DNA from: a virus
Taxonomy: Duplodnaviria > Caudoviricetes
Strand: one strand, 5' to 3'
DNA length: 45,569 bases
Virus record (IMG/VR): IMGVR_UViG_3300032314_000503
Location: 1-45,569 of that record
The position numbers and the translations under genes were made by a program. Positions within the stretch are counted from its first letter, which is position 1; every line of letters starts with the position of its first letter. The notes under the pieces were generated by a model, which worked only from the letters and a program-made list of their open reading frames with translations, did not search any database and was not told the origin of the DNA. Positions 1 through 45,569 of this stretch are shown here, one piece after another.

Positions 1-1
1 A

Positions 2-2089
2 GGTATTTTAGAGTCCAAGAATCAGGGAGACCTCTATGAAGAAATCATAAAGATTGACAACGCAGTTGAAAACAAAATGTTGTCAGAGCAAGAGGAAACT
101 CCCGCATTTAAGAAGTGGTATATTAAGACAATTGAATTTTCAAACTTCTTATCTTATGGTGAAAATCAAAAATTAAATTTCCAAAAGCTTGGTGGGATTA
201 CCGTTATTGAATCGGACCCACCAAACTTTGGAGGTAAGACGGTATTGTCCGTTGACCTTCTAATGTTCCTTTTCTTTAACACAACAACAAAGACAAATAA
301 AGCTGAAGAAATCTTCAATAGATATTCAGACAGTAATAAAGTTATTGTTAAAGGTGAGATTGAAATTGATGGGGAAGACTACATCATTGTAAGGGAACTT
401 GAAAGAAAGAAATCAAAGTCAGGAGAATGGAATGTTAAAACTGAACTAGACTTTTTTAAGAAGTATCCTGATGGTTCACTAGTTAAATTCACAGGTGAAC
501 AGAGAAGAGAAACAGAAAATTTCATTAAACTATCTATCGGTAATTACGAAGACTTTTTGATGACAATTCTAACAACTGGTACCAACCTTGAAGATTTGCT
601 TGAATCAAAACCAACCGCAAGAGGACAAGTAATCTCAAGATTTTTGGGACTTGACTTCCTTAAAAGAAAGGAAGAGACTGGTAAACAAATCTATTCTGAG
701 TTTTCTAAATCTATGATTTCAAACATCTACAATACAGAGAGTTTGAAACAAGAAAATGATACCATTAAAGAAAAGAATAAGGAACTCCAAACTTTAGTTA
801 AAGAAAGTGAAGATAAACTTTCTGACATTAATGATAGACTAAAGAAAGGCCAAGATTATAGGGATAGTCTTCTTAAATCAAAGGTTTCAGTTGATAGGGA
901 AATATCACTTTTAAATCCTGAGAATACCCAAAATGAAATTAAACAATATGAATTTCAGATTAACAAAAACACAACCGACCGAGACAATGTTAAAGTCGTT
1001 GAGCCAAAGGAATATTATCACGAGGACCAGCACGACAAAATCAAAGATGAATACAACAAACAATTCAGGTCAAAAGTTGAAGTTGAGAGTCAAATTAAAG
1101 AGATTGAAAGACTTAAAAGTTCAGTTAGCGGGGGAATAAAGTGTGAACACTGCGGAATTGAACTTATGAACGCAGCCATTACACAATCAAAGATTGCCGA
1201 ACTTGATGGATTTTCCCAACAAAAGACACAAATTGAGGGTATAATGCTGGAATTATCAGGCAAAGAACAGGGGTTTGTACAGCGTAAAAAAGACTTTGAT
1301 GAGTATGAAAAGAACAAACTTGTCTTTGAAAAGTATCAAGCAACAATAGAAAACCTTGAAACAAAGAAACAAAGTTTGGAAGATAAGTTGAAAAGATATG
1401 ATGAAGTTCAAGACATTATTGAAAAGAATAATAATCTTGATGGTTTGATTGTTAAAGCGGACATAAGACTAAATGAACTTAAAACTGAACTATCTACGGT
1501 TGAAAGAACAATATCTAACTCAAACTTTGAAGTGTCAAAGAATAATGAAAAGGTTATTAAAAACCTTGAACTGATTGATACTATCAAAGAAGAACAAACC
1601 AAAGAGGGTAAGTATAAGGTTTATTTGGAACTATATGGTAAGAATGGTATTGCCAAGAAGATTATGAAGAATATGATGCCACTTATTAACTCCGAGCTCC
1701 AAAGACTATTACAAGACTCTTGTTACTTTAGACTTGAGGTTAGAATATCTGAAAAGAATGAAGTTGAATTTTGGATGATTGATAACAATACTCAGATTGA
1801 AAAACTTATGGTTTCAGGTTCGGGTTATGAAAAGACAATTGCCTCACTTGCTTTAAGAGCGGTTCTTTCCAAAGTATGCTCACTTCCAAAACCAAACATA
1901 GTTGTATTTGATGAAGTGTTTGGTAAGATATCAAATGATAATCTTGAAATGGTTTATGAATTCTTTATAAAGATTAAAGAATATTTTGAAAATATTTTGG
2001 TTATTACTCACAATCCACTAATTTCGCAGTGGGCAGACAACGCAATCAAAGTGAAGAAAGTTGACAACATCAGTAAGATTGTTAATTAA
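2..2089 (+). CDS. sbcC: SbcC/Rad50 (T4 gp46-like) SMC ATPase, 5'-truncated by the window; frame is open upstream of ATG 77
   Basis: Walker A NFGGKT, coiled coils, zinc hook CEHC, signature SGYEK, Walker B VVFDE, H-loop ITH; no stop between position 2 and ATG 77. Confidence 0.92.
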   Translation, partial: GILESKNQGDLYEEIIKIDNAVENKMLSEQEETPAFKKWYIKTIEFSNFLSYGENQKLNFQKLGGITVIESDPPNFGGKTVLSVDLLMFLFFNTTTKTNKAEEIFNRYSDSNKVIVKGEIEIDGEDYIIVRELERKKSKSGEWNVKTELDFFKKYPDGSLVKFTGEQRRETENFIKLSIGNYEDFLMTILTTGTNLEDLLESKPTARGQVISRFLGLDFLKRKEETGKQIYSEFSKSMISNIYNTESLKQENDTIKEKNKELQTLVKESEDKLSDINDRLKKGQDYRDSLLKSKVSVDREISLLNPENTQNEIKQYEFQINKNTTDRDNVKVVEPKEYYHEDQHDKIKDEYNKQFRSKVEVESQIKEIERLKSSVSGGIKCEHCGIELMNAAITQSKIAELDGFSQQKTQIEGIMLELSGKEQGFVQRKKDFDEYEKNKLVFEKYQATIENLETKKQSLEDKLKRYDEVQDIIEKNNNLDGLIVKADIRLNELKTELSTVERTISNSNFEVSKNNEKVIKNLELIDTIKEEQTKEGKYKVYLELYGKNGIAKKIMKNMMPLINSELQRLLQDSCYFRLEVRISEKNEVEFWMIDNNTQIEKLMVSGSGYEKTIASLALRAVLSKVCSLPKPNIVVFDEVFGKISNDNLEMVYEFFIKIKEYFENILVITHNPLISQWADNAIKVKKVDNISKIVN

Positions 2090-2093
2090 AAAG

Positions 2094-2125
2094 TTTGGTC
2101 GATAAGTAAATCAGTCGTATTTTTG
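2094..2125 (+). promoter_or_regulatory. Bacteroidota-type housekeeping promoter (-33 TTTG, -7 TATTTTTG)
   Basis: Matches established TTTG-N19-21-TAnnTTTG consensus, 13 nt before ATG 2139. Confidence 0.75.
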
Positions 2126-2138
2126 TAAAAAATTAATT

Positions 2139-2693
2139 ATGAAGTATCTTTTATTTGTTTACGGAAGCTATGATGAACACCCCTTTGTCATAAAGAATAT
2201 TGCTAAACTTTTAACTGAAGTATCAACCACTGATGTAAAATATCAGTTTGGAAGTTCAGGGGCGATTTATCACTTTACAACCATTATGAAAATTAGTGAA
2301 GTAAAGAAAAAAATCTCAGAACCACTACAAAAACTGACAGCTATGTACTTTATGGTACCATTCAATAAGAATGTGAATTTCTATATTGATGACAAAAAAA
2401 TAGAGAATCATTTGTTTAGTAGTACTGACACACCTGACAATTTGTCAGAAGGTAACATATTGGAATATAACTTGAGTGACCTTGATAAGGACCTTACTAG
2501 TATGACAAATGACTTTTTTATACAAAACCTGTCAGAGTTTATTGGTGTGGACCTAAATAAATTAGTTGAAGGAATGGATAATCTTGAGGAGACCCCAACC
2601 CTTAACGAAATTTTAGATAAGATTAACGAATGTGGATTTGAATCATTAACAACAACAGAAAAAATTTTATTAGATGAGTACTCTAAAGGATGA
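2139..2693 (+). CDS. Hypothetical protein with C-terminal DUF6576-like motif
   Basis: ORF; C-terminus LNEILDKINECGFESLTTTEKILL resembles DUF6576. Confidence 0.6.
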   Translation: MKYLLFVYGSYDEHPFVIKNIAKLLTEVSTTDVKYQFGSSGAIYHFTTIMKISEVKKKISEPLQKLTAMYFMVPFNKNVNFYIDDKKIENHLFSSTDTPDNLSEGNILEYNLSDLDKDLTSMTNDFFIQNLSEFIGVDLNKLVEGMDNLEETPTLNEILDKINECGFESLTTTEKILLDEYSKG

Positions 2694-3492
2694 AAAACAA
2701 GAAAAAAATACATCACCAATTAACCAAGATGAAATTCAGTATTATTTGAAAGAGCTTCGTAAAATTAAAGTGATGACACCTGAAAGGGAGCGTGAATTAT
2801 CCGCTAAAATTCAGAGTAATACTCTTAATACCGCTGAGCAAGAAGAGATACATAGAGAGCTTCTTGAAGGTAATTTGCGATTTGTCATTACAATTGCAAA
2901 ACAATACCAAAATCAAGGACTTGATTTATCTGACCTTATTGCCGAGGGTAATATTGGACTTATGAGGGCGATTAAAAACTTTGATTGGACTAAGAATCTC
3001 AGGTTTATATCATATGCGGTATGGTGGATTAAACAATCAATCAAACAATCATTGAATGAACACGCGAGGACAATTCGACTTCCAGTCAATGTCATACAAG
3101 ATTTTCAAAAGGAGAAAAAGAGAGTTGAAAAAACTGGTGACCGTATTGGTGACAAATTTGCGGGACTGCCTTTTACAATTAATCTTGAATCTGAGATTAA
3201 TGAAGATGGTGATACATTGATTGACCTTATTGAGAATAAAGATTCTCTTCGTCCTGACCATTCATTTAACAATGATAAACAAGTTAAAGAAGGTCTTATG
3301 TCAATTCTTGAGGTTCTTGACAGCCGCGAACGACAAATCATTATGGATTATTATGGACTTTCAGGTACACCACGAACTTTGGAAGATATTGGAGAGGACT
3401 TTAACCTTACAAAAGAAAGAGTTCGACAAATTAAAGAAAGGGGACTTCGAAAGTTGCGTAACGAATCATCATCTTTGTTTGATTATCTTTAA
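2674..3492 (+). CDS. RNA polymerase sigma-70 factor, RpoD/SigA-like, short Bacteroidota type without region 1.1
   Basis: Region 1.2 YLKEL, region 2 NLRFVITIAKQY..DLIAEGNIGL..RFISYAVWWIKQSI..RTIRLP, region 4 TLEDIG..LTKERVRQIK. Confidence 0.95.
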   Translation: MSTLKDEKQEKNTSPINQDEIQYYLKELRKIKVMTPERERELSAKIQSNTLNTAEQEEIHRELLEGNLRFVITIAKQYQNQGLDLSDLIAEGNIGLMRAIKNFDWTKNLRFISYAVWWIKQSIKQSLNEHARTIRLPVNVIQDFQKEKKRVEKTGDRIGDKFAGLPFTINLESEINEDGDTLIDLIENKDSLRPDHSFNNDKQVKEGLMSILEVLDSRERQIIMDYYGLSGTPRTLEDIGEDFNLTKERVRQIKERGLRKLRNESSSLFDYL

Positions 3493-3540
3493 TAATTTAC
3501 TATTTATTGTAGATATAATATATTATTAAAAAACTATTCG

Positions 3541-3819
3541 ATGGAAAAAATACAGAAATACTTGCCAATAACTACATTAGTTTTAGTTTTCTTCATCTTT
3601 GTTAAGAGTTGTGGTACTACTTCACAATTAAAGAACATAGAGAAAGAAAATAAGGCTCTAAACTATAAGGTTGATTCTTTAAATAAAATTGTTGTTACTG
3701 AAGAAAAAATGAGAAATATTTTGGAAACAACAACTCTGTGGCAGACTTTGGAAATTGAAGAATTATCTGATAAGAACAAAATGCCCATAACTCATTATAA
3801 GAGTGAATCAAGAAAATGA
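3541..3819 (+). CDS. Hypothetical membrane-anchored or lipoprotein-like coiled-coil protein
   Basis: N-terminal hydrophobic stretch then KSCG; preceded by TATTTAT at 3501. Confidence 0.65.
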   Translation: MEKIQKYLPITTLVLVFFIFVKSCGTTSQLKNIEKENKALNYKVDSLNKIVVTEEKMRNILETTTLWQTLEIEELSDKNKMPITHYKSESRK

Positions 3820-4820
3820 GAAAAGTTTTTCAGTGGATTAAAGATAATCCGAATAGGACCATGTTTTTGGTCCCTATTCTTTTAGTGGCAGGTATATCCA
3901 TTTCGCACGTAGTATCTTGGTATGATATCGCAAATCCAATAAATTGGGCAATATACCTATCAATTGCAATTGAGGTAGGAGCTATGACCGCTCTTGTGGC
4001 GGCAACAAACAAAATCAAAGGGGGCGTTTGGTTTATGTTTGGATTGGTTACCTTAATTCAGATGATTGGAAATATATTCTTTTCATATAAAGAAATTGAT
4101 GCGAATGGAGATTTATTTAAATCTTGGGTTGAATTGACCTCCCCACTTTGGGAGATTATGGGCTCTGACCCAAATGATATTGCATCTCAAAAAAGATGGC
4201 TTGCATTTTTAGAAGGTGGATTACTACCAATTATATCTTTAACATCTTTACACTTCTTTACAAAATATGATGGAGGTAAAAAAGAAGTGGCTAATGAACC
4301 AACTCCTGATTCTCCAATAATTTCAGGTCCTAGTGAGGAAATAAGTGAGGAGGATTATGAGACAATTAAGGAAGAATTTTTAAGAAAAAAACTCGATGAA
4401 GAGGCTAAATTGAAATATAAACCAACTCAAGATGATTTTAATAAACTTGATAATTTTTTAAAATCAATTAATTATGACGGACCAAAACCTGAACAATCCA
4501 AAGCGGATAAGTATAGTCCATCAGAGGATGATTTAAAAAAAATGGAATCAATTTTACAACAGTATGAAGAAGTTAAAAATATTCCTGTTGAACTTGAAAC
4601 TGAGATAATTGAAGAGGAACCTACGGTGGAAGAGGAGGTTGAAAAAGTATTTTTTTACCCCGAAGAAGAGGAAATTTTATACTCGGACGATGAAATTAAA
4701 GAACCGCAAGAGCAAATAATTGAAGACCATGAGGAGGAAATAGTTGTTCTAAACACACCTGAGCCAGTCCAAGATTCTCCAAAAAATAAAGTACTAAACT
4801 ATTTCAAGAGTATTGATTGA
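3816..4820 (+). CDS. Multi-pass membrane protein with long acidic C-terminal tail
   Basis: About four hydrophobic segments in first 150 aa; Glu-rich tail; ATGA overlap with upstream gene. Confidence 0.7.
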   Translation: MRKVFQWIKDNPNRTMFLVPILLVAGISISHVVSWYDIANPINWAIYLSIAIEVGAMTALVAATNKIKGGVWFMFGLVTLIQMIGNIFFSYKEIDANGDLFKSWVELTSPLWEIMGSDPNDIASQKRWLAFLEGGLLPIISLTSLHFFTKYDGGKKEVANEPTPDSPIISGPSEEISEEDYETIKEEFLRKKLDEEAKLKYKPTQDDFNKLDNFLKSINYDGPKPEQSKADKYSPSEDDLKKMESILQQYEEVKNIPVELETEIIEEEPTVEEEVEKVFFYPEEEEILYSDDEIKEPQEQIIEDHEEEIVVLNTPEPVQDSPKNKVLNYFKSID

Positions 4821-5409
4821 TATTATCAAATTTGGTAATTTTAAAGATTTTGAAAAAAACAAAAACAAAAAACAGATTATACTTTGTAATTCTTTCAGAG
4901 GACATAATCAGTATTTAAATTCTTTAAAAAACCGTAATAACGGAAAGTATAACAAAATACCTAACTACTTTGTAACAAGAGATGGTGAAGTTATAAGTCT
5001 GCTATCTGACGATTCTTATTCTGATTTTTTTGTTGACCAAGAAGTTAATAAAAATTCCATAATAGTTTGTCTTGAAAATCATGGATGGGGACAGAAAGTC
5101 CCTCTCAGCAATAGTTTTTTCAATTGGGTAAATGAACCAATAGATGGAGATATCTTTGAAAAAAAATGGAGAGATAAAATTTATTGGCAAAATTATACTG
5201 AAAAACAACTAGATTCTTTAGTTGAACTCTGTAACAAACTTACAAAAAAATTCTCAATAAACAAAAGTTTTATTGGGCACAACACAAAAGTTGATGGTAT
5301 CAAGATATTTAATGGTATAGTGTGCCGTAGCAACTATAACAATAAATACACGGACCCAAATCCGTCGTTTAAGTTTGAAGAGTTCAAAAATAGAGTTGAA
5401 AATGAATGA
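4813..5409 (+). CDS. N-acetylmuramoyl-L-alanine amidase (Amidase_2) fold protein with divergent metal ligands
   Basis: QIIL, YFVTRDGEV, NKNSIIVCLEN, YTEKQLDSLVEL, IGH, DPNPSF motifs; start codon uncertain. Confidence 0.75.
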   Translation: MIDIIKFGNFKDFEKNKNKKQIILCNSFRGHNQYLNSLKNRNNGKYNKIPNYFVTRDGEVISLLSDDSYSDFFVDQEVNKNSIIVCLENHGWGQKVPLSNSFFNWVNEPIDGDIFEKKWRDKIYWQNYTEKQLDSLVELCNKLTKKFSINKSFIGHNTKVDGIKIFNGIVCRSNYNNKYTDPNPSFKFEEFKNRVENE

Positions 5410-5992
5410 AATCGAAATTATAAAAAATCAAATTCGAACCATTAGGGATTTACATTTGAATAGTAATCCAGTGGTTGCCGAACATGTAAAAGACATTAAG
5501 GACAAATATCTTATTAAAGAACAAGATAGTCCAAGAGATATTGAAAAATATAATGTCCCAAAATCAACAGAAAAAGAAATTGAAGATAATGAAGGTTTAC
5601 CAAATGATGTAAGCCAAGGTTATAGAATTTCAGGTGGTGTTTTGGTAATTCACGGAGATGACAGGCAAGATGTTGATTTGACAACCGATGATAAAACAGC
5701 TTTCCAAGAAACTATGGATGAATTTGTTAATGAAGTATCTGACTTAGCAAATTTTGGTCAATTAAATGTATATAAAAATAATGTTGATTGGTCAGGACTT
5801 ATAGTTGATTACGATGTAGAGTTTTATTTTACAATAGGAGAAAGTAACGGAATTTATATGTCTGGTGAAATGATGAAGATTGATGAAAATTACTTGGACA
5901 TGGTTAGTAAACTCCAATCTTATTATGAAAAATTTAAATCAAAGTGGGCTAAAGTTTTAGCTGGTAGAAAGAAAACATCACAAAAAAAATAA
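5402..5992 (+). CDS. Hypothetical phage protein
   Basis: ORF; ATG 5402 overlapping amidase stop. Confidence 0.75.
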   Translation: MNEIEIIKNQIRTIRDLHLNSNPVVAEHVKDIKDKYLIKEQDSPRDIEKYNVPKSTEKEIEDNEGLPNDVSQGYRISGGVLVIHGDDRQDVDLTTDDKTAFQETMDEFVNEVSDLANFGQLNVYKNNVDWSGLIVDYDVEFYFTIGESNGIYMSGEMMKIDENYLDMVSKLQSYYEKFKSKWAKVLAGRKKTSQKK

Positions 5993-5995
5993 AAA

Positions 5996-6244
5996 ATGGC
6001 TCTAACTAGTACTGAAAAAAAAGAAATAGAAGTAATGATTCGTAAAGAAATTAAAGATTTCTTGGGGTCAAATACTTTGCGTCAATTTGAAGATAAAATG
6101 ACAGATATGATTGTGAAAGAATTAAAAAGAGGGAAAGTTGGAACAGAAGTTAAAGAGATTGTTGTAAAAATTTTCAGTGAGTTTTATCAATTTATGTGGA
6201 CTCAGAAAAGTTATTGGGAGCCAAGGTTAAAAAATGTAAGATAA
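5996..6244 (+). CDS. Hypothetical phage protein
   Basis: ORF in tightly packed operon. Confidence 0.7.
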   Translation: MALTSTEKKEIEVMIRKEIKDFLGSNTLRQFEDKMTDMIVKELKRGKVGTEVKEIVVKIFSEFYQFMWTQKSYWEPRLKNVR

Positions 6245-6245
6245 A

Positions 6246-7142
6246 ATGAATAATATACAAAAAAAAATGGTGACAGCTCTTAGTAGCGAATTCAACAGAA
6301 AAGGACTATCTGACCCTGAAAGTATGAAAAATTTTGGTAATGCTAAAGCTGAAATACAAAAATCAGGTTATGAAGCTGAGGGTAGAAAGGAAGAAGAAAA
6401 AGAAGGTACTACCTCAGGAGCGGCTGGTGTTTTTGTAGGACCTATGTCAGGAGAGATGAAAGAGAAGTGGTCAGAAAAATACAAGAAGAGTATTGATTGT
6501 AAAAATCCAAAAGGATTTAGTCAAAGAGCTCATTGCCAAGGAAGAAAGAAAAAAATTAAAGAAAGTATAAACGAGGCGGTTAGAACAGAGCTTGCTCAAT
6601 TAAAAGATTTAGCAAGAAAACTTGCAAAAGAAAAATCTGAAAAAGAAGCTGAAAAGGAAAAAGTTGAAAAAATGTTTGCAACCCTCCAAAGGCAACTAAA
6701 GAAGGGGATGAAAGTAGAAATGGAACATGAAATGGGTTTAAAAAAAGCAAAAGAAATTGCTTTGGACCACATCAAAGAAAATCCATATTACTACGATGAT
6801 TTAGAAAAGATAGAAAAGCCAAAGAAAACTGAAACTAAGGAAGGGACAAGTTCAGCTTCATCTGGTTCTTATGAAACACCGGCTTTTGGGGCAAAATCAA
6901 TGAAACCAAAAGATTGGAGAGGCGCATCTAAAACACAAATACCTGGTGGAGCATTTGTCCAAGTTAAGAAAAAGTGTAAGAATTTTCCTTACTGTAATCA
7001 AGGAGATATAAATGCCCTTAAATTAACAAAATCTCCTACTGTTATTAGAAAGGCTAAAAAACTAGCGGAACAATATGGTGTTGATGAGTCAGTGATTATG
7101 TCAATTCTTATTGAAGAAGTTATAAAAAACACTAAAAACTAA
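6246..7142 (+). CDS. Modular hypothetical protein with a DUF5661-like domain
   Basis: QLKKGMKVEMEH..AKEIALDHIKENPYYY motif; KWSEKYKKSIDCKNPKGFSQRAHCQG module. Confidence 0.65.
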   Translation: MNNIQKKMVTALSSEFNRKGLSDPESMKNFGNAKAEIQKSGYEAEGRKEEEKEGTTSGAAGVFVGPMSGEMKEKWSEKYKKSIDCKNPKGFSQRAHCQGRKKKIKESINEAVRTELAQLKDLARKLAKEKSEKEAEKEKVEKMFATLQRQLKKGMKVEMEHEMGLKKAKEIALDHIKENPYYYDDLEKIEKPKKTETKEGTSSASSGSYETPAFGAKSMKPKDWRGASKTQIPGGAFVQVKKKCKNFPYCNQGDINALKLTKSPTVIRKAKKLAEQYGVDESVIMSILIEEVIKNTKN

Positions 7143-7167
7143 GTATTTATATAAAAACATTTTTAAA

Positions 7168-8448
7168 ATGAAATCTATTGAAAAATTAGTAAAAAAAGTT
7201 ATTTCTGAGTCAATGAATGAAAAGGCTGAAGAGATGACAAAAAAAATACATGAAAAATTATCAGGTGAAATGGCTGAAGAATGGGGAGATTATGATTTTG
7301 AATATGAAGAAGATGAGCTCACTGATAAGGCAAGATTTGCTAAAATATTAAAAAGAGCGATGGAGAAGAAAGGTTATATGAGTAAAGATGAGCCTAAAAC
7401 TGATGAATTGGAAGAATCTATGCCAAGTGCTGAAGATTACGATTATGTTCAAGCTGAAGGTGATTGTATGGAAGGTGATTGTGGTGAAATGGAAGAGTCG
7501 ATGAATAGAGGTGAAGGTGAAGATTACATGGCAAAACAACGAAGAGGAGCTTTAAAACAACTTTATAATCTTTTTCCAGATGATGAACACCTCAAAAGCG
7601 AATTAGGAATTGAAGATGAAGATGGTGAAATGGAAGAAGGTAATGCTTTTTCAGGAGCACTTGCAAAGGCTAAAGAGGAAGGTGATGATACTTTTGAAGT
7701 TGACGGAAAAGAATACGATGTTAAAAATGAAAGTAGAGTTTACTCAATTGAGTTTAAAGGTGGCGTTTTAAAACTTACAGAAAATGAACTTGTTGACATG
7801 ATTGAAGAATTGGTAGTTGAACAAAAGGCTAAGTCAAAAGGAATGGTTGAATATGACAGAGTTCATGCTAAAGATTCTAATATTAACAAAGAAGCTAACA
7901 AAGCTTCTTTTAAGAAAATGAGAGATTATGTTAAAGCCGGTTCAAAAGGAAGTTTTGAAGAAAACGCAAAACATTTCCCAAAGGGTAATGGAGAACTTGC
8001 CAAAATGGATAAAAAGGCTTATGTTCCATCTGAAGCTGTTGAGGAATATGTTGCTGATTTTGCTTATCCTGGAATGACAAATCTTACTTTTGATGAAATT
8101 AAACCTGATGATGAGAGAATTAAAAAGTATCTTGAAGGTGATTCTACAACAGGTAACTCATCAGAATATGCAAACGCAGTAGAAACAGAAGTTGGTAAAA
8201 AATTCTTTAAAAATTATAAGGACAATGCTTATGGCGCCCAACAAAAAAAGGCATCATATAAGAGACAACCCCAACCTGTAGATGTTGCTGGTGAAAACAA
8301 AGGAGCTAAAAGTTATAAAAACACTAAGGGACAAAAAGCTCTTGATAAGTTAAGTGAAAATGTTGTTAAAGATGAGAAAGAAAACATTCTTTCAGAAGAA
8401 ATGGTTAGAATGAAAGAAATGATTGGATACAACAAGAAATCACAATAA
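7168..8448 (+). CDS. Acidic hypothetical protein, possible head scaffold or internal protein
   Basis: Glu-rich with many L/M-E-E and L-x-E motifs; TATTTATA at 7144. Confidence 0.6.
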   Translation: MKSIEKLVKKVISESMNEKAEEMTKKIHEKLSGEMAEEWGDYDFEYEEDELTDKARFAKILKRAMEKKGYMSKDEPKTDELEESMPSAEDYDYVQAEGDCMEGDCGEMEESMNRGEGEDYMAKQRRGALKQLYNLFPDDEHLKSELGIEDEDGEMEEGNAFSGALAKAKEEGDDTFEVDGKEYDVKNESRVYSIEFKGGVLKLTENELVDMIEELVVEQKAKSKGMVEYDRVHAKDSNINKEANKASFKKMRDYVKAGSKGSFEENAKHFPKGNGELAKMDKKAYVPSEAVEEYVADFAYPGMTNLTFDEIKPDDERIKKYLEGDSTTGNSSEYANAVETEVGKKFFKNYKDNAYGAQQKKASYKRQPQPVDVAGENKGAKSYKNTKGQKALDKLSENVVKDEKENILSEEMVRMKEMIGYNKKSQ

Positions 8449-8494
8449 TAGTTACAAATTATCATTATTAATTATATTCTCCATATGTACTCAT

Positions 8495-8974
8495 ATGGAG
8501 AATTTTTTTTCATACATATCTAAACCAATAGACAAAGAAGATTTGCAACTTTGGATTGATGGTAACAATATTTGTTACCATAAATTTGAATTGTTTAATG
8601 ATTTTGTTTTATCTTTAGTTGGACTTATTTATGAGACCTATTTAGGTAATGATGATTTTAAAACCACAAATATTAAATTAGACAAAGACGATGATGAGAG
8701 ACATTTTGATTGGTGTTGGAATAAAATAATTGACAATTTTAAAAAGGAAGAAATTTTCTTTGATAAAGAAGGAGAACATTATATTTTCTTTAAAGGATTT
8801 GTTGGTGAAACATTTTATAACCAAGATATAAATGAAGTAAAATATTCATTGAATCGTTTTTTTGAGGAAATTTTTAATTTAGATGGAGTCCATACTATGT
8901 CTGATTTGGATTTACTAAAACAAGTTTATAAAACTTTGGACAAAAATTTATTAAATAATAATTTACAAAACTAA
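8495..8974 (+). CDS. Hypothetical phage protein
   Basis: ORF; ATG 8495 preferred over overlapping upstream start. Confidence 0.7.
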   Translation: MENFFSYISKPIDKEDLQLWIDGNNICYHKFELFNDFVLSLVGLIYETYLGNDDFKTTNIKLDKDDDERHFDWCWNKIIDNFKKEEIFFDKEGEHYIFFKGFVGETFYNQDINEVKYSLNRFFEEIFNLDGVHTMSDLDLLKQVYKTLDKNLLNNNLQN

Positions 8975-9025
8975 AAAAAATCCCTATTCTTTATATTGTA
9001 ATAAACATTTTTTATATAGGACAAC

Positions 9026-9202
9026 ATGGAAACCGTAGAAAAAATTAAAGAATTGACAGAAGCTCTCACCGTTGATGCGGACAAATTCTATAAGGGTAAC
9101 AAAAGTGCAGGAACAAGAGCACGCAAAACCGCACAAGAATTGAAAGCTTTGTTACAGACATTTAGAGTTGAAATCTTATCAGAAAGAAAAGAAAATGCTT
9201 AG
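9026..9202 (+). CDS. Histone H1-like protein, Hc1 family, 58 aa (not in ORF track)
   Basis: Translates METVEKIKELTEALTVDADKFYKGNKSAGTRARKTAQELK...; GNKxAGTRARK is the Bacteroidota Hc1 motif. Confidence 0.85.
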   Translation: METVEKIKELTEALTVDADKFYKGNKSAGTRARKTAQELKALLQTFRVEILSERKENA

Positions 9203-9377
9203 TATTGAAAGTGTATTCTTCTTTTTATTAGTTTTCAACATTTTGTATGTTGTCAATGTAATTTTTAGATTTATAATAGCCCTGATGAAACCTGAGAGAT
9301 TTATTTTAAGTTTCACAGGGCTTTTATACCTTGGTATGTCAATATCTTATATAATCACCTATTTAATTCAATCATAA
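9195..9377 (+). CDS. Small two-TM membrane protein
   Basis: Two hydrophobic segments; overlaps both neighbours. Confidence 0.6.
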   Translation: MLSIESVFFFLLVFNILYVVNVIFRFIIALMKPERFILSFTGLLYLGMSISYIITYLIQS

Positions 9378-9817
9378 TGAGCATATATAGTGAACTCCAA
9401 CCAATATTCGAGTATTTTCACCAAATAAGAAAACTTGAAGATTATATAATTTATGATATAAGATTTCCTTCGACTTGGAAAGTATTAAAAAAGTTTATAA
9501 TTGAAGATAAATTTTTAAATCATGGAGTCGATGAAGATGGGTATATACTACTTTCATTTGTTTCAGAATTAACAGAAGAAAGTATTAACTTGACTCAGAA
9601 TAATATTCTTGGTATAGTTAACTTCAATTTGGAAAGGGAACAGAAAGAAAAACTTCTACAAGACAAAATAGATGAACTTAAAAACATTTTTGAAAAACAA
9701 ACTTTAGATAACTTGAAGTCATTGAAGTTTGATTTGAAACCTAACGGAGAAATTAATTTTAAGAGAAATGGAAGAGCAAAAACTATCGAGGTGGCTGGAG
9801 AAGTCCAAGAAGAATGA
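9377..9817 (+). CDS. Hypothetical phage protein
   Basis: ORF, TAATG coupling to upstream gene. Confidence 0.7.
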   Translation: MSIYSELQPIFEYFHQIRKLEDYIIYDIRFPSTWKVLKKFIIEDKFLNHGVDEDGYILLSFVSELTEESINLTQNNILGIVNFNLEREQKEKLLQDKIDELKNIFEKQTLDNLKSLKFDLKPNGEINFKRNGRAKTIEVAGEVQEE

Positions 9818-9947
9818 CCTCCAAGAAATTGAGAATCATAAAAATAGTATTTTAGAACAACTTCAAGGAATGAGTAAAAAAGATATCATTCCGGTAAAAG
9901 AAAAGTTAACATTATGGCAGAGAATCAAAAAAGCGTTGAACTTCTAA
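9768..9947 (+). CDS. Small hypothetical protein, 59 aa (not in ORF track)
   Basis: MEEQKLSRWLEK...LTLWQRIKKALNF; fills the gap between 9817 and 9914. Confidence 0.6.
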   Translation: MEEQKLSRWLEKSKKNDLQEIENHKNSILEQLQGMSKKDIIPVKEKLTLWQRIKKALNF

Positions 9948-10135
9948 CAAAACTTGCAATGATTACAGATGCTGTCCAAAATACAATAGAAGGAAAGGTC
10001 TCAGTCATTTTTGAAGTTAAACAACAAGAATATGAAAAGTTGTATCTACAGTTTGAAAACTCACTCACTGAAGATAATAAACAATTCAAAATTGATATCT
10101 CAGGAACTGATTTTATCTTTCTTTTGGATGAGTAG
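9914..10135 (+). CDS. Hypothetical phage protein
   Basis: ORF. Confidence 0.65.
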   Translation: MAENQKSVELLTKLAMITDAVQNTIEGKVSVIFEVKQQEYEKLYLQFENSLTEDNKQFKIDISGTDFIFLLDE

Positions 10136-10754
10136 TAGAAGTCCTATATAGGAAATCTATATCATATCCCTTCTCAACTAACAAATCATACAAGTATTTT
10201 CTCTGAGGAGATGTGAAGTCCCTAACAATTATAAAGTTTTTCTTTTCTACTTTAGATTCAACAATTCTTAAAAATCTTTCACAATCATCTTCTGTTTTTA
10301 AAGAGAATAAAGAGTAGTCATCATCTTCTTGAACCACCACTTTATTATTTAGTTTAGATAACATTATTGTTTTATCTTTATCGAGATATTTTTTAACAAA
10401 TTTGTGGAATGTTATTTTTTTATTCTCTTGAACATCATATAGTTTTTCTTCTATGTTAAACATATCTATTTTTTTTATATAAAGATTATCTGAAATTTTG
10501 GGGTCGATGGATACATTCCTCCCAATTTCATCTACATAATACAATTGTTCGACTTCACAAGTTTTAGAAGTTAGTGCTATTTTATAACTACATCTTGAAC
10601 CGTTTTCATATTCTTTATTGAATACAATTTCACTTGATTCCTTTAACTTTTTATTGTAATATTCAATAGCTTTCTGTTCTCGGACAAAAGTTTTTAGAAT
10701 CTTTCTTTTTTTGTTGTTTTTAAATAGAATGACAGTAAAGTTAGGTTCACTCAT
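10113..10754 (-). CDS. Hypothetical phage protein
   Basis: 213-aa ORF divergent from dnaJ. Confidence 0.7.
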   Translation of the reverse strand: MSEPNFTVILFKNNKKRKILKTFVREQKAIEYYNKKLKESSEIVFNKEYENGSRCSYKIALTSKTCEVEQLYYVDEIGRNVSIDPKISDNLYIKKIDMFNIEEKLYDVQENKKITFHKFVKKYLDKDKTIMLSKLNNKVVVQEDDDYSLFSLKTEDDCERFLRIVESKVEKKNFIIVRDFTSPQRKYLYDLLVEKGYDIDFLYRTSTTHPKER

Positions 10755-10791
10755 ATAATTAAAATAATAAAAAATTTAAAATAATATACAC

Positions 10792-11730
10792 TTGGAAAAT
10801 TATTATAATGTTTTGGGAGTTGCTGAAAATGCTACACAAGATGAAATAAAGAAGGCTTTCAGAAATAAATCTAAAGAACATCATCCTGATAGAGGTGGTA
10901 ATGAAGAAGAGTTTAAAAAAATAAATGAAGCGTATTCGGCTATTGGTGATGAACAAAAACGAGCTGAGTATGATAATCAAAGGAATAATCCATTTGCAAA
11001 TATGGGCGGTAATCCATTCGGAGGAGGTGACCCATTTGATATTTTTGCGTCAATGTTTGGTGGAGGAAGGGCTCAAAGAAAGGCACCTGATAAAATAATT
11101 GAATTAAATATTGGGGCGGTTGACTCATTTATGGGCAAGAAAATATATTTTAATTTCTCAAGGAAAACTAATTGTAATTCCTGTAATGGACAAGGAGGGG
11201 AAAGGATTACCTGTAACGGATGCGGCGGAAGTGGGGTTATCTCCCAAGTAATTGGTAACGGGTTTTTCCAAAATGTAATGCAATCACATTGTCCAAAATG
11301 TAACGGTAATGGATTTTCCTTCAAAACTGTATGTAATACTTGCTCTGGTGAGGGTAAAGTTAATGAAGATAAAGTTATTGATATTAACCTACCTGTTGGT
11401 ATATCTGATGGTCAAATGATTAAAGCTCAAGGTATGGGTGATTTTCATAATGGTATGTTTGGTGACCTAATTTTGAAAACAATCATTCGACCTCAAAATG
11501 GATTTGAAAAATCAGGAGGTGATTTGGTTTATACAAAATATCTTTCATTGGATGAATTTGATAATGATGAAATTAGAGTACCTCACCCTCATGGAGAACT
11601 AAGTATAAAATTACCTGAAACAATAGATACTGCTAATCCTTTAAAAGTTAGAGGAAAGGGTTATAGAAATGAAAATGGTGATTTTTATGTTAAATTGCAT
11701 GTAAAACATATGAGAACAAGTAAGGTATAG
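10792..11730 (+). CDS. dnaJ: Chaperone DnaJ
   Basis: J domain with HPD, G/F region, four CxxCxGxG repeats, C-terminal domain; TTG start. Confidence 0.95.
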   Translation: MENYYNVLGVAENATQDEIKKAFRNKSKEHHPDRGGNEEEFKKINEAYSAIGDEQKRAEYDNQRNNPFANMGGNPFGGGDPFDIFASMFGGGRAQRKAPDKIIELNIGAVDSFMGKKIYFNFSRKTNCNSCNGQGGERITCNGCGGSGVISQVIGNGFFQNVMQSHCPKCNGNGFSFKTVCNTCSGEGKVNEDKVIDINLPVGISDGQMIKAQGMGDFHNGMFGDLILKTIIRPQNGFEKSGGDLVYTKYLSLDEFDNDEIRVPHPHGELSIKLPETIDTANPLKVRGKGYRNENGDFYVKLHVKHMRTSKV

Positions 11731-11746
11731 TCGGTATTTATAGTTA

Positions 11747-12076
11747 ATGGCAACTATATGTTATGCTTGGGATGATGCTCCTTATGCTTGGTTAGATACA
11801 CCGTTTACTTGGGCTGAAGGGTGTGTAATTGAAAAACTTCTTGGAAATGCTGGAGGCTCAATATCTCCTTATAAAATAAGAGAGAGGTTAGATGGTCTAC
11901 CTGAGGAAGATAAAGAAACTTTAATTGGGTTATTTGTTAGGTTAAATGTTGATGAAATAGAATTTGAAAATAAAACTAATAAAAACAAAAATACCAAAGT
12001 AAAAATTAAATTAAAAGATATAGAAGTTTCTCTAAAAGAGCAGAAAAATATAAAAGTGAATATATTTATAAATTGA
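11747..12076 (+). CDS. Hypothetical phage protein
   Basis: ORF; TATTTATA ends 4 nt before ATG. Confidence 0.7.
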   Translation: MATICYAWDDAPYAWLDTPFTWAEGCVIEKLLGNAGGSISPYKIRERLDGLPEEDKETLIGLFVRLNVDEIEFENKTNKNKNTKVKIKLKDIEVSLKEQKNIKVNIFIN

Positions 12077-12077
12077 T

Positions 12078-12542
12078 ATGGCTTATAAATTATACACCGA
12101 CAAATCCAATAAATTCAATTGTAATATTGAAGTTGAAGGAACATCACTAGCAAAATCCCAGGTTAGATTAGTGATTGAATCTGATGAAATGACCTATATG
12201 TTTAAAGGTTCAATTCAAAGCAATGGTGAGTGTGAGGTAACAATTCCAAAAACTAAAAATTTCTTATCTGAAGGCACCACTGGTAATATGAGATTGGAAG
12301 TTATCGCTGATGATGTGTATTTTGAACCATGGTCATCTGACTTTTCTGTTGCAACAAATAAGAAAGTTACAGTTCAAATTGCTGAGCAAGAAGAGGACAA
12401 GCCAAAAATGAAAGTCCAAGTTGTTGAACAAAAAGAAGAACCAAAAGCTCAGAAACCAAAAGTGCAAGAGCAAAAGAAAGTACAAAGACCTTCTAATGTT
12501 TTAACAAAAGAGGAACTGATTAAGAAATTAATTGGTAAATAA
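12078..12542 (+). CDS. Hypothetical phage protein
   Basis: ORF. Confidence 0.7.
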   Translation: MAYKLYTDKSNKFNCNIEVEGTSLAKSQVRLVIESDEMTYMFKGSIQSNGECEVTIPKTKNFLSEGTTGNMRLEVIADDVYFEPWSSDFSVATNKKVTVQIAEQEEDKPKMKVQVVEQKEEPKAQKPKVQEQKKVQRPSNVLTKEELIKKLIGK

Positions 12543-12770
12543 TCCAACAATCATCATTGTCAAAGCGTATAATCCGTAGATGGTGACTGCGGAAATCAAT
12601 AATGATACTGCGGCATAAGGCATAATTCCTTTTTGAATCTTTTCACACTTAGTGCAAGTTTTACCATCTTTCTTTGTTTCAGGTTCTTGATTTTTTTTAT
12701 TACAAGTTTTACAAGTTCCTTTTTTTTGACCACATTTTTTACAAGTACCTTTTGGTGTTTCTTCTGACAT
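12528..12770 (-). CDS. Small Cys-rich (3x CxxC) protein with C-terminal membrane anchor
   Basis: GTCKKC, GTCKTC, KTCTKC followed by a hydrophobic segment. Confidence 0.65.
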   Translation of the reverse strand: MSEETPKGTCKKCGQKKGTCKTCNKKNQEPETKKDGKTCTKCEKIQKGIMPYAAVSLLISAVTIYGLYALTMMIVGLFTN

Positions 12771-12906
12771 ATCTTTATTTATTGGTAATTTTATTCTATA
12801 ATTAATCTAAATTTAATCAAAATTGACCATTTGATAAATACTGAAAATAAAAATTATGGTCAACAATGAAATATTTAATATTATAATAAACAATTAAAAA
12901 ACAAAA

Positions 12907-13713
12907 ATGAAAAAGATTTTATTACTTACATTATTCGTATTAACTAGCGTAATCTCTTTCTCTCAGTTTAAAGTAACTAAAGACACAACTGGTGTTGATA
13001 CTACGAGAGGAAAAGGATTATTCTATAAACCAAAAAAGAAAACAAGTCCATTCAGCGCTGATTTCGGAGTCGCTTCAACCAACCTTTGGAGAGGTACAGA
13101 TGTTGGCAAACAAACAGGTATTATGTTGATTGCTGAATATGAACCCGCTAAATGGTTGACAATGGGAATGCAAACTTATGTAGTTGCAAACCAATTTAGA
13201 CCAGGTTACGGTAATCAGATGATTACTAGTATTAAAGGTAACATCTACAACACATCGATTGGTATTCAAGATGTATATTTCCAAAACCAAGAATTGGTAT
13301 CTGATACTGACTTCTTTAATATCAATAAAGAAACTACTAATCACTTTGTAGAAGCAACATTTAACTATAAGGGAGATGCTAGCTCAAAGATGGATTTGTT
13401 TGCTAGCCGTGTTATTTATCAAAACACTAATAATATAAAAGGAGCATTCTTCGTACAAGCAACATATCATCCTAATTTTAACACTGAACTTTTTGCGGGT
13501 TACTTGACAAAGGAATCTATGGTTAACTTTCAAGAAAAGGGTGGATTTACAAATATTGGTTTGACAATCAAGAGAAATCTTGAGTTATCAACAAAAACTA
13601 TGATTAAGGCAAAACTTACAGTTAGTGTTAATCCAAATTATAAAACAATTGTTCAAACAAATCCGGCAGTTTCAGGTCGTCCTGTAAATGCTAATTTGGT
13701 CTTATTGTTCTAA
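12907..13713 (+). CDS. Secreted outer-membrane beta-barrel protein (TorF/Gcw_chp-like)
   Basis: Sec signal peptide, SADFGVASTNLWRG motif, amphipathic strands, C-terminal Phe. Confidence 0.65.
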   Translation: MKKILLLTLFVLTSVISFSQFKVTKDTTGVDTTRGKGLFYKPKKKTSPFSADFGVASTNLWRGTDVGKQTGIMLIAEYEPAKWLTMGMQTYVVANQFRPGYGNQMITSIKGNIYNTSIGIQDVYFQNQELVSDTDFFNINKETTNHFVEATFNYKGDASSKMDLFASRVIYQNTNNIKGAFFVQATYHPNFNTELFAGYLTKESMVNFQEKGGFTNIGLTIKRNLELSTKTMIKAKLTVSVNPNYKTIVQTNPAVSGRPVNANLVLLF

Positions 13714-13734
13714 TAAAAAAAACTATAAACTATA

Positions 13735-13761
13735 AAAAGGACACATATGTGTCCTTTTTTT
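13735..13761 (+). terminator. Intrinsic terminator
   Basis: aaaaggacacat/atgtgtcctttt inverted repeat plus T run. Confidence 0.75.
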
Positions 13762-13808
13762 ATTTATATTATTTATTTTTTAACGCACTTTTATTATATT
13801 TATATTAT

Positions 13809-13967
13809 ATGGGTAGACCAAAAAAAGAAGAAAAAGATAAGAAGGTTAAATACGGTATTAGTATTGACAAGTATCTTTTTGATAAAATGAAAATAGAAAA
13901 TATCAGTATTTCCAAGTTCATACAGAATTTGGTAAAGGAGTATTATGAGAAAATACAATCTAAATGA
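13809..13967 (+). CDS. Small ribbon-helix-helix-like DNA-binding protein
   Basis: MGRPKK..KYGISID..SISKFIQNLVKEY pattern; TATTTATA at 13797. Confidence 0.6.
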   Translation: MGRPKKEEKDKKVKYGISIDKYLFDKMKIENISISKFIQNLVKEYYEKIQSK

Positions 13968-14556
13968 AAATTTCTTTGACTTATTAAATGAAAAATCAGC
14001 ATATTGGTTGGGTTTCCTTTATGCTGATGGATATGTTAGAATGAAAGACGGTAAAAGTGGAGAATTAAAATTGAAACTTAAAGATACTGATAAGGGTCAT
14101 ATTGAAAAATTTTTAAAAGATATTAATTGTGAGAAACCTATTAAATGTGGAATTGACAATAAATCAAAATTTTGTTCAGTAACTGTATATTCAAATTTAT
14201 TGGTTAACAAATTGTTTGAATTAGGATGTGTTAATAATAAGACACAAAAAATAAGATTACCTGAATTAACAGGTGAATTTATTAGTCATTTTATACGAGG
14301 TTATTTTGATGGAGATGGTAGTATATCTAAAGTTAAAAACAGACCTAATTCTTTTTCAGTGTCAATTTGCTCAAATAAAAATTTTAACAAAGACTTACTT
14401 CAGTTTTTTGGGTATGGTAAAGAGTATGAATATGAAAATTATTCCGTAATCAAAATATCTAAAATAATGGAAGTTATGAAATTTAGAGACTATATTTACA
14501 ACAAGGCTGAAACTTTATTAGAAAGAAAGTTCATAAAATTTAAAGAAATAGTATAG
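13945..14556 (+). CDS. Free-standing LAGLIDADG homing endonuclease
   Basis: AYWLGFLYADG and FIRGYFDGDG motifs, LERK tail. Confidence 0.9.
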   Translation: MRKYNLNENFFDLLNEKSAYWLGFLYADGYVRMKDGKSGELKLKLKDTDKGHIEKFLKDINCEKPIKCGIDNKSKFCSVTVYSNLLVNKLFELGCVNNKTQKIRLPELTGEFISHFIRGYFDGDGSISKVKNRPNSFSVSICSNKNFNKDLLQFFGYGKEYEYENYSVIKISKIMEVMKFRDYIYNKAETLLERKFIKFKEIV

Positions 14557-14557
14557 T

Positions 14558-15409
14558 ATGTGTATTAGTTACATTGGAGGAAAAAAAAGAATGCAGTCGT
14601 GGATAGTCCCATTAATACCAAAAGATATTGAAACTTATGTTGAGAGTTTTAGCGGGCAATTTTGGATTTTTTTTGGTATGAATTTGGAAGATTTCCCAAA
14701 TTTAAAAACAGTTGTTTACAACGATTTTAATCCTTTAAATTATAATCTATATAGATGTATCAGTAATCACCAAAGATTATTAAAAGAATGTGAAAAAATA
14801 ATCGTCCAACAAAAAGATATTCAACCAACCAACCCAATATGTAAAGAAAATTTTGATAATTTTCAAAAAGAACTTTATTCTGAAGACTTTAATATTGGAG
14901 ATGAGCCAAATTATGAAGTTGCTGCAAAATATGTATACGTATTGACCCAAGTTTTTTCAGGGGCAAATCCGGCAAAATCTAAATTTATTGATTTAAAGGG
15001 AAAGTATCATTCTAAATTTACATCTTTTAAGAATAAATTAAAAAATCCTGAGTGGCAAAAAATGTTTGAAAAAATCACTTTTGTTGAAAATATGGATTTT
15101 GAAGAAGTAATTAGAAAATATGATTCACCAACTACATATTTTTACAACGACCCACCTTATTTCGTAGTTGGAGAAGGTGATTATTACTCAAATCACGATT
15201 TTGACCGTGATGACCACGAGAGACTGGCAAAATTGTTAATAACTATTCAAGGAAAGTTCTCTTTATCTTACTACGATTTCGTACTTTTGCACGAGTGGTT
15301 TCCTGAAGACCAATATAGATGGGAAAAGAAGGAGTTCGCTAAGGCTGCCGCAGCCAAGAAAGGACAGACTCAAAATATGGGGGAGGAGTTGTTAATTATG
15401 AATTATTGA
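14558..15409 (+). CDS. DNA adenine methyltransferase (Dam/D12 class)
   Basis: YIGGK, YVESFSG, VYND, DPPY motifs. Confidence 0.92.
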   Translation: MCISYIGGKKRMQSWIVPLIPKDIETYVESFSGQFWIFFGMNLEDFPNLKTVVYNDFNPLNYNLYRCISNHQRLLKECEKIIVQQKDIQPTNPICKENFDNFQKELYSEDFNIGDEPNYEVAAKYVYVLTQVFSGANPAKSKFIDLKGKYHSKFTSFKNKLKNPEWQKMFEKITFVENMDFEEVIRKYDSPTTYFYNDPPYFVVGEGDYYSNHDFDRDDHERLAKLLITIQGKFSLSYYDFVLLHEWFPEDQYRWEKKEFAKAAAAKKGQTQNMGEELLIMNY

Positions 15410-15434
15410 TATATTTATATAAAAAAGTTTAAAA

Positions 15435-16796
15435 ATGAAATTTACCAACATTTTAAAATCTATTATCTTAGAAAATTCAAGATTTAAGGTTCTTTATGAC
15501 AGTTTAGTACAACAACCTTCACCTGAAGGAAAGTTTAAACCAGACCCGAAGAAGATTCCTTTTGAATCTTTAAAGGCATTAATCTTTGCTGACCCTACCA
15601 CTATCATACCAAGAGGTGCTGAATTTGATATTGATAGTGCATCAGTTGAAGATATGGAGAAAGTTAAAGTTGGTAAATACACTAACTGGCTTATTAAGAA
15701 CTTTATGAAGCCGGCAAATATCGAGGCTAATCCCGAAGACCCAAGAGCTTATGCTCAAGCTGTTAAGGATTATCAAAGTTTGTTTATGGAGGACCTTTAT
15801 AAGGTTACGGATGACCTTAAAAAATACGAAAGATTTAAGAATACTTTCCCTCAAGAAAAGAGAGATATTGCAAAACTTACAAAGGACCAAGTTTTTGAAC
15901 TTGTTAAAGATTTAAGTTTAGATAAAACTAAAGCTTCTAAAGCTGAGAAAGAACAGGCTAAAAAGAGTTACGAGCACCCTGGAGCTAATGTTGTATTCCG
16001 AGGCTCTAATTGGACTGTAATTAAAATTGAAGGAACTTCTGAATTACAAAAAGATGCGGCTTGTTTCTATGGAGGTTCTCACGAATCTGACAAGGGAGAA
16101 TCAAGATGGTGTACATCATCACCTGGAGCTGAGTGGTGGAAGAGATATTTGTCAAAAGGACCACTTTATGTGATTCTTCCGAATGAATCATCAGATTTAG
16201 GAAAAGTATCAGGACTTCCAGTTGAAAGATACCAATTCCACTTCCCTGAACAGCAGTTTATGGATAGACACGATGTTCAACAAAATTTGGTTGACCTATT
16301 GAACGGAAAACTTAAAGAACTTAAAGATTTCTTCAAACCTGAATTTGCAAATGGTTTAACTAGTGAAGGGGGAGATAAAGTTAATATTAATATACAAAGC
16401 GGAGCAGCTGGAAAATTCATTGCTCTCTATGGTATTGATGAAATTATTGATAATTTGAAAGACAGTATAAATATTTTGATTATTGAAAATCCAGCTAATG
16501 GACCAGAAGTTGCTTTGGACATACCTGCAAGCATCTCAAGATTTAATAATTTAGGTACATTAATGCTAACCAATATTGTTCGTAGTTTACCGGATTCAAT
16601 CGGGGATTTAAAGCAATTAGAATTTTTATCTTTACCTAACAATAAAGGACTTAAAGAGATACCTGCAAGTGTTTCATCATTACCTAACTTAACATTTGTT
16701 AATGTTATGGATTGTGACCCAAATATTAAGATTCCTGAAGGAATTACCAAGAATTTCTCAGATGAAGGTGGAGGTTTTTGGTTTAGACACGAGTGA
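15435..16796 (+). CDS. Hypothetical protein with WCTS domain and C-terminal leucine-rich repeats
   Basis: ACFYGG..RWCTS..PLYVI..YQFHF; LRRs LPDSIGDLKQLEFLSL, IPASVSSLPNL. Confidence 0.75.
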   Translation: MKFTNILKSIILENSRFKVLYDSLVQQPSPEGKFKPDPKKIPFESLKALIFADPTTIIPRGAEFDIDSASVEDMEKVKVGKYTNWLIKNFMKPANIEANPEDPRAYAQAVKDYQSLFMEDLYKVTDDLKKYERFKNTFPQEKRDIAKLTKDQVFELVKDLSLDKTKASKAEKEQAKKSYEHPGANVVFRGSNWTVIKIEGTSELQKDAACFYGGSHESDKGESRWCTSSPGAEWWKRYLSKGPLYVILPNESSDLGKVSGLPVERYQFHFPEQQFMDRHDVQQNLVDLLNGKLKELKDFFKPEFANGLTSEGGDKVNINIQSGAAGKFIALYGIDEIIDNLKDSINILIIENPANGPEVALDIPASISRFNNLGTLMLTNIVRSLPDSIGDLKQLEFLSLPNNKGLKEIPASVSSLPNLTFVNVMDCDPNIKIPEGITKNFSDEGGGFWFRHE

Positions 16797-16835
16797 TTAG
16801 TATATTTGTTACCAATAAAACAAAACTAAGCCATT

Positions 16836-17126
16836 ATGAAAAACAATGTAGATTGCGAAATTTATATTTCGGGTTTTATTAATTTTTTTGAAAAAAATCC
16901 AAATGATTTAAGTAATCTTATTGGAGAAATGAATAAAGAAAAATTCTTTATGGAGGTTAGAATCACTGTTTATCAGAATTTTGATAAGGGCGATGAAATA
17001 ACTTTGACTCAGCAACAACTTCTTGACATTTTGGTTAAACTTCACGGTAAAGAAAAGAAGGCCAAGGAAATAGAAGTTATGGTCCCCATACATAAGACAA
17101 AATGGGGTGAATTTATTTTGAACTAG
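16836..17126 (+). CDS. Hypothetical phage protein
   Basis: ORF; TATATTTG promoter at 16801. Confidence 0.7.
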   Translation: MKNNVDCEIYISGFINFFEKNPNDLSNLIGEMNKEKFFMEVRITVYQNFDKGDEITLTQQQLLDILVKLHGKEKKAKEIEVMVPIHKTKWGEFILN

Positions 17127-17151
17127 TCAAATTTTTTACTATCTTTACTGT

Positions 17152-18816
17152 ATGGAAACAATTGATAAGATTGTGCATGAAAGAATTTGGGTGACCGAAT
17201 ATGAAGACACTTGTCCCTTACGGGAGCCGGCGACTATTAATCAAAATGACTGGGACCCTGACACGGACCAAATGTTAAACTATGGTTTTCTTATATATAA
17301 ACAAAAGGAGTGGGTTTTTAAGCAAAGATATTTGGATGTTAATAAAGAATTAAAAGATTTTGGCAATCCTCTTTGCCGTATTGAAATTAGCAGGTATACT
17401 ATTTGCTTGGAAGAAGACGAAAATAAAGTTGCTCTAAAATTATTCATAACAAACAAAACTAGAAAACCAGGTGTGGTATGGTTTTCAAGGAAGAGTGATG
17501 TCTATTTTATTACCCTAAATAAGAAAACTAAAAATATTTATCACGGATATATTTCAGGGTATAATAAAAGAAAAAAAAGTAGGAAGATAAACTGTAATCA
17601 TTTTTTTAACAGTTTAAACCAAATTTATGGTCAAGTAATTCCTCTTACCATAACAGTTGAGAATCCTGAATACCCCAAAGCTGAGGTCTTGGATATTAAT
17701 AAGGTTAATGAAATGTATGGAAAGTTTTTTTCTAAAATGGGTATTGATGAAAGAAAAGACTATTTTGACATCACTGGTGATTTATATTTTAAATATTTGA
17801 CAAATAAGGGTATAAAGTTTCCTAATAATTTCTCAGCATTCAAACAATGTGGAAACAAACCACCTCAAAGATTATTCAAAAAGAATGGAATGAGATTGGT
17901 TGAAACTTATATGCAACACTACGGGTTAAAGGGTGACAAGTTTAGAAAGATTTTACATAATTCAAGCAAGATTGATTTTTATGACTTGCAACATTTGGTT
18001 AACATTTTTTCAATAGACTTTTTAATTCAAAGACCTGAAAGTGAACTAACAATATTTGTTGAAAATAAAAAAACTGTTCATCCCGGTTCTTTAGGTAAGA
18101 GTGTAATTGATTTTTATAATGGGTTGACCAAAAAAGAAAAATTAAATTTTTATTTGACACTTCTTTCCCATTTTGAATTTGGAGGTTCATTACATTCAAT
18201 TAATGACCACATTAGGTTTTACAAGGAAATTACAAAGCATGAGAAAGTAAGATGGAAGGCCACCGATATTACAAGTTTTAAAAAAGAACACATAGAATTT
18301 ACAGATAAATATGACTTCTATACTCAGGGCCATTATGAAAGAGAGTTTGATGAAACATTTGTTAATTATGTTCAACAACCATTTTTTGTTTATGGTATCA
18401 GGTATACTCCAGTTTTATTTCAAAAGAACAATCAATACATTGAAGAAAGTTCTCATCAGTCGAACTGTGTGAAAACCTATAATGGAAATATTGTCTCGGT
18501 GATAATATCTTTGAGGAATGAAAATAACGAAAGACTTACAATGCAATTCATTCCAAAAAAGACTGAAAGTGGAAGAGTTATTTGGAAAAACGCTCAAACA
18601 AGAGCAAGGTTTAATGAAAATCCAACAGAAGATTGGAAAGATGCCATTGAGGTTATGGAAAATAAATTGTCTTCCTCGGGCAACTTTACACTTCCAAAAA
18701 TGTGGTTTATAAATTATAATTCTAGAACCCCTGTTGATTTAATGTGGGGTATTAACGGAAAGATTACTTCACTAACATCAATTAATACTGGAACATATGG
18801 ACTTATTGAGTTTTGA
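17152..18816 (+). CDS. PcfJ-domain protein
   Basis: EESSHQSNCVKTY..IISLR..QTRARFN motif series. Confidence 0.7.
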   Translation: METIDKIVHERIWVTEYEDTCPLREPATINQNDWDPDTDQMLNYGFLIYKQKEWVFKQRYLDVNKELKDFGNPLCRIEISRYTICLEEDENKVALKLFITNKTRKPGVVWFSRKSDVYFITLNKKTKNIYHGYISGYNKRKKSRKINCNHFFNSLNQIYGQVIPLTITVENPEYPKAEVLDINKVNEMYGKFFSKMGIDERKDYFDITGDLYFKYLTNKGIKFPNNFSAFKQCGNKPPQRLFKKNGMRLVETYMQHYGLKGDKFRKILHNSSKIDFYDLQHLVNIFSIDFLIQRPESELTIFVENKKTVHPGSLGKSVIDFYNGLTKKEKLNFYLTLLSHFEFGGSLHSINDHIRFYKEITKHEKVRWKATDITSFKKEHIEFTDKYDFYTQGHYEREFDETFVNYVQQPFFVYGIRYTPVLFQKNNQYIEESSHQSNCVKTYNGNIVSVIISLRNENNERLTMQFIPKKTESGRVIWKNAQTRARFNENPTEDWKDAIEVMENKLSSSGNFTLPKMWFINYNSRTPVDLMWGINGKITSLTSINTGTYGLIEF

Positions 18817-19099
18817 TAAAGAAAGTATTATTAAATCTGGACTTTGTAATATGATTTACTTAGATAATCATGGATTAGAACCTGAATCACTATCTAAGAA
18901 AAAAAATATTATTGTTTTATACGAGAATGTTATTGTATCGGACGGAACTCAAGTGATAGATGATTTTATTGTATCAGTTCAAAATGACTATTATATCTAT
19001 TTAAAAAGAAAAGAAGATGGTTCATATATTATGAAATTATACTACAATTATGAGAGCCGACCACAAATAAACCTATTACTAAAAAGTTTAAAAAAATGA
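18797..19099 (+). CDS. Hypothetical phage protein
   Basis: ORF. Confidence 0.65.
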   Translation: MDLLSFDKESIIKSGLCNMIYLDNHGLEPESLSKKKNIIVLYENVIVSDGTQVIDDFIVSVQNDYYIYLKRKEDGSYIMKLYYNYESRPQINLLLKSLKK

Positions 19100-19395
19100 A
19101 AGAAATATCAGTAAAAGAATTACAATCAAAAATTGATAATAATGAACCGATGCTTGTTAGCTTCAGTGCCTCTTGGTGTGGACCTTGCCGAGTACTTGCA
19201 GAAGAAATGAAAAAGATGGATTCTAACCTACCACTTTATAAAGTTGATGTTGAAGAGGATGCTGACTTCTCAAGAAAGCATGGGGTTAGAGCGGTGCCCA
19301 CTATTAAAGTATTTAAAGAGGGTAAAGTGGTTAATACGACCACAGGTATAAAAAGTCAGTTTGAACTGAATAAACTATTAATGGAAAGTTTATAA
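19096..19395 (+). CDS. trxA: Thioredoxin
   Basis: WCGPC active site, VPT cis-Pro motif. Confidence 0.93.
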   Translation: MKEISVKELQSKIDNNEPMLVSFSASWCGPCRVLAEEMKKMDSNLPLYKVDVEEDADFSRKHGVRAVPTIKVFKEGKVVNTTTGIKSQFELNKLLMESL

Positions 19396-19670
19396 TGAAG
19401 AAAGTTGTCCTTTTCACAATGAAAGAATGTGGTTTTTGCCAAGAATTCAAAAAAGTATTAAAAGAAAACAATATCAAATTTATTAATAGAGATATTGAAA
19501 AACATAAAGAAGAATATGATTTATTTAGAAATGTTAAAAATGATTTGGTTCCGGCCTTTATGATTGTTGATGTTGAAAACCCAAGTAGTTCAGAATTATT
19601 TGCCCCCGATATTGATTACAAAGATTTTACAACCGCTATAAACATTATAAATGAAAGAGTTATCGTTTAG
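19395..19670 (+). CDS. Glutaredoxin-like protein
   Basis: CGFC near N-terminus, VPAF motif. Confidence 0.85.
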   Translation: MKKVVLFTMKECGFCQEFKKVLKENNIKFINRDIEKHKEEYDLFRNVKNDLVPAFMIVDVENPSSSELFAPDIDYKDFTTAINIINERVIV

Positions 19671-20175
19671 TAAAAAAGGAGAAAGATTTCATCCAGTAAA
19701 ATACTGGGAAATAGGTGATTCTTATGTTGCAATTTACCAAGGAGCAAGAGGGGATAGACCTGACTTGGATTTTGTGGTAAAATATAAAGAAAGTGGTAAA
19801 AGATTACGCACTCCATCTCATACACATTGGATTGTCGATTTACTTGTGAAGGCCGAGTATGATTCAGAAACTCTTTCTGAATATGTTACTGACCTTATAC
19901 AAATCTATGATGAAGTACGCCCATTTGAAACCCAAGAACAAAGATTAAACTATACTTTGGTTTATCCTGAACAGATGAATCTTAAATATCAAAATCTAAA
20001 TGGCCACGGGTATTATTGTGTTAACACTCTAACAACCTTTATTGAGTTATTCTCTCTATGTGAGAAAAGAAGCGAGGGGGCATTTATGTTCAGGTCACTT
20101 CTAAACTTGGTAAAGAGTTATTGTGAAGGAACTAAAGATTTCTATCAAGTAGTTGGGTATTCAAAAAGAGTTTAA
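19651..20175 (+). CDS. Hypothetical phage protein
   Basis: ORF. Confidence 0.7.
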   Translation: MKELSFSKKGERFHPVKYWEIGDSYVAIYQGARGDRPDLDFVVKYKESGKRLRTPSHTHWIVDLLVKAEYDSETLSEYVTDLIQIYDEVRPFETQEQRLNYTLVYPEQMNLKYQNLNGHGYYCVNTLTTFIELFSLCEKRSEGAFMFRSLLNLVKSYCEGTKDFYQVVGYSKRV

Positions 20176-20879
20176 ATAACTCTAAACTCTGAGTTTTCCT
20201 TTACTCCATACCAGGGAGAACTATTAATACCATATAACATATCTCTCACAAAATCGTGAGATGATATTAAATTATTAATTTCAGATATATTCATTTCAAA
20301 ATTGTCCAAAATTATTGATTTTAATTTTGTAGAAGAATAGAAAGAATCAGTTAATATACTAATGATTTCTATGTTACCCAAAGAATCTTCCTCAACATCA
20401 AACTCGATGAAATTATACCCAAAGTAATCTTGTATATTATAAGATATGTGTTCTAAATAAAGATATAGATTTTTTAAGTAATTTTTTGAAAAACCATAAG
20501 GGAACTCAGAATTAACCACTGGTGTTATAACCTCGTTTACCGTATAATTTGGAAAGTGAACATATTTTTCAAATCTCCACTTCAATGATTTATTTTTAAA
20601 TTTTGTTTTTTCACCAAAGGATACCATATCAATGGTACTTACTTTCTCTAAATCAATAAATGTGAACTCTTGAGAATGTTCAGATATGAATTTATTTATA
20701 ATATCTTTTATGTTTTGTATTTTTTCATTCTCGGTATAACCTTTAATAAGAATTAAAGATTCACAATCGGTTACAGATATAACACTACTATATTTTCCAT
20801 TCTCGCTAAGTTCAGTTGAGATATATTCGGCAAAGAAATTACAAAGTCCGTTTCTTGAGTTAAGTTCGTATTTTTTCAT
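20172..20879 (-). CDS. Hypothetical protein, possibly a degenerate shortened S-adenosylmethionine synthetase-fold protein
   Basis: By-eye resemblance to MetK N- and C-terminal domains; catalytic motifs absent. Confidence 0.45.
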   Translation of the reverse strand: MKKYELNSRNGLCNFFAEYISTELSENGKYSSVISVTDCESLILIKGYTENEKIQNIKDIINKFISEHSQEFTFIDLEKVSTIDMVSFGEKTKFKNKSLKWRFEKYVHFPNYTVNEVITPVVNSEFPYGFSKNYLKNLYLYLEHISYNIQDYFGYNFIEFDVEEDSLGNIEIISILTDSFYSSTKLKSIILDNFEMNISEINNLISSHDFVRDMLYGINSSPWYGVKENSEFRVI

Positions 20880-20920
20880 AAATAAAATTTAAACTAAAAA
20901 AAACAAACTATAAATAAAAA

Positions 20921-22072
20921 TTAAAAATAATCTTCAACACTTCTATTAAGACAATAATTTAATTCTTTATAATCTGGATAATCATTTAATCCTGGAACTC
21001 TAATCCAATCCATTGGACCGTATTCCATAGAGTCTTTAATCAAATTAGTGTAACCTCCAAAATATCCTATTGTATTACTGTTCCAACCATCTTTATTTTT
21101 ATTAGTATCTAACCAACTAGTTATGATTTCTTTTAAACATTTGGTTACTTTATATCTTCTACCATATGCAGTTTTGGTTCCCCTTGTCCCGTCCTTTAAC
21201 CAAACAGACTTCTGATAAGAGTAATCATCACCCTCTTTATTATCGACAATTTCACCTTCTAATTCATTCCATAATTGTTTATACCAACTCATTAACAAAG
21301 TATCCCCATAACAACTTGAATATATTGAACTTAAATTACTTCTTACCTCATCCAATTCTTTATTAATCAAATATTCGAGACAATCTTTGTCTTTCATTAT
21401 TGTTACAATAACCTCGTCGGTTAATTTAATTTCTTCTTCAGTTCCTTGTTCTGCGGCAATCTCCCCAAAAAATTCAGGTATTCTTTTATGGGTAGAAAAT
21501 TTTAAAGTACCCATAGCTTTTAGTTCATTGACAATAAATTCATCAACAACACTTTTAGTATAATGGTCTAAATTATCATAGACATCTCGATATTCATCAT
21601 CAGTATCATATCCACCATATTCATAAGGGTCATATTCACCACTTAATATTTTTTCAATAAATTCTTCTCGTAAATCTCTACTCTGAAATAAACTAGAAAG
21701 CTCTGAATAGTCGGCATCATAATAATAATCATCACCAATTTGACTAATATCTGACATTAAAGTTGTTGCAATTGTATAAACAAAATCAGGGTCGTTCTGA
21801 ACGAAGGAATACAATAATGAATTTTGAAAATCTTGAAATACATCATTAAAAGGGTCAATGTCGTGTAATAATCCTCTTTTAGAAATTATAGAAATAAATC
21901 TATCTAATGAACCAAATAATTTTTCAATTGTTTCCAATTCCATCTCACCACGATTAATTTTATCTATGAGATTTAGAATCCTATCATTTGGCGAAAGTTT
22001 TTTTTCCTGTTCCTCTTCTTCACGTAAAACTCTAATAATTGTTTTTTTAAGATTACTCTTTTTCAAATCCAT
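20921..22072 (-). CDS. Acidic Tyr/Asp-rich hypothetical protein
   Basis: 383-aa ORF; TATTTAT just upstream; leader IIRVLREE. Confidence 0.75.
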   Translation of the reverse strand: MDLKKSNLKKTIIRVLREEEEQEKKLSPNDRILNLIDKINRGEMELETIEKLFGSLDRFISIISKRGLLHDIDPFNDVFQDFQNSLLYSFVQNDPDFVYTIATTLMSDISQIGDDYYYDADYSELSSLFQSRDLREEFIEKILSGEYDPYEYGGYDTDDEYRDVYDNLDHYTKSVVDEFIVNELKAMGTLKFSTHKRIPEFFGEIAAEQGTEEEIKLTDEVIVTIMKDKDCLEYLINKELDEVRSNLSSIYSSCYGDTLLMSWYKQLWNELEGEIVDNKEGDDYSYQKSVWLKDGTRGTKTAYGRRYKVTKCLKEIITSWLDTNKNKDGWNSNTIGYFGGYTNLIKDSMEYGPMDWIRVPGLNDYPDYKELNYCLNRSVEDYF

Positions 22073-22085
22073 ATCAATAAATATT

Positions 22086-22112
22086 AAAAAAGGGGGAAAT
22101 AATTCCCCCTTT
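22086..22112 (-). terminator. Intrinsic terminator
   Basis: aaaggggga/tcccccttt hairpin with T run on minus strand. Confidence 0.75.
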
Positions 22113-22141
22113 ATTTTCAGTTTAATTTTTACGGGGCGAAA

Positions 22142-22177
22142 TTACTTTCCGCAACCGCAACCACCACCTTTTTTCAT
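22142..22177 (-). CDS. 11-aa micropeptide MKKGGGCGCGK (not in ORF track)
   Basis: ATG..TAA frame with own TATTTATA (22208-22215) and own terminator. Confidence 0.55.
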   Translation of the reverse strand: MKKGGGCGCGK

Positions 22178-22216
22178 AGTACTATTTTTTGTTAATGGTT
22201 TATTACCTATAAATAT

Positions 22217-22246
22217 AAAAAAAAGGGGAAAATAATTTCCCCTTTA
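22217..22246 (-). terminator. Intrinsic terminator
   Basis: aaaggggaaa/tttccccttt hairpin with T run on minus strand. Confidence 0.75.
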
Positions 22247-22275
22247 ATTGATGACTAGTCGAAATATACAAAAGG

Positions 22276-22422
22276 TTATTCGCCTTTTGGTTTTTGGTAA
22301 TACTTTTCGATAGTCTGTTTAACAGCATTAGTAACTGCTTCAGTTTGCTGTTGTTTTGCGGCATCTAACTGCTGCTGCTGTTGTTGAGCAGCCTGTTGAT
22401 TATTTTTACATCCACATCCCAT
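22276..22422 (-). CDS. 48-aa MGCGCK Gln-rich peptide (not in ORF track)
   Basis: MGCGCKNNQQAAQQQQQQLDAAK...KPKGE; TATTTATA at 22451-22458. Confidence 0.75.
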   Translation of the reverse strand: MGCGCKNNQQAAQQQQQQLDAAKQQQTEAVTNAVKQTIEKYYQKPKGE

Positions 22423-22526
22423 ATTGCAAAAAATTAAATGGTTTATTAATTATAAATATTCTATAATTGATTACAAAAGGAAATAGTAATGGTTTCTTAT
22501 TATATTTATAGATAAAATATGTGGTA

Positions 22527-23921
22527 ATGAGGCACACTTTTAAATCATTAATTAAAAAAATCATAATTGAACAATCTGAATCTGAAGATTATGCTGAAAT
22601 AAGTGCTCAAGAATTTAAGGACCTTGCTAAACTTGCATCTTATAATTTGAATGTTGTTTCTAAGATGAAAAGATTTGGTGGTAAAAAGATTAAAGTAATA
22701 GGTGATTTGGATTTAAGTGATGTCGAAAACCTTAATTCTTTAGGTAATTTAGCTATAGTGGTAGGTAGATTTGATATTTCAGGAACTAAGGTATCTGACC
22801 TCAGTAAACTTGAAGAGGTTACAAATACTTTGGTTATTTCCAATACACCAATAAAAAAATATGATAATGTAAAGTCAAGATATGTTAATGATTATAATTC
22901 CCTTGCTTACAGAATAAGATTGAGAATGGAGAGGCAGAGAAAGCTGGGCGACGCTGATAGTAGAAGACAAGATGGTGAATGGGATTTAGAGGTAAATCCT
23001 GATAGTAGAATGGCGAAATTAACAAATGCTTTATTTAATCATTTAGTTAAAAGTGACGAAATTCAAGTTTTAAATGATGAGGAAGAAGAAGAATTAAAAA
23101 ATTTAGAAGCCAGACAATCACAACTCGAAGCTCAATATGAGGAAAATGAAACTCAAGAAATTGCCAATGAGATTGAAGAAATAGAAAGTAGAGTTTTTGA
23201 TTTAAAAAGTAAAAAAATTGATGTTTATAATTTAATTCCATCTAGATACACTCTCTACGGAATTCAACAATTTGAAGTTGTAACTGAAGATTCTGATGTC
23301 GGTACATTTGCGGTTGGTACGGAAATAGAATTTGATAACGCAATTAGAGAATACTGGGAAAATTTTATAAATGAAAATCAATATGAAGGATTCAGAAGAG
23401 GAACACTTGAAGATTTTCTTGATACAGATAGAATATATGATGATGCTTATAGTGAATATGATACTGATATAAGAGATAATCTTGATTCATATTTTGATGA
23501 ATCTAACAGGGAGTTAAGTCGAAGTCAGGTTGAAGAAATTACAAAATTAAAAAAAGAAAAAGATGAACTTGAAGTTAGATTAGATGATTTAGAACCTGAA
23601 GATGAAGGACATGAAGAAATCACAAATAGAATTCAAGAAATAGATGATGAAATAGATGAGATAGAAGATTCTCCTGATGGAGAAGTTAAGGAAGAAGATA
23701 TTGAGGAAAAGATTGAGCAATATGCTAATGATGCTAAAGAAGACCCATTACAATATATTAATGATAGAGGATATGATGTTACCGATTATGTTGACAAAGA
23801 TGAGTTTATAGACTATCTTGCTAATAGTGACGGATATGGTCCGATGAATGGGTATGATGGAGAATATGATGTTGAATATTTGGATAATCAAGATTATTAC
23901 ATCATGAAATTAGATGGGTAA
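22527..23921 (+). CDS. Large acidic coiled-coil hypothetical protein with N-terminal LRR-like repeats
   Basis: VIGDLDLS..LNSLGNL..VVGRFDIS repeats; TATTTATA at 22503. Confidence 0.75.
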   Translation: MRHTFKSLIKKIIIEQSESEDYAEISAQEFKDLAKLASYNLNVVSKMKRFGGKKIKVIGDLDLSDVENLNSLGNLAIVVGRFDISGTKVSDLSKLEEVTNTLVISNTPIKKYDNVKSRYVNDYNSLAYRIRLRMERQRKLGDADSRRQDGEWDLEVNPDSRMAKLTNALFNHLVKSDEIQVLNDEEEEELKNLEARQSQLEAQYEENETQEIANEIEEIESRVFDLKSKKIDVYNLIPSRYTLYGIQQFEVVTEDSDVGTFAVGTEIEFDNAIREYWENFINENQYEGFRRGTLEDFLDTDRIYDDAYSEYDTDIRDNLDSYFDESNRELSRSQVEEITKLKKEKDELEVRLDDLEPEDEGHEEITNRIQEIDDEIDEIEDSPDGEVKEEDIEEKIEQYANDAKEDPLQYINDRGYDVTDYVDKDEFIDYLANSDGYGPMNGYDGEYDVEYLDNQDYYIMKLDG

Positions 23922-24699
23922 AATGGATGAAATTGCGACAAATAAATCAAAAAAAGAAAAATCTTTATTTAAATTAAATTTAGATTGGTCATATTCTGAA
24001 CCGATTGATTTGGAGCATAAACAATATGTTCTTTTAGATTTTTTAAAGTATTGCGATAGGAAAATAGATAAATTTGAAATTTATCCAGTTTATACAGAAC
24101 TTTCCGTACATTTAGCCAACCTACAATCGATATCTAGTGATTTTAAAACAATCCAAATTGAAAAAAAAATAAAAAATTTGGATGATGAGATTCTTCTTTC
24201 AGATTTAAAATTTGTTCCAGTACCAATAACTGACGAAAACGACTTTAACGAGTTTAATGAAATCATAAAATATGCCGGTCAAAAAGTGTTAGATTATTTT
24301 AACATTGTAAAAGCCGTATGGACAATAGTTTATGATTCAATTTCAATTAATCCAATAAAAAATGCGGACAATCTGAATGAAATGATTGGGTATTTTTATT
24401 ATGTGAAAGATAATGAAAGGCATCTTTGGAAGTATCAAATTGAAAAAAGAGATAGACTCACCATTGATACGAAGATGAATATCATCAAAATGAAACCACA
24501 AAGAATTGAATTAAATTTAGAAGATATCATCTATGAGTTGGACAAATCAAAAAAATTACCTATATTTGAACTACAAACAACAATGGACTTTCCAATGGAG
24601 ACATCTTTGATACCGGCTTTTAAAAGAAAAGTGTTGAATCATATTATCCAAAAGAATGTAATTAAAAATTTAAAAAAAAATAAAAAAAATGGGTTTTAA
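23914..24699 (+). CDS. Hypothetical protein
   Basis: 261-aa ORF with PIDLEHKQYVLL segment. Confidence 0.7.
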   Translation: MGKMDEIATNKSKKEKSLFKLNLDWSYSEPIDLEHKQYVLLDFLKYCDRKIDKFEIYPVYTELSVHLANLQSISSDFKTIQIEKKIKNLDDEILLSDLKFVPVPITDENDFNEFNEIIKYAGQKVLDYFNIVKAVWTIVYDSISINPIKNADNLNEMIGYFYYVKDNERHLWKYQIEKRDRLTIDTKMNIIKMKPQRIELNLEDIIYELDKSKKLPIFELQTTMDFPMETSLIPAFKRKVLNHIIQKNVIKNLKKNKKNGF

Positions 24700-24862
24700 C
24701 AAAAGAATAGTAGGAAAATCAGTGATTGAGGAGGTAACATCACATCCGGCAATAATTGAACTTTATCTTAGAGCTGACTCTTTGATTTTTGAAGACGATG
24801 AAATTAAATTAGAATTTGAAAAACTTAAAGATGAATTCCTTAAAACAAACCCTATTAGCTAA
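24689..24862 (+). CDS. Small hypothetical protein, 57 aa (not in ORF track)
   Basis: MGFNKRIV...; fills the gap in the operon. Confidence 0.65.
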   Translation: MGFNKRIVGKSVIEEVTSHPAIIELYLRADSLIFEDDEIKLEFEKLKDEFLKTNPIS

Positions 24863-25016
24863 ACTCAGAAGGCCGGTTCATATTTCATACATCAGTAAAT
24901 ATTTATTAAAGTCATCAATGTTTGAGACTGAGAAAGTAATTAATGAAATGATTGATGAAAATTTACTTGAAGAAAGTAAATACGGAAAAGGATATTATGT
25001 TGTAAAATCTAAATAG
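24831..25016 (+). CDS. Small winged-helix-like hypothetical protein
   Basis: ORF; LRRPVHISYI..LLEES..GYYVV. Confidence 0.6.
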   Translation: MNSLKQTLLAKLRRPVHISYISKYLLKSSMFETEKVINEMIDENLLEESKYGKGYYVVKSK

Positions 25017-25093
25017 GTAATTTGGAGGCTAAAGCTACATATGGTGTAAATGAATCCAAGAGCACGCCAAGTTACCTTTTTAATCTGATAAGA

Positions 25094-25321
25094 ATGGAAA
25101 AAAAAGAAATGGTAAATCACCCTCAGCATTATGGTGGTGAAGAAAACACATATGAAGTTGTAAAAGTATGTGAGGCCTGGGGTCTTGATAAGGATGCATA
25201 CCTATTCAATGTAGTTAAATATGTTGCAAGAGCTGGTAAGAAAGACTCTGATAAAGAACTCCAAGACCTAAAGAAAGCTTTTTGGTATTTGGATAGAAAA
25301 ATTAAAAATTTAGAGAAATAA
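25094..25321 (+). CDS. DUF3310 family protein
   Basis: MVNHPQHY..NVVKYVARAGKK..DLKKAFWYL. Confidence 0.9.
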   Translation: MEKKEMVNHPQHYGGEENTYEVVKVCEAWGLDKDAYLFNVVKYVARAGKKDSDKELQDLKKAFWYLDRKIKNLEK

Positions 25322-25322
25322 A

Positions 25323-25460
25323 ATGTTTTGGAAAATTTACCTATTTTTTACTATACTTGTTTTAAGTATTTTTTGTTTTGACGGACTTATACCTGATAAA
25401 CCAAAAAATAGTTTTGGAAAATGGTGGAGAAAACATATTATTAATAGACAAGATGATTGA
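25323..25460 (+). CDS. Small membrane protein, 45 aa (not in ORF track)
   Basis: MFWKIYLFFTILVLSIF...FGKWWRKHII. Confidence 0.55.
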   Translation: MFWKIYLFFTILVLSIFCFDGLIPDKPKNSFGKWWRKHIINRQDD

Positions 25461-25533
25461 AAAATTAGAAAAGAATCAGTTATGATAATTGCGACAAATA
25501 TACACTTTATGATATTTATAAATAAAATATCAT

Positions 25534-26346
25534 ATGAAAAAAATAATTTTGGACACTGAGGTTATTGGTAATATTGTTTCTGATTACATTAAGGGAGACT
25601 CAATACCAAAATTATCTGTTAAATATGCGGTCAACACTAGGAAGATTTCTGATACGTTGAAAGATAATAAGATTGAAGTTAGGGGACGTAGAAAATTTTA
25701 TTATAATGAGAGTTTTTTTGAAAAAATTGACTCAAATTTGAAGGCGTACTGGTTGGGGTTTTTATTTGCTGATGGTTGTGTGAGAAATATTAAAAGCGGA
25801 TATGTTTTAAAAATAAAACTTTCTAATTTAGATGAAAATCATTTGTTTGCTTTTTTAAATCACATCGGAAGTAATCAGAAAGAATTAAGAACTGAAACAT
25901 CAAAATTTATAGGTAAAAATGGTAAAAATTACCAATCAACATGCAAAGTTTTATTAATAAATTCAAAAAAAATTGTTGAGGATTTAATTAAATTAGGATG
26001 TGGACAAAACAAAACAAATTCTATTATATTCCCTATAATTAATGATAATTTAATACCGTCTTTTATATTAGGTTATTTTGACGGTGATGGGTGTATTACA
26101 CAAAAAAAAGTTAAAGGACATACTTATTACTCTGTAACTTTTACATCAGGGTCCGAAAATTTTTTAGATAGAACAAAAAAAGAATTGTTAGATATCGGAT
26201 TGAATTCAATTAGTAAGTATAAGTATAATACTTTTTTCAGATTACAAATATGTAATAAAATTGATTTACTCAAAATTAAAGATTATTTTTACTCTACGAA
26301 TAATTTTTATTTAGAAAGAAAAAAAATAAAATTTGACAATTTATGA
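25534..26346 (+). CDS. Free-standing LAGLIDADG homing endonuclease with N-terminal HTH
   Basis: AYWLGFLFADG, FILGYFDGDG, LERK; TATTTATA at 25513. Confidence 0.9.
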   Translation: MKKIILDTEVIGNIVSDYIKGDSIPKLSVKYAVNTRKISDTLKDNKIEVRGRRKFYYNESFFEKIDSNLKAYWLGFLFADGCVRNIKSGYVLKIKLSNLDENHLFAFLNHIGSNQKELRTETSKFIGKNGKNYQSTCKVLLINSKKIVEDLIKLGCGQNKTNSIIFPIINDNLIPSFILGYFDGDGCITQKKVKGHTYYSVTFTSGSENFLDRTKKELLDIGLNSISKYKYNTFFRLQICNKIDLLKIKDYFYSTNNFYLERKKIKFDNL

Positions 26347-27206
26347 TAGAAACAGGAAAAATAATAAATGGAGATTGTGTAGAGGTTCTCAAAACATTTC
26401 CTGAAAACTCAATTGATTTAGTGGTGACTAGCCCACCCTACAATGTAGGAATAAGTTATGACACACATATTGACGATATTCAAATGAAAGAATATTGGAT
26501 TTGGACTGAAAAATGGTTAACAGGAGTTTATAGAGTTCTTAAAGATGACGGTAGGGTTGCAATAAATATACCATTGGAAGTGAATGTCCAAGATAGGGGA
26601 GGTAGAGTTTTTTTCGTTTCCGAATTTTATCAGGTAATGAAACAAATTGGTTTTAAATTCTTTGGTATTGTTGACCTTGAGGAAGATAGTCCACATCGCA
26701 GTAAGACAACCGCTTGGGGGAGTTGGATGAGTTGTAGCTCGCCATATATTTATAACCCGAAGGAATGTGTAATTCTTGCCTACAAGAAACACCACATCAA
26801 GAAAGTTAAAGGTCAACCACAATGGAAGGGAGTTCCAACTCAAATAGAACAGGAGGACGGAACTTTTAAAACCAAAGTAGTTTATCAAGAAGAAGACAAG
26901 AAAGAGTTTATGGAACTAGTTTTTGGTCAATGGAAATACTTGAATGACTCAAGACCAATGACCAAGGCAACTTTCTCAATGGACATTCCAACAAAGGCTA
27001 TTAAGATATTGTCATACAAGAATGATATTGTGTTAGACCCCTTCAATGGAAGTGGAACCAGTTGTGTGGCAGCTGAAACATTAGATAGAAGGTGGATTGG
27101 AATTGAACTATCTCCAAACTACACTGAAATTTCAAGACAAAGGATACAAGCTTTTGTTGACCAAAGAAATCAACAAGAAATTGAATTTGAAGATGGGGGT
27201 TTATAA
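26343..27206 (+). CDS. Site-specific DNA methyltransferase (N4-C/N6-A, beta class)
   Basis: TSPPY then DPFNGSGT motifs. Confidence 0.92.
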   Translation: MIETGKIINGDCVEVLKTFPENSIDLVVTSPPYNVGISYDTHIDDIQMKEYWIWTEKWLTGVYRVLKDDGRVAINIPLEVNVQDRGGRVFFVSEFYQVMKQIGFKFFGIVDLEEDSPHRSKTTAWGSWMSCSSPYIYNPKECVILAYKKHHIKKVKGQPQWKGVPTQIEQEDGTFKTKVVYQEEDKKEFMELVFGQWKYLNDSRPMTKATFSMDIPTKAIKILSYKNDIVLDPFNGSGTSCVAAETLDRRWIGIELSPNYTEISRQRIQAFVDQRNQQEIEFEDGGL

Positions 27207-27220
27207 CCTCCATTTTTTTT
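27193..27220 (+). terminator. Intrinsic terminator
   Basis: atgggggtt/aacctccat hairpin plus T run. Confidence 0.7.
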
Positions 27221-27252
27221 GTTTTTGATTGTATTTATAAAAAAAGTCTATA

Positions 27253-27624
27253 ATGGAAAATTCAGAGATAATTAAAAAATTAGTTGAAGCTCAAATACAG
27301 CTTAAATTTTTACACTGGCAAACAAAATCATATGCAAAACACCAAGCTTATGGAAATCTATATGAAGATTTAAATGAATTAATTGATGATTTTGTTGAAG
27401 CCTGTATGGGTAAACACGGAAGACCATCATATCAGGGTGGATACACAATACAAGGTCAGGACATTTCTGAAATATCAGTTCAGAATTTTGTAGACGGAGT
27501 ATGTATTTTTTTAATTGAACTTACTGATGTATTTGACCCACAACTAGATTCAGACCTTTTAAATTTAAGAGATGAAATGTTACATGGGTTCAATAAACTC
27601 AAGTATCTACTTACACTGAAATGA
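27253..27624 (+). CDS. Ferritin/Dps-like four-helix protein (DUF5856-like)
   Basis: LHWQTKSYAKHQA..DDFVEA..LLNLRDEM..LKYLLTL. Confidence 0.8.
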   Translation: MENSEIIKKLVEAQIQLKFLHWQTKSYAKHQAYGNLYEDLNELIDDFVEACMGKHGRPSYQGGYTIQGQDISEISVQNFVDGVCIFLIELTDVFDPQLDSDLLNLRDEMLHGFNKLKYLLTLK

Positions 27625-29027
27625 GAAAAATTATATCTGAATCCGGTATTAGAAATATTAAAGAACTTTCTGACAGATACCAAAAGGCTAAAATCTATTT
27701 TCATCAGGACTTAGATGGTGTAACAACTGCAATTGCGATGAGAGACTATCTCCAATCAAATGGTATTGAAGTTGTTGATTCTGAGGTAATTCAATATGGG
27801 GATAAAGAGTGGTCAGTAAAAAAAGCAGATGCAAGAGGTGATATTATGCCAGTTCTTGTGGATTTTGCTCATGGTAAACCGATGTTCGTTATTCATACTG
27901 ACCACCACGATAGACAAGCTGGTGCTGAAGAAACGGGTTCAAAGTCATTCAGACAATCAAGGTCAAATGTTGAAACTCTTTCTCAAATTATACCAAAATC
28001 AGATTTATTTCCACCACAAGATGTTGCGACAATATCTATGGTAGATTCAGCGGACTATGCTAAGAAGGACATAACTCCTGAAATAGTCATGAACTATGTT
28101 TATAAGTTCGATAAAGATAAATCTGCTGCCGACAATAGAATGCTTTTAGGGCTTGTTACAAATAAACTACTTTTGGCATTTAAAAACAAACCTGAATTTT
28201 TAGAGAGGTTAGTTATGGTTAGTAAACCTTCTTTAATTGACTTGTTTAGGAATATTAAAGAAATTATGAACCTTAAAGGTTATCCTGGTGAAGAAACTTT
28301 AGAGAAGAATAAAGCAGACTATATTGAAAAAATGAAATCTTATCCTGAAGTTAAGGGTAATATTATCGTTCAGTATGGTGGAGGTAGCATGATGAAACCT
28401 GGTTCATATGACAGGTATACACCATTTAAAAATAATCCTGAAGCCGACTTTTTGGTAATTGCTTGGCCTCTTGGACTTCTACAAGCATCCTGTAACCCTT
28501 TCAAGAAAGAGAGAGAATTGAAAGGTGTTAATCTTGGAGAAATCGCTCAAGAAGTTTTGGGTAAATGGGAGGATAGATTGAAAGATAAAACAGTAACACT
28601 CTCAACGATTAAATGGATTTCTGAAAGTGCTAAAGGATTTGGAGATGAGTCAGTTGGATTCACTTTTAAAGATTTTGCCGCAATTTATGGAGATAAGTTT
28701 TTAAATAAAGATGAAGGTGTAAAGGACCTAATGAGTATTAGAGAGTTAATGAGTAAACCATCGTCTGAATTAACTGAGGACGAATGGAAGATGCTTGATG
28801 GTATCGAGGTCAAAGCTTGGGATATTATACAGGCAAATAGTGGGGGACATAAATGTATTACAAATATATCTGGTTTAAACTTTCTTGGTAGAAGTAAAAG
28901 ACCTCCACAAGGGAAATATAAATACGACCCAGAGAAAGACGATTCTCCCTACATTAAGTTTCTAAAAATGTTACAGAACGAATTTGTTAGGGTGCTCCAA
29001 CAAAAAATTGAGGACGCAAAGAATTAG
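27621..29027 (+). CDS. DHH-family phosphoesterase-like protein
   Basis: YFHQDLDG, LVDF, TDHH motifs and late GGH motif. Confidence 0.75.
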   Translation: MRKIISESGIRNIKELSDRYQKAKIYFHQDLDGVTTAIAMRDYLQSNGIEVVDSEVIQYGDKEWSVKKADARGDIMPVLVDFAHGKPMFVIHTDHHDRQAGAEETGSKSFRQSRSNVETLSQIIPKSDLFPPQDVATISMVDSADYAKKDITPEIVMNYVYKFDKDKSAADNRMLLGLVTNKLLLAFKNKPEFLERLVMVSKPSLIDLFRNIKEIMNLKGYPGEETLEKNKADYIEKMKSYPEVKGNIIVQYGGGSMMKPGSYDRYTPFKNNPEADFLVIAWPLGLLQASCNPFKKERELKGVNLGEIAQEVLGKWEDRLKDKTVTLSTIKWISESAKGFGDESVGFTFKDFAAIYGDKFLNKDEGVKDLMSIRELMSKPSSELTEDEWKMLDGIEVKAWDIIQANSGGHKCITNISGLNFLGRSKRPPQGKYKYDPEKDDSPYIKFLKMLQNEFVRVLQQKIEDAKN

Positions 29028-29080
29028 TAGATATCCACTGTTTAGTAAAGTTTTTGTTTTTTTTTGGTTAAATTAAGAAA

Positions 29081-29443
29081 TTATTTTGAAATATCAAAAG
29101 TAAAAATACATCTATCACCGATTGAGATGTTCTTTTCTTTACAATATCCACCATCAATTTCTAAGACATATTTTCCAAATCCGCAATAATTTTCACAATC
29201 ATTTTCATTTCCACAAGGAAGACAGTTATGTGATATTGATGAAATTGTTAAATCTTCGTCAATAAAGATTATGTCCAAAGGTATTATACAATTTTTCATA
29301 TAGAAACAATGTATATCATGACCCATTAAAAATAACATTCCACTAAAGTCAGTAAATTTTTTTCTCATCATACCCTCAGATTTTTCTTTTTCTGAGTTGC
29401 ATACTTTGATTTTAAAAACGGAATCATTTATAGTTATAAACAT
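29081..29443 (-). CDS. DUF192 family protein
   Basis: GMM..GMLF..FYMKNCIIPLDIIFID..YVLEI. Confidence 0.9.
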   Translation of the reverse strand: MFITINDSVFKIKVCNSEKEKSEGMMRKKFTDFSGMLFLMGHDIHCFYMKNCIIPLDIIFIDEDLTISSISHNCLPCGNENDCENYCGFGKYVLEIDGGYCKEKNISIGDRCIFTFDISK

Positions 29444-29460
29444 ATTTATAAATACTTAAA

Positions 29461-29865
29461 ATGAAAGAAAGTTCAGGTATTATTGTCAAAGTTAAGGACA
29501 AATGTCTTCTATGTAAGAGAGCTAAGGAGAATGAAGAGCCAAATAAGTGGGCAATCCCGATGGGAGGAATTGAAGAAGGCGAAGACCCCAAAGAGGCGGC
29601 ATATAGAGAATTTATTGAAGAGATGGGGGTTGAAATTGATGGAGATATAAATTCTATTGGTAAAATTAACAGATACAATAAGACTGGAGGTATAAAAAGT
29701 ATTCTTCATTTATTTGTATATGAGACTAATAAAAAAATAATACCAGACCTTGAAAATGCTGTAGACGGTTTCGAACACTCTGAATGTGGGTATTTTAACA
29801 GAGAAGAAATGAAAGACCGGTATATGAGTGAAACTTTAAAAGATGTACTTTTAAAGTTTTTTTAA
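29461..29865 (+). CDS. NUDIX hydrolase
   Basis: Nudix box GGIEEGEDPKEAAYREFIEEMG. Confidence 0.92.
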   Translation: MKESSGIIVKVKDKCLLCKRAKENEEPNKWAIPMGGIEEGEDPKEAAYREFIEEMGVEIDGDINSIGKINRYNKTGGIKSILHLFVYETNKKIIPDLENAVDGFEHSECGYFNREEMKDRYMSETLKDVLLKFF

Positions 29866-29881
29866 AAAAAATCAGATTTCA

Positions 29882-30151
29882 CTTGTTCAGTTAAATATTT
29901 ATACTTACATTTGTAAAAGATTTGACACCTACAGGTGATGAAAGATACTCGGAAAGTTAAATCTAAAAAAAAATACAAATAAATTTGGTAGATTGAAAAA
30001 ATAACCATATATTTGTAAAGGATTTGAGACGGACAACGATTAAGATACAAGTCTCGAATCTTAAAAAAAAGTTTAAGAAAAATTTGACAGAACGAAAAAT
30101 TTGACTTAAATTTGTAAAACAATTCGGGAATGACCGAAAAGTTCTTTGAAA
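29882..30151 (+). promoter_or_regulatory. Three tandem Bacteroidota-type promoters followed by a hairpin and rrn-type boxA
   Basis: TAnnTTTG at 29906, 30008, 30107 (TTTG at 29984, 30083); GTTCTTTGAAA at 30141. Confidence 0.75.
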
Positions 30152-30154
30152 AGT

Positions 30155-30990
30155 AAGATTATCCATTCAGTGAAAGTAACCATCGGGTGATGATAACTGA
30201 TAAACGATAATGGGCCGTGTATGGTCCTTAAATAAACTACGAAAGTAGGATAAAGTGACCTCCCTCGTGTTGAGGAGGTTGCGGTTTCGAAAGGAACTCG
30301 AGTACACAAGTGGGATATCACAAGACCTTTAGTACCGAGGGTAACACTGTAGGGAAAGTGGTCAGGTGACTTGGCAAAGTGGATTGTCAAGTTGAGGTGG
30401 GAACACCAACAAGAATAACCCATAGGAATCAAGTAAGAAACGTAGCTCCAACTACACAATTGCGGATTCCAATACCGAAGGGTACTTAAAACCGAAAGGT
30501 AAGGTAGAGAACGAGTGGTGTCGCTACTACCCCTAAAGATGACCTACCAAGGTCTCTTTATGAAGTAAACTGAAAGTATGGAGATAGGGATATCTCACGG
30601 AGTAGTTTAGTATTTCGTCGCCCAAAAGGAGACGGAGCTTACGGTGGACCACTACTCTGACACATCCACGACACAATCTAAAATTATGAACAATAATTAA
30701 AGGAAAAGTGTCCATCAGGTTTGAGTGAAAGGTCACTACATAGTCACGGGTTGTCCGTGGCACAGAAAGACCCCAAGTCTAACTGTAGTTTTACGAAAGA
30801 CCTTTAATCCCGCAAGGATGAACTGGGGTGGCAACCTCGGAAAGAGTCAAGTAATAAGAGAGTAACTTAAACCTCAAGGAGTGGTAAACCTAAAAGACCG
30901 TGACTGAGAAATACTTCTCAAAAGGAAGTGGATACGAAGGGAAACAATAATCCTTCAAAAGGTTCTCAATCAAAGCTATAATCTCAGGCT
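30155..30990 (+). ncRNA. Large structured non-coding RNA, GOLLD-like; ends approximate
   Basis: ~830 nt, GC above genome background, no credible ORF, many hairpins with GNRA loops, lies between strong promoters and a tRNA. Confidence 0.7.
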
Positions 30991-31007
30991 TCGTTTAACT
31001 CTTACAT

Positions 31008-31080
31008 CGCAACTTAGAGCAGAGGCCAGCTCGTCAGGCTCATAACCTGAAGGTCGGAGGTTCGAATCCTTCAGTTGCAA
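31008..31080 (+). tRNA. tRNA-Met(CAT), initiator type
   Basis: Cloverleaf; TCAGG-CTCATAA-CCTGA arm; C1:A72 mismatch; no encoded CCA. Confidence 0.92.
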
Positions 31081-31088
31081 CAAATCAC

Positions 31089-31112
31089 AGGTGGAGAAAT
31101 CCACCTTTTTTT
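31089..31112 (+). terminator. Intrinsic terminator of the ncRNA-tRNA operon
   Basis: aggtgga-gaaa-tccacct plus T run. Confidence 0.85.
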
Positions 31113-31185
31113 ATTTATTAACGACACTTTAATATTTTATGTATGCAATTATCTTATTTTTAAAATATTTATAGAATAAGAAAAT

Positions 31186-31455
31186 ATGGATATGGAAATT
31201 AAAATTGGCGTGGTAGAATCGCACTACTACAAAGGAGTTAGAGAACTTCAATCGATTGATTTAGAGAAGTTTCCACTTATCAAGCAGTTCCTTGAGATAA
31301 ATCCTGATGCGACGGAACAGGACCTACTCAAGTATATGAAAAAAATTAAAGACAAAGATTTTCAAAATTTTTTAAATGAACTTACTTGGAATGAAATAAT
31401 GGAAGAAGATTTTTCAAAAAGTAAGACAAATTTTATTATTAAGGTGGAGAAATAA
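31186..31455 (+). CDS. Hypothetical phage protein
   Basis: ORF; TATTTATA at 31166. Confidence 0.65.
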   Translation: MDMEIKIGVVESHYYKGVRELQSIDLEKFPLIKQFLEINPDATEQDLLKYMKKIKDKDFQNFLNELTWNEIMEEDFSKSKTNFIIKVEK

Positions 31456-31491
31456 TTTGGTAGATTGATATTTTTATCGTATATTTGTATT

Positions 31492-31749
31492 ATGAAAGTA
31501 ACAGTTCTAAATATAATACATCCTGAATACGGTAAAATAGTTTCTGAAACATTTACTGATGCAACACAACTTAAACTCTTTTTGAACATGGTTCAAACTG
31601 ATATTGATTCGGGTCGAAAGTTCCATCACTTCAATGTTACGGACACTTTGATTCAGATTCCGGCAAACATTTTGAAGGAATGTTTAATTTTTACTACCTC
31701 AAACAAGGTAACTCACACTGAACAAGTTCTTGCAAAACTTTCAGTTTAA
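31492..31749 (+). CDS. Hypothetical protein, probably leaderless
   Basis: TTTG 31456 and TATATTTG 31480; ATG at predicted +1. Confidence 0.7.
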   Translation: MKVTVLNIIHPEYGKIVSETFTDATQLKLFLNMVQTDIDSGRKFHHFNVTDTLIQIPANILKECLIFTTSNKVTHTEQVLAKLSV

Positions 31750-31795
31750 AATCTTTGTATCACAAAGTGGTGGACCAATCCGGTGGTTGGGCTCA

Positions 31796-31822
31796 AAAAT
31801 AGGGTGAAAGCCCTATTTTTTT
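31796..31822 (+). terminator. Intrinsic terminator
   Basis: aaaaataggg/ccctattttt. Confidence 0.8.
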
Positions 31823-31853
31823 GTTTTCTAAAGGTATTTATAATAAAAAAACT

Positions 31854-32165
31854 ATGGCTAAAGTTATATTAACAGAAACTCAGTTAAAAAAATTGGAATC
31901 CCAATTAAAGGAATCTGAAGTTATTGAAGGTAAGGATGGAAATTATATGGCTAAGCAACAACTTTTCATTATTGCAACACTTGCTCAAAAGATGTGGGAG
32001 ATTATGGAAGACAACGAAGAACTCGACGACTGGATGGAGTCAAAAATTGCCCAAGCTGAACAATCATTAACAAGTGTTGTTAAGGCTTATATGTATGATG
32101 AACTAACTGATGATATGAAGGGAATGGAAACTCTTAATTATAACGAGATTGTTATTGGAAAATGA
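31854..32165 (+). CDS. Hypothetical protein, possible virion internal protein
   Basis: Leader VILTETQLKKL; YMAKQQL..LDDWMESKI; TATTTATA at 31835. Confidence 0.7.
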   Translation: MAKVILTETQLKKLESQLKESEVIEGKDGNYMAKQQLFIIATLAQKMWEIMEDNEELDDWMESKIAQAEQSLTSVVKAYMYDELTDDMKGMETLNYNEIVIGK

Positions 32166-33025
32166 AAAAAATACTTAAAGAAGAAAGTACTAAATTTTAT
32201 TTATATAACCCAATTCCTATTATTAAACAAGAGGCTTCTGAGGTTATCCAAAGAATACTAAGAACTCATGATGTTTCATTTGAATTTGGTAAAGATGTTG
32301 ATTTAAACCAGCTTGATACTGTTAATAAGATGAGAATGAAAGATTATATTAACAGGATTGTTAAGTTTAAGGAAATCAGAGGTCATGCTATTGAGGGATT
32401 AATGTGTGGACTTTTTGAAGGTAAGTTAAATACAACCCAAGCAGGAAGTTGGGATTATTCGGTTGCACCTGGTACAGTTGAACAAAAATATGTTGAAGAT
32501 GATGGAGAGAGTCCAGTAATTGGTGGATACAAACAAATATTGACTGCACTTGGACCTGAGGTAAATGCAATCGTTAAAAATATAACAGAAAAGTATGGTG
32601 AATCAAACATATTTTTAATTAATGATGATGAGCTAACTGAGATTAAAAAAAATGTTTTAGCTGGTATGACTGCTGACATTGTTTGTATCTCAACAAAAAT
32701 AATTGATAGGGTAAGAAGTTATTATTTTACAAAAGAAAATTTCATCAACATATTTTCAGATGCAAATAATTGCTCTGCCCCAAAACAAAAAGGTGGAAAT
32801 CAACTTAGAATAAAAAGTTCAGCTGTTAGGAGTGAGGGTATTACTTTTGACATCATAATTCCTAAAATTTCACAGAAAGAATACGATGATTTTTTAAATG
32901 TCGACCAAGAGGAGTTAGTAGTTGCTCAAATATTTGGACCGTTCTCAAATAAAATTCGCCCTGATATTTTAAAGTGGATAAAGAACAACAAAGAAAAGTT
33001 TAAAGACTTGGTTAGTTCACTTTAA
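32162..33025 (+). CDS. Hypothetical phage protein
   Basis: 287-aa ORF, ATGA overlap. Confidence 0.7.
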   Translation: MKKILKEESTKFYLYNPIPIIKQEASEVIQRILRTHDVSFEFGKDVDLNQLDTVNKMRMKDYINRIVKFKEIRGHAIEGLMCGLFEGKLNTTQAGSWDYSVAPGTVEQKYVEDDGESPVIGGYKQILTALGPEVNAIVKNITEKYGESNIFLINDDELTEIKKNVLAGMTADIVCISTKIIDRVRSYYFTKENFINIFSDANNCSAPKQKGGNQLRIKSSAVRSEGITFDIIIPKISQKEYDDFLNVDQEELVVAQIFGPFSNKIRPDILKWIKNNKEKFKDLVSSL

Positions 33026-33042
33026 TTTACTATCTTTGTGGT

Positions 33043-33732
33043 ATGAAAATCACTTTCATATCAGATTCACACAACAAACACAAGCAAATTACTGAAGACT
33101 TGCCAGGAGGCGACCTATTGATTCACGCTGGTGATATCTCATCAATGGGTTATAAGCATGAAATCCAACAATTCTGTAAGTGGTTTGATAGTTTGACTAA
33201 TTATTCTGCGGTTGTCTTCATCGCTGGTAATCACGACTTTGGATTTGAGAAACGACCAGAAGAAACTATGGAAATTGTTAATTCATACGAGTGGATTACA
33301 TATCTCCAAGACAGCATTTTACATTTTGCTTCAGAAAATATTGAGATTGCCAACATTTATGGTAGTCCTTGGCAACCTGAATTTCATAATTGGGCTTTTA
33401 ACCTACCAAAGAATGGATTGGAACTTGAACAAAAGTGGAATGACATTCCTGAAGATACTGACATATTAATTACTCACGGACCGGCATTTGGTATCTTGGA
33501 TACAATTATGGGTCAGCATGATAATCTAGGATGTGAATTACTAACAAAGAGAATTAAAACAATTAAACCCAAAATTCATGTTTGCGGACATATACACTCA
33601 GGGTATGGTTATGTTTTTGACGGAGATACTCACTTCATCAATGCCTCGGTATTAGACGAACGGTATCAATACACCCAAAAACCACTAACGGTAGAATGGG
33701 ACCCTGTAACGAATAAATTGGAGTTTATTTAA
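33043..33732 (+). CDS. Calcineurin-like metallophosphoesterase
   Basis: DSH, GD, GNHD, THGP, GHIH motifs; TATCTTTG at 33031. Confidence 0.93.
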   Translation: MKITFISDSHNKHKQITEDLPGGDLLIHAGDISSMGYKHEIQQFCKWFDSLTNYSAVVFIAGNHDFGFEKRPEETMEIVNSYEWITYLQDSILHFASENIEIANIYGSPWQPEFHNWAFNLPKNGLELEQKWNDIPEDTDILITHGPAFGILDTIMGQHDNLGCELLTKRIKTIKPKIHVCGHIHSGYGYVFDGDTHFINASVLDERYQYTQKPLTVEWDPVTNKLEFI

Positions 33733-33737
33733 TTTGA

Positions 33738-33762
33738 AACCCGTCTAACCGACGGGTTTTTT
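33738..33762. terminator. Bidirectional terminator
   Basis: aaacccgtc/gacgggttt between convergent genes. Confidence 0.8.
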
Positions 33763-34369
33763 ATAAATGAGATATTAATACATCTCTCCCATAATCAACA
33801 ATCTCAGGATATTCAGCAAGAACTTCTTTATTTAAGAATAAAGAACCACTAAATCTTTCATCACTAATTAATTCGTGAGTTGAACCAAATTCTTTATTCA
33901 ACATTTCATTATAAATTCTGACTCTCTTAGTGTTAAATAAGTCAGCATCTCCTAACTGTTTAAAGTCGGCGGCTCCAAAGTAACCAAAAGAAGCGTTAGG
34001 TTTTTCTGAAAGAATTTGTTTAATGTAATTTTGTAGTAATCCGAAAACTTTCAGTGGTATTTGTTCCTTTGTCTGAAAACTATATTCATCATAATGTTTT
34101 TGACCGGCACTTGCAAGTTTTTGTTGCTTAACAAAGAAATCATCTTGTAATTTTGGAAAGAATGAGATTATAAAAAGTTGATAATCATATTCATCCGAAT
34201 ATACAACATACTTAAACTTAGGAGTTTTAAATGTATAGATGTGTCTCTTAGTAAATTTTTCAGAAGACTTGGGGTCCTTTGATTGAACGTATCTCCAACC
34301 AAATTCTTCAGGGTCTACCGAAAAATCAATCTCCCTTAAAATTTGTTTTATTCTTTCTCTTAATTGCAT
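33761..34369 (-). CDS. Hypothetical phage protein
   Basis: 202-aa ORF; leader IKQILRE. Confidence 0.72.
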   Translation of the reverse strand: MQLRERIKQILREIDFSVDPEEFGWRYVQSKDPKSSEKFTKRHIYTFKTPKFKYVVYSDEYDYQLFIISFFPKLQDDFFVKQQKLASAGQKHYDEYSFQTKEQIPLKVFGLLQNYIKQILSEKPNASFGYFGAADFKQLGDADLFNTKRVRIYNEMLNKEFGSTHELISDERFSGSLFLNKEVLAEYPEIVDYGRDVLISHL

Positions 34370-34557
34370 TTTTTACTGAAGGCTGTTTTGTATTCCTCAG
34401 TACCATACTTCTTCCAATTCCAACTACCTAAGAAGTCAGGATTCTCAACTGAGCACTTACCTGAAGATTTGTATTCAGACAAAAATTTGTCCGACATCTC
34501 TTTGGTGTATCTATTTTTAACTGAGAAGTTTGTCATATATCTTTTATTAGAATACAA
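34360..34557 (-). CDS. Small hypothetical protein
   Basis: ORF overlapping next gene; TATTTAT just upstream; start uncertain. Confidence 0.55.
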   Translation of the reverse strand: MYSNKRYMTNFSVKNRYTKEMSDKFLSEYKSSGKCSVENPDFLGSWNWKKYGTEEYKTAFSKKCN

Positions 34558-34737
34558 ATATACGATAAATATCTTGACTGGCCAAATAATATTTGTTACA
34601 ATTATTGTCAGTATTTAAAAAAATTATCTGACATTTTGTCAGTTATTAACATTTGGCATATTTTTTAACTTTTTGGAACACGGAACTTGATTCCATTAAA
34701 ATAAACTTTTATATTTAAAAAAAATTATTTAAAATTT

Positions 34738-36618
34738 ATGGGAAAAATTATAGGCGTGGATTTAGGCACAACAAATTCGTGTGTGGCAGTTATGGAAAAT
34801 GGAGAACCCATCGTTATCACAAACAGCGAGGGTAAAAGAACAACACCATCAATCATTGGGTTTACAAATGATGGTGAAAGAAAAGTAGGAGACCCGGCAA
34901 AGCGTCAGGCGGTTACAAACCCCGACAAAACCGTACACTCCATAAAGCGTTTCATGGGGGCAACTTATGATGAAACTAAAAAAGAAGGTAAGCGAGTTCC
35001 TTACAAAGTTGTGAAGGGTGACGGTGGAACACCACGAGTTCAAATCAACGATAAAAAGTATTCACCGCAAGAAATTTCTGCGATGGTACTTCAGAAGATG
35101 AAACAAACCGCAGAGGACTACCTCGGAGAGGAAGTAACAGAAGCGGTAATTACAGTACCGGCGTATTTCAACGACGCTCAGCGTCAGGCGACAAAAGAAG
35201 CGGGTGAAATTGCAGGTCTTACTGTAAAGCGTATCATTAATGAACCAACCGCTGCAGCACTTGCCTACGGTCTTGACAAGAAGACTCAAGACATGAAGAT
35301 TGTAGTGTTCGACTGTGGTGGTGGTACTCACGATGTATCAGTACTTGAACTCGGTGATGGTGTATTTGAAGTGTTGTCAACTGATGGTGATACTCACCTC
35401 GGTGGTGACGACTTCGACCAAGCAATCATTGACTGGCTTGTAAGTGAGTTTAAAGATGAAAATGGTTTGGATTTGACTCAAGACCCAATGGCTCTTCAGC
35501 GTCTTCGCGAGGGAGCTGAAAAGGCTAAAATTGAGTTGTCATCTTCACCATCAACTGAGATTAACCTCCCTTACATTATGCCAGTGGATGGTATTCCAAA
35601 ACACTTGGTTCGTAACTTGACTAAGGCTAAGTTCGAACAACTTGTTGACAGTCTTGTACAAAGAACAATTGCTCCTTGTAAAACAGCATTGAAAAATGCT
35701 GGACTCAATACTTCTGACATTGATGAAATAATCTTAGTTGGAGGCTCAACGAGAATTCCAGCAATACAAGAAGCAGTTAAGAAGTTCTTTGGTAAGGACC
35801 CATCCAAAGGTGTAAACCCTGATGAAGTTGTTGCTCTCGGAGCTGCAATACAAGGTGGAGTACTCGGTGGAGATGTGAAAGATGTTCTTCTTTTGGATGT
35901 AACACCACTTTCACTTGGTATTGAAACAATGGGCGGAGTATTTACAAAACTCATCAATGCTAATACCACAATTCCAACCAAGCAGTCACAAGTGTTCTCA
36001 ACCGCAGTTGACAATCAACCATCGGTTGAAATCCACGTACTCCAAGGAGAGCGTTCAATGGCAAAAGACAACCGTTCAATTGGAAGATTTATGTTGGATA
36101 GTATTCCACCAGCTATGAGAGGTATTCCTCAGATTGAAGTAACCTTTGACATTGATGCAAACGGTATCATTAATGTATCGGCAATGGACAAGGCAACCAA
36201 CAAACAACAATCAATTCGAATCGAATCTTCGTCAGGGCTTTCAAAAGAAGAAATTGAACGTATGAAACAAGAAGCTGAAATGAACGCTGACGCTGACAAG
36301 AAAGCAAAAGAAGATGTTGAAACAATTAATCAGGCTGACTCAACAATCTTTAACATTGAGAAATCAATGAAAGAAATGGAAGAGAAAATGACTGAGGAAG
36401 AAAAAACAAACATTACTTCCGAACTTGCAGAGTTGAAAGGTGCTCATTCTTCTAAAGACGTGGAAAAAATCAAAGAGACTATGGAAAAAGTTAATGAAAG
36501 TTTCCAAGCAGTATCGATGAGATTGTACACTGAATCCCAAGAATCGGCTCAAACTGAAGAAGTAACTGAGGACCGTGAGGTTACAAATGTTGACTTCGAA
36601 GAAGTTGAAGCAAAGTAA
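34738..36618 (+). CDS. dnaK: Chaperone DnaK (Hsp70)
   Basis: [39 protein letters not shown]-terminal DFEEV. Confidence 0.98.
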
Positions 36619-36637
36619 TTAAAAAAAATTAAATTTT

Positions 36638-36660
36638 AACCCGCTTCGTCGGGTTTTTTT
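36638..36660 (+). terminator. Intrinsic terminator
   Basis: aacccg/cgggtt plus T run. Confidence 0.75.
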
Positions 36661-36697
36661 ATTTTGTAAGATATTTATTTTTATAAAACTAAAGAAA

Positions 36698-37000
36698 ATG
36701 AAAAAAGTAATCAGACTTACAGAATCAGACTTAACTAGAATAGTTAAAAGAGTATTGAATGAACAGTCGCAACCTGAAATGGAAATTCCAAAAGAATTAA
36801 CAAGTTGCTCAGCCATACAAACCGCTATGACATTACCAGGTTGTCAAAGCACTATAATTTCAATGATGACCGGAAAAATTCCAAATCCCGATGATGTTTT
36901 CGAGTGTACTAAAAATTGTATGGAAAAAAGTATTTTTCTTTTTACTTCAATGGGTGTATGTGTACAAAATTATTTAAAAAACAATAAAGTTAGTTATTAA
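36698..37000 (+). CDS. Hypothetical protein with MKKVIRLTESDL leader
   Basis: ORF; TATTTAT at 36672. Confidence 0.75.
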   Translation: MKKVIRLTESDLTRIVKRVLNEQSQPEMEIPKELTSCSAIQTAMTLPGCQSTIISMMTGKIPNPDDVFECTKNCMEKSIFLFTSMGVCVQNYLKNNKVSY

Positions 37001-37018
37001 CAACTTATTAACAATTTA

Positions 37019-37046
37019 AAGACCCCCTCATGTAGGGGGTTTTTTA
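37019..37046 (+). terminator. Intrinsic terminator
   Basis: accccct/agggggt plus T run. Confidence 0.8.
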
Positions 37047-37123
37047 TTAAAAATCTAAAAATAAATTTGGCAGAACGAGAATGTTACCGTATATTTGTAT
37101 CACAATTAAAAACAATAAACCCC

Positions 37124-37873
37124 ATGATGACAATCCAAGAACTTCAATCAGTAGTCCCTTCAGTATTCAACACTCAAAAAGCTCAGAAGCTTTCTGACAA
37201 GTACACAGTAGTACCAACCATTGATGTAGTAAATCAATTTATGCAAGCAGGTTGGGAAGTGGCAAGTGCAAAGCAAGTAGGTTCAGGTGTATACGGTAAA
37301 CACTCAGTTCGCCTACGTAACTCAGAACTCCCAAAGGTAGGTGACTCTCTACTTGAGGCAATCATCACCAACTCTCACGATGGTAGTACCAAACTCCAAG
37401 TAGGAGCAGGACTGTACCGACTTGTATGTTCAAACGGTCTTGTGGTACCGATACAAGAATTGGTTAATATTAACCAGCGTCACATGAACATTCAGATGGA
37501 TGAGGTTAACCAAATCACAGAGAAGTTCATTCAGATATCACCAATCATTGAGCGTTCAGTGAACCGAATGATGGATGTGAAAATGGACACAGAGAAGAAG
37601 ATTGACTTCGCAACCAAGGCTCTTGGTATCCGTTGGAAAAACACAGAGGACATCTCAACTCTAACACTTGAGACAATCATCAACCCTCTCCGTGACGGTG
37701 ATACTGAAAGTAACCTGTGGAGCACCTTCAATGTAGTACAAGAGAAGTTGATTCGCGGGGGATTTGTTAAACAGCAAGGTCGTAATGTTCGTACAGTGAA
37801 ACCAATTACTTCACTTAACATGGACACCATGATTAACCAAAAGTTGTGGGAACTTGCTGAGACATTCATCTAA
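37124..37873 (+). CDS. DUF932/DUF945 family protein
   Basis: NSHDGS..GLYRLVCSNGL..LWSTFNVVQE..NQKLW; promoter TTTG 37066 and TATATTTG 37090. Confidence 0.88.
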   Translation: MMTIQELQSVVPSVFNTQKAQKLSDKYTVVPTIDVVNQFMQAGWEVASAKQVGSGVYGKHSVRLRNSELPKVGDSLLEAIITNSHDGSTKLQVGAGLYRLVCSNGLVVPIQELVNINQRHMNIQMDEVNQITEKFIQISPIIERSVNRMMDVKMDTEKKIDFATKALGIRWKNTEDISTLTLETIINPLRDGDTESNLWSTFNVVQEKLIRGGFVKQQGRNVRTVKPITSLNMDTMINQKLWELAETFI

Positions 37874-37883
37874 TTAAAACAAA

Positions 37884-37913
37884 GTGGGGTGTCGATACGG
37901 ACACCCCACCTTT
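37884..37913. terminator. Terminator hairpin between convergent genes
   Basis: gtggggtgtc/gacaccccac. Confidence 0.75.
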
Positions 37914-37933
37914 AAAATTAGGTTAAACCGTAA

Positions 37934-38101
37934 TTAAACTTTTTTTGAGATTACAGACCAGATTGTTCCGACGAAAGTAATAATCATACCTATTATATCC
38001 ATAATCTGACCCTCCGTTGCTAAACCTTTAGCAACTAAAATACCACCTATGAAAGTTAAAAAGTGCCTCAAAAGACCTTTAACTTGTTCTGTTTGTACCA
38101 T
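37934..38101 (-). CDS. Small two-TM protein, putative holin, 55 aa (not in ORF track)
   Basis: MVQTEQVKGLLRHFLTFIGGILVAKG...GTIWSVISKKV; TATTTATA at 38131-38138. Confidence 0.7.
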   Translation of the reverse strand: MVQTEQVKGLLRHFLTFIGGILVAKGLATEGQIMDIIGMIITFVGTIWSVISKKV

Positions 38102-38145
38102 TTGACTTTGTTTAAAGATTTATTTATTATTATAAATATCATATT

Positions 38146-38322
38146 ATGGAAGAGAATACAGACATGAATAGAGTACATACAATAAGATTTGGTGAGTGGA
38201 TACCACAAAATTATGAACCATGTGGTGAGAATAATTGGAAGAAAAGATATCCAAAAACTTCAGAAGAGATGACTGAATGTTTTACAACGGAGGAGATTTA
38301 TAAGGAGTTTTTGAAATCATAG
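38146..38322 (+). CDS. Small hypothetical protein, 58 aa (not in ORF track)
   Basis: MEENTDMNRVHTIRFGEWI...TTEEIYKEFLKS. Confidence 0.55.
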   Translation: MEENTDMNRVHTIRFGEWIPQNYEPCGENNWKKRYPKTSEEMTECFTTEEIYKEFLKS

Positions 38323-38465
38323 TCAAGTGGCGGAATACTGAGAGTCTCCGGAAACATACTCTCAAGGTAGACGTACTAGATGGTTATAGCACTAGGGGTA
38401 AAAAAGCACAATGCGTGTGGTCACTATAATGGCAGCCCGTGGAGGTTCGAATCCTTCCTTGACTA
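38321..38465 (+). ncRNA. tRNA-like RNA 1 (D-loop hairpin insert, no canonical anticodon arm)
   Basis: AGTCAAG/CTTGACT-A acceptor, TGGCGGAA..GGTAGACG, GGAGG-TTCGAAT-CCTTC T-arm; 145 nt. Confidence 0.75.
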
Positions 38466-38549
38466 CTTAAAAAAAATCACTTGAGGTATAAGTACAGCTT
38501 CTTGTGAAATAAATAATTGTACTAAAATTTAAACACGTTTTTCTTTTTT

Positions 38550-39257
38550 ATGAAAAAAATTTTATTTTCTTTTATCCTAACCATTTTGAGCTTGGTTTCT
38601 TTTGCTCAAAATTCGGTAGTTGACATTATTGTTAACAGTGCGGACCACGACACATTGGAAGCCGCTGTAATCGCTGCAGAACTTGCCGATGATTTATCAG
38701 GACCTGGTCCATTCACAGTATTTGCACCGACAGACGCAGCATTCGCAGCACTTCCTTCTGGTACAATTGAAACCCTATTAGCGGACCCAACTGGTACACT
38801 TGCTCAGATTCTATTGTATCACGTAGTTGGAGCTCAAGCCCTTTCAACAGATTTGAGTGACGGTCAAACTATCACCACCTTGCTTGGTGAAGATATTACG
38901 GTTACAATTGATACGAATGGCGTAATGATTAATAATGCAATGGTTGTTGTTGCTGACATTTTAGCAGACAATGGAGTGGTTCACGTAATTGACGCAGTGT
39001 TGATACCACAACTACCAAGTTCTGTATTAACCACTGAAACTATGAAATTGAATATTCAAAACCCTGTAACGGAAAATATTAACATTCCATCAGCAGGTGA
39101 TTCAAATGTTCAGATTTTTACACCTTCAGGCCAAGTTGTATATTCTCAAAACTTCAATGGGTCAATCGATATCGACACCCGTAATCTTTCATCAGGTATT
39201 TACCTTCTCCAAGTAGAAGCTGAAAACTTTAATGGGGTTACAAAAATCGTTAAGTAA
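38550..39257 (+). CDS. Fasciclin (FAS1) domain protein with signal peptide and T9SS type A C-terminal sorting domain
   Basis: FTVFAPTDAAF, ILLYHV, NGVVHVIDAVL; C-terminal NPV..NLSSGIYLL..TKIVK. Confidence 0.9.
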   Translation: MKKILFSFILTILSLVSFAQNSVVDIIVNSADHDTLEAAVIAAELADDLSGPGPFTVFAPTDAAFAALPSGTIETLLADPTGTLAQILLYHVVGAQALSTDLSDGQTITTLLGEDITVTIDTNGVMINNAMVVVADILADNGVVHVIDAVLIPQLPSSVLTTETMKLNIQNPVTENINIPSAGDSNVQIFTPSGQVVYSQNFNGSIDIDTRNLSSGIYLLQVEAENFNGVTKIVK

Positions 39258-39266
39258 AAAAATAAA

Positions 39267-39296
39267 ATGGGAAGAGGGGAAACCTTCTTCCCATTT
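39267..39296 (+). terminator. Terminator-like hairpin
   Basis: atgggaagagg/ccttcttcccat. Confidence 0.65.
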
Positions 39297-39312
39297 GAAA
39301 AACTAATATAAA

Positions 39313-39429
39313 ATGAAATACAATAACAACACACCTTTCGAAGAATTTATGTATCGTTTTGCGGTAGTCTTCGGTATCACTATCATAACTTTAAATCTAA
39401 TTATTTTGGTTTGTAAGTTGTTTATTTGA
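39313..39429 (+). CDS. Small membrane peptide, 38 aa (not in ORF track)
   Basis: ATG..TGA frame with one hydrophobic segment. Confidence 0.45.
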   Translation: MKYNNNTPFEEFMYRFAVVFGITIITLNLIILVCKLFI

Positions 39430-39464
39430 GGTTTTTAACTTATATTTATGTTATATTAAAAATT

Positions 39465-40049
39465 ATGAAAACATTAATTCAATTAGGGTCTAACGTAGGT
39501 AACGATGACTTCCAAGAAATTTGTAATAAAATAGAAGAAAAATCTAAAATAGTATTAATAGAAGCTAATCAAAACTTAATACCTAAGTTAAAAGAAAATT
39601 ACAGTAACTTAGAAAATAAACACGATATAATTTATATAAATAATGCTATAGTACCGGTTAAAGATTCAGATTATGTTGATTTGTATTTTACCTCAAACGA
39701 TGGGTTATCTAGTTTAGTTAATAGAAATTCTTATTGGTTAACTGATAAAATAAAAGTAAAGGCGAATACTATAAATGAAATTATTAATGATTTAGATATC
39801 CGTGAAATAGATGAATTACACATAGATATTGAGGGTCTTGACTATGAAGTACTATTATCCTTAGATATTGACAAATATAATTTTAAGTTAATTACGTGTG
39901 AAATTTGGCCATATTCTGACGATGATAAAAACAATAAATTTAGGACAGGACCTAGTTTATTAAATCAGATTTTTGATAAATTTAAAAATTATGACATAAC
40001 AGAATTTTCATTCTCAGGAATGCCATCTTTAAAATTAACCAAAAAATAA
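39465..40049 (+). CDS. FkbM family methyltransferase
   Basis: IQLGSNVG, IEAN, LHIDIEGLDYEVL. Confidence 0.85.
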   Translation: MKTLIQLGSNVGNDDFQEICNKIEEKSKIVLIEANQNLIPKLKENYSNLENKHDIIYINNAIVPVKDSDYVDLYFTSNDGLSSLVNRNSYWLTDKIKVKANTINEIINDLDIREIDELHIDIEGLDYEVLLSLDIDKYNFKLITCEIWPYSDDDKNNKFRTGPSLLNQIFDKFKNYDITEFSFSGMPSLKLTKK

Positions 40050-40164
40050 ATTAGTTTATTTCTTTAAACTTGATAAAGTTGTGTTGATATTACTGATTTT
40101 GTAGTATATTTGTAGAAGTTATTTGAATTGCTGAGATGATGGAATCGGTAGACATGAGGGACTT

Positions 40165-40920
40165 TTAAGGTAAACACAAAGTTTTTTAACCTTATCTCTT
40201 CCGTTTTGAAAAGTATTTGATATTTATAATAAAACACTTTATTATGAATAGAAAATACACAAAAGAAAAACTTCAGGAGGTCGCTAATAAATGTTTTTCA
40301 TTTAGACAGATGATTCTTGAGTTTGGTCTTAAAGAAACGGGGGGTAATTACTCAAACATACAAAAAAGATGTGAAGAATTTGAAGTTGACACATCCCATT
40401 TTTTTGGAATGGGATGGAACAAAAAAGAACATCCTTCTTTTAATAAAAATGGTAAGCCACTAGACGAATACTTTGTAAAGGGAGATAAAAAAATCCCCTC
40501 GTCCAAAGTGAAATCTAGATTACTTAACAATGGTTTGAGAGATTATAAATGTGAAAGGTGTGGTATTGATGAATGGTTAGGTGGTAGATTGGTTATAGAA
40601 CTCCACCATAAAAATGGAAACCCAACTGATAATAGATTAGAAAATCTTCAGTTGTTATGTCCAAACTGTCATTCACAAACACACAACTATTGCAAGAGAG
40701 AAGAATTGAGGAATGGTAAAAGTTTACAAACATGAGTGCCAAAGGGGAAACCCTTTGAGTAGAACTCCGTAAATTCGGTGAACCCTGTAAAATGGGAACC
40801 CCGAGCCAAGCCTGAAAAGGAAGGTGTAGAGACTAGACACGGAGCACCTAAATCGTAAGATATGGTGAAGGTATAGTCCAGACCACAAACAGAAATGGTA
40901 GTGAAAACTATAGTGGTAAG
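40165..40920 (+). mobile_element. Group I intron (trnL/IC3-like) inserted at U^AA of the anticodon
   Basis: P AAATTCGGTGAA, Q AACCCCGAGC, R GTAGAGACTA, S AAGGTATAGTCC, terminal G 40920, 5' exon ends in U. Confidence 0.92.
40244..40735 (+). CDS. Intron-encoded HNH homing endonuclease
   Basis: CERC..ELHHKNG..DNRLENLQLLCPNCHSQT; own TATTTATA at 40221. Confidence 0.92.
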   Translation: MNRKYTKEKLQEVANKCFSFRQMILEFGLKETGGNYSNIQKRCEEFEVDTSHFFGMGWNKKEHPSFNKNGKPLDEYFVKGDKKIPSSKVKSRLLNNGLRDYKCERCGIDEWLGGRLVIELHHKNGNPTDNRLENLQLLCPNCHSQTHNYCKREELRNGKSLQT

Positions 40921-40993
40921 AAAATCCCTTGGCTATTGCAGCTGTGCGGGTTCGAGTCCCGCTCTCAGTACTAAATTTTAAAATTATTATATA

Positions 40994-41272
40994 ATGCCAA
41001 CAGTATATACCTATGTTGAAGCGGATGTCGATGTAGACATTGAAGTTAACGAGTTTGTTAGTTCCTGTAGCCCAAGAGAAATAAGAGAATTGGTTCAAGC
41101 ATTAATTGAAGATGGTCATATTAAAACATCCTCAGTTACACCATCTCCTGACCGAATGACCGCTCGAGAAATTGAATTTGGTGAAATGTTATCTTTATTG
41201 TCGCAAAAGTATTATCAAATGGATGTGAATGAGATAAACATAATTGAAGAACTATACAACAAATATCGGTAA
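40994..41272 (+). CDS. Hypothetical phage protein
   Basis: ORF. Confidence 0.7.
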   Translation: MPTVYTYVEADVDVDIEVNEFVSSCSPREIRELVQALIEDGHIKTSSVTPSPDRMTAREIEFGEMLSLLSQKYYQMDVNEINIIEELYNKYR

Positions 41273-41273
41273 T

Positions 41274-41480
41274 ATGGATAACATTTTAGATGAGCGACTA
41301 CCTTTAAGCTCTCATTGGGAAAGGAATTTAAGAGAGTTTGAACTACCTCACGAAGTTATTGAACGTATTGAGCATCTTCGTTATAATGATGGTATTATGA
41401 TGAAAAAGTATATGGATGAGGCTAATGAATGGAGAGTTAAGTATTTTACGTTACAAAGACAATTAAGAGATTTATTATGA
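41274..41480 (+). CDS. Hypothetical phage protein
   Basis: ORF from ATG 41274. Confidence 0.6.
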   Translation: MDNILDERLPLSSHWERNLREFELPHEVIERIEHLRYNDGIMMKKYMDEANEWRVKYFTLQRQLRDLL

Positions 41481-42079
41481 AAAAAAATAATTTAAATTTA
41501 ATAAAATCATTATTTAATGAATATTATTCAAATGTTTATTTAAAATGGAGAATAGATAATAAAAAAGCAGGAAAAGATATTGTCGGTGAGGAGTATGAAT
41601 TGTTTAGAAAAAAATACTATAAAAGTAAGGGTTTAGTCATTGCCAATAATAAAAATGTATTAAATAGTGAAGTTAATGTTGATAATGTAATAATGTTTAA
41701 TGGAAAAATAGTAATTTTAGAAGAAGATAAAGGTTCATATGTTGATGGGACTTTCCTTAAAAGAGCCATGATAGATGCTGCGACTATTTTTCAAAAATGT
41801 TTTGAGGAAAATATAGAATCACCTTATTTTATATTAAGTTCAACAACCAAAATGAGAAATTATGATTCGACTTTTAATAGAATTTGTTTACTTTTTAACG
41901 AAAATATAAAAAAAGAAATTCAAAAAAAATTTATGTACTTGCCGTTATGTAATCACGGTAGAGTTAAAAAATCTATTTATTTTAAAACTGAAATAAATCA
42001 TTTTAAATTGTGTGATACTCTTTTGGAAAATCAAGAAAGTACTATAGATAAAATAATAAATTTGTCAAAAAATGATTGA
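41477..42079 (+). CDS. Putative PD-(D/E)xK restriction endonuclease-like protein
   Basis: E..VD-x11-EEDK pattern, very AT-rich, overlaps a methyltransferase gene. Confidence 0.55.
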   Translation: MKKNNLNLIKSLFNEYYSNVYLKWRIDNKKAGKDIVGEEYELFRKKYYKSKGLVIANNKNVLNSEVNVDNVIMFNGKIVILEEDKGSYVDGTFLKRAMIDAATIFQKCFEENIESPYFILSSTTKMRNYDSTFNRICLLFNENIKKEIQKKFMYLPLCNHGRVKKSIYFKTEINHFKLCDTLLENQESTIDKIINLSKND

Positions 42080-42821
42080 GTCTAAAATAATACTTGGGGA
42101 ATCAATACAAGAAATGTCAAAATTGGCGGATGAGTCAATAGATATGATTTTGTGCGATTTGCCTTATGGGACAACTCAATGTAAGTGGGATACTATAATA
42201 CCATTTAAAGATTTATGGGAACAGTATGAAAGAATTATTAAACCAAATGCCGCGATTGTTTTAACGGCCTCACAACCTTTTACATCAAATTTAGTTATGT
42301 CAAATATAAAACTTTTTAGATATAGTTTAGTTTGGGAGAAATCTAAATCTACTGGTTACTTGAACAGTAAAAAAATGCCAATGCGTTCTCATGAAGATAT
42401 ATTGGTTTTTTATAAAAGTTTACCTACATATAATCCACAAATGACCCAAGGTGAACCTTACGATAAAGGTAAAGCTCACAGACCTACTGAAGTTTATAGA
42501 GAACAAAAAGGTGAAATTCATGTTAAAAACGATACAGGTTTAAGATATCCACGTTCTGTGCAATATTTTAAAACCGCTGAAAGTGAAGGTGAAGTTTATC
42601 ATCCAACACAGAAACCTATAAGTTTAATGGAATGGTTAATAAAAACATATACTAATGAAAATGATTTAATTTTAGATAATTGTATAGGTTCGGGTACCAG
42701 TGCACTTGCGGCAATAAGAACTAATAGAAGATATATTGGTATAGAGATAGATGAAAGTTATTATAACATAACTTTAAACCGTATTCAAAAAGAAATTTCT
42801 AATTTTAACAAAATTTCTTAA
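42072..42821 (+). CDS. Site-specific DNA methyltransferase (N6-A/N4-C, beta class)
   Basis: DLPY, HPTQKP, DNCIGSGT. Confidence 0.92.
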   Translation: MIESKIILGESIQEMSKLADESIDMILCDLPYGTTQCKWDTIIPFKDLWEQYERIIKPNAAIVLTASQPFTSNLVMSNIKLFRYSLVWEKSKSTGYLNSKKMPMRSHEDILVFYKSLPTYNPQMTQGEPYDKGKAHRPTEVYREQKGEIHVKNDTGLRYPRSVQYFKTAESEGEVYHPTQKPISLMEWLIKTYTNENDLILDNCIGSGTSALAAIRTNRRYIGIEIDESYYNITLNRIQKEISNFNKIS

Positions 42822-42865
42822 TAACTTAATTTTGTGGGATGAGATGTTCGCCGTATATTTGTGGT

Positions 42866-43348
42866 ATGAATAACGAAATCAAATACATACCCACCAAAGA
42901 GGCAATTATTGGATACTCTGATTCAACAATTGCCAAAACCGAATCAAATGATTGTGTCGTAAGAGCTATCTCATCGGCATTTGAAATGCACTACGACGAA
43001 GCCCATCAGTTCGTTAAGGTAAAGTTTGGTCGTAAAAACCGTGAAGGTACAAGAAATTTCGTTGGTGGACTGCGTTGCATGATTAACGATAAAGTTAAAA
43101 TCAACGATAAGTTATTTGAAACTATGGGTAATGAATACGGTCACGTTAGTTATGAAGTTAAGGTTAAAGGTCAGATGGTTAAGCGCAATATGACAACTGG
43201 TACATTCATTAAGAAATACCCCGTTGGTAAGTATCTTGTGGTTGTTCGCGGTCACGCATTCTCAATCATTGATGGACAAGTTGTTGGTAACACATCTGAT
43301 GCAACAATGAAGAAACGAGTTATTTGCAACGCATTCAAAATTCCTTAA
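42866..43348 (+). CDS. Hypothetical protein (NDCVVRA...GHA motif), probably leaderless
   Basis: TATATTTG at 42854 with ATG at predicted +1. Confidence 0.75.
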   Translation: MNNEIKYIPTKEAIIGYSDSTIAKTESNDCVVRAISSAFEMHYDEAHQFVKVKFGRKNREGTRNFVGGLRCMINDKVKINDKLFETMGNEYGHVSYEVKVKGQMVKRNMTTGTFIKKYPVGKYLVVVRGHAFSIIDGQVVGNTSDATMKKRVICNAFKIP

Positions 43349-43407
43349 TAAATTAATTTTGTGGTAACACAATTTGTTGTATCTTTGTGTACTTAAAAAA
43401 TAAAACT

Positions 43408-43575
43408 ATGGAATTCATCGGAGTATACAAAAGAGAAAACTTGATTGGAATAATCGACCTCGATGAGGTTGATATAAATTTCCTACACAGAATGTTTGAA
43501 CAGGGATATTCTTTTAATAAAATATCTAAAAAACTTTTGGCCAGTAAGGAAAATGTCCTTAAATTTGTCAAATGA
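43408..43575 (+). CDS. Small hypothetical protein
   Basis: ORF after TATCTTTG at 43380. Confidence 0.55.
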   Translation: MEFIGVYKRENLIGIIDLDEVDINFLHRMFEQGYSFNKISKKLLASKENVLKFVK

Positions 43576-43778
43576 AACAAGAAACAATATGGTGTGAAAG
43601 ATGTGGTGAAAAACTTAACCCATCAAAAGCCGTGTGGCTTGAGTTATCAATGACCGATGGAAAATACTATAATCAAGTTCCTGATGGTCACGATAGTCAA
43701 GGAGCGTTCAGTTTTGGTAAATCATGTTCAAAAACTCAATTAAAAGAAAATGACGCAGAAACAACAAGAAGCAATTGA
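43572..43778 (+). CDS. Small zinc-ribbon-like protein
   Basis: CERC and FGKSC. Confidence 0.65.
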   Translation: MKQETIWCERCGEKLNPSKAVWLELSMTDGKYYNQVPDGHDSQGAFSFGKSCSKTQLKENDAETTRSN

Positions 43779-44055
43779 TAACATTATGGATTACTTTCAC
43801 TTTGAAAAAGTTCAAAGGGTAATGAAGTTTTTGAATTGGACTTGGGCATTTGCTGAGGAAGGAGTTCCGACTGAACCTGAATTGAGACAGCAAGTTAGAA
43901 GATTACTTAAAGAATCTTTTGAGGGTAAACAGTCAATGGCAATTGGTGGATTCCATGTGAGATATAAATCTTACGAAAGTGGTGAAGAAACTATTGAATT
44001 ATTCTTCTCTGTTGACCATTGGGATGAAACAATAGAAAAAGATTTGGTAGAATAG
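43750..44055 (+). CDS. Hypothetical phage protein
   Basis: ORF. Confidence 0.7.
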   Translation: MTQKQQEAIDNIMDYFHFEKVQRVMKFLNWTWAFAEEGVPTEPELRQQVRRLLKESFEGKQSMAIGGFHVRYKSYESGEETIELFFSVDHWDETIEKDLVE

Positions 44056-44090
44056 AAATTTAGCCGTATATTTGTAGAAGTTCTTTGAAA
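44043..44090 (+). promoter_or_regulatory. Bacteroidota-type promoter plus boxA heading the RNA array
   Basis: TTTG 44043, TATATTTG 44067, GTTCTTTGAAA 44080. Confidence 0.8.
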
Positions 44091-44100
44091 ATATTTAAAA

Positions 44101-44225
44101 GGTGGGGTGGCAGACGAAAGTTAGATATATCCAAGTCAATCGTAGCTACGGTGTTTTTTAAACACGATGGATAAACGACAAGTAGAGCTTTAAGGGAATA
44201 AGTCGCTCTTATTCCTCCCCCACCA
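44101..44225 (+). ncRNA. Structured RNA closed by a 7-bp acceptor-like stem
   Basis: GGTGGGG/CCCCACC-A; internal TATCCA/TGGATA, GTGTTT/AAACAC, GGAATAAG/CTTATTCC. Confidence 0.6.
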
Positions 44226-44234
44226 ACTACATTA

Positions 44235-44369
44235 TAGGTTGATTGGGGAATGATTATACCAATAGTTTGAGAGTGGATACCGACTGGTATAATCGGAGTT
44301 GGCAGGTATTCACCTGAAGTAATGCCAATCGTAAAAGGGGTTGTCCACTCGACCATCTTCCCCTTACCT
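44235..44369 (+). ncRNA. Structured pseudoknot-capable RNA
   Basis: Ends pair; GATTATACCA/TGGTATAATC with loop GAGTGGAT pairing to downstream GTCCACTC; TTGGCA/TGCCAA. Confidence 0.6.
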
Positions 44370-44464
44370 AAAACACAGAGTGGCGCAGGTTGATACTACT
44401 TCGCAAGTAGATTGATACAGAGTAAAAAGAGGTGGGGGAAACCACTCATTAACCCACCCAACAT

Positions 44465-44544
44465 AGTCAGGTATGCGTAATGAGGATTGGTTCCAAATCC
44501 TAGAAATAGGTTGCCTTGGTGAGGTTCGATTCCTCGCCTGACTA
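44465..44544 (+). ncRNA. tRNA-like RNA 2 (no recognisable D-arm or canonical anticodon loop)
   Basis: AGTCAGG/CCTGACT-A; GAGG-TTCGATT-CCTC. Confidence 0.7.
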
Positions 44545-44610
44545 CAGAAGGTGTCAACCCCGAAACATAGAAAGAAAAAGTTGATGACAGCTTGGAAAGA
44601 CAAGCAATAT

Positions 44611-44718
44611 AGTCAGGTGGCGGAATGGCGCCAGTAGTAATATCACGAGTTCAGTAATCCTCCCAATCGGACGTGAATCAAGGAGGTGACTATACAAGTT
44701 CGATTCTTGTCCTGGCTA
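44611..44718 (+). ncRNA. tRNA-like RNA 3
   Basis: AGTCAGG/CCTGGCT-A; TGGCGGAATGG; ACAAG-TTCGATT-CTTGT. Confidence 0.75.
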
Positions 44719-44721
44719 CAA

Positions 44722-44924
44722 TGAGTAAGAGGTGCTCAGAGTCTTTAGTTCAAGACTTAAACAATGAACTCGCAGAATGTCTACGGCGCGAGTGGGACAT
44801 CGTGGGATAAAGGGATAGACACATTTCCTCCCAGTAGTGTTGGATGTTTTTAACGGGTAAGACCAGCAGGTTTTTAAGAAATAGAAAACCGATAAATCTA
44901 CTCACCATTAATCTCAAGGTGGGG
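44722..44924 (+). ncRNA. Multi-pseudoknot structured RNA
   Basis: Several hairpins whose loops match downstream sequence; terminal hairpin with TAATCTCA loop. Confidence 0.55.
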
Positions 44925-44930
44925 AAACAT

Positions 44931-45053
44931 AGTCAGGTGGCGGAATTGGTAGACGCAGCTGTGATGATTTTGTTGGAAGGTGAATCTCCTTAAACTATTA
45001 GCAAGGTTAATCAGCTCCCAATCATCGTACAGGTTCGATTCCTGTTCTGACTA
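44931..45053 (+). ncRNA. tRNA-like RNA 4 (Leu-type D-arm, expanded anticodon region)
   Basis: AGTCAGG/TCTGACT-A; TGGCGGAATTGGTAGACGC; AGCTG/CAGCT enclosing 50 nt; ACAGG-TTCGATT-CCTGT. Confidence 0.8.
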
Positions 45054-45054
45054 C

Positions 45055-45248
45055 ACGTTCCGACTAATCATCGGATAGTATGCCCAATACGATGAGAAAT
45101 AGATTGATTATCTATATGGGAACGTAGAATGTATAGGGAAAACATTCAGGTTTGTCTACCCGAAACCCGCAAGGTTCAAAAGATTATTCCTAACTCAAGT
45201 AATTGAGGACAGCCACAACACCTGTTAGTTGGATAAAGTAGGGTGTTA
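45055..45248 (+). ncRNA. Structured non-coding spacer RNA(s)
   Basis: ACGTTCC/GGAACGT multiloop, GAATGT/ACATTC, CTCAA-GTAA-TTGAG, AACACC/GGTGTT. Confidence 0.5.
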
Positions 45249-45254
45249 ACATAT

Positions 45255-45327
45255 GGTCGGTTCGTATAGAGGTTTAGTACATTGCCCTTTCACGGCAGAA
45301 ACACGGGTTCGATTCCCGTACCGACTA
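45255..45327 (+). tRNA. tRNA-Glu(TTC)
   Basis: Cloverleaf; TTGCC-CTTTCAC-GGCAG; ACGGG-TTCGATT-CCCGT. Confidence 0.92.
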
Positions 45328-45395
45328 CAACTGAAAAACTATAGTTCATATCTAACTCGCGTTTTGTTCAAGATATTTACTATAAAACCTAACAA

Positions 45396-45569
45396 ATGAA
45401 ACACGTATTTTTATTACTATGCAGCATAGTAACGCTTAACACATTTTCACAAACTTTTAAGGACCCTGTGTCTTTTAAGTCCGACTTATGGCTTGTTCAA
45501 ACTTTTGAGGAAGGCACATTCGTTGCCCCTGATACTATCTCAATAACTTGGGATATTAAAAAAGTTAAA
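45396..45569 (+). CDS. Secreted hypothetical protein, 3'-truncated by the window
   Basis: MKHVFLLLCSIVTLNTFSQ signal-peptide-like start; frame open to the end. Confidence 0.6.
   Translation, partial: MKHVFLLLCSIVTLNTFSQTFKDPVSFKSDLWLVQTFEEGTFVAPDTISITWDIKKVK

Follow-up and report, generated by a model that had tools for sequence, protein, structure and literature searches.

A full-length GOLLD RNA gene next to an initiator-like tRNA-Met in a jumbo-phage genome fragment with a likely Bacteroidota host

GOLLD RNA has been known since 2009. Cryo-EM of the env-38 representative (Kretsch et al., 2025, PMC12286853) showed a hollow 14-mer cage made of RNA alone; env-38 is 833 nt long, includes a disordered linker at nt 497-538 and lies downstream of a Met-tRNA (PMC12286853). 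The GOLLDs of Streptococcus agalactiae and Mycolicibacterium belong to one family with the RNA described here and share its tie to tRNA clusters (PMC12990946). The S. agalactiae RNA also forms a homo-oligomeric cage, and the Mycolicibacterium RNA carries a tRNA-Phe embedded in its linker (PMC12990946); in contrast to the RNA described here, these two come from prophages or bacteria, differ in oligomer number and have 5' domains that are either reduced or of another kind (PMC12990946). ROOL is likewise a large, ornate, phage-associated and cage-forming RNA found near tRNAs (Weinberg et al., 2017, PMC5737381) but is unrelated to GOLLD in sequence and fold. In the searched part of the supplements of PMC12286853, the two motifs that we sought occurred in one ROOL alignment row only.

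The locus lies in a stretch of 45,569 nt, the whole of which we refer to as the window, and which is an IMG/VR virus record (IMGVR_UViG_3300032314_000503), in agreement with the phage setting that an earlier note on this DNA had assumed. With a CheckV completeness of 16%, the window is part of a larger, jumbo phage genome; it encodes a sigma-70 factor, DnaK, DnaJ and homing endonucleases. Furthermore, the ORF at 38550-39257 encodes a fasciclin protein with a Por_Secre_tail domain (T9SS-tailed), and the promoter-like sites of the locus are of the TTTG/TAnnTTTG type, which we take to be the Bacteroidota promoter consensus. This one domain and the promoter type point to Bacteroidota as the likely host, and the suggestion of a Bacteroidota phage made in the earlier note is thereby supported indirectly. 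Among 185,579 species genomes, the 5'-domain motif of the RNA occurs in a single 25.7-kb contig of a Halanaerobium MAG; this sole match may be phage DNA and gives no host. A literature search for GOLLD together with Bacteroidetes and phage found none.

The tract at issue is a full-length GOLLD, a known giant phage RNA and not a new class. The covariance search that the earlier note had proposed matched the Rfam GOLLD model RF02032 to positions 30598-30990 of the plus strand at 321.2 bits, compared with a gathering score of 150 (E 2.5e-91); the match is untruncated, covering model positions 1-416 of 416, and because it is full-length, the first option of that note, a GOLLD member, holds. RF02032 spans the 3' half alone (393 nt of the 833-nt RNA), so that the 5' 440 nt are without a family model of their own. 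Within this 3' domain, the long-range pairing marked as a pseudoknot in Rfam (30717-30726 with 30866-30875) consists of standard pairs at 10 of 10 positions, and the helices covary across 37 relatives. An A/U-rich variable linker (30660-30716, plus strand) is unpaired in the Rfam alignment, shorter than in the model and of differing length among the relatives (columns about 715-790 of the 37-sequence alignment). Measured between helix P1 (30158) and the last position of the model match (30990), the RNA is 833 nt long, close to the approximately 830 nt estimated at first. The start then given, 30155, agrees roughly with that of the folded RNA; the transcript, judging from the promoter at 30083-30114, likely begins some 35 nt earlier. 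No Rfam family except GOLLD and tRNA was detected in 29800-31300 at E up to 1, a search in which ROOL, RNase P, tmRNA and introns had no match, and ROOL had none at its gathering score anywhere in the window.

The 5' half of the RNA (30158-30597, plus strand), which lies outside the Rfam model, is a conserved, covarying folded domain common to many phage contigs. It matches dozens of uncultured phage contigs, with which it can be aligned over its full length at 74-97% identity, and the nearest relatives are 96.8% and 94.0% identical to the window over 29860-31120. A 28-position motif from this domain retrieved at least 119 IMG/VR stretches, out of an estimated ~280. The domain comprises 123 base pairs in 23 helices, with 96.4% of the cells paired; compensatory changes on both sides are seen in 75 of the 123 pairs, a count reached by none of 500 shuffles and compared with 20-31 in slid controls. 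For the whole RNA, RNAalifold with 37 sequences yielded 181 pairs, and compensatory changes are seen at 125 of these. The hairpins CTAC-GAAA-GTAG (30237-30248), GACCTCC/GGAGGTT (30257-30263 with 30274-30280), ACC-GAAA-GGT (30491-30500) and GAAGGG/TCCTTC (around 30936-30956), all of which the earlier note had picked out, are each in place and inside a helix conserved in relatives. Its description of a GC-richer, non-coding tract is likewise borne out: G+C content is 42-43% over 30122-30990 against 30.5% over 1-29865, no plus-strand ORF in 29866-31185 exceeds 46 aa, and the longer ORFs on the minus strand, of 117 and 76 aa, are without a Pfam match.

Set beside env-38, the RNA has the same length of 833 nt (here from the first helix to the end) and the same two-domain build, with a boundary near nt 420-440 (PMC12286853), and the env-38 linker (nt 497-538 of 833) has its positional counterpart here at nt 503-559, counted from 30158 (PMC12286853). 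A phage setting and a neighboring tRNA-Met are common to both (PMC12286853), whereas the order differs, the tRNA-Met standing behind GOLLD in the window and before it in env-38; the two are likened here by their described layout (PMC12286853). The source also differs, being here a freshwater-type jumbo phage, likely of Bacteroidota. From the likeness to this solved relative, we predict that the GOLLD of the window forms an RNA-only cage. An additional point of comparison is the uncultured huge phage LR745206.1 (634,780 bp; locus L002), whose GOLLD scores 287 bits and has a 5' domain that can be aligned with ours at 75% column identity, except for an extra insertion of ~45 nt. Its promoter type and its leader of a hairpin plus GTTCTTTGAAA are the same, and its tRNA-Met is also unpaired at 1:72; however, this tRNA lies directly upstream of GOLLD, which is followed by oversized tRNA-like units.

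The RNA body is present at very high word depth in river RNA-library contigs. Six river metatranscriptome runs hold at least half of the sampled words, and in all six, contig pieces that are at least 99% identical reach from about 30140 to 30969, their word depths summing to 10^3-10^4. The DNA run X2 contains the whole 3 kb, with a depth of 6-7 in the flanks that rises to 18-48 over the RNA. In the six RNA runs, the depth is zero on both protein-coding flanks; because an uncovered part is no evidence, we do not take this missing cover as proof of a discrete transcript. The river runs are contigs, from which neither RNA ends nor strand can be read, and this applies also to the apparent contig ends near 30140-30176 and 30932-30969, with adapter at 30176 and 30964. 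The segment 30972-31085 is spanned by one RNA-library contig only, at a depth of 8.3, which could be DNA. A joint of 30151 to 30211 with five other letters is not splicing; it is in keeping with related GOLLDs whose first arm is shorter (as in L043 and L199).

Upstream of the RNA, three promoter-like sites on the plus strand are embedded in direct repeat units of ~100 nt (repeat family D1, with copies at 29863, 29965 and 30064): promoter P1 (TTG, 20 nt, TAcaTTTG; 29883-29913) in the first unit, P2 (TTTG, 20 nt, TATATTTG; 29984-30015) and, nearest the RNA, P3 (TTTG, 20 nt, TAAATTTG; 30083-30114). P2 and P3 were found by a pattern scan, which in its strict form missed P1 because the -33 element of the latter is imperfect. 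This promoter block can be aligned in most relatives, and we infer a transcription start near 30120, downstream of P3. All three promoters are followed by plus-strand hairpins. The one after P1 (29918-29964; -8.7 kcal/mol) is weak and no different in stability from shuffles (z -1.27). The conserved 12-bp hairpin after P2 (30019-30062; -14.6 kcal/mol, z -4.56) is equaled by none of 200 shuffles; a similar post-promoter hairpin with a stem altered on both sides is found in LR745206.1 (about 1520-1550 of L002), and in another relative (L132) the counterpart lies directly 5' of the boxA-like motif. The small 5' leader hairpin TTCGG-GAATGA-CCGAA (30123-30138) is kept in relatives with differing stem sequences; its folding alone is not significant (z -1.1).

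The leader hairpin is followed by the single-stranded, conserved motif GTTCTTTGAAA (30141-30151, plus strand), identified by an exact-match scan and by comparison with relatives. Within the window, the exact motif occurs only here and at 44079, in both cases just after promoters of RNA-only tracts. Of 101 unique relatives, 85 carry it at a distance of 40-200 nt on the 5' side of the 5'-domain motif, as do 27 of 32 loci retrieved via the 3' motif alone; in 367 kb, there are 157 same-strand matches versus 20 antisense ones. Positions 30139-30151 agree at 11 of 13 positions with the B. subtilis rrn boxA-like consensus as printed in PMC13753749. In B. subtilis, a small hairpin opens the rrn operons, and the boxA-like sequence right behind it is a binding site of NusB; such leaders are bound by NusB:S10 (PMC13753749). 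The window presents the same succession of promoter, small hairpin and single-stranded U-rich motif, and the likeness to rrn operons extends to the promoters, which are arranged in tandem, to the long, structured and untranslated RNA and to the tRNA placed in one unit with it (PMC13753749). By analogy, the boxA-like leader might load host NusB/S10 and so let RNA polymerase read through a long folded RNA. We put this somewhat below an even chance: rRNA-style antitermination is possible because the leader precedes most of the relatives, and it is partly contradicted. In contrast to the rrn leader, GTTCTTTGAAA in relatives also follows terminators or stands a short way 5' of a single tRNA gene.

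These placements lend weight to another reading, namely that GTTCTTTGAAA is a 5' processing or maturation signal, or a site for a phage or host protein on stable RNAs, rather than an antitermination signal. In arrays flanking GOLLD, the motif precedes the mature 5' ends of 10 tRNA genes by 12-30 nt; in the window, it precedes the first helix of GOLLD by 17 nt, and in three loci it stands directly after a terminator. Moreover, it is not enriched genome-wide in LR745206.1 (634 kb), where it occurs 5 + 5 times compared with 5 + 8 for the reversed control. Against a processing signal speaks the agreement of the promoter-hairpin-motif order, and of 11 of 13 bases, with B. subtilis rrn leaders (PMC13753749). 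In L002, the motif also follows an upstream tRNA and a hairpin with no promoter in between, an arrangement reminiscent of the boxA elements that occur in the spacers of rrn operons. We regard a processing role as a substantial possibility, if one on which we would not settle. A role of GTTCTTTGAAA as the general head of stable-RNA arrays is not upheld in LR745206.1, where only 2 of 10 motif sites are at RNA genes and none of the four large tRNA arrays carries the motif. In the available part of PMC12990946, antitermination is mentioned within a reference title only. A literature search for the motif string together with boxA found none.

Bacterial initiator tRNAs are distinguished by the lack of a Watson-Crick pair at 1:72, by A11:U24 and by a run of three G:C pairs at the base of the anticodon stem. 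The tRNA-Met (CAU) behind GOLLD, at 31008-31080/81 on the plus strand (Rfam tRNA, 63 bits; ARAGORN anticodon cat), shows such hallmarks, with C1 opposite A72 and unpaired, positions 2-7 fully paired, A73 present and A11 opposite U24 in the D stem GAGC/GCUC. The anticodon stem UCAGG/CCUGA has G30:C40 and G31:C39 but A29:U41. Because this amounts to two and not three consecutive G:C pairs, we term the tRNA initiator-like, short of a proven initiator; the earlier reading as an initiator tRNA stands with respect to CAU, the unpaired C1.A72, A11:U24 and A73, but not with respect to the anticodon stem.

The GOLLD-tRNA spacer (30991-31007, plus strand) is 17 nt long, since the GOLLD match stops at 30990 and the tRNA starts at 31008, which is the gap reported at the outset. 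In Mycolicibacterium the tRNA sits within the linker (PMC12990946); here it lies beyond the end of the RNA. By an approximate measure that gives 18 nt for the window, the gap between GOLLD and a following tRNA-Met in relatives is 10-24 nt. Such a tRNA-Met is present in 17 of 88 unique relatives, with a tRNA-Ser in 2 and no tRNA within 150 nt behind GOLLD in the remaining 69. When 700 nt upstream and 150 nt downstream of GOLLD are considered, tRNA-Met is found at 33 of 103 loci, and each other tRNA type at four at most. Behind the tRNA follows an intrinsic terminator with a 7-bp G+C-rich stem and T7 (31089-31113, plus strand; -11.1 kcal/mol, z -3.69), the single terminator of the original description. 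This anatomy makes it likely that GOLLD and tRNA-Met are carried on one transcript. Were they separate transcripts instead, the tRNA could in principle be driven by a sigma-70-like site inside the 3' end of GOLLD (TTCAAA, 17 nt, TATAAT; 30954-30982, 10 of 12 positions), with the GOLLD 3' end made in another way. That GOLLD can end without a tRNA follows from the 69 of 88 relatives that have none within 150 nt behind it, and the high-depth RNA-library pieces that end around 30932-30969, one of them running into adapter at 30964, give a weak hint in the same direction, as they are contigs. However, the site coincides with the final hairpin of GOLLD and its loop, whose conservation is structural, and is not of the TTTG/TAnnTTTG type of the other promoters of this phage; there is no terminator between GOLLD and tRNA, and the tight spacing recurs in 17 loci. 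We consider separate transcription improbable, and a single unit remains the preferred reading.

Far less probable still is a long-range helix closing the whole RNA, in which the leader motif would pair with the conserved CUCAAGGAG (30875-30881). RNAalifold with ribosum scoring does pair 30142-30148 with 30875-30881 (7 pairs), whereas a separate RNAalifold run leaves the leader unpaired, and we reject this pairing because the two segments show no covariation in 74 unique relatives. The leader stays constant while the proposed partner varies, a leader A stands opposite C in five loci and opposite T in three, four loci have lost the central C-G pair with no compensating change, and the motif also precedes tRNAs that have no such partner. 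Finally, the earlier note had offered a new class of giant RNA as an alternative, which would be GOLLD-like in size and setting only and which stood open before the covariance search. Although RF02032 leaves the 5' 440 nt without a family model, this alternative falls, with hardly any probability left to it: the whole model is matched at a score twice its curated cut-off, both halves of the RNA are contiguous in 37 of 37 aligned relatives, and a variable 5' domain is already part of published GOLLD descriptions (PMC12286853; PMC12990946).

Taken together, we are confident in the joint reading of the locus as a full-length GOLLD gene in a jumbo-phage fragment with a likely Bacteroidota host, likely forming one unit with the tRNA-Met, its cage being predicted by likeness. 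With respect to mechanism, we propose that transcription would be initiated near 30120 by a promoter of the Bacteroidota type, itself preceded by two more promoter-like repeats, and would proceed through the 5' hairpin, the boxA-like motif, the 833-nt GOLLD and the tRNA to a stop at the terminator at 31089-31113. The boxA-like leader would recruit host NusB/S10 for read-through, as in rRNA operons, and an RNase P cut at the 5' end of the tRNA would free GOLLD with a short trailer. As a working guess, prompted by the recurrent tie to an initiator-like tRNA-Met, the cage may act in the phage's handling of translation or of tRNAs during lytic growth. The most far-reaching version of this scheme, which we advance as a speculation and consider unlikely as it stands, is that the GOLLD genes of freshwater Bacteroidota phages are rRNA-operon mimics, built of tandem promoters, a 5' hairpin, a boxA signal, the giant RNA and an initiator-type tRNA, in which the host NusB/S10 antitermination machinery would both transcribe and help to fold the cage RNA, and the cage together with the phage's initiator tRNA would redirect translation initiation during infection.

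The structure of the cage has been known since 2025, and one further copy of GOLLD changes little. What the locus offers is a clean natural transcription unit, with candidates for promoter, leader and terminator and a tightly linked initiator-like tRNA, along with very high word depth in river RNA-library contigs and many close relatives. If the boxA-like leader is a true antitermination signal, it would explain how phages make an untranslated RNA of 830 nt, and NusB/S10 or leader mutants would provide a handle to switch GOLLD off in a phage. Furthermore, the recurring tRNA-Met neighbor narrows the guesses on the function of GOLLD towards translation.

The stretch at 30158-30990 encodes a GOLLD RNA in which both domains are intact (5′ domain 30158-30597, 3′ domain 30598-30990). 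An earlier note had proposed a GOLLD-like giant RNA here, and a covariance search settles the family: the Rfam model RF02032 matches 30598-30990 across all 416 model positions with 321.2 bits (cut-off 150, E 2.5e-91), and no other Rfam family besides tRNA appears in 29800-31300 at E up to 1. The features that the note had read from the sequence are present as well, namely four hairpins (30237-30248, 30491-30500, 30257-30263/30274-30280 and about 30936-30956), a G+C content of 42-43% over 30122-30990 as opposed to 30.5% in the preceding 29.9 kb, a gap of 17 nt between the end of the RNA match and a tRNA-Met (CAT) at 31008-31080/81, and a single terminator, consisting of one good hairpin and a run of seven Ts, at 31089-31113. 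The tract is non-coding, with plus-strand ORFs in 29866-31185 reaching 46 codons at most; the minus strand has two longer ORFs, neither with a Pfam match. The length, put at about 830 nt, comes to 833 nt from the first helix to the end of the model match.

Because RF02032 represents the conserved 3′ domain only, the 440 nt upstream of the match were tested separately. The 28-position 5′-domain motif and the 3′-domain motif are each represented by 119 fetched IMG/VR stretches, with estimated totals of 280 or so and 180 or so, respectively. Identity over 29860-31120 is 96.8% and 94.0% for the best relatives, and dozens of others show 74-85% across the whole RNA. Counting the window, there were 43 distinct full-length copies, of which 37 were submitted to RNAalifold, with six loci excluded on account of unaligned 5′ ends (L006, L016, L018, L025, L060 and L078); this yields 181 pairs, with at least one compensatory change in 125. 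For the 5′ domain taken by itself, the structure from a separate RNAalifold run has 123 pairs in 23 helices, with 96.4% of cells paired. Changes on both sides are seen in 75 of these 123 pairs, compared to 48.5 ± 3.0 in shuffles, and none of 500 shuffles reaches 75. When partners were moved by 1-3 columns, 20-31 pairs changed on both sides, a control that is generous to the 5′-domain structure because that structure was derived from the same sequences; the margin is large even so. The domain boundary falls near nt 420-440 of the 833-nt RNA, and an unpaired linker of variable length lies at nt 503-559. By its published description, env-38, a GOLLD with a solved structure, has 833 nt, one domain at 1-420, the other at 421-833, and its linker at 497-538 (PMC12286853, available text). 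Furthermore, RNA-library contigs in three sequencing runs (X15, X16 and X20) carry 5 other letters in place of 59 nt at 30151-30211, which is consistent with co-occurring GOLLD variants whose first arm is shorter.

The window GOLLD RNA is abundant in contigs from river RNA libraries. At least half of the sampled words of 29860-31130 are contained in 20 of the 24 listed runs, among them six river metatranscriptomes that bear six study codes and possibly derive from one campaign. In all six, pieces at least 99% identical span about 30140-30969, and the summed word depth, which includes many related GOLLDs, ranges from thousands to tens of thousands; the runs being contigs, these values speak to presence in RNA libraries and not to ends, strand or level. 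The DNA run X2, which is not independent given that it belongs to the same study as the window's possible source, contains the entire 3 kb, at a depth of 6-7 in the flanking DNA and 18-48 across the RNA.

The downstream tRNA-Met, previously taken for an initiator, combines an unpaired C1.A72, A11:U24 and A73 with an anticodon stem in which only two G:C pairs are consecutive, so that we regard it as initiator-like and not as a proven initiator. Among relatives, tRNA-Met and GOLLD are repeatedly linked. Of 88 unique relatives, 17 carry a tRNA-Met that starts 10-24 nt behind GOLLD and two a tRNA-Ser, with none within 150 nt in the remaining 69. When up to 700 nt upstream and 150 nt downstream are considered, tRNA-Met is found in 33 of 103 loci and every other tRNA type in fewer than five, 64 loci being without a tRNA. 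Under an approximate test that took the best register, 21 of 34 nearby tRNA-Met genes have an unpaired 1:72 and A73, eight have a fully paired stem, and five are ambiguous.

Protein-coding neighbors recur too. A NUDIX hydrolase gene (29461-29865) is the immediate upstream neighbor of GOLLD and shares its strand. In 26 of 114 unique loci with at least 500 nt of upstream DNA, a homolog occupies this position in the same orientation and ends 208-627 nt ahead of GOLLD; this adjacency may reflect plain synteny of related phages or a tie to RNA 5′-end chemistry. Downstream, a 94-aa ORF (31465-31749) without a Pfam family has same-strand homologs in 14 of the 105 unique loci that include at least 700 nt of downstream DNA, and an 89-aa ORF (31186-31455) recurs in three relatives only.

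Upstream of the RNA, three direct repeats, each about 100 nt long (29863-30118, starting at 29863, 29965 and 30064) all contain a promoter-like site (TTTG, about 20 nt, TAnnTTTG) of the type that also precedes other window genes and that we take to be the Bacteroidota housekeeping promoter. After the second site, in the middle unit, comes a strong 12-bp hairpin (30019-30062, z -4.56), the counterpart of which in the uncultured huge phage LR745206.1 has a stem altered on both sides; in one relative (L132), this hairpin directly precedes the boxA-like motif that belongs to a different RNA gene. The third site is followed by a small hairpin (30123-30138), the single-stranded leader motif GTTCTTTGAAA (30141-30151), the first GOLLD helix (from 30158) and, at the end of the unit, the 17-nt spacer, tRNA and terminator.

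In 85 of 101 unique loci, the leader motif occurs 40-200 nt upstream of the 5′-domain motif, and in 27 of 32 loci found via the 3′ motif alone it occurs 689-815 nt upstream of the latter; over 367 kb, there are 157 same-strand as against 20 antisense occurrences. Where a promoter precedes it, the two are separated by a hairpin of varying sequence. According to the available text of PMC13753749, Bacillus subtilis rrn operons open with a small hairpin and, right after it, a boxA-like sequence bound by NusB, and window positions 30139-30151 match 11 of 13 positions of the consensus printed there. By this analogy, the leader could be an rRNA-style antitermination signal, a tentative reading to which we assign somewhat less than an even chance. 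The motif in LR745206.1 is no commoner than a reversed control and is missing from all four large tRNA arrays of that phage, which weighs against antitermination. A processing signal would fit as well: among 42 extra same-strand motifs in GOLLD-centred loci, 10 are located 12-30 nt upstream of a tRNA gene, and three come immediately after a terminator. One fold had paired the leader with the 3′ domain, but this helix shows no covariation across 74 relatives and was rejected. In four loci (L030, L038, L040 and L132), the motif stands at the head of a different conserved RNA-like sequence, which starts with GGTTAYAGAAACAGTCTAGGTCCG, 280-440 nt upstream of GOLLD, and in four others (L004, L008, L015 and L029) at the head of a G-rich sequence (GCAGGCGGG...).

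A second exact window copy of the motif, at about 44079-44080 and downstream of a promoter (44043-44074), heads another RNA-only tract (44043-45330, G+C 41-45%). About 360 nt at 44100-44460 look folded. Next come three oversized tRNA-like units in which the T arm and acceptor stem are normal (about 44463-44547, 44612-44722 and 44931-45056), then a tRNA-Glu (45255-45328), apart from which no Rfam family is detected in 44000-45569 at E below 1. With introns allowed, ARAGORN reports a low-scoring tRNA-Phe at 44465-44545 and, at 44931-45054, a tRNA with a 43-nt intron and the anticodon TTA, which would read the stop codon TAA.

As for the assignment to a Bacteroidota phage, the record is viral, and the host is likely, on sequence grounds, to belong to Bacteroidota because of the promoter type and a Por_Secre_tail domain in a fasciclin-domain protein (38550-39257); this sorting domain belongs to the Bacteroidota type IX secretion system. 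The record is labeled linear with a CheckV completeness of 16%, implying a genome of roughly 280 kb. Also encoded in the window are a sigma-70-family protein (2674-3492) that has regions 1.2, 2 and 4, thioredoxin, glutaredoxin, several DNA methylases, homing endonucleases, DnaJ (10792-11730) and DnaK (Hsp70, 857 bits; 34738-36618); the G+C content of the DnaK gene, 41-47% versus 32% for the window, suggests a fairly recent acquisition. The sole match in the named phage collection is LR745206.1 (634 kb), whose GOLLD scores 287 bits and has a tRNA-Met and the same leader upstream. In that locus (L002), repeated tRNA-like genes of 90-96 nt with a long extra arm flank GOLLD at 1621-1716, 2817-2912 and 2995-3084, the last alone being called by ARAGORN (tRNA-Pro agg, 90 nt); the record has 61 tRNA matches in total.

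The discovery paper on GOLLD reportedly dates from 2009, and the window copy adds another GOLLD of known type. The location of GOLLD near tRNAs in phages is established in the available text of several papers (PMC5737381, PMC12286853, PMC12990946); in the portions of the literature accessible to our search, no link of GOLLD to boxA or antitermination, or to Bacteroidetes phages, was found. From the layout, transcription would start downstream of the third promoter-like site, GOLLD and the tRNA would share one transcript, and RNase P acting at 31008 would free the former from the latter. By extension from the solved relative, the GOLLD copies are predicted to assemble as a multi-copy RNA cage. 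Given the neighbor statistics and the binding of GOLLD by ribosomes in pull-downs (PMC12286853, available text), we lean toward a role of this cage tied to the initiator tRNA or translation in lytic growth.
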